A DNA stretch of 64,000 nt, taken from NCBI GenBank assembly GCA_964016885.1, contig OZ024740.1, forward strand, positions 307,210,001 to 307,274,000, read 5' to 3'. This document shows positions 1 through 64,000 of this stretch, piece by piece. The stretch is from Eledone cirrhosa (Eukaryota). Made by a program: the position numbers and the translations under genes. The first letter of the stretch is position 1, and every line of letters begins with the position of its first letter. The notes under the pieces were generated by a model that was not told the origin of the DNA, did not search any database, and worked only from the letters and a program-made list of their open reading frames with translations.

Positions 1-311
1 GAATTCAGAATATAAAGGATCGTAACATTATCTCACAAAGCATGTTGTCCGACGCTCCACCGATACTACCAATCCACCGCCTTGTTAATAATAATGATTT
101 CTAGTATAGGTACAAGGCCAGTAATTTGGGGGAGTGGAAAGTCGATTAGATCGACCCCAGTACGTTACTGGTGCTTTATTTTATCGACACCGTAAGGATG
201 AAAGGCAAAGTTAACCTCGGCGGGATTTGAACTCAGACCGTAAAGGGCCTTAACTCTATGCTGCAAAGCATAGTGTCCGACTCTCTACCGATACTGCCAA
301 TCCACCACCCT
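1..311 (-). mobile_element. tRNA-derived SINE (family 1), two tandem heads
   Basis: Minus strand has A-box-like TGGCAGTATCGG and B-box GAGTTCAAATCCC, then the body GAGGTTAACTTTGCCTTTCATCCTTACGG...GATAAAATAAAG.ACCAGT, which recurs more than 10 times in the window. Confidence 0.8.
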
Positions 312-879
312 TGTTAATAATAATAATAATGGTTTCTGATTTAGGCGTAAGGTCAACAATTCGAAACCCAAGAATACATTGAATTAATACAGAAAGTGTG
401 ACCCACGCAGTGAGCGTGTGCTGTCTTTATGTACATTCACTGGTCAATGTGTAAAACATATAGATATCAAATGTCCGATGAAGTGATTCTAGTATGTTCC
501 AGAATAAGTCCTTAATGATAGAGACAAACCCCAAAATATTTTGGGACTTCAATGTCAACACAGACCTCAGGCAACAGGTCGGATAAGCTAAGCTTCACAA
601 TTTCTATCTAGTTGGGTCTCATTCAGCTTCAATATAATAAGAACCATGGAAGAATGCTCAGACTTAAAACATGAGAACAGATCATATCTTAAAATATCTC
701 CTCCGTCCTTCACTAGCTATTCTGATAGATAATCAGTCACCTGACTATGGTATGGTTCGGTAACTCCTGATACAGTCTTAGAGGCGCTGTATTGACATAC
801 GGCGTTTCTTGGACATTTTAAGCCCAGCGGAGCCCATCATTCTCCAGGACTGAGTACAGCAGGTTTCTTCCAGAGAGAG

Positions 880-1043
880 GAAGAATCGACCCCAGTACTA
901 GACTGGTACTTATTTTATCGACCTCGAAAGGAGGAAAGGCAAAGTTGACCTCGGCGGGATTTGAACTCAAGGAGCAGAGAGTCGGAACGAATACCATAAA
1001 ACATTCTATCTGACGTTCTAACGACTCTGCCAATTCGCCGCCT
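880..1043 (-). mobile_element. tRNA-derived SINE (family 1)
   Basis: Same body and B box (GGGATTTGAACTC on +) as 1-311. Confidence 0.8.
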
Positions 1044-2214
1044 ATAAAATATAAATATCAACAGAGGCTCCCATTCAGTTAGGTATTTGCATGTTCACTC
1101 AGTTTGACATATAAATATAAATAAGATATGATCTGTTAAAATCTCTTTTTCCAAGGCAATGGTTGGAAAAAATAGACAGCATATTGGGCAAAATATTTTG
1201 TGATATTTGATTGTCCTCTTTATATTCCAAGTTCAAATTTTCGTCAAGTTAACTATGCCTTTTATCCTTCAAAGGTCAATGAAATAAATATCAGTCTACA
1301 AGTACTGGTCTGGATATAATCGACTATATCCGTCAAAGTGGTACAACATCATGGGCACAGTTTGATGACTGAAACCAGCAAAAGAAATCTCTATATGAAT
1401 CTAATTCTCGGGAATAATCAGTCATATGACAAAAAAAAAAAACAAAAAAAAAACATATGGAGATAAAGAAAACATTAACAATATGAACTGAACGTATAGT
1501 TTCAGTGGGTGAAAATGTTAAAACGGACTGTTGAAAAGTAATGGCTGATAGACAAGGGTGCCATCTTGCATTTGAGAAAAAAACAAAAACGTTAATGTTT
1601 CATCACCTAAATGGAATATTCATTACTTTACATCCGTTATCACTGATATGTTAGTATTCACCTCCTACTCCAAGTTTAACGTCAGTTGAAACTTTTTCAT
1701 CAGATCAGAATTGCATTCAAGCCAGAAAGATCTTCGCAACTTTAGAGATTTAACAGTGAAACCAGATAGTGTGGGTAATTTTTTCTCCACACCATTTAAT
1801 AAAAGCCCCATTAAGCACACACTCAGATATCAGCAGAAGAGGTGTCAAAATTGCCCCCAAAACGGTAGTATTACACACAAATCATTTATTACTTGCATAT
1901 TGACAATGCCTCCTGGTTCATTGTGGTTTCCTCACAGTAGATTATAATGATTTTTTTTTCTATCCTTATTAAAGGCGATTCCCTTAGAAAGATGGCTTGG
2001 GTTTTCTTTTCATTTAATGGCAAAAACAAAGGCATGGACATAAGCCTGGCACGTACAGATAAATGTGTGTATATGTCAGTATTAAGAATATTGTAACAAT
2101 GAGAGAATCAGACAAAGAAGAGAGTCGCTTTGAATAAATAAATAAACTCTTCTACATGTATGAAATGCTTCTTCCTCCCGCCTCCACACATCTGCTTTGT
2201 ACATGTATGTATGT

Positions 2215-2501
2215 AGAGTGGGACTGGCTTTGTGCAGTGCCTTTGCTCACTATAAAAGCTTCACGGCACAGGCATTGCTTTATATCTGGAGATCTCTCTG
2301 CACTTGTCGTCACATGGTACCATGGGCCCAGCACTATGTGTCAGTAATTGTCACAAGTGTAGTGTTTGTACCAGAGTTTTCAAGTCGCTGGCTGGACTAA
2401 AAAGTCACACTCGTTCAGTGCATCGGTAGGGGTTCTCCTACATGGATATAAAGTAGAGGCCGTACTCGAAAACGAGTTGGCAGCCACCATGTATGTATGT
2501 A
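2215..2501 (+). mobile_element. 5'-truncated copy of RTE-derived short element with (TGTA)n tail
   Basis: Near-identical to 7729-8012. Encodes a terminal C2H2 finger HKCSVCTRVFKSLAGLKSHTRSVHR* (2352-2429). TATG repeats on both sides. Confidence 0.75.
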
Positions 2502-2502
2502 A

Positions 2503-2810
2503 AGGCGTGTTACTTACTGGTTAGAGAATCGTAAGGTTGAGTGTTCCATTCTTGGACAGAGCGATACTTTGTGTCCTTGAGCAAGACACTTTATTTCACG
2601 ATGCTCTAGTTCACTCAGCTGTAGAAATGAGTTGCGGCGACACTGATGCCGAGCTGTATCAGCCTTTGCTTTTCCGTTGGACAACATTGGTGGCGTGGAC
2701 AGGGAAATCTAGTATGCATAGGCGACTGTTGGTCTTTCATAAAAACACCTTACTCGGGCTTGTGCCTCAGAAGGAAACTTTCTTGGTGTAAAACCCATGT
2801 TCCTTTACGA
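2503..2810 (+). mobile_element. Degenerate tRNA-derived SINE (family 2)
   Basis: GTGTCCTTGAGCAAGACACTTT motif after a decayed tRNA-like head. A related copy with clear A/B boxes lies at 53860-53966. Confidence 0.6.
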
Positions 2811-2826
2811 TGTATGTATTTAGCGA

Positions 2827-4193
2827 TGTTGGTATATTTTTTGATGTAACGCGTGAGATGGTTTGGTTTTGTACCATTGTTTGTTGTTCACTTTGGCGTG
2901 GCAGATGTAGTAGTTGTTGGCTTGGTAGGTGATTACGTGAATTGGTCTCTACCTTATAAGTGCTGTGGGAAATGTGTGACTTATGTCAAATGAATTGTGT
3001 GTATGTGTCTCAGTGAGTCGAGATGTGTGGCTGTATTTGTTACCATAGTCAGTGGTTGAAAGTTGTAGGTTGAAAGTAAAGCTGTCACTAACTTTATCTG
3101 ATGAACAATAACAAAAATTGATACTTTAAGAAGTTTTATTAAGAAATAACTTACATCGAAATTATTGTGGACAATACAGGAAAACAAAAAAGAACCAAGT
3201 GAATTGTATGTTATGTTTGTGGTTGGTTTGCATTAATACGATAGTAGTCTGACAAGATGCATTGAACTAACCTTTATCGGAGTGCCAAGACTGTCGAGAG
3301 ACGCTGGCGTTTTTTCGCTAAGCGCTACATTTATCTGCTTAAAGTGATATCAGACTCTGTCGAGTAACGTGTAGCGAGATCTGTCCACGCCCTTGAACCT
3401 TGGGTGACACCTAAAGGTCAAATTCTAGGTCACCGCCCTTTTGGTGTGAACAAGTTGATGCGTTGGCTATCCCCTAAAGGTGGGAGGTAGAAAGCGACAG
3501 GTATATAAAGCCTATATTTTCCCACCTTGAACAGAAAAATCGGAGCATTACGCTAGCAACTAACTATGTAAAGATTCACCGCTACCTTCAGGCCCTTGAG
3601 GTCTACAGAAACACAGAGACATCGGAGCACTACGAATTACAACAAGCTATGTAAAAATTCACCGCTATCACCAGACCCCAGTGGTCTACAGAGATACAGA
3701 GAGAATAGACTAACGACGACAACGTCAACCTACTACTACACACCATTCAGAGGTATACATACCATTACTCTTTCTCACTCACTATAGTCTCAGACTCACG
3801 ATGACAACGTCAACCTACTACTACAGACCATTCAGAGGTATACAAACCATTACTCTCTCTCTCACTCACTATAGTCTCAGACTCACGATGACAATGTCAA
3901 CCTACTACTACAGACCATTCAGAGGTATACAAACCATTACTCTCTCTCTCACTCACTATAGTCTCAGACTCACGATGACAACGTCAACCTACTACTACAA
4001 ACCATTCAGAGGTATACAAACCATTACTCTCTCTCACTCACTATAGTCTCAGACTCACGACAACGTCAACCTTCTCAACTTTTGGTAACTGTTTTTATTG
4101 GACTTTTTAATTCATTCACGTGAAGTAAACCATATATAAACTAAAATCTTTATTCTTGTTATAATCATTTCTAATAACCACATATAACCAACA
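2827..4193 (+). mobile_element. Possible solo LTR containing an 87-bp tandem array
   Basis: Starts TGTTGGTATAT and ends ATATAACCAACA (TG..CA with a short inverted repeat). TATATAAAG near 3502. No TSD found. Confidence 0.4.
3714..4072. repeat. 87-bp tandem repeat, about 4 copies
   Basis: ATGACAA unit starts at 3801, 3888 and 3975; units are nearly identical with no spacers. Confidence 0.9.
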
Positions 4194-4455
4194 ACTTCTT
4201 AATTAATTAATTAGTTAACAATGAGTGACGAATGGGGTGAAGAAAGTGTTATTTCAAATAACCCCAAGTTGGTCAGTTTCTTCAGACTGATTGGCGTAAA
4301 TTTGAGATGAAGAAAAACTGAATATAATGTCGTTTAGGAGTCAGTATATGAGAAGATTTCGCTACACACACACACATGCATACATACATACATATATAAA
4401 TATATAAACATATATTTATATATATATATATGAGAGAGAGAAAGAGAGAGAGAGG

Positions 4456-4527
<72 letters not shown>

Positions 4528-5331
4528 GGGGTGAAAGAAGAAGGGAAGAAAGTCAAAAGGAAAATAGAGAAAGGGTAAAGAGGAGACAAATCATGTGAGC
4601 AGAAATATTTTAGAGTTATCGAAGGGCAAATTAGTATTGAAGGAAATGAAAAAGTCACTTCCTTTGTGTGTTTCTCCATTGTATCGATGTGCTGAAAAGT
4701 TCCCGACCTAGGGTTATCGCGAAAGGGTAGAGCTGTTACCTTTACAAGAAAGGTAGGACCGCTGCAATAAGTGTGTGAATCTAAGAGGAGAATATGTTGA
4801 ATAAAATCATAATTAACTGATCCTCTTGATTTTTCCTTTAACTCAAAGGTTTTCAACAGGGGGGGGGGGGGCATATGCCCCAGGGGGCGTTTCGGGGCTC
4901 CAGGAGGCGTTTAGGGGCAAGGGGGCGTTAGGGGGCGTTTGAGGCTTTGAGGGGCGCTGGAAGCCCCTTCAGCTTTTTAGTTTGGTAAGTTTTATAAGTC
5001 ATATTTGTACGTCTCTTAGACAGCCAGTGTGAATGCATTTGAATAAAGAAAACGAAGAAAATAAATAAAAGTAGCTTGTCAACGAATTCCCTAGGCAGAT
5101 AAAAAAAAAATGAAAGAAATCAAAGAAAATGAACATAAGGATGTCAACTTTGATAACAGTTACAAGAACAACTTCAACAGAAATGACAACAAAAAGAAGC
5201 AATGGTGATGAAAGGTGTGGGTGTATACATATACATACATACGAACATACACACATATGCATACATACATACATACATACATAAATACATACATACATAC
5301 ATACATACATACATACATACATACATACATA

Positions 5332-7109
5332 GGAAGGAGCAGGTTAAGACTGATAGGATACATTACCAGAAGGGCATCTTTCAGGGTGATAGCTTGTCAG
5401 TACTACTCTTCGTTCTCTCACTGAATCCACTATCTTACCTACTCAGGAAACAAGGTGGACAAAGAAGTGGGCCCAGAAGTATCTCCCATCTTTTCTTTGT
5501 TGATGACCTGAAGTTGTATGGGCCAAATATCAATGACATCAAGAAACAATTGGACCTCATTACACAATTTTCAACCGACATCAAAATGAAATTTGGTGAG
5601 TCCAAGTGTGCATATTTGGCAGTAAAACGTGGAAGAGCTGTGCCCTCCTCTAGAAATCTAGATATGAACGGCCTGACAATACAACCTCTGCAGTCAGGTG
5701 ACAACTACAGATATCTTGGACAGGATGAGAATGTCAGATATGATGGACCCATAAATAAGGAGAGAACCAGAACTGAATACCTCAGAAGAGTAAAAAAAAT
5801 ATGGTCATCAGAACTGTCAGCATACAACAAATACATTGCCCACAATACCTATGCTGTGCCAATTATAACGCCAACATTTGGCCTACTGAACTGGTCATTG
5901 CAAGAACTAAGTGAGATGGATGTTAGAACTCGTAAACTTCTCAGTGTTACTGGGAACTTTAACATCAATGGTGATGTGGATAGGCTATACTTCTCACGCA
6001 AGGAAGGTGGCCGGGGTCTAAAATCAATATTAACAACATATGAGACCCGGATAGTAACACTGAAGCAACACCTTCAACAGAGGAAAAAGGTTGGCGACCA
6101 TCTTGCTCAGGTTTATGAGCATGAAAAAAGAAATATCATTAGAATAGCGACTGATCTGGAGGAGAGATATGGAATAAAGCCTGATATAAATCTCTCACCC
6201 AGAGAAATCGGAAGATCCTATTCAATGTTCAAACAAGAAAAAAAAATTGACCAATTTACAGAGAAAGTTGTGCATGGATACTTGAGGCGTAAAACACAGA
6301 CCATAGAGGGGATAAACCACTCAAAAAGCCTGGCATGGAGTTCCGACAAGTTTATGACATCACACCTTGAGGGATATCTCTATGCAATACAGGAACAAGA
6401 ACTCCCTACCAAATATCTGCTGCACAAAAGAGGAGGGCCAGCAGCTGACAATAAATGTAGGCTATGTAAAACAAAGATCGAGGATGTAAGCCACATTGTT
6501 GCCAGCTGCGAAAGAATGTCATCTCGCTACTACCTCCCCATGAGACACGATGGGATAGCTAGAACTATCTGGAACGCACTTCGGAAAACAAAATTAACAA
6601 CAAACGAGGAAGAATATATTGAGACAGATGGCACTAAGGAATACTGGTGGAACCTGAAAATAAAAACTGCCACCAAATTAAAGCACAACCGGCCTGATAT
6701 TGTAGTTTGGGACCACACATTGAAAACGTGTTCTGTTGTGGAGATCAGCTGCCCACTTGATGTAAACGTTGTCAGAAAAATACAGGAGAAGGAGGACATC
6801 TACGGACCATTGATGAGGAGCTTACAAATCCAGTATCCAAGATACACCTTTAGCTTCATACCCATCATTATTGGTGCTACGGGTTATATACCAACCCGCT
6901 TGGACCAAAGTATGACCGAACTTGGATTTGCGGACAAAAAGCGCAGCTCCCTAATTCATAGTCTACAAATGGCTGCGATAGCTGGCACCTTCAAAATATG
7001 CAAAACATTCTTGCGATTCAAGGGATGACAATTTCTTTTCTTTTACAACCTTGCCACCAGGAAGGTGGCCGGTCAAAAAAATATACTCGAAATTAAGAGA
7101 AAGAGAAAA
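5332..7109 (+). mobile_element. 5'-truncated R4/Dong-like non-LTR retrotransposon (RT, CCHC knuckle, REL endonuclease); frame open to 7028
   Basis: Motifs KGIFQGDSLS, HLFFVDDLKL, CRLCKTKIEDVSHIVASC, RHD, NRPDIVVWD, VVEISCP. Flanked by (CATA)n at 5226-5331 and 7109-7139. Confidence 0.9.
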
Positions 7110-7394
7110 CATACATACATACATACATACATACATACAGCCCTGCATTAGTGTTTGATGAGGTTGAGAACCTGGTCAGCTTTCAGCCAGAGCTGTGGTA
7201 TTTAATCTATCTAGGTATTAAAATCTGTAGACAGAATTTTCTCCTTACCCCCCCCCCCCCCCCAAAAAAAAAACATAAATATAAATGCATGTATATATAC
7301 AAATGTATAAATGCATAGCTATATACATACGTAAATGTATGTATGTATGTATGTATGTATGTATGTATGTATGTATGTATGTATGTATGTATGT

Positions 7395-8018
7395 CAGGTC
7401 ACCAGTTGGTGCTACTGGTAACATGTATCCCAGTACAACCTGTCTCATGGTCGGGTCGTTGGCGACTAAACTGGCAACCCCAGCAAGGTTTCTTGGTGAG
7501 GAGGGGGACTTTGGACATCCTGCAGGACTAAAAACAAAACCTGTCAAAGGGAAAAGGAGCTCTTAAGAGTCAATGGCCATCCAAAATCACAGGGAGAGAT
7601 GACCCCTTAGCCTTTGTCAAGGCAGAATTCTAGGAGAAGGAAAACTCTGATATAACACCTGCAACCCTGATGGTATCCAATGATGTTGACTTGTTCTTCT
7701 TTTTGGTAAATATCATCTTGGTTAAGAGAGTGGGACTGGCTTTGTGCAGTGCCTTTGCTCACTATAAAAGCTTCACGGCACAGGCATTGCTTTATATCTG
7801 GAGATCTCTCTGCACTTGTCGTCACATGGTACCATGGGCCCAGCACTATATGTCAATAATTGTCACAAGTGTAGTGTTTGTACCAGAGTTTTCAAGTCGC
7901 TGGCTGAACTAAAAAGTCACACTCGTTCAGCGCATCGGTAGGGGTTCTCCTACATGGATATAAAGTAGTGGCCGTACTCGAAAACGAGTTGGCAGCCACC
8001 ATGTATGTATGTATATGT
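7395..8018 (+). mobile_element. Full ~620-bp non-autonomous RTE-derived element with (TGTA)n tail
   Basis: 5' part contains the RTE-5'UTR-like CTAGGAGAAGGAAAACTCTGATATAACACCT. 3' part has the C2H2-finger ORF end, a short UTR and the TGTA tail. Preceded by (TATG)n. Confidence 0.7.
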
Positions 8019-8359
8019 CAGGTCACCAGTTAGTGCTACTGGTAACATGTATCCCAGTACAACCTGTCTCATGGTCTGGTTGTTGGCGACTAAACTGGCA
8101 ACCCCGCCAAGGTTTCTTGGTGAAGAGGGTGACTTTGGACATCCTGCAGGACTAAAAACAAAACCTGTCAAAGAGCAAAGGAGCTCTTAAGAGTCAATGG
8201 CCATCCAAAATCACCGGGAGAGATGACCCCTTAGCCTTTGTCAAGGCAGAATTCTAGAAGGAAAACTCTGATATAACACCTGCAACCCTGATTGTATCCA
8301 ATGATGTTGACTTGTTCTTTTTGGTAAATATCATCTTGGTTAAGAGAGTGGGACTGGCT
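8019..8359 (+). mobile_element. Second, head-to-tail copy (5' part only) of the RTE-derived element
   Basis: Near-identical to 7395-7741. Confidence 0.75.
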
Positions 8360-8392
8360 AATTTCTCGCTAAATTTATATTTCTACATACAC

Positions 8393-8543
<151 letters not shown>

Positions 8544-8689
8544 AATCTACATACATATATACATTTATGTATGTATATAGCTATGTATTTATACATTTGT
8601 ATATATACATGCATTTATATTGAAGTGTGTAAGAATATATATATATATGTGTGTGTGTAAGAATATATATATATATGTGTGTGTGTGTG

Positions 8690-8759
<70 letters not shown>

Positions 8760-8835
8760 CACACACACACACATATATATATTTTCTTTTTTCAGTCTGG
8801 TCTACCATGTTTGAGCCTCCTGTTGGAGATAGATA

Positions 8836-11592
8836 GATATCTTTCTTTATTTGCCACAGGGGCGTACAAAATGGGACATTACAAGACGTGACGGCGGGGG
8901 TTTTACATAAAAATAAATAACAATAAACTATATATAATAAAATAACAATTGAAATCCCCAGTAGGGGGGAACGTTACTGCAGGGTTGTTTTACACCCCGT
9001 GGATAGAACAACCCTCAACACCAGGAACACGTTTTGTAGGTGTTCCTGTCTTCCCTCTGTTGATCTTCCTCAACCTACAGGTTTATATACAGAGAAGGCC
9101 CATTCACTCGGGCCATTTTTGCCACATTCACCCACCTTTCAGCGAATTTACTGGGGTGTAGCACCTCTCTCTCCACTCTCACCTTCCTTCTGAAGTGATA
9201 CTTAAAGAAGGAGATACGTTGTTGTCCGGAGAGAAAGGTCTTTGCCCTCAGTCCTTTTAACTTCGTCCACCATATTACCTGTTTCGCCATAGCCACCAGA
9301 CAGAGGAAAACCGCCTCTCCTTCGTTCTTAAATGAAGGCGGTGGGGTGATCCTCACGATGGACTCGGCTGACAACTGGATGCGTCCCACGCGTGACAGCA
9401 GCTGTTCGACATAATTCCACAGGTCGGTCACCCCTGGGCACTGAACAATTGCGTGCAGAACGCTTTCGATGTCCTGCTCGCATCTTGGACAGGTCCTTTT
9501 GGCAGGATCTCTGCCAGGGCGTCCGTGCCTGTAGATTTTGTCTGGAACTGGTAGAGCTCCTCGGTAGCACTGCCAGGCCAGAGACCTCTGGAAGTTATCC
9601 ATAGGCCCTGGACGGAAAGTCCTCCCGAACAGATTGGTCAGTTCGTCCTCCTCGATGCCTGGAGTTACCCCGAGAACGTCGTCGCTCTTATTCTCCACTA
9701 ATCCCCTATAGAATGTCGAAGTAGAGTCTCCGCTGATTGCCGTTTCCGCTTGGTGGAGGACTGTGAGCGCCTGTAGGCACTCGAGGTGCCAGGCACCCAT
9801 TTTCGGTCTTCGCTTGACCCAGGACTGCAGCTCTGTTAGTGAGACGAGTTGTGGAAGAGCTTGTCTCACAAACGACAGCCACACCAGTTCACCGGTCGGG
9901 AATACCTGGAGATGGCGTAGCCTCAGCGCATGTTTGCGCATCATCAGCCACGGCATGCCCAGCCCTCCATTAGAAGGGTGTTGGCAGCAGATGGATCTCC
10001 TCAGCAATGGAGCCTGTTTCTTCCAGAGGAACCTGAAAAGTAGGCGTTCCATTTTGGTAAGGTATTCGCGGGGGCAAGGCACAACTGTCAAGCGGTAGTA
10101 GATAACGGATGCTATGTAAGTGTTTGCCACCTCCGCTCGACCTTTCAAGGAGAGTTTGTACTCAGCCCACTTCTGGGTGAGTGCAAACACCTTCGCCGTG
10201 ACCTCGTTCCAGTTCTTGTCCACCTGGAAGTCTGGACCGAATCAGACCCCGAGCAATTTCACCGGTCCTTCCGTCCAGTGTCCAACGACACTGTCGGAGG
10301 ACATGGGTTTGCCTCTCCATGTGCCGAGTTGCAAACCGACAGACTTGTTTGGGTTTAGTCTTACTCCTGTCAACGTTTCGTATTCCTGTAATAGGTTGCC
10401 GATTACCCTGATTTCCGAGGTTTTCGACACCATTACGGTTATGTCGTCGGCATAGGCTGACGCTGCTTTCCGCAGTCCTGGTTCGATCGGGATGCCCTGC
10501 AATAGCTCCAATTTCCGCAGTAACGGCTCGAGAGTCAGTACATACAGAATGGAGGAGAGAGGGCATCCCTGACGGATGGAACGCATGATTTGGAATGGCT
10601 CTGATAGGTAGCCAGTCACCTTGACTGTCGAGCAGATGCTGGTGTGCCTGGCAGCGATCCAGCCTCTAAAGACGGGACCGAAGCCAGCCGCCTTGAGAAC
10701 TGCTTCCAAGTATTGATGGTCGACCCTATCAAATGCCTTAGACTGATCTAAATTGATCAGAGCCCGACCAAAGCCATGATGTATCGCATGAGGTGGAGGT
10801 TGTCGTGTATGGACCTGGTCCGGATTGCACACGTTTGGGCTTCCCCTACCAGGTTCTCGACGACAAGCGCCAGCCTTGCTGCTAACACCTTGGCCAAAAT
10901 CTTTAACTCTGTGTTGAGCAGTGTTATGGGCCTGCAATTGCTTATCTCATCCCCCTTGTTCTCATCTTTCCTCATCAGCGTTACTACGCCTCTGCCTACG
11001 GAACTGGGAATCCTCCCGTTCTGCTGCCAGTTGCAGTAGACCTATTCGAGGACGCCAGAGAACAAGTCTGGCATGCCTATGTAAAACTCATAGGGTAGAC
11101 CATCTAAACCCGGTGATTTGCGTTTCCCGCAGTGGCCTAGGGCATCTTCTATTTCGCCCGCTGTGATCGGCCTTTCGCAGCTCTCCGCATCCGTGCTCGA
11201 GAGTCGCGGTACGCCGTCGAGGTAGGAGCTGAAGTCCATCACCTCGCTCGATGTACCGCTTTGCCCGCACATCTGCTTGGATTCAAGTATAATGCGTTCA
11301 TCTTTCCCTTGCAAAGACCGAATTGTGGATTTGTTGCCACTTTTTGCCTCTGCCACTCGGGCCCAGCTAAAAGCTTTGGCTCCCTCGTGTTCTACTTCTG
11401 ACAATACAACCTTCCTGTTTCACGTTGAAGAACTGGTCTAGTGCCGTTCTCGCCGCTAGCACGTCAGCTGTACTGCCATTCCTAAGTGCCTCTTCTATTT
11501 TAGCTACCAGTTCCTTTTCAGTTTTGTTTTTTTCTAAAGCTACTTCCTTGCTAAATGTTATCTAATTGCTCCCTTGAGAGAGCTCCACAACC
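8836..11592 (-). mobile_element. Tx1/L1-clade LINE, 5'-truncated, frameshifted ORF2
   Basis: Motifs KSPGLDGLPYEFY, RPITLLNTELKILAK, LDQSKAFDRVDH, RQGCPLS, AYADD, GGLGMP, CPRC..ESVLHAIVQC. Apparent TSD TGGAGATAGATA at 8824-8835 and 11593-11604. Confidence 0.9.
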
Positions 11593-11604
11593 TGGAGATA
11601 GATA

Positions 11605-11941
11605 TATAGATAGATATGTTTCTTTATTAGCCACAGGGGCACAAAAGAATGGGACAAATACAAAGGGGGAAGTTTACATACAATAAAAACGTGTAAAATA
11701 TTATCACAAATGTAATTTAAAAGTTAGTCGATTTTCCCCAATAGGGGGAGACATTTCCTATTTGAAAAAAAGAATCAGTTGTTGGCCGGAGAGAAAGGTG
11801 TCTGACCTCAGCCCTTTTAACCTTGTCCACCATACAACCTCTTTCGCCATAGCTATCACACAAAGGAAAACCGCCTCTCCTTCGTTTTTGAAGGAGGGTG
11901 GCGGTTTGATCATGACAATGGACTCGGTGGTCAACCGGATT
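11605..11941 (-). mobile_element. Short 3' fragment of the same Tx1-like family
   Basis: PPPSFKNEGEAVFLC..AMAK matches the ORF at 9075-10223, with the same 3' UTR. (GATA)n on both sides. Confidence 0.85.
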
Positions 11942-12139
11942 GATAGATAGATAGATAGACGTTTACCAAACACACACACACATTTCTTACTCTCTCTGCC
12001 CCGCCCTCTTTCTCTCTTCATTTATATATATATATATGGCGTTGTTATTTGGTGTTGTTGAAAAGAGCAGTGGCCTTTGACCTGGCAATAAAAACTGGAG
12101 CCAAAATTATTTCTGTACCAAAACCAAGGCACACACACA

Positions 12140-12216
<77 letters not shown>

Positions 12217-12811
12217 GTGTGTGCGTGCGTGTTTATATGTGTGTGTGTGTGTATCTATCTATGTATATATATAAGGGATACAGATATTGCTTTCTCAGTC
12301 ACCAAGCTTCTCAATTCATTCGTTGCTACTAAGTATTTTATTTTGCTACGAGGCATATTATTTTGCAAGGAACTATTTTCCCTCTGAGTTTGTGATTTCA
12401 GAGAAAGGTAAGAAATTCTTCATATTTTGCATCTTTTGTATTTTGACTTTACAATTTGAATTGTAGAATTGTTTATCCACTCAAAATATTACAACAGCTA
12501 ACAGTGAAATATAGAATTTTAAGAAAAGCTTTTTCGACTGAAATCAAGTCTTTGAGAACATTCACGTCTATTTTTCAAAAATATATAATTTGAAATAGTT
12601 TGCTTTTGTTTTGGACTGAAACTTTTTGTATTTAATTCGTTCGAGTATTTTTTAAAGATTCTAAGATAATTTGATTTGGCCCAGTAATCTACTGATATCA
12701 AAATCAGTAGTATATTGAAAAATGGAAAAATAGGGGTGGGTGGGGTGGGGGTGGGGTCGTGATTTCGAGGGGCAAAAGGGGCGTTTGGCCGAAATGGGTT
12801 GAGAACCTTTG

Positions 12812-13110
12812 CTTTAACTGATCCTCTTGTATTTTCTTTTAACTGATCCTTCTGTATTTTCTTTTAACTGATCCTTCTGTATTTTCTTTTAACTGATCCT
12901 CTGTATTTTCTTTTAACTGATCCTCTTGTATTTTCTTTTAACTGATCCTCTGTATTTTCTTTTAACTGATCCTCTGTATTTTCTTTTAACCGATCCTCCA
13001 GTATTTTCTTTTGATTCTCCTGTATTTTCTTTTAACTGATCCTCCTGTACTTTATTTTAACTGATCATCCTCTATTTTCTTTTAACTGATCCACCTGTAT
13101 TTTCCTTTAC
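12812..13110. repeat. 26-27-bp minisatellite (TTTTAACTGATCCTCTGTATTTTC)
   Basis: About 11 tandem units. One more unit lies at 4814-4843, on the other side of the hAT insertion. Confidence 0.9.
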
Positions 13111-13344
13111 TCAAAGCCAGGAATTTTTCAGCACCCTGGTAGTTATTACATTATTTCTTTTAAAATTCTACTGCATTAAGATTTTATTAAGCCGGACAAT
13201 ATGACTCCTTGTCAGGCTATTGAAAGCTTAAGTCAAGGAACCTTCTGGCCAGTCTTTGTCAGTTAGTTGACAGTATTATTGTGGGGATATGAGCAATACC
13301 TAGAAGCCCCAAATACTGGAGTGTATGTATTTCATACTCAATAT

Positions 13345-13570
13345 CAAGCATTTTAAACGTCGACAGGAACAAATTTAACCCGGATACGTCGGCGGGTTTG
13401 CAGCTCGGCAGCTGGGAGGCAAATCCATGCTGTTAAACAGCGTCGTCTGACGCTGGACTGACGAACCGGTCTAGTTGTTTGAGGTCTGGTTCGGTCCGGA
13501 CCTCCAAAAGGATAGAAATTGGGATGAGATAATGAACATGGAAGTAATTCTTATCCTGAAATGGGCCTTA
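13345..13570 (+). pseudogene. Degenerate Tx1-like RT fragment
   Basis: GLQLGSW..WTDEPV..VWFGPDLQKDRNW resembles the 9075-10937 translation. Confidence 0.6.
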
Positions 13571-13679
13571 AGATGCCACATTTTCTTAATTTCAATTGGT
13601 AGGTCGTTATACTTAATGAGGTTTCCAAACTCTTTCAAGATGTTACGATCTAATGGAATGCTCCTGTCAATTAAGAAAC

Positions 13680-14480
13680 ATGTTTTCTATTTATGATGCT
13701 TCACTATTTTATCAGGTCTGTTGGCCTTGATTGTTCGGTCAGTGTTCACAGGGAAAACTCATAGGATTGTCACGTCCTCGCCTCCTGTTACAGCATCTGG
13801 ATGGTTGTACCATTTCACCTCCGTTTTCAGATCATAAAACCTGCACATTACCCAGTGTAAGTATTGTCCCACTCTAGTAGGCCTCGTTTTATATTCCTGG
13901 AGGGCTAAAGTTTTGTAGCCTGAGAGCAGGTGGTCAATGGTCTCAACATGATCCTCACAGTATTGATACTTTTGGTCAGTTCCATTTCTGATCACATTGG
14001 CTTGAAAGTTGCCTTTAGTCCAGAACTCCGCAGCCACTGATTGGAGAGAGTTTGACCTACATCAGATGCTTTGCTACGGAGAACATACTGTCCATGCAGT
14101 GGTTTTTGCTCCCATTTAGTGCACAGTCTCTGTTGACCTTCATGTTTTGACAACATTTTGATTTCCTTTTGCGACTTTAATTGCAGAATCACCATTATTT
14201 TCAAAATATTTTCCAAATTCTTCCGAAAACTTCCTACTTTCCTTTGTGACTGAATGTAACCTCTTCTTCCTCTCGTGATCTGCAACCATTTTCATCATCC
14301 AGTCATCTGTGGTTTTAAGGTACTGATTGAGTCCATTGGTCGATATCCTGTATGAAAGCTCTAGCTGGATTATTCCTCTACCTCTGTTTTGTCTTGGGAG
14401 ATAGAAGTGATCCACATCTGCTTTTCGGTGATATATTTTACTACATGTCAAACGTTTCCTGATTTCGATATCCATTCTCT
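13680..14480 (-). mobile_element. Degenerate R4-like REL LINE fragment (second family)
   Basis: YLPRQNRGRG, KPLHGQY, C..C.DHVETIDHLLSG, YLHW..C, ANRPD. Confidence 0.75.
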
Positions 14481-14514
14481 TAATTTCATTACCGTTTCAA
14501 TTCTTCTTCTTCTT

Positions 14515-17500
14515 GAGAATATCGCATTATTGAAGACTGGGAAACGGAAGAGGGGCCGGAACTGTTTGGGGTGCGGCTGCTTCCACCACCTCACCTGCGT
14601 TGGCTTGACTCGTCGACCTTCCAATGCCTTCGCAGCATGGAGGTGCAGGAGCTGCCTCTTCCCCACGTCTTCCCAGCCACGGCCGTCTGGCACACCGCCA
14701 GATGGGACAGCGAGCTTGCCTGACGCCCGAGCCTCGCTGGTCAACATCGCTCGGCTCAGGCGGCTCCGGAAGATCCCACTCAGGATCTCGAGAGCGGCAC
14801 GGGTGCCGGTAGCCGATGCCCTCGCTTCCTCGATTGAGGGCGCCCTGGACTCCAATCGAGCCAGTGACTGGGAGCGGCTGTTCTATTTCGCCCCACTCGC
14901 CCTCGGCCTCCTCAGCTCTGGCGCTGACCGGGGCGGCCGGTCAACAGCAGCCTTCGTCAAGGCCAATGTCTCATCGTTTGGGCGAGCGCCCATTCCAAGC
15001 GTGCCCAGGGACACCACACACCCCACCCTGAGGTACCCCCATCCTCCACCCCCGAGGCCATCTCCAAGCGTTTGCGTGACCAGGTAAAAGCAAAGCTTAT
15101 CATGGGTGATGTCTCGGCCGCAGTCAGAGTTGTTGCCTCAGAGGACACTGTCCTCCAACCCACCGAGGAGATCCTGGCTGCTCTGCGGCTCAAACACCCT
15201 GAGCCACCCACTTATCTCAGACCCATACCCCCACCCGACCCCCACCTGCTCCTTGTTGATACTGATGCAGATATCATGTCCGCCATCAAGTCCTTCCCAG
15301 CTAGCAGCTGCGGAGGTGTTGATGGTCTCCGATCAGGCCACCTCAAGGAGTTGACATCCCCCCTCTCCGCTGAGGCCGGGCGCCGCCTTCTGAGTGCAAT
15401 TGTGGGGCTCACCAATAGGCTCATTCATGGTGCCCTCGACCCTTACGCCCGAGGCATATTTTTTTCGGCCAGCCTCACCGCTCTCAGGAAGAAAGAGGAT
15501 GGCATACGCCCCATTGCTGTGGGCAATGTCTTCCGGAGGCTGGCTGCCAAGGTGATCTGCAAGTCCGTCACACACGAACTGGGTGAGGAGTTTAGTCCCG
15601 TGCAACTGGGTGTCGGCGTGTCCGGTGGCTGTGAGGGAGCCTCTCATGCAATCAGGCAGTTCTTCAGCAGCTGCCCATCGGTACCGGCATTCAGGGACTC
15701 CAGGCACCTCATTGTCAATCTTGACATGAGGAATGCCTTTAACTCTTTACGCCGGGATCATCTGCTCGAGGCCTGCCTCAGCCGAGCGCCCTCTGCCTAC
15801 CCGCTGGCCTACCTGTCATATGGAGCCCCGAGAATGCTCCTAGCTGCTGATACGGTCATACCCTCGGTTACTGGGGTCCAATAGGGCGACCCTTTGGGAC
15901 CCATCTTGTTCGCCCTTGGTATTGACCACACGCCGTGGAGTATCTTAACGTTTGGTATCTGGATGATGCTACGTTGGGCGGGTCCGTACGGACGGTCTGC
16001 CAAGACCTTCAATCGGTGATTCCTGCCCTGGCGGGAATCGGCCTCCAGGTCAACTCGGCCAAGCCGGAAGTGGTGAACGTCAGCCTCGATGCTGCGAGCT
16101 TTGCAGCCTCCGTCTTGGACGTGCGGTCCATTCTCCGCCAGGTTCAGGTGACCCCCCAAAGAGGATGTCCTCATCCTCGGGTCACCGATCCACCCGCCGG
16201 CCATCCGCTCCACCATCAGGTCCAGGCTTCAACAGCTCCAGACTCTCACGAGCCGACTAGGCTTGATTGACGGCCACCCAGCTCTCTTTCTGCTGAGGAA
16301 CTTCTTCGCCATGCCGAAGCTCCTCTATACACTCCGCAGCGCTCCATGCTACACCAAGACATCTCTCCTCGCTGACCTCGATACTTGTATCCGAGCAGCA
16401 GCCGAGGGAATATGCAACGTCAAGTTTGACGACATAGGGTGGTAAAAGGCCACTTTACCTGTCAGGTATGGCGGTCTAGGCTTCCGATCCCCGATCTCAC
16501 TAGCTTTGCCGGCGTATCTTTCGTCGGTAACCTCGTGCCGCGTCCTCGTCAGCAGGGTTCTTCAAAACACAACAGAACCCTCTGAGTTCAGAGAACGTGA
16601 GGCCGCCTGTGAGACGTGGGACCGGCTGGAACTTAGCTCAATAGACGTCCCTCCTCCTTCTTTCCCTGTTGACGTCAAGTCCCCCCAACGCACTTGGGAT
16701 GCCATCCAGTGCAGCCTGGCCGAAGACAGGCTCACGCGCCAGCTCGACCAGCACCGCCTTGCTTGTTTTCGTGCGGCCTCCAAACCCCACAGTGGTGCCT
16801 GGCTCCATGCCCTGCCCTCCTTCTCCACTGGCACGCAGCTAGACAACCATAGCCTGCGAATCGGCGTTTCCCTGAGGCTCGGCCTCCGGATCTGCCAGCC
16901 ACACCAATGTCGCTGCGGTTCCACCTTGGACTCTTTCGGCCTCCACCCGCTTTCCTGTCGCCACAGTGCCAGCCGCATTCCACACCATACTGCCCTCAAC
17001 GAGGTCATTAAGCATGGCTTGGACGCTGCAGGCTTACCTTCCCAGCTCGAGGGGACGGCAAAAGGCCAGATGGCATGACCATCTTCCCGTTCGCGGTGGC
17101 AAACCCCTCGTCTGGGATGCCACTTGCACCGATACTTTCTGCAGCCGCAACCTGGTGCAGTCTGCGACTGACCCAGGTTCTGCTGCACGTCGGGCTGAGG
17201 GGGCCAAACTTATCAAATACCGGTCGCTCTCCGACAAGTTTGTGGTCGTTCCACTGACAGTGTTGACTTCTGGTGCCCTCGGCCCTAGGGCTACCTCCTT
17301 ACTCACCACCATAGGCGCTGAGTTGGTCAGCCGCAGGTGTGAGCCCCGCGAGTTGGAGTGGCTTTTCCAGCGCGTCTCCCTTGTGGTCCTCCGGGGAAAC
17401 GCCTTCTCCATTCTGTCCGCCGGGGCTGTGGGTGGGCCCCATCGCGTACCAACACATTAGTTAAATACCATTCTTTCATCGTTACAACTTATATCCACAT
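14515..17500 (+). mobile_element. CRE-clade non-LTR retrotransposon, disrupted
   Basis: RPIAVGNVFRRL, GVSGGCE, DMRNAFNS, GVQ*GDPLGP, WYLDD, CRCG..DSFGLHPLSC, GKPLVWDATC. PHD-like C/H pattern at the 5' end. Stops and frameshifts present; GC-rich relative to flanks. Confidence 0.85.
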
Positions 17501-17684
17501 TAATTGTTTCTACTTTAGGCACAAGGCCAGCAATTACCCAGTGCATTACTGGTACTTTATTTTATCGACCCCGTAATGATGAAAAGCAAAGTCAACCTCG
17601 GCGGGATTTGAACTCAGATCGTAAAGGGACGTAACTATGCTGGAAAGCATGGCGTCCGACCCTCTACCGATACTGCCAATCCAC
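17501..17684 (-). mobile_element. tRNA-derived SINE (family 1)
   Basis: Near-identical to 45641-45823. Confidence 0.8.
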
Positions 17685-18584
17685 GTATTATCTTTGTTGT
17701 CAGTGTACATTTGTAATGTTATTTATACAACCGCGTCTTTTGATTAGTTTGTGCCACTATTCCAGTAGTAAAGAAATTTATTTAATCCAATCTGAGATCC
17801 GGATGTTAGTTTAAAAGACGATTAGTTCAACGGCGTTGTGGATGGCAAAAGTCTATATATTTTTGAAATCCGTTATAAAATTTCAGAATATGACTTCTGC
17901 AATATGAACGCTAGAATATGATCGACAGAATATGAATGGTAGAATATAAATGTATTTTGGAGTCTAGAATATGAAGACATTGTAAACATAACCGACTTTA
18001 CCTGTCGTAACCAATTGTTCAATATACGATGGTTATTAAGTAAAAAGAAATACTTTGTATCAGGAGCTGGTACCGACGCTTTAATTAAATTTGAATAGCT
18101 CATGGCGAAGTCGTGACCTTATTTAAATAATTCGAAGTTAATGAACTTTTCAATGTTATATGCAACATTGATTCTTATAAATAATGTTTTATCATTTGAG
18201 TAATCCCAAATAATTGTTTCTTCTTTTGGCACAGGGCCAGCAAATACTCAGTATATTACTGGTACTTTGCCTTTCATCCTTACGGGGTCGATAAAATAAA
18301 GTACCAGTAATGCACTGGATAACTGCTGGCCCTGTGCCAAAAGAAGAAACAATTATTTCAGATATGCAAAAGGCCAACAAAAGTGTGGACGAGGAAGTGG
18401 ATTACATTGACCCCAGTACGTGACCGGTATCTTATTTTATCAACTCTGGAAAGGATGGAAAGCAAAGTTGATCCGTAATAATAATATTTGTTAAAATTAA
18501 ACAGCGTAATTATGATTTCTAAGTTTTGCACAAGGAAATATATTCATAACGGTAGAGGATAGTAAATTATAGTTACTCCAATAC

Positions 18585-18979
18585 TTAGCTACTATCTATA
18601 ACTTCCACTACTGTGCATGCCTTCTTTTCCAGGTCCCATATCATTATATCTGGTCTGTTATGCTTGCATTTTATTGGAGTTTTGACTGGAACATTCCACC
18701 AGTACCCCTTCATATTGTGTATGCGTATGTATTCCACATTGGTCCAAGATAGATTACTTTGCTTATCTATATTACTCTCACTCCGGAGCTTCCTGGCAAC
18801 ATATCCATGCATGATTTTTTGCTGGTAAGAATGCAGTTTTTTTTTCATGGATTCGCTGCGGTATTTATTGCTGAGCAACTTGCCTGGGTGTGAGTTTTTG
18901 ATTATCATGATCTTATCTGTCTCATGCAGACAGACTTGGTCAATAGATGGGCTCCTATGCTTGGAGGTTCGTAAATGTT
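18585..18979 (-). mobile_element. Truncated, internally deleted R4/Dong-like copy
   Basis: MHGYVARKL and KCKHNRPDIMIWD..VVEV match 43650-44340. The 5' junction abuts (CATA)n on the sense strand (18980-19021). Confidence 0.8.
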
Positions 18980-19071
18980 GTATGTATGTATGTATGTATG
19001 TATGTATGTATGTATGTATGTTTGTTGAATAATTTATTGTTTTTAGCTAACGCAGGCCTCATTCATATCTC

Positions 19072-19112
<41 letters not shown>

Positions 19113-19422
19113 TATGTCAGCATAAGAAAAATGCTCCGACCTTCTTTCCTTAACTTCTTTTTGACGAAGGATTTTTTATCCCGAAATATCATCGATGCTT
19201 GATTGAAAGACAGTACGGTTAAGACTGAAAGGATACTGGCATGTGGCTAAACAATTTCTGTTTGGAAACTTCCACATTAATTCAAAAACTTTCATTCCAG
19301 TATCTGATTTTTTTTACTTTTTCAACCACCTTAAAAAAAAAAAAAATACACATTTCCCATAATTATTTCTGCACTTGATCTCCAAGATTTTTTCATTTCT
19401 ATCCGGTCCAGTTTCTCTTCGC

Positions 19423-19488
<66 letters not shown>

Positions 19489-20539
19489 CTGTCTCTCTCT
19501 CTCTCCCCTCTCTCTCTCTCTTTCTCCCCCCATCTCTCTCGCCTTCATATCTGCACAATTACGTGTACCGGTGCATTTCTACAAACTTAATTAAGTTCTT
19601 TTTTTATTAGATTGAACAGCGACAGTTACAGAGATTCAATCATTAGTTCTCCAAGTGACAGAATAGATACAGAGAAATATGCAGGACGAAAGCCATAAAT
19701 AATACTATTCTTGGTAAAGGCAGCTGGTTAGGGATAAACTGAGAAGTTACACAATAACGATGTTTGATCTCATACCATTAATGGTACCGAAGAGAGAACA
19801 GTTCACACCATAACACCACTACTGCACACCATAACACCACTACTGCATACTCAATTCTTGAGGATTCAGTCTATACTAAGAGTAAATAGATTCCGCTGGA
19901 AAATGCAATAAACCAGTTGTATAATCACTATGTGCTACATTAAATTCGTAGTGCTGAGTTTAAATTCTCATATGGACGCAGAAAAGAGAACAGAGAACCA
20001 CTCTAGTATTTAGCCTTAAAGTGATATCAGAGTTCTCTAACTGTTTCGATCAAACTTGCTTTGGTTTTGATTACGATTACAGGATGACTGTGTGATCGCT
20101 AATGTACAACAGACCCGTATTGAATTAATCCCAGGTGAATTATCTAAGTCGATAACAAAGGATTCCACGAATATCGTTTAGCTTTCAGGAATCACAATGA
20201 CTTACCCCCTCCACTACACACAATTTTTATCAATTTAAATTCGTATCTAAGTTTATTAAATTCCGATTCCAGTTGACATTTCAATTTCCGTTTTCTAATT
20301 TTCCCATTTTCTCTCTTGGGGTTATTAAAGAACATCAGGAATTTCATCAATTGGATTATTGCTTTCATTTTGGACAAAAGAAAAAAGTAATAAATAAAGA
20401 AAATCACACACGCAAAAGGACAACAATCATGGCTCTGTAGTGGTAAAATCATTGTATACTGTATCAATCCTTGCTATAATTAGGAGAATAAATAATTAAG
20501 GAACACCGTTGATCCAAACTAATAAAATTACTATTAAGT

Positions 20540-20732
20540 AGAGGTAGACCACGAAAAACATGGGTGGAGGTGGTGAGAGCAGACCTCAGATTGCTGAAAC
20601 TCACCGAGGAGATGACGAAGGACCGTGACAAGTGAAGAGATGCTGTGCTGAATAGGACCCGTCCAACCCTTGCAAGCAGGGAAAAGCGGACGTAAAATGA
20701 TGATGATGATGATGATGATGATGAGGATGATG
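20540..20732 (+). mobile_element. RTE-clade LINE 3' end with (GAT)n tail
   Basis: RGRPRKTWVEVVRADL..DRDK.RDAV followed by TGA/GAT repeats. Second copy at 45400-45641. Confidence 0.8.
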
Positions 20733-20871
20733 AATGCAATGTGCGAGCATGTTGCAAGTATTCAAACTTTGAGAGAATGGATTCACTTCGACAAAGCCTG
20801 AACGCTCGCAACACGCTTTAAACTTCACGTAGTTGTCGAGTGAATAATGGACTTTATATACATACACACAC

Positions 20872-20951
<80 letters not shown>

Positions 20952-20988
20952 ATAAAGTCCATTATTCACTCGACAATATATATGTATG

Positions 20989-21375
<387 letters not shown>

Positions 21376-21393
21376 ATAAAGTCCATTATTCAC

Positions 21394-21439
<46 letters not shown>

Positions 21440-21598
21440 AATGGTAGCTATGATGCTTCTATAGGCGGTATGCCCGTTGAGCTCTCTATGTTCTAGAATC
21501 AGACAGATCCATACAATGATCCTGTCTCGAGCTATCTGCCGGCCAAACAATTGTAACACACAATAAACTGAGTCCAGATGATCACTGATTTTTCGTTT

Positions 21599-21641
<43 letters not shown>

Positions 21642-21660
21642 TATATATATATATATATAT

Positions 21661-21857
21661 ATAGGAACAAGTAAGACCCCGACGGCTGAGCTCAAGCCGT
21701 TTCGACGGCTAATTCTGTACAGTACAGAATTAGCCGTCGAAACGGCTTGAGCTCAGCCGTCGGGGTCTTACTTGTTCCTATTACCCACTCTACTACCCTA
21801 AGTATTGAGTACTTTGGTGCGTTATGGTCCACCTGGTTCCTTACCACATTTCCTTCG

Positions 21858-21860
<3 letters not shown>
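21661..21860 (+). mobile_element. Palindromic mini-insertion in (TA)n (probable PLE 3' end with 5' inversion)
   Basis: Perfect 60-bp inverted arms around 21721. Contains the HHR 3' half GAAA-CGGC..GCCG-UC. Relatives at 39820-40033 and 29080-29240. Confidence 0.65.
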
Positions 21861-21893
<33 letters not shown>

Positions 21894-22049
21894 GAAACTC
21901 AAGAGATCTGGACAGCAGGTCTTCAGAGAAGAAACCCCTCTCAAGCGGCCATCTGTTGTACTTTTGCCAGGCATGAAACCAAACTGCATCTCATCTAATT
22001 TGACTATTTACCTAATTAGCTGCACTATAACTCTTTCTCTCACTTTCGT

Positions 22050-22700
22050 AACTTAGTTCATTAGTTTTATTCCTCTATAGTTGCTCCTTTCTAGAACAGT
22101 ATCACCTTTGCCCCTGCTGCGCCAATCATTGGCTAAGACTTTGTCCTGTATTACCTGATTGACTATGCTTTTAGCATCTTTGCAAATAACTCTGATGGTC
22201 CCACATATTTACCATTCTTCATCTCTTTGATTGTTTATTTGACCCTAAAACTGAAAACGCCAATAGCTAGTTCTCCTGTTGGGTAAGTTGAGGTATTTTC
22301 TCTTCCTTCCATTCATTTTCTCTATTCTTCAGCCTCTCATAGTAACATTGCCAAGCATTTTTCATTTGAGCATCGGTGGTGATAAATGCACCAGTGTCAT
22401 TTCTAACGCACTTTTCTCTAACAACAACATGATTGACACTGACACACTGCCTTGCAATGCGGCACACTTCGCGTCTCTGAACCTCACGTCTCGTGACGTT
22501 GGAAAACTTCCATTTTTCAGCCTCTTTCCGAGCTGTGTTTACATGTCGTCTAGCTTCTCTTTTAGCTACATATTATCGGTCTCTTCTACCCCCATATTTT
22601 CAGTCTTTCCATGCCTGTCTCTTGGCTTTAATGGCTCTATCCACGGTGTTCTTCCACCACCTGGTCACCCTCTGTGTTATTAGATATAATTTGTCTCACT
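22050..22700 (-). pseudogene. Degenerate LINE (RTE-like) pre-RT fragment
   Basis: WWKNTVD.AIKAKRQAWK..W, CVRND.G, W..Y.E.L.N on the minus strand. Confidence 0.55.
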
Positions 22701-22954
22701 GAAAAAATGGCTGGTTAGAGGGAAGATCGCGACTTGAACACCGTTGATAATGGGTCTGCTCGATTAGAGTAAATCTGGGACTAAACAGTAAGAACAATAA
22801 CAGCAACAACATCAACTAAAAATTGCGAGGTTTAGCTTATACTGACATTGAAAGTTTTAGTAAAGTATTCTTCGTGACTAAAGTGAACGAAATCTACACT
22901 TTTAACATTTTTCTTTTTACATTGGAAAGTTATCAGCTACAAATATATTTTCAT

Positions 22955-23381
22955 TATTTTAGGTGGATTTCAAATCCCGTTCAAATCCCGCCGAGGTTGA
23001 CTTTGCCTTTCATCCTTACGGGGTCGATAAATAAAGTACCAGTAATGCACTGGGTAATTGCTGGCCTTGTGCCTACAGTAGAAACAATTATTTTAGGTGG
23101 ATTGGCAGTATTGGTAGAGGGTAGGACGCCATGCTTTGACGCATAGAGTTACGGCCCTTGCCATTCTGAGTTCAAATCCCGCCGAGGTTAACTTTGCCTT
23201 TCATCCTTATGGGGTCGATAAAATAAAGTACTAGTAATACACTGGATAATTGCTGGCCTTGTGCCAAAAGTAGAAACAATTATTTTAAAGCAAGGGCGGT
23301 GGACTGGCAGAATCGGTAGAGAGTCGGACACCATGCTTTGCAGCATAGAGTTAGTCCCTTTACGGTCTGAGTTCAAATCCT
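22955..23381 (+). mobile_element. Tandem multimer of family 1 SINE
   Basis: Three B boxes (GTTCAAATCC near 22980, 23170, 23371) in head-to-tail units. Confidence 0.8.
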
Positions 23382-23920
23382 TACTCTCGCTCTTTTTTAC
23401 ACAACAGCCATATCACAAACAACGTCTAAGCAACCATATATACACTGCCTTAGCAACCAAATACAAACTACCTTAGCAACAATATACACACTTTTTTTGT
23501 CAACTTTCACCCACTTTATCTTTTTATTTCCTACGTTATTTTCAACTTCTTTCTACCATCTAATGAAGAGCGCAGTCTGAAATGTTATGGAGTGGTTGTT
23601 TCTGACTTTCACTTCTGAATGTTAAACTAGTGTCTTCTAATTTTATCTGCTTTGTTTTCGTTTTTGCTTTTTGTATCCCTTTGCTCTCTCTCTCTCCATA
23701 TATATATATATATAACCTGTTTAGCTTGCTTCGTTTTTTTGGCTTCGGTGGCTGATGGCTTCACGACCACTGTTTTCATTTTATCTGGCCTTTATAACGT
23801 ATGTTAATTGCTCTGGTCTTCTTTTAGTCCATTGAGCGCTTGTCGCGAATCTCGAAGATTGCGTTTCGTTTTGTTTTTTGGCCCCCGCCGAAATACGATC
23901 TCGCTGAAATTATATTTGTA

Positions 23921-23951
<31 letters not shown>

Positions 23952-24089
23952 CAGTATATATTGGTTGTATACCAACACCTCAGTATGCAGATTGGAGGAC
24001 TCGACGAAGTGCGCAGGTTGGTTTGGTTACTCCGGAGTAATGTAAAATAAATTAAAATAAATAAGTCAAATTTTTAAAATTTGTTTATT

Positions 24090-24144
24090 ACTGCTATATA
24101 TATTTCGGTGACAGGCATCTTTGGCTGTGACCTCTTCAGGCAGT
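24090..24144 (-). ncRNA. Type I hammerhead ribozyme (PLE type, minimal palindromic stem III)
   Basis: ACUGC-CUGAAGA-GGUCACAGCC..CUGUCACC-GAAA-UAUAUA-UA-GCAGU. Confidence 0.8.
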
Positions 24145-24919
24145 CCGAATTAGTGTGGTAGAGACGAGTACACATGTTGTTGGGGTGTTTAACTTTGTCA
24201 ATACTTTGATATGCCTAGTTCCTGGTTGGGTTGTTATTTCACTGAGGAACTGGAATCATATGAATTTAAACAAACGAATTTCAGCGTCAAAGGGCCTCTT
24301 CTCCTCTCATTGGTCAGTTGTTAGAACATTCTTCAGTCAAAAGTCTATAGAAATTCGTTCTGAGGCAAGCCGATCTGTAGTGGTTGTTCTTGTTATTTTT
24401 AGGTACATCTGACCTCTATTCTTATGTTGGTAGTGATGTTGTTGTTGGAGTCAGCTAAAAAAAATGATAAAGTGGTAGAAGGAATAAGGTGGTAAAGGAA
24501 CAAAATAAAATAAAATAAAATAATCAAATAAAATGTGTGTGTGTTATACCCATCTCAATGTTTCAAAGATTTGTAAGGTCACTCTTCCCATTGGTCAGTT
24601 TTGAGAGCATTCCTCAGTCAAAAGTCTATAGAAATTCTTTCTGGGGTGAGGCTCCCTGTAGTGTTTGTGTTTGCTATTGTTAAGTACATCTGACCTCTAC
24701 CCATAATTTTGGTAGTGTTGTTGCTGTTGTGGTCAGCCTATGTCTTGCTGCTGCTGACATTTAGAAGTATCTGTGTGTGTGTTTCTTCATCCCTCCTGCC
24801 ACCATCTCCCGTGGTGGTGGTGGGGGGGGGGGGGGGGAGGGGGTCTGCCATGTATATGAAAAAATAGAAGGCAATAAAATGAAGAAAACAGAAAATAAAT
24901 AATAAATGAAAAATTAATG

Positions 24920-25235
24920 AAAAAGTAATGAAAAATGAAAAATGAAAAATGAAAAATGAAAAATGAAAAATGAAAAATGAAAAATGAAAAATGAAAAATG
25001 AAAAATGAAAAATGAAAAATGAAAAATGAAAAATGAAAAATGAAAAATGAAAAATGAAAAATGAAAAATGAAAAATGAAAAATGAAAAATGAAAAATGAA
25101 AAATGAAAAATGAAAAATGAAAAATGAAAAATGAAAAATGAAAAATGAAAAATGAAAAATGAAAAATGAAAAGTGAAAAGTGAAAAGTGAAAAGTGAAAA
25201 GTGAAAAGTGAAAAGTGAAAAGTGAAAAATAAAAA
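24920..25235. repeat. Heptamer satellite (GAAAAAT)n switching to (GAAAAGT)n
   Basis: Read directly; lies inside the PLE 3' region. Confidence 0.95.
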
Positions 25236-27190
25236 TGAAGATTCAAGTAAAATAAAATGTGTGTGTGCTATAACCAATCTCAAGGTCAGAAATATGTTGG
25301 ATAAAGTGGTAGGAGGAACAAGATGGTAAAAGAATAAAACGAAAAAAGGATAATCAAATAAAATGTGTGTGTGTTATAAACAATCTCAACTTAAATATAA
25401 ATATAAGGTGATAAAGTGAAGAAAACAGAAAACAAATAAATGAATAATGAAAAATCAAAAATTAAAAATTAAAAATCAAGTAAATAAAATGTGTGTGTGT
25501 TATAAAGATGTTGGCCAAATTATAAAGGATGTGTCAGAATCAATCTCTAGGCTATCATGGTGCCTGCTCAGCCTGGGTTGGTCCCTATGGCTTGAGGGGA
25601 GTTCCCAACCTATGGTGTTGTTACTGCCCATATAGCTTGAGTGAGGTCTGGCCGAGAGGTGTCTACATGTTCTGGAGAAGTCCCTATAGCTTGAGGGGAG
25701 TTCACATCTTATTGTGTTGCTACTGTCCATATATCTTGAGGAAGGTCCCGGCCCTGAGGTGTCTGCATGTCCCGAAGAAGTCGGTTCTGAGGTTTATCAT
25801 GCGGCTTCCACCTCTTAGTATCTCGAGGGTCTCGTTCAGACATAGTTTGCATATGCCAAATCCCCCTTTATTGGGTGGTACTTTCCTGATTATGGACCAT
25901 GCCAGAGAGTACGGGGTCCTGTCCAGCTTAAGTTTCCAGATCAGGTCGGAGAGAGCCGTACTTTTCCTTTTGGCCTCCTTATTGAAGGAATGGCGATGGT
26001 TATACCAACGGTCTTTAAAGCTCGTTGATGTGGCTCCTATGTAGAGGTGTTCGAAGTTGTGGGTTTTAACCCTACAACCGTATACTAGGTTCTTCTTAAG
26101 GCATTCATTACTAAGGGGGCATGATTCGGGGTTTCTGCAATTGCAGAGGGGTGGTCGACCTCTGCGTGCCTAGAGTGGGGTTCCCGTTAAGTGTTACATG
26201 GTGGTCTTTCCCCTGGCACGGTGGAAGGGGGGGGGGGGTCCCGGGTTTGTTTGGGTTTCTTGGGTGGGCACTGGGTCCCCCCTTCTCTCCTTCCACATGG
26301 TTCTGCTGGGTGCTTGTATTGCCATCTTCTGGTTGTGTGTGGTTTTTAAGCTTACTCCTGTTGATGCTAGCTATGTGTTGGGCCAGATTTCTCGTGGTGG
26401 AATACGAGAGCTTCACAGTGTGTCTGTTGAAGATCCTGTGGTATCTATGGTCCCTCGGGAAGCATTTATCAAGTGCTCCAAAGAATGATCGGGCCAAGCT
26501 GTTCTTTAGGGCCGCTGAGTAGGGTGGGTTGTACCACGTGATTTTTCTGTGTCTCCTCCTATATGGGTGGGCTGGGGGCGTCGTGAGTTGGAGATTTGTT
26601 GGGTTGCTGGTGGTTCCCGCATTGTTGCTTCTCCTTTGGGCGCTATGCGTTTTGCTATCTTCACGGCCCGAATCTGTGGGGTGGTCGTTGCCCGCACTGG
26701 GAGATCCACCGTGGGGTGTTCCCCCGTTTCCCCCTCCCCCCACGTGTCCTGCGGTTGGGGTCGTCTGGCCCGGGGTGGTTAGCATCACCCCTGAGACTGC
26801 TACTCATATTGGGTTTCATCTCATGGTTAAGCGTACTCGTCACCAACGCCCGTGTGGTGGTGTCGGGCTCATGGTGCCTATTTGTTTCTGTTCTGTCTGT
26901 ATTGTTAGGGTTCGCCGCCTCCCGGACAACGCGGGTGTGGGTGTCCGTTGGGCCATCCCCATCCCGGCGTTTCGGACTATATGTTATATTTTGGCCATGT
27001 GCCGCCTTATTTAGAGCTGCGTTGTAATATTCCGCGTTGTTATCGAAGATTTCCTCACTTGCGGACAGGCTGGCGATCCTGTCCGAGACACACTTCACCA
27101 CGGCCTTGGTTATGGATCTAGGGTGGTTTGACTTGGCGTTAACATACACGAGTTTCTCGTTGGACTTGTGGTAGGGGTAGTATTTTATTT

Positions 27191-27221
<31 letters not shown>

Positions 27222-27562
27222 CATTGTACCCCCGGCATTCGCGGTCCCGGTTATTGGTGAAATTTTCATTAGAACCTAACTAATAATTATATGTGGAAAC
27301 CATCGCATATTCACAGAATCGTAAATATCTTCCGCGATTTTTTAAAATGAATTTTTTCGTGGCAATATATATCTTTTAAGGGTAAATTATTAATAACAAT
27401 ATACCGTATTCGCCGGCCTATTGTGGACGCCCCTTGTTTTATTATATTTTACGTTCTATTTTGACTTTTATAGGCATTTTTATGGACCACGTTCAATATT
27501 CGCGGTTTTTCACTCTTCGCGGGTGCTCTAGGAACGTAACCACCGCGAATACCGGAGGACAA

Positions 27563-27565
<3 letters not shown>
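27222..27565. mobile_element. Tc1/mariner-pogo-type MITE
   Basis: Imperfect TIRs CATTGTACCCCCGGCATTCGCGGT / ACCGCGAATACCGGAGGACAACTG, between TA dinucleotides. Confidence 0.65.
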
Positions 27566-27651
<86 letters not shown>

Positions 27652-27664
27652 CTTTATATATATA

Positions 27665-29053
27665 CTATCTGGCTCGTCCGGCTGGCGACCGGCTAGGTAT
27701 ACCGGTATATTATCTTTTCAGGAATCCCCCTACAATTCAGTGCAAAGATACCTCACGCCCTCTCAAGTCACCGAGGGGGGGGGGGGGTAACGTGCACTGG
27801 TGTTGGGTTTGAATAGTTTTTAGGATTCCCCAGTTCAGCAGCCAGTACGTTAAAGAAAATTGATAGTTACAACAATAAAGGCTGAACAGAGAACAAATTT
27901 TTTAACAAACAATAATTTGTACAACCATAATAGAAATTCCAAGTAATAGAAAATATTTAAATTATATTGTTAGAGCCTCAGAGTATACAATATTTTTTGT
28001 TCGGCCCTCCAGAGCAAAGATGAAGAGATTGTTTGGCGAGCTCACCCTAGAGCATCCTACATACAATTGACCATGGGAGAATCACTGATTTCGTAGCTCA
28101 TCTCGCAGAGAAGCTCTGTAGACGTTGACCTCTGGACACTCCTGTCGGGAGCAGGTAAGCTGTAGTGACTTAGAGGCCTACCACCAATCTCCAGGGCACT
28201 GTTTTCAAAACAAATGAGCGCTTCATTGAAAACAACATCGTATGTTACGTTTGGATTGTATCTGCGTGTGCAGTGGAGGATGTCCTCAATTAAACTTTCA
28301 CGGTGGTTGTTCCACAGTGCGAGAGGGTCGGCAAAATCGCAGTTGTGCAGCATAATAGCAAAAGGTTTTCGCAGCTGAGAAGTGACTTTAGTAGTTGCTG
28401 CTTCTTACAGGGTGAGGTGCCAATGGCTGTCATCATGTAACATACCACGCATCTGGCAAGCCAAACGGTAAGTGGAACATTGATGGCCATTGATGGTTCT
28501 CAGATCTGGGAAAGACTGTGGTCCTCTAACCTCGAATAGTAACAATGACGATAAGCCGCCTGTGCTTTCGTGAAATAAATAGATTTTTGTTTTTGTGTAT
28601 GCAAAAATATCTGTACAGATTAATGTTTAAGCAAAGAATCGCTGCTTTCACCCTTAACGGGATCTTCTGAAATTAAAAGAATCCATCTGTGAACGCAGAA
28701 GTAAATATTTCGAAAAACGTTATTTAATGCAGACAGCCAGACATACAGAGACATATTATAAGGGCGCTACGTTATAGCTATGTATCTATCTAAAAAGACA
28801 GACTAAGAAAAAGAGGGGAATGTTGTGCGACGTCATAAGAAAAAGTGAGGAATGACATATAACCGGAAGTGTTGACATTTGAAATTTTAAAGAAGTGAAT
28901 ATTTAAATAATGTCTTTAATCTTTTAACAAAATTGAGTAGACAAAAATACCCTCACTTTTTTACTTGGAAAAAGTTACATCTATGGTGCAAATTTGGTGC
29001 TGTTTGGCGGAAAGTTTGTTACCTACATACGGCCGTCAGCTTTATAGTATAGA
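27665..29053 (-). mobile_element. Internally deleted Helitron
   Basis: 5' end TCTATACTATAAAGC. RepHel remnants (VRGPQSF.DLRTING..TYR.AC..RG.L.DD..W; FSHGQLYVGCSRV..TKNIVY.EAL). 3' CCGG hairpin followed by ATAG|T. Confidence 0.75.
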
Positions 29054-30481
29054 TATAACAAAACAATATATATATATAACAAAACAAAGAGGGTGTGGTA
29101 AGATACCAGGTGGACCATAACGCACCAGAGTACTCAATACGTTGGGTAATAGGAAAAGAGCCTGGACACCTACGGCTGAGCACCGGCCGTTTCGACAGCT
29201 AGATCCGAACTCAGTTCGGAGTCCTGACTCTTTTCCTATATATATAAATATATATATACTACTTTATTACGTGTTCCAGCCGAGAGGCTGTGGCCATGCT
29301 GGGGCACTGCCATTGTTGCTACACTTTCTACAGCCAGCTTTTCTTGGTTGACTATTGATGCAAAAGGGAATTTGTTGCTGCTGCCCTTATTTGCGCTTCG
29401 CCTCGTACTGTGGGTTCATCCGGGATATATATAAATATATATATATAGAGAGAGAGAGACAGACAGAAAGGTAGAGTGAGAGTGTGTGTGTGTTTGCGTG
29501 CAACGACAAGGAAGGCCACAAATCAGAGTAGTACTCGATACATGATGGATTTTATTTTTATATAACACATACATACAAAATGTCCCCCCAAAATCTATAC
29601 ACACTTTGATTACCTGTACAGGCAATATTTATTAGAAAGATTTTGAAGTGTGTATACATTTTTGGGGACACCCTATATATACACACACATACATTCATGC
29701 ATGCACACACATCGCATAAATAGACAGAGAGGGTTTTAATTAAATTAATCTGCTACTTTTTTTTATAAATTGTCATTTCCGTCTTATTGTAGAATTTTGG
29801 TCAAAGTTTATTATTTTAAGTTAATGGACATTGTCAACAATTATCACTAATATTGATAAGTTTATTACTAACCAATGCGTTGCGGCAATTTGCATTTGGC
29901 TAATGCAGTAGTTAAAACTAGAATATTGAAATAATATGGAAGTGAAAATGTTATCCGTTTCAAAGCTTTCAACAAAATCGCTTTAAATACGAATAGCATG
30001 ACTTCATATAACTTTTACATAGCAATTAATCGTGTGTAAAAATATAATTGAACAGCCAGCTTTAATCACATACGTACACATATAGCCAGAAAGATATACA
30101 TATATCGGTATTTAACAATTATTGAAGATATTAAATGGCGGTTGAAAGACCCTGTTCACACATAAAATTTAATGTTATACTGAAACCAAATATTTAAATA
30201 TTACATTGCATTTGAAATTTATTAAATTTGTTTATAAATTTTATCTTAAATACATGATAAATATCTTAAATATTTTACGCATTAAAATATTGATTTTGAT
30301 ATTCGTATAATATTCATTTCCTTTTTTGCCATTTACATCTGAAATATTAAAACGCAAACACATTTACATTTATTACTATATGTTCATTAAATGGCGAAAT
30401 AACTGTATGAGATTAATGAATGTGTTTATAATGTTTTGCTGTCATTTTTTTTCTCTGACTAACCAACGAAGACTGCTTTAA

Positions 30482-30675
30482 AATAATTGTTTTTACTTCT
30501 GGCACAAGGCTAGCAATTATCATCAGTGTATTACTGGTGCTTTATTTTATCGACCCCGTAAGGATGAAAGGCAAAGTTAACCTCGGCGGAATTTAAACTC
30601 AGACTGTAAAGGGCCGTAAGTCTATGCTGCAAAGTATGGCGTCCGACCCTCTACCGATACTGCTAATCCACCGCC
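30482..30675 (-). mobile_element. tRNA-derived SINE (family 1)
   Basis: Family body plus head. Confidence 0.8.
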
Positions 30676-30855
30676 AATTTAAGGCTATAATGGTACTTGT
30701 TACTTTTAAAAAGAACATGGTTCTTTTTATCGCTGAGCTCTATTTATCTTCTCACCTAATTTCAACAGTTATTAGCTACCCTTAGCAATACATGTGAGTT
30801 CATTTTTCAATTGAAACTCCCCATGGATAGAATTTATTTTGTAGCACCAAGGACA

Positions 30856-30961
30856 TGCCTACTGATGAAGATCGTTGTCGTAAATTTGCTAATTATCTGG
30901 TTTATTTTAATTATGGTATTTAGTATTATTTCTACATTGGTCCGAAACTGCGGTGTAGGCA
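30856..30961 (+). ncRNA. Degenerate type I hammerhead with long stem II insert
   Basis: UGCCUA-CUGAUGA...GGUCC-GAAA-CUGCGG-UG-UAGGCA. Stem I is perfect; the cleavage triplet is GUG (non-NUH). Confidence 0.55.
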
Positions 30962-31654
30962 AGTATTTAATTGCAAGCCTGCTATTGAGGTGGTTAACCT
31001 AATGCTCTGGTGGATGAAGTTTGCTATTTGCTGGATGCTCTACAAGGTGGTTGCTTCTAGTTCAGGTTCACGGCTACTCTTGCGTGGGGGTATTTTTACA
31101 CATACACACATGCACATGCACGCGCGCAAGTATAGCTTTTTATACAAAACGGGTTTTTTCCATTCCAGATAGACGCGCTCCATCATTCAATGTTCTCAAA
31201 AAATATATCATTCACGAAACGCCAGAATCAACAGTTTTCCAAGAGATGTCAACATGAATGGACCTGTTATTTTTATCTAAAGACATTTTTTCCAATTCCA
31301 CCCCGCCCGTCCCTTCAATCTATCTTATTTCTCATCCTTTCTTCCGATGAAGGACTAGTGTCCGAAAAGTTAAGACCATTTTCCTGCTATTTCAAGCGTT
31401 CAAGCGTTAACCTAATATATTCCTTCCATATACTGTACCGATTGTGTTATTATTTCTGTTTACCTTTTACACACACACACACACAAACATGTGTGTGTGT
31501 GTGGATTCAGTTTGAAACTGGTTGACCATTACTCAACGGTGTACTCGATACTTGGAGCGGTAGAGTGTGGTTATATTATAAAAAGTCGGGAGCAGTCTGG
31601 AACTAAGTATTGAAAAGGCAAGGGCTCAACCGTCGGGTCCCGACTTTTTATTAT

Positions 31655-31710
<56 letters not shown>

Positions 31711-31857
31711 AAGTATGTGTTAGTTAATTACCGACACTATTGTATGCAGGATAGATCACTCGACAAAGTACACAATGGCGTTTGTTTACTCCGGAGTATA
31801 ATTATAATCATGAAATACAAGTCAACAGGTTAGAATTACGTCATTTAATCATAATCA

Positions 31858-31914
31858 CTGTTATATATATTTCGGTGATAACCGTTATGCAACAGTTATA
31901 ACCTCATCAGACAG
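31858..31914 (-). ncRNA. Type I hammerhead ribozyme (PLE type)
   Basis: CUGU-CUGAUGA-GGUUAUAACUGUU..AACGGUUAUCACC-GAAA-UAUAUA-UA-ACAG; its 3' tail runs into (TA)n at 31657-31705. Confidence 0.8.
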
Positions 31915-32293
31915 CTAGAAGTTGAACAGACCCCTATCCCCGAAAGACATGAAGAAGAAATAAAAATTAGTCCTGTTGTTTCGATTCATTGATATGTTCG
32001 GGGCTGATATTTGGTGTTATTTGAGATAATCTTGTTTTAAAAGGTGATGACCGAGCGCGTCTAGCTGAAAGGGAAAAAAACGCTTTGTATATAGAGATGT
32101 ACGTGTGTGTGTTTGTTATTGGCATATACAAAGCTAAAAGGATATATATGTGCATATGTAAGTATAAGAAGTGTGTGTACGTGTGTTTATAAGTACAAAG
32201 CTGTGAGCATATGTGTGCGTATATAAGGGTGTGTTTGTTAGTTTGTGTGTGTCTGTGTGGGTGTGTGTTAGTTGTTGGTCCGTTACAGAGCTG

Positions 32294-32670
32294 TCACCGC
32301 AGCCTCGCTATCACCACAGCCTCGCTATCACCGCAGCCTCGCTATCACCACAGCCTCGTTATCACCGCAGCCTCGCTATCACCGCAGCCTTGCTATTACC
32401 GCAGCCTCGGTAACACCGCAGCCTCACTCTCACCGCAGCCTCGCTATCACTATAGTCTCGGTAACACGGTAGCCTCGCTATTACCGCAACCTCGCTATCA
32501 CTGCAGCCTCAGTAATACGGCAGCCTCGCTATTACCGCAGCCTCGCTATCACTGCAGCCTCAGTAACACGGCAGCCTCGCTATTACCGCAGCCTCGCTAT
32601 CACTGCAACCTCAGTAACACGACAGCCTCGCTATCACCCAGCCTCGCTTTCACCCCAGCCTCGCTAACAC
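32294..32670. repeat. 17-bp minisatellite with 51-bp higher-order period
   Basis: Unit CAGCCTCGCTATCACCG; every third unit in the 3' half is the variant CAGCCTC(A/G)GTAACAC. Confidence 0.9.
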
Positions 32671-33702
32671 CCCACGAATGTTTTGGATTGTCTCAAACGT
32701 TTTTGAGAACCAAACCAACAGGTCCTGCTGTAATATGTAACCGAGGAAAGATGCATATCATCATATGTTTTCTTTGCGAATCATTTTTATTCTTATTGTC
32801 TATTCTCTTTGATTAATAAAATAAATAGTTACTTTGTTGTGGGAATTAAATCATATTTTTTACATTTAAATAAATCATTTCGTCGGCGATATAAAACATA
32901 GCCAAGTGCAGATGTTTCTTAATACTATATCATCGATTAATTATTTTAACAAAAATATTTCATTTGCTAAGCCACGGCAAGCCCAGAATTCCGAATAGTA
33001 CATGTGAACGAATTTGAGCAGTGAAAGTAACAAATACCAATAGAATATCAAGAAGCAGATGAATAACAGCCCCAATTATATAAACATGTAAGTCTGTATA
33101 TTTTGGATAACGCATTAAGTTCATATTTGAATAGTCTTGCTATCTTAGTCCGCATATATTTTGATTGAAGTCTTCTCAAAACTAGAACAAAGCTTAAAAC
33201 AGGTAATAATATCATTAATACAACTAATAATGTTTCCAAACAAAGTCTTTATTGTTTCTTGTAATATAAAGTTTAAAACCAAAATAATTGTACCAGCGAC
33301 ATGTAGATAGATTACATCACTGTTACATCAGGAACTGCAGGCTCTTCAAGGTACAGTGACTTCATGGTATACATGATCTTTGTAGTATGCGGGCACTTCA
33401 TGGTATACAAGGTCTTCATTGTATATAAGGCGATCAGTGTCAACTTACACATAAGGAAAAGAGGGGGGGGGGGGGGAGATACAGGGAAGTTTTTCTATGC
33501 TTGAATGAGTTTTAGCAGGGGTTAATAACAGCAAACTTCAATGAGGCACAGGCGTGGTTAAGGAGTTCGTTACGCAACAATATGGTTCCGGGTTGACTCC
33601 CACTGTGTGACACTTTAGGCATGTGTCTTCTACTATAGTTTTGTAGTGACCAATGTCTTGTGTGTAGAAAATTGGTAGACACAAACTGTGAAAGAACGTC
33701 GT

Positions 33703-33789
<87 letters not shown>

Positions 33790-34319
33790 ACTCACACGTA
33801 TCCGGAACACATGCAGCAGGGCGGAGGACCAAGTCATCCACACGGCACATTTCCTGGATGTACTAAAACCGTAAATATAACTGACTTCATGGTATACATG
33901 ATCTTTACATGATCTATACATGATCTTTGTAGTATGCGGGCACTTCATGGTATACAAGGTCTTCATTGTATACTATATTTAAAACAATGTTGAATACATA
34001 TAAAAATGAGAAAACTCATCGCCAGAACAACCGTTAAGACAGCTAAATGGTGTCAAATGGCTAAAAAGGCCTCAGAGACCAGCGGCCAGTGATCAACAGA
34101 GAGACAATCTTTGTTCTATTTTTCTTTGTTCTATTTTTTCACTAGACACTCTAAATCCAAAGAAATCCGCGCTTTCTTCGTGTTGAAACATTGAATATGC
34201 CTACAGATTTTTCCAGACACTTTGCAGTATATTTTTTGCGATATTATTTTCGACCATATCCTTTAAATTAAACCCATTCGTGAAATCTGTTGGAAGTTTC
34301 CCATTATTCAGCACAACGA

Positions 34320-34722
34320 GGGCGGGGGATTGGCAGAATCGGTTGAGCGTCGGACAACATGCTGTGTAGCATAGAGTTACGTACCTTTCCATTCTGAGTT
34401 CAAATCCAGCTTTGCCTTTCATGCTTACAGGGTCTATAAAATAAAGTATCAGTAATGCACTGAGGTCGATTTAATCGATTTTCCCTTTTCCTCAAAGTTG
34501 TTGGCCTTGTGCCTAAAACAAATATCATTATTCAGGATTGGCAGTATCGGTAGAGGGTCGGACGCTATGCTTTGACGCATAGAGTTACGGCCCTTGCCAT
34601 TCTGAGTTCGAATCCCGCCGAGGTTAAATTTGCCTTTTATCCTTACGGAGTCGATAAAATAAAGTACCAGTAATGCACTGAGTATTTGCTGGCCTTGTGC
34701 CAAAAAGTAGAAACAATTATTC
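34320..34722 (+). mobile_element. Two tandem family 1 SINEs
   Basis: A box TGGCAGAATCGG / TGGCAGTATCGG and B box GAGTTC(A/G)AATCC. Confidence 0.8.
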
Positions 34723-35284
34723 AGCACAACAAAGAAATGGTGCATGATCTCTGATTTGTATTTCGATTTCAAAGACATACAGATGAAGGATGCTAGTCAT
34801 TGACTAATATGGTTCACCCGCTCTCCCATTTCCATCTCTGAGCATAATTATTTCTGGTTAGTTTTAAAAAATCTTTTTACATCAAATCTGTTAGCACTAA
34901 CTTAACTATTGTCCAACTTATATCAACACTGAGAAATAGAGGTTAAAACAATAATGATAAATGCATTGTATCAAATGTTAACAATTGCTGTGGTGTCTTT
35001 ATGGCTGTGTCTATGTGTGTGTGCATATGTGTTTATGTATGTGTGTGTTTTAGTGTGTGTGTGTGTTTAAGTATGTGTGTGTTTAGGTGTATGTGTGTAA
35101 ACAATTGCTATGATGCGTGTATGTGTGCGTGCGTCTATATGTGTGTGTGTTTATGTGTGTGTGTGTGTGTGTATGTGTTTACGCTTTCTATAAATATAGT
35201 ATGTATACAAATTAACATTTTTGACTGCTAGCTAATTCATCAACAATCCTTACACACACACATATACACACACATACATACACG

Positions 35285-35391
<107 letters not shown>

Positions 35392-35714
35392 TGTATATTT
35401 ACGATATTTTCAAAAGTATGTAAATCTGTCGTGACTTTCGGTTACGAATCCATGTAAACAGCACATCTAGAGAAGCAAACAACTCTCATGTCTCGAATAC
35501 CCCCCCAGCTTATTAACTGTTTATCCCCCGCCCCCTCCCCGCTCTTATTCCAACACCCTAACACCGGCTTATTAAATTTTGCTAATCTATTTCCGGCGAA
35601 ATTTTATGTTATGTGGCAGCATTCTTGCGACAATTAATTTTCTTTAGACATTAAAAAAACAAACATTATACATGACAAAAAAAAGAACATTACTAGAAAT
35701 CCCATACGTTATAA

Positions 35715-35905
35715 AATAATTGTTTCTACTTTTGGCACAAGGCCAGCAATTATGCCAGTTCATTACTGGTACTTTATTTTATCGACCCCGTAAGGATGAA
35801 AGGCAAAGTTAACCTCGGCGGGATTTGAACTCAGAATGGCAAGGGCCGTAACTCTATGCGTCTAAGCATGGCGTCCGACCCTCTACCGATACTGCCAATC
35901 CACCA
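35715..35905 (-). mobile_element. tRNA-derived SINE (family 1)
   Basis: Family body plus head. Confidence 0.8.
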
Positions 35906-36209
35906 AGATAATGAGGATGAGTCAGGGTCTCAATATGTAAACTAAACGATTAATTTTGGTTTTTTAAAAAATCAACGGAGACAACCTAGAAAAATTACCG
36001 ATTTTCCAACCACACCGTTTACCCCCCCCCCACATTTATCCCCATCAAGAGTATCTTTCCGGATATCCATCTGTCCGTTTCACACTCTCTCTTTTTCTCT
36101 CCCCCTCTGTCTCTATCTATCTATCTATCTATCCATCTATCTATCCATCTATTTGCCTCACTCTGTATCTACCTATAGCTACCTAGCTATTTATCTATCT
36201 ACCTACATC

Positions 36210-37630
36210 TGGTCAAGAAATGACGATGCAATGCAGAATGAGGCTAGAGTTGGCTTAGTCATCGCGAACACTCTCTTCAGCAAATTTATGCCTCTTTCTT
36301 TTGCTATATCTGACAGTCTAATGAGATTGACCCTGGATGGAAAGCAAAGTTTTCAGTGCCTATGCTCTTATAATGGCAAATATGTGTGTAGACTCACCGT
36401 GTAGGCACCTAGACACAGTTCCATCATCCGACAGGTTTTTTTTCTAGATGATTTTAATGCAAGTGCGAGGAGAGGTTACCAAAATATGGACCGTGCATTA
36501 GGTTACTTTGGAAAAGGAATCTCAATTCCAATGGACAACTTGTTCCGGATCTATGCACTGAATACGATCTGGTCGTGACAAAGACATACTTCCGGTTTCC
36601 TGAAAGGTGGTTTTACGATTGGTGCCATCCACGGTCGAAGCGATAATACCTACTAGACTATATACTCACCTGAAGGGACAGCAATACACTCACAAGCATG
36701 AATCCCCTGACCATGTACTGAATCACACTGCATTCAATTTGTCAGAGAGACTAAAATGCAAGAGAAAATTGCTCCAAAAAGACTGGATGTCAGCCAACTA
36801 AAACCACCCTAAGATCTAATGTACACTTGAGGAAAATACATCCAGCAGCTTACAGATACTATCTGAAAATGGACTGGCTGACACTGCACAAACCGGTGCT
36901 TGCTGGGAGCTGAGGCAATCTACAAAACCGTTGAGTATATATCAACACAAGACTAGACAGTGGACTGTTAAACCTATCCAAACTAACATCCTCTAGAAAG
37001 TGTCGTGATATGTGTATCCGTAAGCTGCATTTTGCTGATGACTCACGTTGTGGCCCACTCTCTGGAGGTTATCCAGAGAATTACACATCATTTCGAATGT
37101 GCTGCGGTAGCTTTCGGCTTTTCAATCAATGTAAGAAAAATTGAAGTCTTATACCACCCAGAACCTGGAATACCAGAACATGAAGCACAGACTATCCTTT
37201 TTGCAAAACAGCCTCTGAATCTAGTGACGAAGTTCATCTATTCAGGTAGTACAACTTCTGATGACAACAGCCTGAATTAAATACGGAAGTAGATCGCCGC
37301 ATCTATTTTTGTTGTGGTCGTTTCGGACAGCTCTGCAATCGTCTGCGGAATTAAAATGGAATGAAACTGCCAACAAAATGCAAAATGTGCGGAGCAGTAA
37401 TGTTATCCTGTCTGCTGTATTCTGCTGAGACTTATAACGGTATATTATTGACACATTAAAAAACTTATGAGCTGCCTGTTGCACCATCTGCGATCCATAA
37501 TGATTATTTCCTGGCGAGACCACATCTCCAGCCAAGTGGCCCTACATTGCGCAAATATGACAAGTTTTAAGTCCATTTTGTTGAAATTGCAGCTGCATTG
37601 GTTAGGACATTTGTCCTTGTGGCCTGACGA
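36210..37630 (+). pseudogene. Highly degenerate RTE-clade LINE (APE and RT remnants)
   Basis: DFNA, NSNG..L, W.HPRSK, FADD..VAHS, FGFSINVRKIEVLY.P, QL.W.GH. Confidence 0.6.
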
Positions 37631-37852
37631 GGGAGGTGAGTTTTAGAACCACTACTCTACTAAACAGTGGTAGCCATAACTGGTTCTGAAACTTAAGGTC
37701 ACGCATACATGTTAAGAGTATGAACTTTAATATAAACTAAATAAACTCTCTTGTACTGGATTGGGCAGTTTTGTTTTGCTTTTTATGTACAGTTATCTTG
37801 CACATACATACATACATACATACATACATACATACATACATACATACATACA

Positions 37853-37943
37853 TGGTGGCTGCCAACTCGTTTTCGAGTACGGCCACTACTTTATATCCAT
37901 GTAGGAGAACCCCTACCGATGCGCTGAACGAGTGTGACTTTTT
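37853..37943 (-). mobile_element. Extreme 3' end of the RTE-derived element, inside (CATA)n
   Basis: Reverse complement of 7911-8001; (CATA)n at 37802-37852 and 37945-37968. Confidence 0.8.
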
Positions 37944-37968
37944 ATACATACATACATACATACATACA

Positions 37969-40031
37969 CAGTGGCGGACTGGCCAAGTTGCCAGGTTTCC
38001 CAATGGCAAGTGGACCCCAGAGGGCCCACGGTAGCATTGCAAGAGCCCACAGTAGCATTGCAGCGCCAACTGTATTATTTTAGAGGGCCAATGCTTTGCT
38101 TTAAAAAAATACCTGAAATCTAAGAGGAAGAATAAAATATTTTAAAAAATAAATAAAACAATTAAGCCAAGCATTTGGTCAACCAATTCCCCAGGGAATT
38201 ACTAGAAACCCAAATATAGGATAGTGCAAATAGCTGGAATCACTGGTTGTACATTCTACTAAATCTAAAGCTTAGTGTATTCATTCATGCATGCAAACAT
38301 ACATATATAGACACAGACACACAGGCATATACATATTTATATATTTATATACTTACACACGAACTACTGACCAAATAATATTTGGTATCAATGGTTTAAA
38401 GACATCTGTCAAATCAATTAGTGGTGAAGGTGGTGTGTGTATATATATATAGAGAGAGATGGATAGATACCCCCCCCCCCCATATATATATATATATATA
38501 AATAAATGAAAAATGGCGAGCTGTGTTGTTGCATATAGGATATCTACTATATAAATTGGAAGTGGTCGGACGTTGTATATTTAAGTAAGAAGGTGTAGTC
38601 GGATAAACGACGAAATGGCTTGGTGGTATGCAGCGAAAATTTACACAGTTATGCAGAATGACCCGAAGAGGCGTTGGACCTGCTTTTAGGGTACAAGCTT
38701 CCATGGTTACGGAGAAAATCGATGAAACAGGAATTTCCCATTCAAATTGAACTGAGGGTAATCTGTGAACGCAGAAGTCAATATTTCGAGAAACGTTCCA
38801 ACCGAACGAAAACAGGAAGACGATATTTTGGTTCGTGAAGACGTTCCCTGGCAATGAACGGAAAAAAGCGAGGATAATACGTCGTTATGTGGAGCGTGAA
38901 GAATAATTTCATGCAAAGACAAGACCAAGTTTATGGTATAAATGGAATCGTTAGACTAATATTCTATTTAACATAACAGAATGATTTCCAGCCCCGGAGT
39001 TTAAGAATGATGTAAATAAAATTGAAAACGAAAATGACAGAGGTTATTAAAATAGTAAAAGTAAATAGTGAAGATTTAGGCCAGTACATACGTATGCCCC
39101 GACGGACATACACATACATACGCACACACAAATACATCCCCCTCCCCACACACACACACGAACGTTCGTGTGTATAAACCTTATGCATTTCTACAGTATT
39201 TTCACCAAACTTAAGACATAGGTTACTTATGTACTCCGGATGGTCATGGGCACTTTCATTTTTTACAGATATTGATTATAGGGCCTCCCGGCAGATAACC
39301 CCCTTTAACCACTTTCTTGGAGTCGACTGAAGCACTGCAGTGCAATGCAACAAAACGTCATAACTTCTGGATTTCGCAACCGATTTTCACAAAACTTGAC
39401 ACATGGGTTACGTTTGTCCTACAGATGAATGTGAACTCTCAGAATTGGCACATATTGAGTAGGGGACCCCTGGGGGCAGGAACCCCCTTTTTGGAAAAAG
39501 CCGATGATTTTGTAAAAGTATAGTTTTCGAAGCAGCACTGAAGTATTGACATAAATGGTATACACAACTGCTATTTAATACCCGAGCAACGCCGGGTACC
39601 TCTGCTAGTATATAATAAAAGAAGAATTAGAAATAGAAGCCAGGAATATCCATCATCAGTGGTCTACTAGCCATCATAGGTATTTCTTCGCACTACAGAC
39701 CATATACCTCAAGCTAGGGTGCTACAATAACTAAATTAAGTTATTAGGCTAAAAAGAGTTGGGTGGAGAAAGAGAGACAGGTAAACAAACACGAATGGTG
39801 AGGCAACGTAAAGAGAGGTAAGGAAAAAGTATGACGCTGACGGCAGAGCTCAAGCCGTTTCGACGGCTATTTCTGGACTCCAGACCTCTGAGTCCAGAAA
39901 TAGCCGTCGAAACGGCTTGAGCTCTGCCGTCGGGGTCATACTTTTTCCTATTACCCACTCTGCTACCCTAAGTATTGAGTACTCTGGTGTGTGCGTTATG
40001 GTCCATCTGGTTCCTTACCACAACTCCTTCG

Positions 40032-40093
<62 letters not shown>

Positions 40094-40468
40094 ATAAACG
40101 TGCTGCGTTGTTGCTAATGGGTTACATATGAATAAACTTAGTCCTTCACAGACTAGATCCCTTCTTCCTCCCATTAGACCTGTACGGAATTCCTTCCTTG
40201 CTCACATTCCAACCAGGTTTGATGGTCTTTATTCTCTCTCGTTCACGATTTCACCGAACTTATATTCATGGAAATTTGGGACTTGACTCGCTCTTCCTCA
40301 CTTTTCGTTGCTTCACCATCTTTGTTTGTTTACACTCTCGTGTCCCCTTTATTTACGTGTCCCAACGACTTTTTTTAGCCGTTGCTCGCACCAACCGGAG
40401 GTATATGGTCTTTAAAGCGATGAAATACCAATGATGGTTGGAATATCACTGATGAAGGACTAACTTTA

Positions 40469-40527
<59 letters not shown>

Positions 40528-41637
40528 AGTGAGTGTGAAAGACCAAAGGTCATTATTGAAAGTCTCTGCATTTCGCAAAATACATAATAATTTTTACTGG
40601 AGAAGGAAAGATACCTTCCCGCAAAAATTTGATTGCACTGTCATTTATTCATTATAAAAATTAAATGATAGCATTCTATATGTAGGTGGGCCCCCTCATA
40701 TACCAACCAATATTTTTAGACCTAATCCGCCACTGTATATATATATATATAATGCCAATCATTGTAAGTTTTAATCTAACTGACATGCAAAAACATATAT
40801 ATAGGAATAAGGTAAGCCCAAATCATAGTAGATTTAAATATCACAGAGAGAAAGAGAGAGGGGGGGGGGAGAAATGAGGTGGAACAGAAATGAAACATGG
40901 ATTACAGGTTAAAATATAGTCTAGTTAGATGTGAAACAAAACGAGGATGTAGTTTATAGAACACCCAAATGATTTAGAAGTCGACCTTAAGTAGGAGCAA
41001 TAACATTAAGAAAGACATGAATGACACCACAACACTTTGTTTTGAAAATTTTGAAAGTAGGCTTATAAGTATGAATTTTCATAAAATTTTAGCAGTTGTC
41101 TCTGTGGCCTAGCAGTAGGTAGTGGAGTCGGTGGTGATCCTGGCCTTGGGTTTAATCCTGGTCAACAGCTTTTATTTTGCAACCCATAGAAAAAAACTGA
41201 AAAGGCTTATTGGGAACCCTACCTTCAACCAGGATCGAACTTCAGACAAGTATCACCACCATCTATGATTCCCCCAATTAGGCCACCGAGAAAGCTAAAA
41301 AAGTATACTGAAAATTGATAATTATAACACTACTTTCAAAATCAAAGTTAAAGAAATATGGTTTTTGTTCATGGCTTTCCTAGAGCTATTAGTAATATTT
41401 AGGATCGACTTCTGGTCATTATTGAAGTTATCTGGATTTCGTTAAATACATAATATTTTTTATTGAAGAAGGTAAGATATTTTTCCGCAAAAATTTGATT
41501 GCACTGTTTTGTTTCCACTTATGTATTTTTCGAAAATGTTAATTATTCATTATAAAAATTAAATGATAGCATTCTATATGTAGGTGGGCCCCCTTCATCT
41601 CCTGGCAACCAATATTTTTAGACCCAGTCCGCCACTG
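37969..41637. mobile_element. Non-autonomous hAT-type element with nested insertions
   Basis: TIRs CAGTGGCGGACTGG / CCAGTCCGCCACTG. 8-bp flanks TACATACA at 37961-37968 and 41638-41645; these lie in a microsatellite, so they are weaker evidence. Confidence 0.7.
39185..39608 (+). mobile_element. Non-autonomous Helitron
   Basis: 3' hairpin TACCCG-AGCAACGC-CGGGTA, then CTAG|T at 39605-39608. Confidence 0.65.
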
Positions 41638-41649
41638 TACATACATACA

Positions 41650-44620
41650 AAACGTAATAAAACAACAATACTAAATAAAATTAAATTAAACCAAATAATG
41701 AAATCGTACGTGATATTGACGAAATAGGGGATGACTATTTACGACGATTTAAAACCCCCATATTGTGGCAAATCAACACCTGTTTATATGCCCTAGCAAC
41801 GACAGTGAAGCCTTATCTTGGTGATAGCAGAGACATTAACAAGAACAAAACACCATCAAAAATATCATCATATATAACTAAAACAGATAAACAGATTGCT
41901 GACCAACGAAAAACTATAGGAAATGTGACAATGCTCTTTACGTGCAAACAAAAACAAAAAAACCTTCACTCCTCAACAACAAAGAGCGAAAAATAAAATA
42001 GAAACGATGTTTGGTGACAGTAGAACCAGAACTCTTTAATATACACTGATCACCCTCAAACAAGAATTGAGAGCTGTCAGCGAGAAACGTCGATAACAGA
42101 AGAAGGTAGATGAAAGAAAAGTACTCAATAAAAAAATTCAGACGAAACCAAACAACAGTCTATAGAGATATGAAGGGCAAAATAATAAGTGTCACTGAGG
42201 CCCCATCCCAGAAAGACATAGATTCCTTCTGGAGAAAAATATGTGGTGAAAAGAAGAATTTCAACCAAGATGCAGTGTGGCTAAAAGAAATCCAAAATAA
42301 CTATTGCTCCTACATACAACAAAAACATACGAAATAAGTGAAGATACCCTTGAGACTGTGATAGGAAAACTCCAAGATAAGAAAACACCAGGAAGAGACT
42401 TGAATGTCGGCTACTGTTACAAAAAAACTGATATTCTATCGGATGTATCTTATCGATCTCTACCAACAAGTTCTCAAGGGAGATACACATATACCAGAAT
42501 GGTTGACATTAGCACAAACAATACTGGTCCCAAGAACAAAGACTCCCACTTGGAAAAAAACTACCGATCCATTGCATGCCAGAACCTGATGTATAAGATG
42601 TATACTATTTCCCAAGATCACTGTGAAAATAACATCATCACGGATGAAAGGAAAGGTGTTTGGGGGTGTACTGAACAACTCCTAATCAACAAAACTGCGA
42701 TGTTTGGTGACAGTACAACCAACTTAGGAGGAATATAGCTACAGTCTGGCTGGACTAAAGGAAAGCATTTGATTCTGTTCCCCACTCTTGTATGATAGAG
42801 GCCCTCCGACTTGCTAAAGTCCCAGACATTATTATCAGAGTCATAGAGAAGCTGTGTTCTTGGGCTACTATCCTAAAGTTAAAAACAGAGAAGGAGGAGT
42901 CTATTTTTACTGATAAAATAGAATATCACAGGGGTATATTTCAATGAGACAGTCTCACTGTGCTACTATTTATCCTGTCATTAAACCCCTTGTCCTTTCT
43001 GCTCAAGAAATGTGAAAGATACATCATTGACTCGAAGGAGGGCGGAAATACGATCTTAATCCATAATTTCTTTGCGGATTACCTGAAACTCTATGCCAAG
43101 AACATAAATGGGATGAAGAAAAATCCTGACCTGGTTACAACATTGCAAAGGATATAGGGATGGAGTTTGGCCAAGATAAACGTTTATATATGATTCTAAA
43201 GTGGGGGAAAACTACAACCCACCCTAACAACATTGTTATCAATGGCCTAACTGTTTCACCGATATCTGACGAGGAATGCTACAGATTCCTGGAGATAGAT
43301 GAGAATATATCCTATAATGGTATTTGTAATAAGGAACGCGTAACCAAGGAATATTACACCCGATTAAGAAAAATATGGTCATCGGAACTCTCTGAACACA
43401 ATAAAACAGTGGCTCCCAATGTGTTTGATGTGCCTATCCTAACACCAACGTTTGGAATACTCTATTGCACAATAGACGAAATCCGAACAATTGATGTTAA
43501 AACTCGAAAAATTCTAAACAGCACCGGCAACCTCCACATCAACAGAGACTTAGACCGCCTCTACTTGAAACGTAAGCAGGGTGGCAGAGGGCTAACATCA
43601 GTCCAGACAACATTTGAATGTCGCATGATATCTCTCCGACAACATTTACGAACATCCAAACGTAGGATCCTATCTATTGAGCAAGTCTATCAGCATGAGG
43701 CAGATCATGTGAGTTGGGAAGGAACTCCTTGAAAGATACTCCCTGCATGATAATCAAAAGCTCACACCCAGGGAAATTGCCCAGCAATACCGAAGTGAAT
43801 CCATGGATGAAAAACTTCATGCTTATCAGCAAAATGTCATGCATGGATATGTTGCCAGGAAGCTCCAGAGTGAGAGTAATATAGATAAGCAAAGTAGTCT
43901 ATCTTCGACCAACAACCGCTATATTGGCTCCCACTTTGAAGGATATACTTTTGCAATCCAAGAACAGGAAATCAACACAAAATATCTGATTCACAAAAGA
44001 GATAGCGATGCAGGCAAAACACTTAGATGCGACAACAAATGCAGACTGCAGAATTAACATCGAAGATGTCACCTATATCATAGGTAGCTGTCCAAAGATG
44101 TCATCACGGTACTATTTACCTATGAGGCATGATGTAGTGGCCAAAACACTGTACAATGGAATCCGTACACCCGATTAAGAAAAATATGGTCATCGGATAG
44201 CTCCGATAATAAACACACCAAAAGTTACAGCAATGTGGAAGACGTATACATACATAATATGAAAGAGCACTGGTTGAATGTTCCAGTCAAAACCCCAATA
44301 AAATACAAACATAACAGATCATGGGACAGGGAAAAAAGGCATGAACGTTAGCTGCCCAGCAGAAGCCAATAAAATATTAAACATCAGCGAAAAGGAGAAT
44401 ATCTATGCAGAACTGATGAGAAATCTGCAGATACTCCACCCTGACTATACCTTCAGATTTATACCTGTGATTATTGGAGCACTGGGATATGTCAGTAACT
44501 GTCTCAATACAAATATTGATAAGCCAGAAAAAACACGACTAGTTAGGAAATTACAAGAACCATCCATTAATGGAACAGTAAAAATATGTAAAACATTCCA
44601 AAAATTCTGCAACTAATAAC
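41650..44620 (+). mobile_element. Long degenerate R4/Dong-like LINE
   Basis: NYRSIACQNLMYK, GCTEQLLINK, KAFDSVPH, GIFQ*DSL, FAD.LKL, SHFEGY.FAIQEQEI, CRL, RHD, GTVKICK. Many stops and frameshifts. Begins right after TACATACATAC. Confidence 0.85.
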
Positions 44621-45128
44621 TGCATGTACACATGTACAGACACAAAGTATATGCAAATGCGCATAAATAACTCAAAACATCAACATCCACACATGCATTA
44701 ACATCCATATATATATATTAGGTTATGCAAGAAATGCTTAGGATTATCCTGAATGCAGTAATGGTCAATTACTTCACTGGATAGAGTTGACGTACGGTGA
44801 GGGGTTACTTAACGAGTTATGGAAGAATAGTTGGAGAAACTCAGTTTCTGATCCTTCTGTATTCCGGAGTGTAGATAAAGAATGAATAATAACAGGTAGA
44901 CATCATAAAAAGGTAATTTATTCCGTGTGCTATCCACGGAATAAATTACCTTTTTGTGATGTCTACCTGTTATTATTAATTCTTTTTATATATATATATA
45001 TATATTATATAAGTTATTCCGGGCTGAATCGGAGGTAACCACAATACATAGCAGACTATAAAAGTGTTAATATAGAAGAGCTTCTACAGGACTAGAACTG
45101 TTTCATTCGTGAAAAATCATCAGGAAGC

Positions 45129-45177
45129 GCTTCCTGATGATTTCTCACGAATGAAACAGTTCTAGTCCTGTAGAAGC
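45129..45177 (+). ncRNA. Complete type I hammerhead, mirrored on the minus strand at 45080-45128
   Basis: GCUUC-CUGAUGA-UUUC-UCAC-GAAU-GAAA-CAG-UUCUAGUC-CUG-UA-GAAGC; GUA triplet. Confidence 0.85.
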
Positions 45178-45178
45178 T

Positions 45179-45255
<77 letters not shown>

Positions 45256-45399
45256 CAGGATAGAACGACTTTTAAACTAGTTAGACTATTACTCAACAGA
45301 GTACTCGATATTTGGGATAGTAGAGTATGGCTATATTATAAAGAGTCAGGGCCGTTTCAGCAGCTAGTTCCAGAGAAATTGTGTATAAGAGGGAACGGC

Positions 45400-45641
45400 T
45401 GTAGTGTGCGGGAGAGAAGACTGCGCTGGTATGGACATGTGATGCACATGGAGGAAAACGCAGTAGAGGAAGACCACGAAAAACATGGGCGGAGGTGGTG
45501 AGAGCTAACCTCAGATCGCTGAAGCTAGCGGAGGAGATGACAAAGGACCGTGACGAATGGAGAGATGCTGTGCTGAATAGGACCTGTCCCACCCTTGCAA
45601 GCAGGGAAAAGCGGACGTAAAATGCTGATGATGATGATGAT
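45400..45641 (+). mobile_element. RTE 3' end with (GAT)n tail
   Basis: LRWYGHV..RSRGRPRKTWAEVVRANL; matches 20540-20732. Confidence 0.8.
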
Positions 45642-45823
45642 AATTGTTTCTACTTTAGGCACAAGGCCAGCAATTACCCAGTGCATTACTGGTACTTTAT
45701 TTTATCGATCCCGTAAGGATGAAAGGCAAAGTCAACCTCGGCGGGATTTGAACTCAGATCGTAAAGGGACGTAACTATGCTGGAAAGCATGGCGTCCGAC
45801 CCTCTACCGATACTGCCAATCCA
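45641..45823 (-). mobile_element. tRNA-derived SINE (family 1)
   Basis: Near-identical to 17501-17684. Confidence 0.8.
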
Positions 45824-45830
45824 AATGATG

Positions 45831-45874
<44 letters not shown>

Positions 45875-46121
45875 CTATATATTTATCATCTATCCATTAT
45901 TTGTTTGACTGTCTATCTGGTTAGCTTTATTTATTTATTACGTAATAATGAGAAACGTCATTCGCATTTATTAATAGAGAAGGAACGCGAACACAAAACA
46001 ACAACAACAAAAAAAACGTGCAGTCACGAATAGAGAATCATATGCAAACATTCTCACTTAAGCGCGCGCACACTCACAGTGTAAACAATATATATTTCAC
46101 ATATAAAAAAAAAAAAATACG

Positions 46122-46490
46122 ATGCGGTAAAAAAACATTCAAGAGAGCTGGGCAACAGAAGGTCTGCGGAGAACCCTCCATTAAGCGAGTATTTTGGCAC
46201 TTAATTTTTTACATTAAGGGGGCCGAGCCCCATCCAGGTCACAACTCTTAGGTGCCCTTCTGCTGTCATTTAGCCATTCGGATATCGGAGACGTGCTGTG
46301 TATTTAAACCGTTAAGTCTCTGATATCCATATGGCTAAATGTCAGTAGAAGGGACCCCAGAAATCACGACCTGGATGAGCCCGGTCCCGCGAGAGTGTAA
46401 GAAGTTAAAGGCCGAAACACTCGCTTGAGAGGGGGTTTCTTCTCTGAAGATCTTCTGCTGTCCAGCTCACCTGAGAGTTTCTTACCACAT
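46122..46490. mobile_element. Foldback/MITE-like imperfect palindrome
   Basis: About 170-bp imperfect inverted arms. A separate copy of one end lies at 21886-21950. Confidence 0.6.
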
Positions 46491-46499
46491 ATAATTATT

Positions 46500-46750
46500 C
46501 GCAGTATCGGTAGAGGGTCGGACGCCATGGTTTGCAGTATAGAGTTACGCCCCTTTACGGTCTGAGTTCAAATCCCGGCGAAGTTGACTTTGCCTTTCAT
46601 CCTTACGGGGTCGATAAAATATAGTACCAGTAATGTACTGGGATGATAGCTGGTCTTGTGCCAAAAGTAGAAACAGTTATATTGGCAGTGGATTGGCAGT
46701 ATCGGTAGAGGGTCGGACGCTAGGCTTTGCAGCATGGAGTTACTACCCAA
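46500..46750 (+). mobile_element. Family 1 SINE plus start of a second head
   Basis: B box GAGTTCAAATCCC near 46565. Confidence 0.8.
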
Positions 46751-46996
46751 AAAGTAGAAAATTATATTGTCAATTTTCGTTTCATTTATAAACTAGAACC
46801 ATATCAGTAAAATGTGATTTCCATCTTTTAATGTTTTGTTTTCAGACATTCAACAGGTCATATTGGGGTGCCGTGGTCTTCAAGATTTTTATCGATCATA
46901 TCGATCCCAATACTCATTGTACGGTCACGTGTATACACATATGCACACACAAACAAACATCTATTTATTATCTATCTATCTCCCCCTCTCTCTCTC

Positions 46997-47033
<37 letters not shown>

Positions 47034-47051
47034 CCACAGACACTCACAAAA

Positions 47052-48142
47052 TCTTCTTCTCCTCGTTCTTCTCGTTCTTCTTGTTCTTCTCATTCTTCTC
47101 CTTCTTCTCCTTCTTCTTCTTCTTCTTCTTCTTCTTCTTCTTCTTCTTCTTCTTCTTCTTCTTCTCATTCTTCTTCTCATTCTTCTTCTCATTCTTCTTC
47201 TCATTCTTCTTCTTCTTCTTCTTCTTCTTCTTCTTCTTCTTCTTCTTCTTCTCATTCTCATTCTTCTTCTTCTTCTTCTTCTTCTTCTTCTTCTTCTTCT
47301 TCTTCTCATTCTCATTCTCATTCTTCTTCTTTTTCTCATTCTTCTCATTCTTCTCATTCTTCTTCTCATTCTTCTTCTCATTCTTCTTCTTCTTCTTCTT
47401 CTTCTCCTTCTTCTTCTCATTCTTCTTCTCCTTCTTCTCATTCTTCTTCTCATTCTTCTTCTTCTTCTCATTCTTCTTCTTCTTCTTCTTCTCATTCTTC
47501 TTCTCATTCTTCTTCTTCTTCTTCTTCTTCTTCTTCTTCTTCTTCTTCTTCTTCTCATTCTTCTTCTTCTTCTTCTTCTCATTCTTCTCCTTCTTCTTCT
47601 TCTTCTTCTTCTTCTTCTCTTCTTCTTCTCATTCTTCTTTCTTCTTCTCATTCTTCTTCTTCTCATTCTTCTTCTTCTCATTCTTCTTCTTCTCATTCTT
47701 CTTCTCATTCTTCTTCTTCTTCTTCTTCTTCTTCTTCTTCTTCTTCTTCTTCTTCTTCTCATTCTTCTTCTTCTTCTTCTTCTCATTCTTCTTCTCATTC
47801 TTCTTCTTCTTCTTCTTCTTCTTCTTCTTCTTCTTCTCATTCTTCTTCTTCTTCTTCTTCTTCTCATTCTTCTTCTTCTTCTTCTTCTCATTCTTCTTCT
47901 TCTTCTTTCTTCTTCTCATTCTTCTTCTTCTCATTCTTCTTCTTCTCATTCTTCTTCTTCTCATTCTTCTTCTTCTCATTCTTCTTTCTTCTTCTCATTC
48001 TTCTTTCTTCTTCTCATTCTTCTTCTTCTCATTCTTCTTCTCATTCTTCTTTCTTCGTCTCATTCTTCTTCTTCTCATTCTTCTTCTTCTCATTCTTCTT
48101 CTTCTCATTGTTCTTCTTCTTCTTCTTCTTCTGCTTCTTCTT
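47052..48142. repeat. Compound (TTC)n/(TCTCAT) microsatellite, about 1.1 kb
   Basis: Read directly; directly abuts an RTE 3' end. Confidence 0.95.
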
Positions 48143-48480
48143 CGCCCGCATATTTCCACTCCTAGTGGATTCTGTCAGAAACAACCATTTCCAACTGATC
48201 CGGCTGGATTCCCAAGCGAGACCAGCCGAGCCCATGGATGTTATCCAACCATCTTACTCGGGGACTACTCCTGGGTCTCCTGCCGGTTGGTTTTGCTCGT
48301 AAAATCTGTCCGGCGATTCTTTCCTGAAACATTCTAACCATATACCCGTAATAGTAAAGCTTTGATATCTTACTTCGTAGAAGTAGCGGCTCTATTTAGA
48401 GCGACTCTCTGATCTCCAAGCTACGCACTCTATCGAGTAACGTTACTCCCAAGACCCTTCGGAGGAATCCCATTTCGGTT
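48143..48480 (-). mobile_element. RTE-clade LINE 3' fragment with (GAA)n tail
   Basis: GVTLLDRVRS.EIRE.L..EPLLL..L..YG...RM..ERI..G.RPR..PR.RW.D.I on the minus strand. Confidence 0.75.
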
Positions 48481-48945
48481 ATTTTCTAAATTTTACTCTC
48501 AAAGTATTGGTCAATCCTAGGCTAGAGTTAGAGACTTTAACGAATCCAAAACCACGTGGTTATGAAGCGTCCTTCTTATCTACTCAGCCTGCACTTGTAA
48601 TAACCGATACGATACTTTTTACATTAATTCCGTTAAACCTCATGACATCATATAGGGTTTGGCTTTAGGGTTAGGCATAATTTGGGGAAGGGTGAAATGA
48701 AAAATAAAACCTGAAATTTTCTTTCTTCCAGTGTGTATAACCGTGTATATCATCGTTTCTTCTAGTGTGTATAATATCATCGTTTTTCCATGCTTGCATG
48801 GGTTCGACGAAGTCATCTTTAGTAGATTTTCTACAGCCCTTATTCTAAGTATGGTATATATACCACTGACATTTGTCGAACCACCATTATGCGACTAGTC
48901 ATTGTTTATGCGGGTCATAAATGTCACTGCTGATTTCATAATTCA

Positions 48946-49031
<86 letters not shown>

Positions 49032-49346
49032 CCTTCCTTGCAGTTTCCATGTACTAAATCCACTCACAAGGCATTGATAAACCTGGTGCTATAGTAGAAG
49101 ACAGTTACCCGGGATGCCACACAGTGGTATGGAAGGGACTGTATAACAAAAAATGAGACGCTCCCACTGTTTGCCATTATTCTGCCCGACCAGGGCTGAT
49201 CTGGAACTAAACAACAACTACAGCAATAACAATAAAAATAACAGAAGAGATGAGATGTGTTTGGTATGTATATATATATATATTTGTTATTTACGAAAAC
49301 AGTCGAAAATTAGAAGGCTATTTTTCACCAATTAGCTGCATATTTT

Positions 49347-49799
49347 TCACTCCTTTTTCGTCATAGTGGCATCAGAATTTTGGATATGGTGTTCACAACA
49401 CCCATGACAATTTGGGCAAGGATTGCAGCCACAGCTGTGGTACATTGGTGTCAATTGGATATTAGGGTCTGGTAGTTGAGCCTGTGGTAGATTAATTTTC
49501 CTTCTTTTCCGTTTGGCTTGAACTGCTTGACATGGATATTGTGGAATATTGGAGCAGTAAGAACAGTAGTTGCGGCAGGGGTCATAGCTGTGACAGTGAT
49601 CATGAAACTGACTATGACAGTGACCATAACGACCGTGAACTTGACCGTGACCGTGACCGTGACCGTGGCAGTGACCGTATCCATGTCCTTGACAGTGTCT
49701 CTGATGTCCATGAACATGACAGCGGTCATGTTTATGACAATGATGATGGTATGGTTTATGGGTATACATAATATTGGAATCCACTGAATCAGAACACAT
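49347..49799 (-). CDS. Single-exon 150-aa His/Cys-rich protein of unknown function
   Basis: True ATG in AAAAATG context; TGA stop; not a TE protein or pure microsatellite. HGHGHG/HCH tract, KRKRRK basic patch, C-terminal CGCNPCPNCHGCC. Promoter-like motifs upstream. Confidence 0.6.
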   Translation of the reverse strand: MCSDSVDSNIMYTHKPYHHHCHKHDRCHVHGHQRHCQGHGYGHCHGHGHGHGQVHGRYGHCHSQFHDHCHSYDPCRNYCSYCSNIPQYPCQAVQAKRKRRKINLPQAQLPDPNIQLTPMYHSCGCNPCPNCHGCCEHHIQNSDATMTKKE

Positions 49800-50013
49800 T
49801 TTTCTGCTACTTTGTGCAAAATGTCAAAATAGGTATTGTATTCTCTCCTGCGAGTAGACGCAGTTTTGTTTTGGCCAACTGGACTTTAATTTAACAATCT
49901 TCTTTTAGATTGTGAAAGCCTCACTAAAAGCCTCAACAAAATCCTCGCCTAACAGCCTAAAGTTGAAAAAATGTTAAGAGGATAACGCTTGATGCGTTTC
50001 CACTTGACTTGGC

Positions 50014-50070
50014 TTTCTATATGATGTAAAATTTTCAAAAATCACGAGGCAGACCATTATGACGACATAA
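50014..50070 (-). promoter_or_regulatory. Candidate promoter: TATA-like box and CRE-like palindrome
   Basis: TATAGAAA on minus (50014-50021) about 215 bp upstream of the ATG; TTATGACGACATAA (50057-50070), one mismatch from a TGACGTCA palindrome. Confidence 0.4.
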
Positions 50071-50093
50071 AACGTTTATCGTATAATAGATAT

Positions 50094-50124
<31 letters not shown>

Positions 50125-50576
50125 TTTTATAATTTATTTTTATTTGATTAAGCATACAGAAAAAGAAAGCAGTATTGGAAAACACTATAAATCCCATAAA
50201 TGAGAGGAAAAGGTGGGAAAGAATAAGGACTACTAGACAGAGGAAGAAAGAGGGAAAGGGAGAGGGTGACAGTCACTAAGCCTAGGTCAGAGCAATTTTT
50301 CGAAATTAGAATTGTTTGACGAAAAAAAAAAAAAAAAAACACTTAAGGTAGATATAACTACCGTTTTTATTAGAAGCAGTCTAGTCTTCTGAAAAAAATA
50401 AAAAACAATCAACAAAACTAGAACGTAAAATATTCTTACTATCTCTATGTGTAAAATATAAATAGGGAACCTCCAGTTTGACTACCCATTTAATAACAAC
50501 TAATTATAAATAATATTTTATTATACGTTTTATTCAAGTGATAAACAGTGTTTTATTACTCCTGGCAATGACACTT

Positions 50577-50647
<71 letters not shown>

Positions 50648-51412
50648 GCGTGCGTGTGTGTGTGTGTGTGTATGTGTGTGTGTGTGTGTAATTTTGTCTT
50701 ACAACAGCAAAATCCGACAAGCCTAGAGTAGCTCCAAAACACACCAAACGAAATAAAATTACAATTAAAACCATAAGACCGAAGACTTTTGAACGGGGAT
50801 CTTAGTCCATACATATATTATTTTTCCTTAGACAAATCTACCTAACAATTAAATACAACGAAAATTAAAACCTATCCGCTATACCAGTACTATGTAGAAG
50901 TGTATTGTAAGCAATAGTGGAATGAATGATGGTGTGTATATATACCACGTACGTAGACATGTACACGTATAATAAATAAAATTCATACATAAAACACACA
51001 ATAAAAAATAATAAAGCTAACACAATGCACACACAACACCTTTGAAATAAGGTCCTGGAGGACAAACCGAAACCATAACGTAAAAGTAAACGAAGTGGAT
51101 GCACTACTTATGATAACCCTCGCAGAAGTGAAACTCAACCGGCGTGTGTTTTTGGTTGGCAGTGTGATAACCCAAACACACGATTTTACATTAAAAAAAT
51201 CTTACAAAACAAATATAAAAACGATTTCAAACGAATGAAACAGTTCTAGTCCCGTAGAAGACATGCTTTAGATTGTTTAATTAAAACTATATCTCTAGGG
51301 AAAGATACTTGTGAAGTGTGCTTTTTAGATTACTATATTGGGATCTAACCCTCAGTTATTTTGTTCTCTCTCTCTCTCTTTACCTCTCTCTATCTCTATC
51401 TCTCTCTCACTC

Positions 51413-52168
<756 letters not shown>

Positions 52169-52479
52169 AAGAATTTTGGTAAAGTTTATATACATTTTTT
52201 TCTTCAAAGTTACATTTTAGACCTAGCTCCGTTTAATTTATTATTTGTCTAGTTAATTTCTACGGGCTAAGGAGATAGACTAGGTAAATTTTATCTAACT
52301 GTTCCTCGCGAGGGATAGTCTGTAGCATTTATCTGTTATTTCTTCGAAGGTTCATTTTAAACTTTGCTCCGTTTAAATGATTATTTATCTAGTTAATTTC
52401 TACGGACTAGGGAGAAAAAAGATAGGGTATATTTTATCTGATTGTTCTTCAAACTTACAATTTTATATTTATATATATA

Positions 52480-53420
52480 CTAGAAGCAGTACCCAGCGTT
52501 GCCTGGGTAGGTAAAATAATATCTGCTTTGATGAAAAGGTGTTGATCTTAGCGACTGCGAGTTTCTTGAAAATCGGACGTAAGGTGTAGCAAATGGCGAA
52601 ATGTTGAGTGAAATCATATGGAATATGTGGGAGGTGGAAAAAAATCGTATTTTGAAGAGTTAAACGGCTGCCACGCCGCCCCTGAACAAAAAATGCAAAG
52701 TGTAAAGCTACTTACTATAAGATGTGCAATGATAGGTTCTATCGTAGTATAAAAGTTGAACCAAATAAATTGATTTATGTGTGAGGTGGAGCCGAAGTTT
52801 CGAATTTGAACGAAATCGGTTGAAAAATGTGGGAGCTAGAGTCGAATAGGCGGAAATTTGAGCGAAAAGGTGGTATTTTGCGAATATTTAAGCGGCTGCC
52901 ACGCCGTTCCTGAACAAAAAATCCAAAATATAAAGCGACTTTAAGACGTGAAATAATCAGATCTAGTGTAGTGTAAAATTTGAATAAAGTAGGTTGATTA
53001 ATGTGGGAGCTAGAGCCGAAAAAGTGAAAATTTGAGTCTAAAAGTGATATTTTTGAATATTTAAGCGGCCGCCACGCCGTCCCTGAACAACAAATGCAAA
53101 ATATAAAGCCATTACAGGATGTGCAATGATAAATTCTATTTTGCTTTAAAATTTGAACGAAATTGGTGGCAAAATGTGGGAGCTAGAGCCAAAAATCTTA
53201 TTTTTCGATACCTAAAAAAAGGTGACCCCCCCCCCCCCCCCCTATCGATTTTTATCTGCAGAATGACCCCGGAATAAAAAAAATGATACGCTGATATATA
53301 GAAAACACTCCCCGATGACTAATCTATGAGCCTGTAAAGTTTCATGAAAATCGGTCGTAAGATGTAGGCCCCTATACGTAATACACAGACACACACACAT
53401 ACTTAATTTTATATATATAC

Positions 53421-53423
<3 letters not shown>
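52480..53423 (-). mobile_element. Non-autonomous Helitron with internal ~170-230-bp repeats
   Basis: CTAG end at 52480-52483 with hairpin TACCCAG-CGTTGC-CTGGGTA; 5' end TCTGTATATATATAAAAT; three CGGC(T/C)GCCACGCCG..CCTGAACAA units. Confidence 0.7.
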
Positions 53424-53456
<33 letters not shown>

Positions 53457-53725
53457 CGTTTCTGAATTTGTTTAGCAAGATTCTTTATCTGAAATCGTGT
53501 GTTGAAACCGATATTGTTATACTTTGGGAGGGCCATGAAGAGGTCACAGAGTGTGTGACGAAAGAACTATGACTATATATATATAAACAACTATCTGGTT
53601 GTGGAACCAACCAACCAACCAGAAATTTATAAATTTGTAAATTTATAAATATATATTAAATTAAATTGAAGTGAAAGCAACTGGTGCGTGTGTTTCTTAT
53701 TGGCAACATGGCCCTCCCAAAGTAT

Positions 53726-53767
<42 letters not shown>

Positions 53768-53859
53768 CGACAGTCGGTCGACTTACGTCAAATCGGACTA
53801 TGGTCTTTCCAATTGCTAATACTATCTATCGGTCGCAACTAGAGGTAGAAGGATCAACG

Positions 53860-53966
53860 TTAATTAAAGTGTCTTGCCCAAGGACTTAACGCATCGCCCG
53901 ATCCGGGAATCGAACTCACAACCTCACGATTGTTAAACCAATTCTCTAACCACTCAGCTATGCACC
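53860..53966 (-). mobile_element. tRNA-derived SINE (family 2) head
   Basis: A box TAGCTGAGTGG, B box GTTCGATTCC, then GTCCTTGGGCAAGACACTTT. Confidence 0.75.
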
Positions 53967-53982
53967 TTCTCTCTCCCTCCCC

Positions 53983-54050
<68 letters not shown>

Positions 54051-55324
54051 TAAAATAACAGATTAAAGTTTAAGCAAAGAATCGCTGCTTTCACCCTTAA
54101 CGGGATCTTCTGAAACTAACAAAGTCAATCTGTAAACGCAGAACTGGATATTTCAAAAAACGTTGCAACCGGAGGAAGACAGGAAGACGATACTTTGGTT
54201 CGTGGAAACGTTCGCTGGCTAAGAACGGGAAAAAACGAATATAATACGTCATTAATAGGAGCGGTGAAAAACAATTACGCGCAAAGACAGAACCACGTTT
54301 ATAGTATAATAGAGGTCGTAGACTAATGTTCTCTTAGGTGGTGCATAGAGACGTTCTCAATACGTCATATGTGGAGCGTGGAGAACAATAGCACGCAAAG
54401 ACAAAACCACGTAAATGGTATAGCAGAAGTCGTAGACTAAATTCTAACTAGGAGACCGAATGAATCTCCGCTACGGAGTTAAGAACAAAGTAAATAAATA
54501 CAATAGAGAAGTAATAGAAATAAATAAATACATACACGCAAACAGAAATGTACATACACAAGCATACGCAAAAACTTACCATAGGTAAACAAAACCACGC
54601 ACATATAAATATGTGTGTGTGTGTGTAAGCGTGTATACAAATAAATAAATAATTATATAAACGTATATAAATAAATAAATAATTATATAAACGTATATAA
54701 ATAAATAAATACGTATATAACAAGCGCACACACATACCTACATGTAAATACACGAATGTTCGGAGACGTAAGTCAACCAAAACATGAAGTACACATATAC
54801 ACACGCCCTACATACGTACGAACCTGCATACTCACACAGACGCAAAACTCCTGTATACACATAGTCGAACCATATGTACTAGAATATATAAAAAAAATAT
54901 ATGGCCAGAATATATAAAAAAATTATACGCCATAACAATCAAATATACGTACGAGAAGGTATACGTAGCTTCACAAAACATACGGATAATATATACTTAC
55001 CTATGCAAATAAGTAAAGGTATAAACAAAACATATACTTAGCTCCCACATCGAGACGTAAAATATCCACGTATAGATCGTACTATCCGCTAGGGTATAAC
55101 GTGGGGCTGTAATACAGGAAAGTTTTGTGCAATTTATGTTTACAAGCCGAAATTGCCTCAGATTTTTTGTTTAAGATGTGGTCTGTGGCGTAGAGTATTT
55201 CCAGGTTCTTATATATTTGATATATATTTATCCTTATCGAGCACTCTTTGGAGTTTAGTCTTCAAATTTATTATTATTACTATTTGGCTCCCTCGGTTGA
55301 GCACTCTACTGACTTATATTCATC

Positions 55325-57454
55325 ATGCAGAAACAACATCTGAATATTTCTACAAAGAACATACCCGTACCAAACAGGTAAACATACCTAAAACTCCTGA
55401 TACAGAAAACAGACGCGTTCATTAAAAGGTTGCGTTGGCGGGCCTTTTACTTCGATAATCCGCGAAAAGCAGACAACAAACAGGATAAATTTGGATTTAA
55501 AACCTATAATATCCCCCCGTGTAACCCAGCATTGCTACCCTTCGAAAATGATGTCTTGGAACTCATTCGGAGTATCAAATTTCGGAATAGGAGCAATTCC
55601 TTCCAGCTAGACCTGAAGAATAGAATTCGTTCTATTAAGGATTCTAATGCCGTGCACGTCCATTCCGACAAACCTGGCAACCTATATCAAGTGGAGCGCA
55701 GTACTTACCATCAACTACTACATAATACTGTAACTAAGGATTACCGTAAAACTAATCGGTGCGTCATCAATGAAATCAACGATGCTGGGTTTAAAATCAC
55801 ATCTGATCTCAACATCCTGGACCGGACCGAACCTCTGGACCCTATTTCTCCCCACTTTACCCTGAAGGATCACAAATCCAATTTTCCGAACAACCCCTCT
55901 ATTCGGCTTATTAACCCTACGAAGTCCGATTTAGGTAGACTTAGTAAGACGATTCTTGATAGAATTATACCTGAAATTAGAAGTTTGGCTCCTCTTGCAC
56001 TGTGGAACAATTCCTTCGCGGTGATTGATTGGTTCAACGGCATACGTAACAAGGAACATTGCCGTTTTATCCAATTCGACATCAACAATTACTACTCCTC
56101 CATCACTTTACCACTTCTCCTTAGAGCTATCAATTTCGCTAAAACACTCACAGTGGTTAAGGATTTCGAAGTTGATGTCATCCTCAATGCCCGTAAGTCG
56201 GTGATTAATTTCGACGACTCTATTTGGATTAAAAAATCCAATAGTACCCCATTCGACGTGAGTATGGGCGCCAGTGATTCTGCGGAGGTTACTGATCTTA
56301 TCGGCCTTTTCCTTCTTTTCTCTATCAAGGACGAATTCTCCAACGCGGGCGGTGGTTTGTACCGTGACGATGGTCTTTTGACCATGACTAAGTGCGGACC
56401 TCGTGCTTGCGACAGGTTCAGAAAAGAACTCACAGCCTTCTTTAAAGGCTTCAACCTTTCTATACAGGTTGAGGCTAATCTCTCGGTCGTTAATTACCTC
56501 GACGTTACCCTCAACCTATTGAATGGGTTGTATTACCCGTATAGAAAGCCGAATGATACGCTTAATTACATAAGTAAGCATTCCAACCATCCTGCCAGCA
56601 TAACCAAGAACCTGGTAAGAAACGTTTCGTTGAGGCTTTCCCGTCTTTCCACCAACGAGCGTATTTTCAACGACCATTCCACTTATTACAATGAAGCTCT
56701 TGCTCGAAGTGGATTTGTCGATAAGGTAGCATATACAGGGTACGAAAATAGACCTAGAAGAAATAGATCCCGTCGCATTTGTTGGTATAACCCACCATAT
56801 AATATGGAGGTGGCCACACCATTAGCTAAGATCTTTCTTTCCCTTATTACGAAGCATTTTCCCCCTACACATAAATATAGTAAAATTTTTAATAGAAATA
56901 CTATTAAAATTTCTTACTCTACGACTCCTAACCTTGCACATAACATCACAGCTTCAAATTTAGCTAAACTACCTAGCCGTAGGAACACGTGCAACCCTGT
57001 AGTTAGTACTAACTGTAATTGTAGGAATCGGGTTGATTGCCCCCTATCCGGTAAATGCCTCTCTAGTAACATTGTCTACAAATGTAAGGTTGTAACATCC
57101 ACGTCCCGTAGGGCCTACATAGGGTTAACCGCCAATAGATTCAAGCAGCGTCTTTACATGCATACCCATTCTTTTCGTTACCCTCTAAGAAGGAATATGA
57201 CGTCACTTTCAGCTTATATCTGGAGTCTAAAAGACAACCACACCCAATATAAGTTACACTGGGAGATCCTAGCGAGGGCTAGATCGTATAATGGAAATAA
57301 AAGACCATGTGACCTCTGCGCCGCTGAGGCCCTGGAAATACTCTACGCCACAGACCACATCTTAAACAAAAAATCTGAGGCAATTTCGGCTTGTAAACAT
57401 AAATTGCACAAAACTTTCCTGTATTACAGCCCCACGTTATACCCTAACGGATAG
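55325..57454 (+). CDS. PLE reverse transcriptase / GIY-YIG endonuclease polyprotein (Naiad-like), one premature stop
   Basis: ATG at 55325 (MQKQHLNISTKNIP), in-frame TAA at 55379-55381, then open. Motifs FDINNYYSSI, FDVSMGASDSAE, GLYRDDGL, WYNPPY, CNC..CPL.GKC, IVY..YIG..FKQR, CDLC..E..CKH. Confidence 0.9.
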
Positions 57455-58386
57455 TACGATCTATACGTGGATATTTTACGTCTCGATGTGGGAGCTAAGT
57501 ATATGTTTTGTTTATACCTTTACTTATTTGCATAGGTAAGTATATATTATCCGTATGTTTTGTGAAGCTACGTATACCTTCTCGTACGTATATTTGATTG
57601 TTATGGCGTATAATTTTTTTATATATTCTGGTACATATGGTTCGACTAAGTGTATACGGGAGTTTTGCGTCTGTGTGAGTATGCAGGTTCGTACGTATGT
57701 AGGGCGTGTGTATATGTGTACTTCATGTTTTGGTTGACTTACGTCTCCGAACATTCGTGTATTTACATGTAGGTATGTGTGTGCGCTTGTTATATACGTA
57801 TTTATTTATTTATATACGTTTATATAATTATTTATTTATTTGTATACACGCTTACACACACACACATATTTATATGTGCGTGGTTTTGTTTACCTATGGT
57901 AAGTTTTTGCGTATGCTTGTGTATGTACGTTTCTGTTTGCGTGTATGTATTTATTTATTTCTATTACTTCTGTATTGTATTTATTTACTTTGTTCTTAAC
58001 TCCGTAGCGGAGATTCATTCGGTCTCCTAGTTAGAATTTAGTCTACGACTTCTGCTATACCATTTACGTGGTTTTGTCTTTGCGTGCTATTGTTCTCCAC
58101 GCTCCACATATGACGTATTATCTTCGTTTTTTTCGTTCATCGCCAGAGAACGTCTCTATGCACCACCTAAGAGAACATTAGTCTACGACCTCTATTATAC
58201 TATAAACGTGGTTCTGTCTTTGCGCGTAATTGTTTTTCACCGCTCCTATTAATGACGTATTATATTCGTTTTTTCCCGTTCTTAGCCAGCGAACGTTTCC
58301 ACGAACCAAAGTATCGTCTTCCTGTCTTCCTCCGGTTGCAACGTTTTTTGAAATATCCAGTTCTGCGTTTACAGATTGACTTTGTT

Positions 58387-58437
58387 AGTTTCAGAAGATC
58401 CCGTTAAGGGTGAAAGCAGCGATTCTTTGCTTAAACT
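58387..58437 (+). ncRNA. Variant type I hammerhead in the PLE pseudo-LTR
   Basis: AGUUU-CAGAAGA-UCCC-GUUAA-GGGU-GAAA-GCA..UGC-UU-AAACU. Same core at about 54068-54118 (-) and 28625-28675 (-). Confidence 0.6.
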
Positions 58438-58544
58438 TTAATCTGTTATTTTAATAAATATTTGCTCTACGGTTCTTATATATTTGATATATATTTATCC
58501 TTATCGAGCCCTCTTTGGATTTTAGTCTTCAAATTTATTATTAT

Positions 58545-58606
<62 letters not shown>

Positions 58607-58614
<8 letters not shown>

Positions 58615-59065
58615 ATTAAGTCAAATATGTAAAATTTGGCTTCGTTTATTATAAATTAAAAATTACTGCTATATATATTTCGGTGACAGCCATCATTGGC
58701 TGTGATCTCTTCAGGCAGTCCGAATTGGTGTGGAAAAGACAGGTACACATGTTGTTGAAGTGTGAATAACAACACACCCAGGAGCTGGACATATCGATGT
58801 ATTGACGGAGTAAAACACACTTCAACAACATGTGTACCTGTCTTTTCCACACCAATTCGGACTGCCTGAAGAGGTCACAGCCAATGATGGCTGTCACCAA
58901 AATATATATGGCAGTAATTTTTCATTTATAATAAACGAAGCCAAATTTTACATATTTGACTTAATTATTTTACACTACTCCGGAGTAAACAAACCAACTT
59001 GCGTACTTTGCCGAGTGCTCCAATCTGCATACTGAGGTGTTGTTAATCAACCAACATATACTCAA
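58607..59065 (+). mobile_element. Palindromic HHR mini-element, same family as the 23950-27185 PLE 3' end
   Basis: Arms 58607-58764 and 58816-58972. Intact HHR on minus at 58665-58719, mutated mirror at 58861-58915. The tail matches 23950-24200. Confidence 0.8.
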
Positions 59066-59246
59066 TATATATATATATATATATATATATATTACAGTGT
59101 GTTTCTGCCCAACGGCAAGAGCTCAGAAGTGGGGTAGTTACTGCTTATAATACTTACACTCTACTTTCTTAAATATCGAGTACTAAGTTAAGCAATGGTC
59201 TAACAAGTCTAAACTGATAACTATATATATATATATATATATATAT

Positions 59247-59878
59247 ACGAAAGTCTTCTCAATGGATTTCCGCATGGATTATCCATTTATCTTGAGACTT
59301 GAAACCGTGCGGTAAGGGTAATTATACCAGGTACAGTGAACTTTTAAAAATTTATTTTAAAACTTTTTCTTATTTGCTAAACCTTGAATATATATGTTCT
59401 GGCTCGTTAATTTATTAACCTGCCATAGAACCACATTGGCATACGGTTGGATAATACATGTGTCCCTATATGCATTTTGCATGTAAGAAAACATACTTTA
59501 TTATTATTAATCTCCCCTGGTCGAGATAACATTTTGGTCGTTTTAACTGCTGCTATTTCTAGTGGAAGTACATTGACCTTTCCACCCCTGCCTTCTATCT
59601 TTACACACGGCACTAGACAAGATTGCTTCTTCATCATACACTCTCATCCGGGAACAGTTCTGTATGGCGCCAGTTCGTGATTTGAACTCGGGAATTTTAT
59701 ATTCTCCGAGTGAGAAGAACCCTCTGACGAAAGTCTTTTTCTCAATGGAATTTCCGCATGGATTATCCATTTATTTTGAGACTTGAAAGCGCGCGGTAAG
59801 GGTAATTATAGCAGGTAGAGTGAACTTTTAAAAATTTATTTTAAAACTTTTTCTTATTTGCTAAACCTTGATTATATA
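59247..59878 (+). mobile_element. Non-coding ~480-bp HHR-containing unit in partial tandem (retrozyme-like)
   Basis: 59247-59395 repeats at 59727-59880. Complete HHR at 59719-59803. TA repeats at both ends. Confidence 0.7.
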
Positions 59879-60456
59879 TATATGAAAAACATGGGGAGAA
59901 GAATACTGCATGGTTGCACATGGATTACATATTATAAAATTAGTCCCTCATCAGTGATTTGCCAACGATCATTGGTATTTCATCGCATTAAAAATCATAT
60001 ACCTCAGGTTGGTGCGAGCAATAACGAATATAAGCTATTGGGACAAGTGAAACGCGTAAAACGAGTGAGACAAGTAAACAACATAGAAGGAAAAGCTAAC
60101 CGAAGATGGGAAGAAAAACAAGCAACATGGTTATTCGATCAGCATAAACTGGGTGAATTTCATGAGCGCTCAGCAAACAGACCTTTCGCTGTGAGTGGGA
60201 TGTGAGAAAGAAAGAATACGACACCTAGCGAACGGGGGGAAGTGAGAAGGGGAGAAACAGAGAGTGAGTGAGTGGAAGTGCGACGAAGAGGTCAGTCGAG
60301 AGAAAGTGTTAACTGACAGAGGGGACGAAAGAAGGTAAGAGAAACAGAGAGAACGGGGGAGTAGTAAGAGAGAAAGAGAGAAACAGATAATCGCAGTTTA
60401 GGTAAATATATGAAAAACATGGGGAGAAGAATACTGCATGGTTGCACATGGATTAC

Positions 60457-61044
<588 letters not shown>

Positions 61045-61520
61045 TGCAGTTCCGAAATAATCTCCCAATACCTTGACACCCTCCTCGCCCATCTAGTAAC
61101 CGACCTCCCCTCCCACAGTCATGACACTAATCATACTCTTCAACTGTTTAACTCTTTTGCCTTCGCTTCTGGCTCCTTTCGCGTTTTCTTACCCTGGAAA
61201 TAAACTCTCTTTACACCATCATCCCTCACGATGACGACCTCCACGCTCTCCGACACATTTTAGACTATCGCCCTACACCCTGCCCTAGCACTTCTACTCT
61301 TCCGCTTCGCTGAGCTGGTTTTTCCTTTTCCGAGGAGTTTTATCAATAGGTCTCTAGGTCAGCCATGGATACCAGAATGGGTTCTAACTACGCCAACTTG
61401 TTCGTTGGCTACTAGGTACAATCGTCGATGTAACGACCGTATAGCTCAGGAGTCGTTATATCAACGATTGCATCGGCGCCAGCTCTCTCTCTTTCTCTCG
61501 TGAATAGCTCGACTCCTTTT
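61045..61520 (+). pseudogene. Degenerate PLE RT fragment (Neptune-like)
   Basis: SLYTIIPHDD.L.AL, AM.TRMG.NYANLFVGY, RYI.DCIG. Confidence 0.6.
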
Positions 61521-61674
61521 TTATAGACCTTTTTTCTCCTCTATTTTAAAATATTTCTTCTTTAATTTCTTATTCTATTTTCTGTCCTAAACGTCCTACT
61601 ATATCAAGCGTAAAACTAATATATTTTCTCATTGCACTGTGTTATTTCTGTTTGCTTTGTGCATATATATATAT

Positions 61675-64000
61675 ATCAATGATATTAATAAATGGAAACT
61701 ATATTTATAAAACCATATTTATTCTATTATATATATTTCAAGGATACTAAAACTTTGGTACGCTCTCATCAAATAAAATACAAAGTTTATTTTATAAATA
61801 TTGACATATCCAGGAATGAGACCTTAACGGTTCAAGTTTTACCTGGATAGTAAAAGGAAAAAAGGGGAAGTGAGGAAAAAAACAAATATTTCAAATTATT
61901 TAGATGAATATGCAAATGACGTAGGGCGGAAAAAAACGTTATTTTTAGACGCTATGTAGATTTAAATAATTATTAGGATATATATATATATATATATATA
62001 TATAGGAAGAAGAAAGAGAAAGAAAGAAAAGCTTGTATTTATATTACTACAATGTACGTGAATTAAAAAAGATTGAAACGTTAAGAATTAAAAGTTTGTT
62101 GGAGTGGTGGAATATGATTCCAGAATTTTAAAAATATTTAGCTAAATTATGAGTTATAATATTATATATATAATCAATTAGATTATATGAAGAATTATGG
62201 TTGTAAGTACATTTTATCTTATTATATTACAGCAGGTTGTAATTATATAAATATCTATATAGATTAATAAGTGTATAAATATAAATATTATTGGTGATTA
62301 TATAGATATAAAACACACGTATTAATTTGTTTACATTTCTGATATGAGTTACGAAGGATGTTGATTTTACATTTTAAACATATATTTAAGAAAAAGACGT
62401 AGTTCAAATTATAAGAGAAGAACAATTTGTAGATTCAAATATTTTCATCAAACATTGAAAATATTTACAAAACATTATTAATTTAGGGAAATTACATATA
62501 ATTTATCATACAAGTTATTATGTCTATGTTTGCTCAATTGTAAAGGAAAAGATAACTCCAATATTATTTGTTAAACTATTAATATTAGATTTGATGAATA
62601 ATTTTCTTAGAAAATGCGGAAAGAATGTAGAGAAAATTATATATTATTTTGTGTGAGATTATAAGGTATTTTATATTACATGTTTTCAAGGATGAGAATT
62701 TCAATTATATATGTATTATCTACGTCGAAAGATGTGTGAAAAGGTTGAAGATTAAAGAGAGGAAAAATGTATTATCAGATAAGTCAAGAGTGAATTTAGA
62801 ATAACTATTGTAAAGAGGATATCTTTCAAAGTATCAATCTAAAAAAATATATAAATCTAAAAAATAGATTAAGAAGAGTATCATTAGGAAAAGAATATCA
62901 ATTGGTAAAAATACTAAAGAAGAAAAAGATTATTTAAAAAGTAAAAAAAAAAACCTCACTAAACAACAGAATCATTTTAAAGATGTATAAGATGTAGTCA
63001 AGTGTAATGAATATTATAGATTAAAAATACTTCGGAAAGTGGATTTTTGGCGATGTCTGCAAGAACTGAATAATTCGCTTTTTAGATTAATAAAATTTTG
63101 ACAGTCAATTATATAAAAAATTTCCTCGATACACAAATGACAGATTCTTGAGAAAGCCATATTTCGGTATGCAGGTGCTTTCGAAATCGTTCCCCAAGAT
63201 ATTGTATAGTCTATATTATTGTCCTTTAAATTCAAAATTAGATATGAAGATGAAGTGGAAGATTTTTTATCGGACCTATTAAATGTATGTTTGTGGTTAT
63301 ACCAGCGTTCTTTGAATTTTGTAGAAGTGGCACCTATATAGTTAAATATTTTGTCTCTAGTTTTTACTGTGCATTTATAAATTAAGTTTTTGTCTAAGCA
63401 ATTGTTTTGTAAAGGGCAGTTTGATTCTACAGTTACATTTTCGGGAGTTGTTGTTAGTAGAAACGGTACTATTAGTATGAATATTGTTATTAGAAATATT
63501 ATTATTGTTATCTTGGTTTGTTTGGTTAGGGTTTAAATTTAAGTTTCTATTATTAATTCTATTTATATTTTGTGCTATGTTCATAGTAGTAGAGTAAGAT
63601 AGTTTTATAATGTGTCTGTTAAAAATAGAGTGGTAGCTGTGGGCTTTAGGAAAACACTTATCCAGTGCTTTGAAAAATAGTTTTGCTACAGGTGTTTTAA
63701 CACCTAATGAGAATGGGGGAGAGTACCAAATAATATTTCTAGTTCTAGATTTTTTGTTTGGTTTCCTATTTAAGTTGAATTGCTTATTATTATTATAATA
63801 AATTTTATGATGGTTTATCATGTTATTGTTGTCTAAGTATTTAATTTTATTCGTGTATCCTGCTCTATGTAAAGCCTCATTGTAATATTCTGCCTTATTA
63901 TCAAAAATATTTTTATTAGCGGAGATGCGTGAAAATTCTTTGCTGGACACTATTGACAATAGTATTTTTTATATTTCTAGGATGATTAGAATTGAAACTT
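61675..64000 (-). mobile_element. Naiad-like PLE 3' half (runs off the window) with AT-rich 3' region and HHR
   Basis: WYSPPFS, KLSYST, CNCR, YIG..FKERW, CHLCIEE..SCRH; frameshifts present. HHR-like UUGAUGA..GAAA-UAUAUA-UA at 61720-61780. Confidence 0.85.

What the first reader, a model, noticed from the sequence alone, without database searches (positions are those of the whole stretch)
45007..45181. Two complete hammerheads back-to-back in a 106-bp palindrome: a ribozyme on each strand
Seen: 45076-45181 is a near-perfect inverted repeat whose axis lies exactly at the first base of stem I of a complete type I HHR (CUGAUGA core, GAAA, GUA triplet). Either strand's transcript would therefore carry one ribozyme plus its antisense. 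The insert sits between TA tracts and encodes no protein. Known: PLEs carry HHRs in their pseudo-LTRs and often show 5' inversions. Inference: a minimal snap-back PLE product, or a dedicated non-autonomous hairpin-ribozyme retroelement in which hairpin and ribozyme folds compete.
Basis: partly seen in the sequence, partly recalled or inferred. Interest (0 to 1): 0.8.

Follow-up and report, generated by a model that had tools for sequence, protein, structure and literature searches.

The report
Two-armed Penelope retrotransposon insertion stump
This mirror-image pair of hammerhead ribozyme motifs is one of thousands of short stumps left in this genome by a Penelope-like jumping gene, likely made when two copies of the element's RNA start were joined head to head during insertion, and it is predicted to be inactive rather than a self-spreading hairpin element.

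Summary
The palindrome (45076-45181; 52 of 53 pairs) and both hammerhead motifs are real. They are the 5' leader/pseudo-LTR of a Hydra-clade Penelope-like element (PLE); an intact 713-aa RT/GIY-YIG parent lies elsewhere in the genome. At least 4,748 loci carry such head-to-head pairs, with many different junctions; only 19 have this exact axis, and those belong to several subfamilies, so the palindrome is rebuilt at each insertion. The axis is neither fixed nor random: arm ends pile up at the first bases of stem I, 29-31 nt below a conserved TATA box, often with one non-genomic G. This points to a capped transcription start (inferred). The short arm usually reaches the axis more completely than the long arm (25 vs 5), which snap-back copying cannot give; two separately primed cDNAs fit better. 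On either strand the antisense arm is transcribed first, the hairpin (-85 kcal/mol) outweighs the ribozyme fold (about -6), and the upstream promoter is lost, so this copy is predicted dead. Known architecture, new family member; the junction statistics bear on an open question of PLE mechanism.

The parts
45011..45128 (-). Long arm: PLE 5' leader/pLTR from stem I (+1) to the distal priming site (about +134), with a 16-nt internal deletion
   Evidence: 112 of 120 aligned bases identical to the ORF-linked leader of L217, one 16-nt gap
45129..45181 (+). Short arm: the same leader from +1 to +53, running into (TA)n near the family's +59 end site
   Evidence: family end sites +59 and +72
45129..45177 (+). 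Type I hammerhead motif, Hydra-clade style (U.U at the base of stem II); predicted cut between 45172 and 45173
   Evidence: motif scan, pair counts, comparison with File S2 of PMC8557442; cleavage untested
45080..45128 (-). Second type I hammerhead motif; one stem II pair changed to U.G; predicted cut between 45085 and 45084
   Evidence: cleavage untested
45124..45133 (.). Head-to-head junction, blunt, both arms ending at +1; one of many junction forms in the family
   Evidence: 19 loci genome-wide against 4,748 head-to-head loci
44987..45010 (.). Left (TA)n target tract, shared with a neighbouring two-armed insertion of another family
45181..45253 (.). Right (TA)n target tract

Best explanation
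The feature is a short two-armed insertion of the hammerhead-bearing leader of a Hydra-clade Penelope-like retrotransposon, likely formed when both strands of a cut (TA)n site each primed a cDNA on uncut element RNA and the two cDNAs were joined at the RNA's 5' end. Shown: the arms are the leader/pLTR of an autonomous RT + GIY-YIG element; thousands of such pairs exist with variable junctions; arm outer ends cluster at three sites (+59, +72, about +133); inner ends cluster at -2..+2. Inferred: transcription starts at the A just before stem I, under a TATA box 29-31 nt upstream; RT starts inside the RNA, 60-135 nt from the cap, as shown in vitro for another PLE (PMC11167929), runs off the capped end, and the two cDNA 3' ends join bluntly or by short microhomology. 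Predicted: this copy has lost the upstream promoter, and any read-through RNA folds as one long hairpin, so it neither self-cleaves nor spreads. Odds: about 0.9 for 'PLE insertion by-product', about 0.6 for the two-cDNA/capped-start mechanism.
For: Parent: L107 has leader + 713-aa ORF + 3' pLTR with the same ribozyme; many near-identical copies with 758-codon open frames; the window's own subfamily is ORF-linked in L217 and L219. Copy number: 2,336 exact core 30-mers, 7,794 exact tail 32-mers, 4,748 head-to-head pairs. In 90 tail-selected loci, 57 have an adjacent inverted arm; its outer end is +59 (19) or +72 (27); in the 47 with the axis at or below -3, the short arm ends at -2..+2 in 31. 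The short arm is more complete at the axis by >=3 nt in 25 loci, the long arm in 5 (p=0.0003; 19 vs 5 for differences of 3-35 nt); in L188 the arms do not overlap at all. TATA box at -29 to -31 and an initiator-like CCAG/TCAG in 10 of 10 upstream-extending copies from three subfamilies. Arms reaching position 0 are followed by C (a non-genomic G in RNA sense) 1,050 times and by A/G/T 553 times; an extra G is the published mark of a copied cap in L1 (PMC11702581, PMC9341517; passages). Both arms share subfamily variants (loop II identical in 21 of 24 loci, 0.22 expected between loci). Hairpin -85.4 kcal/mol versus -16.7 for the best fold that keeps the ribozyme helices.
Against: No RNA data: the start site, the cap and cleavage are untested. 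The extra C has other readings: in the first 100 rows, 18 can be read as the other arm starting at +5, about 9 as the other arm starting at the genomic C at -1, and 3 as stem I hairpin-templated extension (hand counts). Four ORF-bearing copies without an upstream pLTR begin 4-14 nt above the predicted start (L108, L133/L134, L215, L216). The same CAG follows a pyrimidine tract and could be a splice acceptor, as the intron end maps to helix I in D. virilis (PMC4209133). The arm asymmetry could be inflated by later deletions at the palindrome centre and by my selection on the tail; L150 and L152 are one duplicated insertion. The 90-locus sample comes from the first 60 Mb of one contig and is mostly the younger subfamily. 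In the window's subfamily the queried arm ended at -2..+1 in 13 of 30 loci, but arm asymmetry was not tallied there.
Confidence: 0.75

Rival explanations
1. Snap-back or self-priming: one cDNA (or an antisense RNA, as proposed in PMC3846280) folds back at its 3' end and is copied, making the second arm.
For: Many junctions look like 3-4-nt hairpin loops; arms share variants; in this copy and in 5 sampled loci the long arm contains the whole short arm.
Against: A fold-back copy cannot exceed its template at either end, yet in 25 of 47 loci one arm is longer at the axis and the other longer at the outer end, in 11 by >=15 nt. This copy's junction is blunt, with no unpaired loop.
Confidence: 0.15
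2. Dedicated non-autonomous hairpin-ribozyme element that is transcribed and copied as a whole palindrome.
For: High copy number; 19 loci share the exact axis; one locus is a full symmetric palindrome with both tails (L004).
Against: About 30 junction forms among the first 50 loci (hand count); 18 of the 19 same-axis loci examined differ in subfamily marks and arm ends, and none of the other 17 has this copy's tail deletion; the promoter lies upstream of the axis and is absent; the ribozyme fold has negligible weight in the hairpin.
Confidence: 0.04
3. Same PLE origin, but the 5' hotspot is set by something other than a capped start: a splice acceptor at the CAG, or RT stopping when the cDNA can form the stem I hairpin.
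For: Pyrimidine tract + CAG directly before stem I; a precedent in D. virilis (PMC4209133); a few junctions show stem I-templated extension.
Against: No common upstream exon sequence is seen in the junction strings; TATA spacing is conserved while the sequence between diverges.
Confidence: 0.2

Closest known systems
Hydra clade of C-terminal EN+ Penelope-like elements (Craig et al. 2021, PMC8557442)
   Same: Single RT + GIY-YIG ORF with RWR, DKT, CxCX5C linker, late CxxC and CxH; (TA)n target; hammerhead of the form ctgatgat-stem II-tgaa; an attached 5' inverted copy is noted for Penelope-13_HM.
   Different: A different family from the listed ones, to judge by hammerhead sequence (File S2); here it is very abundant, whereas few non-cnidarian families were reported; the passages read give no junction statistics or start site.
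General PLE insertion unit: inverted 5'-truncated pLTR plus optional tail (PMC8557442 Fig. 2; PMC3846280); opposite-strand hammerhead pairs in Schistosoma (PMC4209133)
   Same: Head-to-head inverted arms, tail on one arm only, palindromic junction, TATA/Inr-like motifs in the pLTR.
   Different: Here the whole insert is the two arms, the two ribozymes abut with no spacer (100-700 bp apart in Schistosoma), and the 'tail' is 60-75 nt rather than 30-40.
PAc/Poseidon of Anolis, internal RT initiation (Frangieh et al. 2024, PMC11167929)
   Same: Both target strands cut and extended in AT-rich DNA; RT starts at discrete internal sites just downstream of the hammerhead; uncut RNA is the main template.
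   Different: Three outer end sites here (+59, +72, about +133) rather than two; ORF starts about 180 nt after stem I instead of inside the ribozyme.
Animal non-LTR retrozymes (bioRxiv 10.64898/2026.07.22.740005; PMC7229834 listing only)
   Same: Small, non-coding, type I hammerhead, PLE-derived.
   Different: Retrozymes are head-to-tail tandem repeats able to give unit-length or circular RNA; this is head-to-head and cannot.

Membership tests
Hydra-clade PLE (parent element) | Single ORF, RT followed by C-terminal GIY-YIG endonuclease | tested here: met
   713-aa ORF, YRDD at 347, GIY-YIG-like motif at 585-604; Pfam gives only a weak GIY-YIG hit, E=0.012
Hydra-clade PLE (parent element) | RWK-type motif and DKT in place of DKG | tested here: met
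   RWR at 38, DKT at 116; RW[KR] in 114 and DKT in 111 of 120 homologues
Hydra-clade PLE (parent element) | CxCX5C linker; CxxC and CxH near the C terminus | tested here: met
   positions 566, 666, 694; in 113, 118, 117 of 120 homologues
Hydra-clade PLE (parent element) | No CCHH zinc finger between GIY and YIG | tested here: inconclusive
   This ORF has two cysteines there, but 92 parsable homologues have 0 (76) or 1 (16)
Hydra-clade PLE (parent element) | Insertion into (TA)n; hammerhead in the pLTR | tested here: met
   82 of 90 tail ends are followed by TATA within 10 nt, 3 continue into the ORF leader; hammerhead in both repeats of L107
Hydra-clade PLE (parent element) | Grouping with named Hydra families in an RT phylogeny | not tested
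   Only compared by eye with Fig. S7 of PMC8557442; no reference sequences were available as tool data
Type I hammerhead ribozyme | Core C3-A9, G12-A14, A15.1-U16.1, H17 | tested here: met
   present in both arms
Type I hammerhead ribozyme | Three helices supported by variation | tested here: met
   In 229 collected arms stem I pair 2-48 is A-U in 104 and C-G in 78 (one subfamily-level change); loop II varies while stems II and III stay paired (arms were selected on the core and are related)
Type I hammerhead ribozyme | 10.1-11.1 base pair | tested here: not met
   U.U in 225 of 229 arms; U10.1-U11.1 is a described natural variant (PMC3088659) and the same ctgatgat...tgaa form is common in Hydra PLEs
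Type I hammerhead ribozyme | Self-cleavage | not testable with these tools
   No assay; long-arm 5' ends at the cut site (+43..+46) are 5 of 90, no more than at another site with the same microhomology (7 at +20..+25)
Non-LTR retrozyme | Head-to-tail tandem units, each with a hammerhead | tested here: not met
   head-to-head here and in 57 of 90 sampled loci
Self-propagating palindromic element (MITE-like) | Fixed centre and fixed ends inherited together | tested here: not met

The most novel reading that the evidence does not exclude
This family records the PLE integration mechanism thousands of times over: a TATA-driven capped transcript begins at the first base of the hammerhead, the uncut RNA is reverse transcribed from both target strands at fixed internal sites, and the two 'strong-stop'-like cDNAs are joined head to head. 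PLE palindromes would then come from twin priming that runs to the cap, not from self-priming on antisense RNA as proposed earlier.
Probability: 0.55. Interest if true: 0.5.

Novelty: new member of a known kind. Interest (0 to 1): 0.3.

Why it matters
The locus itself is an ordinary dead insertion. The family is useful: how PLEs make their inverted 5' copies is stated as unresolved in PMC3846280 and PMC8557442, and here thousands of young junctions plus intact parents allow twin priming, self-priming and ribozyme-cut models to be told apart by counting. Thousands of 100-270-nt perfect palindromes could also feed double-stranded RNA silencing of the element or cause local instability (not tested).

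Tried and rejected
Rfam: no hammerhead hit; only generic hairpin (miRNA-like) matches far below gathering scores, rejected as an effect of the palindrome. Loose core pattern in the window: not above shuffles (11 overlapping matches, 18 of 100 shuffles as many). PDB sequence search with the ORF: nothing significant. Bacterial promoter scan: irrelevant to this host, nothing found. Ribozyme cut site as the axis: not supported. One search's tail-selected tally wrongly merged 16 distinct loci with identical local sequence (n=74); it was redone as (n=90), which is the one reported; one search is an earlier version with other references (55 inverted arms) and agrees. One search printed plus-strand loci in the wrong orientation; corrected. 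Literature searches showed no paper describing this family or a cap-defined inversion axis in PLEs; the library lacks most subscription papers, and Lunse et al. 2017 was not read. Earlier-scan look-ups by sequence and by this genome returned nothing.

Full report
Numbering: +1 is the first base of the 5-bp stem I (window 45129 on +, 45128 on -); 0 is the base before it in the parent element.

1. Observation. The 106-nt palindrome is real: 1 mismatch in 53 pairs, hairpin -85 to -89 kcal/mol, 0 of 200 shuffles as stable. Each arm holds a complete type I hammerhead motif; these are the only two found by a relaxed scan of the window. Rfam does not recognise them and a single arm folds no better than shuffles. 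The left arm continues to about 45011; both ends lie in (TA)n.

2. Family. The window lies in G000 (3.0 Gb). The genome holds 2,336 exact copies of a core 30-mer, 7,794 of a tail 32-mer and 4,748 head-to-head core pairs with spacers up to 20 nt; reversed-pattern controls gave 0. Two tail loci continued into an ORF. One, L107, is a complete element: leader, 713-aa ORF, microsatellite-rich 3' region, and a 3' pseudo-LTR ending just past the hammerhead. A search with its first 200 aa scored 150 of 17,996 candidates; many are 98-100% identical with 758-codon open frames, so one subfamily is young. The window copy belongs to an older subfamily: its long arm matches the ORF-linked leader of L217 at 112 of 120 bases with a 16-nt deletion. 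L217's own ORF is interrupted (open frame 304 aa).

3. Classification. The ORF has RWR, DKT, YRDD, CxCX5C, a GIY-YIG-like motif, CxxC and CxH, each shared by 111-120 of 120 homologues except the GIY-YIG pattern (87). These are the marks of the Hydra clade (PMC8557442 section 11). By eye it resembles the Hydra rows of Fig. S7, and the hammerhead has the ctgatgat-stem II-tgaa form of many Hydra families in File S2. No tree was built. Across 229 arms (128 distinct), stem I has one compensatory change between subfamilies, loop II varies, and 10.1-11.1 is U.U, a described natural variant (PMC3088659 passage).

4. Is the axis fixed? No. The first 50 head-to-head loci show spacers of 4-17 nt and about 30 junction forms (hand count); none has this copy's junction, which occurs at 19 loci genome-wide (a pattern with shorter flanks). 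In 18 of those 19 examined, subfamily marks and arm ends differ between loci but are mostly shared by the two arms of a locus. So the palindrome is rebuilt at each insertion from one RNA species.

5. Is it random? No. In 90 tail-selected loci (the first 90 of 7,794, all on contig C1), 57 have an adjacent inverted arm. Its outer end is +59 (19), +72 (27) or +55..+66 (11); the tail arm ends near +133. Ten of the 57 invert further upstream, as ordinary truncations do. In the other 47 the short arm reaches -2..+2 in 31 and the long arm in 17; 27 of all 90 keep both cores and 18 keep both whole ribozymes. In 30 core-selected loci of the window's subfamily, 13 end at -2..+1 and 19 have an inverted arm. 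Ends at the ribozyme cut site are not enriched beyond microhomology (5 of 90 at +43..+46, two of them one duplicated insertion; 7 at +20..+25), in line with uncut RNA being the template in vitro (PMC11167929, parts 1-2 of 4 read).

6. Why there? Copies that extend upstream carry a TATA box 29-31 nt above position 0 in 10 of 10 checked, across three subfamilies whose intervening sequence differs, with CCAAT and CACCC boxes further up in the four checked and an initiator-like CCAG/TCAG at the hotspot (promoter consensus and spacing recalled). In the young subfamily, arms reaching 0 are followed by C 1,050 times and by A/G/T 553 times; only 7 of the first 100 of the latter continue with the genomic GGG (hand count). 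A non-genomic G is the published sign of a copied cap in L1 (passages of PMC9341517 and PMC11702581). About 30 of the first 100 C-rows allow another reading, and four ORF-bearing copies start 4-14 nt higher, so the capped start is an inference. A splice acceptor at the same CAG is the main alternative (PMC4209133, parts 1-2 read). Penelope of D. virilis has a TATA-less internal promoter (PMC2377424 passages), so this layout differs from it.

7. One cDNA or two? A fold-back copy cannot be longer than its template at either end. In 25 of 47 loci the short arm is more complete at the axis by >=3 nt while the other arm is longer at the outer end; the reverse holds in 5 (p=0.0003; 19 vs 5 in the 3-35-nt range detectable both ways; 11 vs 1 at >=15 nt). 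This disfavours snap-back and the antisense self-priming proposed in PMC3846280 (passages), and fits two cDNAs primed from the two target strands, as PAc cuts and extends both strands. Later central deletions and selection on the tail could inflate the asymmetry. This single copy cannot decide the point, though its loop-free blunt junction fits end-to-end joining.

8. Activity. On either strand the antisense arm precedes the sense ribozyme. The hairpin is -85.4 kcal/mol; the best fold that keeps the ribozyme helices is -16.7. The predicted promoter lies beyond the axis and is absent. The copy is predicted to be silent as a ribozyme and unable to spread; not tested.

9. Known versus new. Inverted 5' copies, tails and opposite-strand hammerhead pairs are described PLE features (PMC8557442, PMC3846280, PMC4209133). 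It is not a retrozyme (head-to-tail by definition; bioRxiv 10.64898/2026.07.22.740005, part 1 of 5 read). Earlier notes of this scan reached like verdicts in other genomes (unchecked AI notes). What is added here is a Hydra-clade family not in the list read, and junction statistics pointing to a cap-defined axis and twin priming. bioRxiv supplements were not available. Verdict: new member of a known kind; interest 0.3.

Noticed in passing
window 44717-44990: A second two-armed insertion of a different repeat family directly left of the finding: long arm 44717-44927, short arm 44935-44990, variable junction among copies, (TA)n ends, no hammerhead core at the axis; 607 first-look candidates in G000. 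Parent not identified.
   Followed up: partly
window 55085-58550: Near-complete copy of a second Hydra-type PLE, 52% identical to the L107 ORF, with one early stop, an inverted 5' piece (55085-55216) and a 3' hammerhead-like motif near 58390-58445 whose core reads CAGAAGA (U4 changed to A); the same variant appears in flanks of other loci.
   Followed up: partly
window 25741-27176 and 63032-63993 (- strand): Further decayed fragments of Hydra-type PLE ORFs.
   Followed up: no
window 51223-51259: Isolated 37-nt fragment of the same hammerhead's 3' half.
   Followed up: no
window 58720-58900; flanks of L003, L040, L122: Other small palindromic inserts with apparent hammerhead-type cores in TA tracts, suggesting that several PLE families here leave the same kind of stump.
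   Followed up: no
L004 (G000:C9:54371287-54371562): A fully symmetric palindrome of about 275 nt with both arms ending at the distal site.
   Followed up: no
window 5187-7028 and 9075-10241: LINE-type RT and zf-RVT fragments.
   Followed up: no
window 45650-45800 and many flanks: An abundant short repeat that, from recall only, resembles octopus SINEs; host identity was not tested.
   Followed up: no
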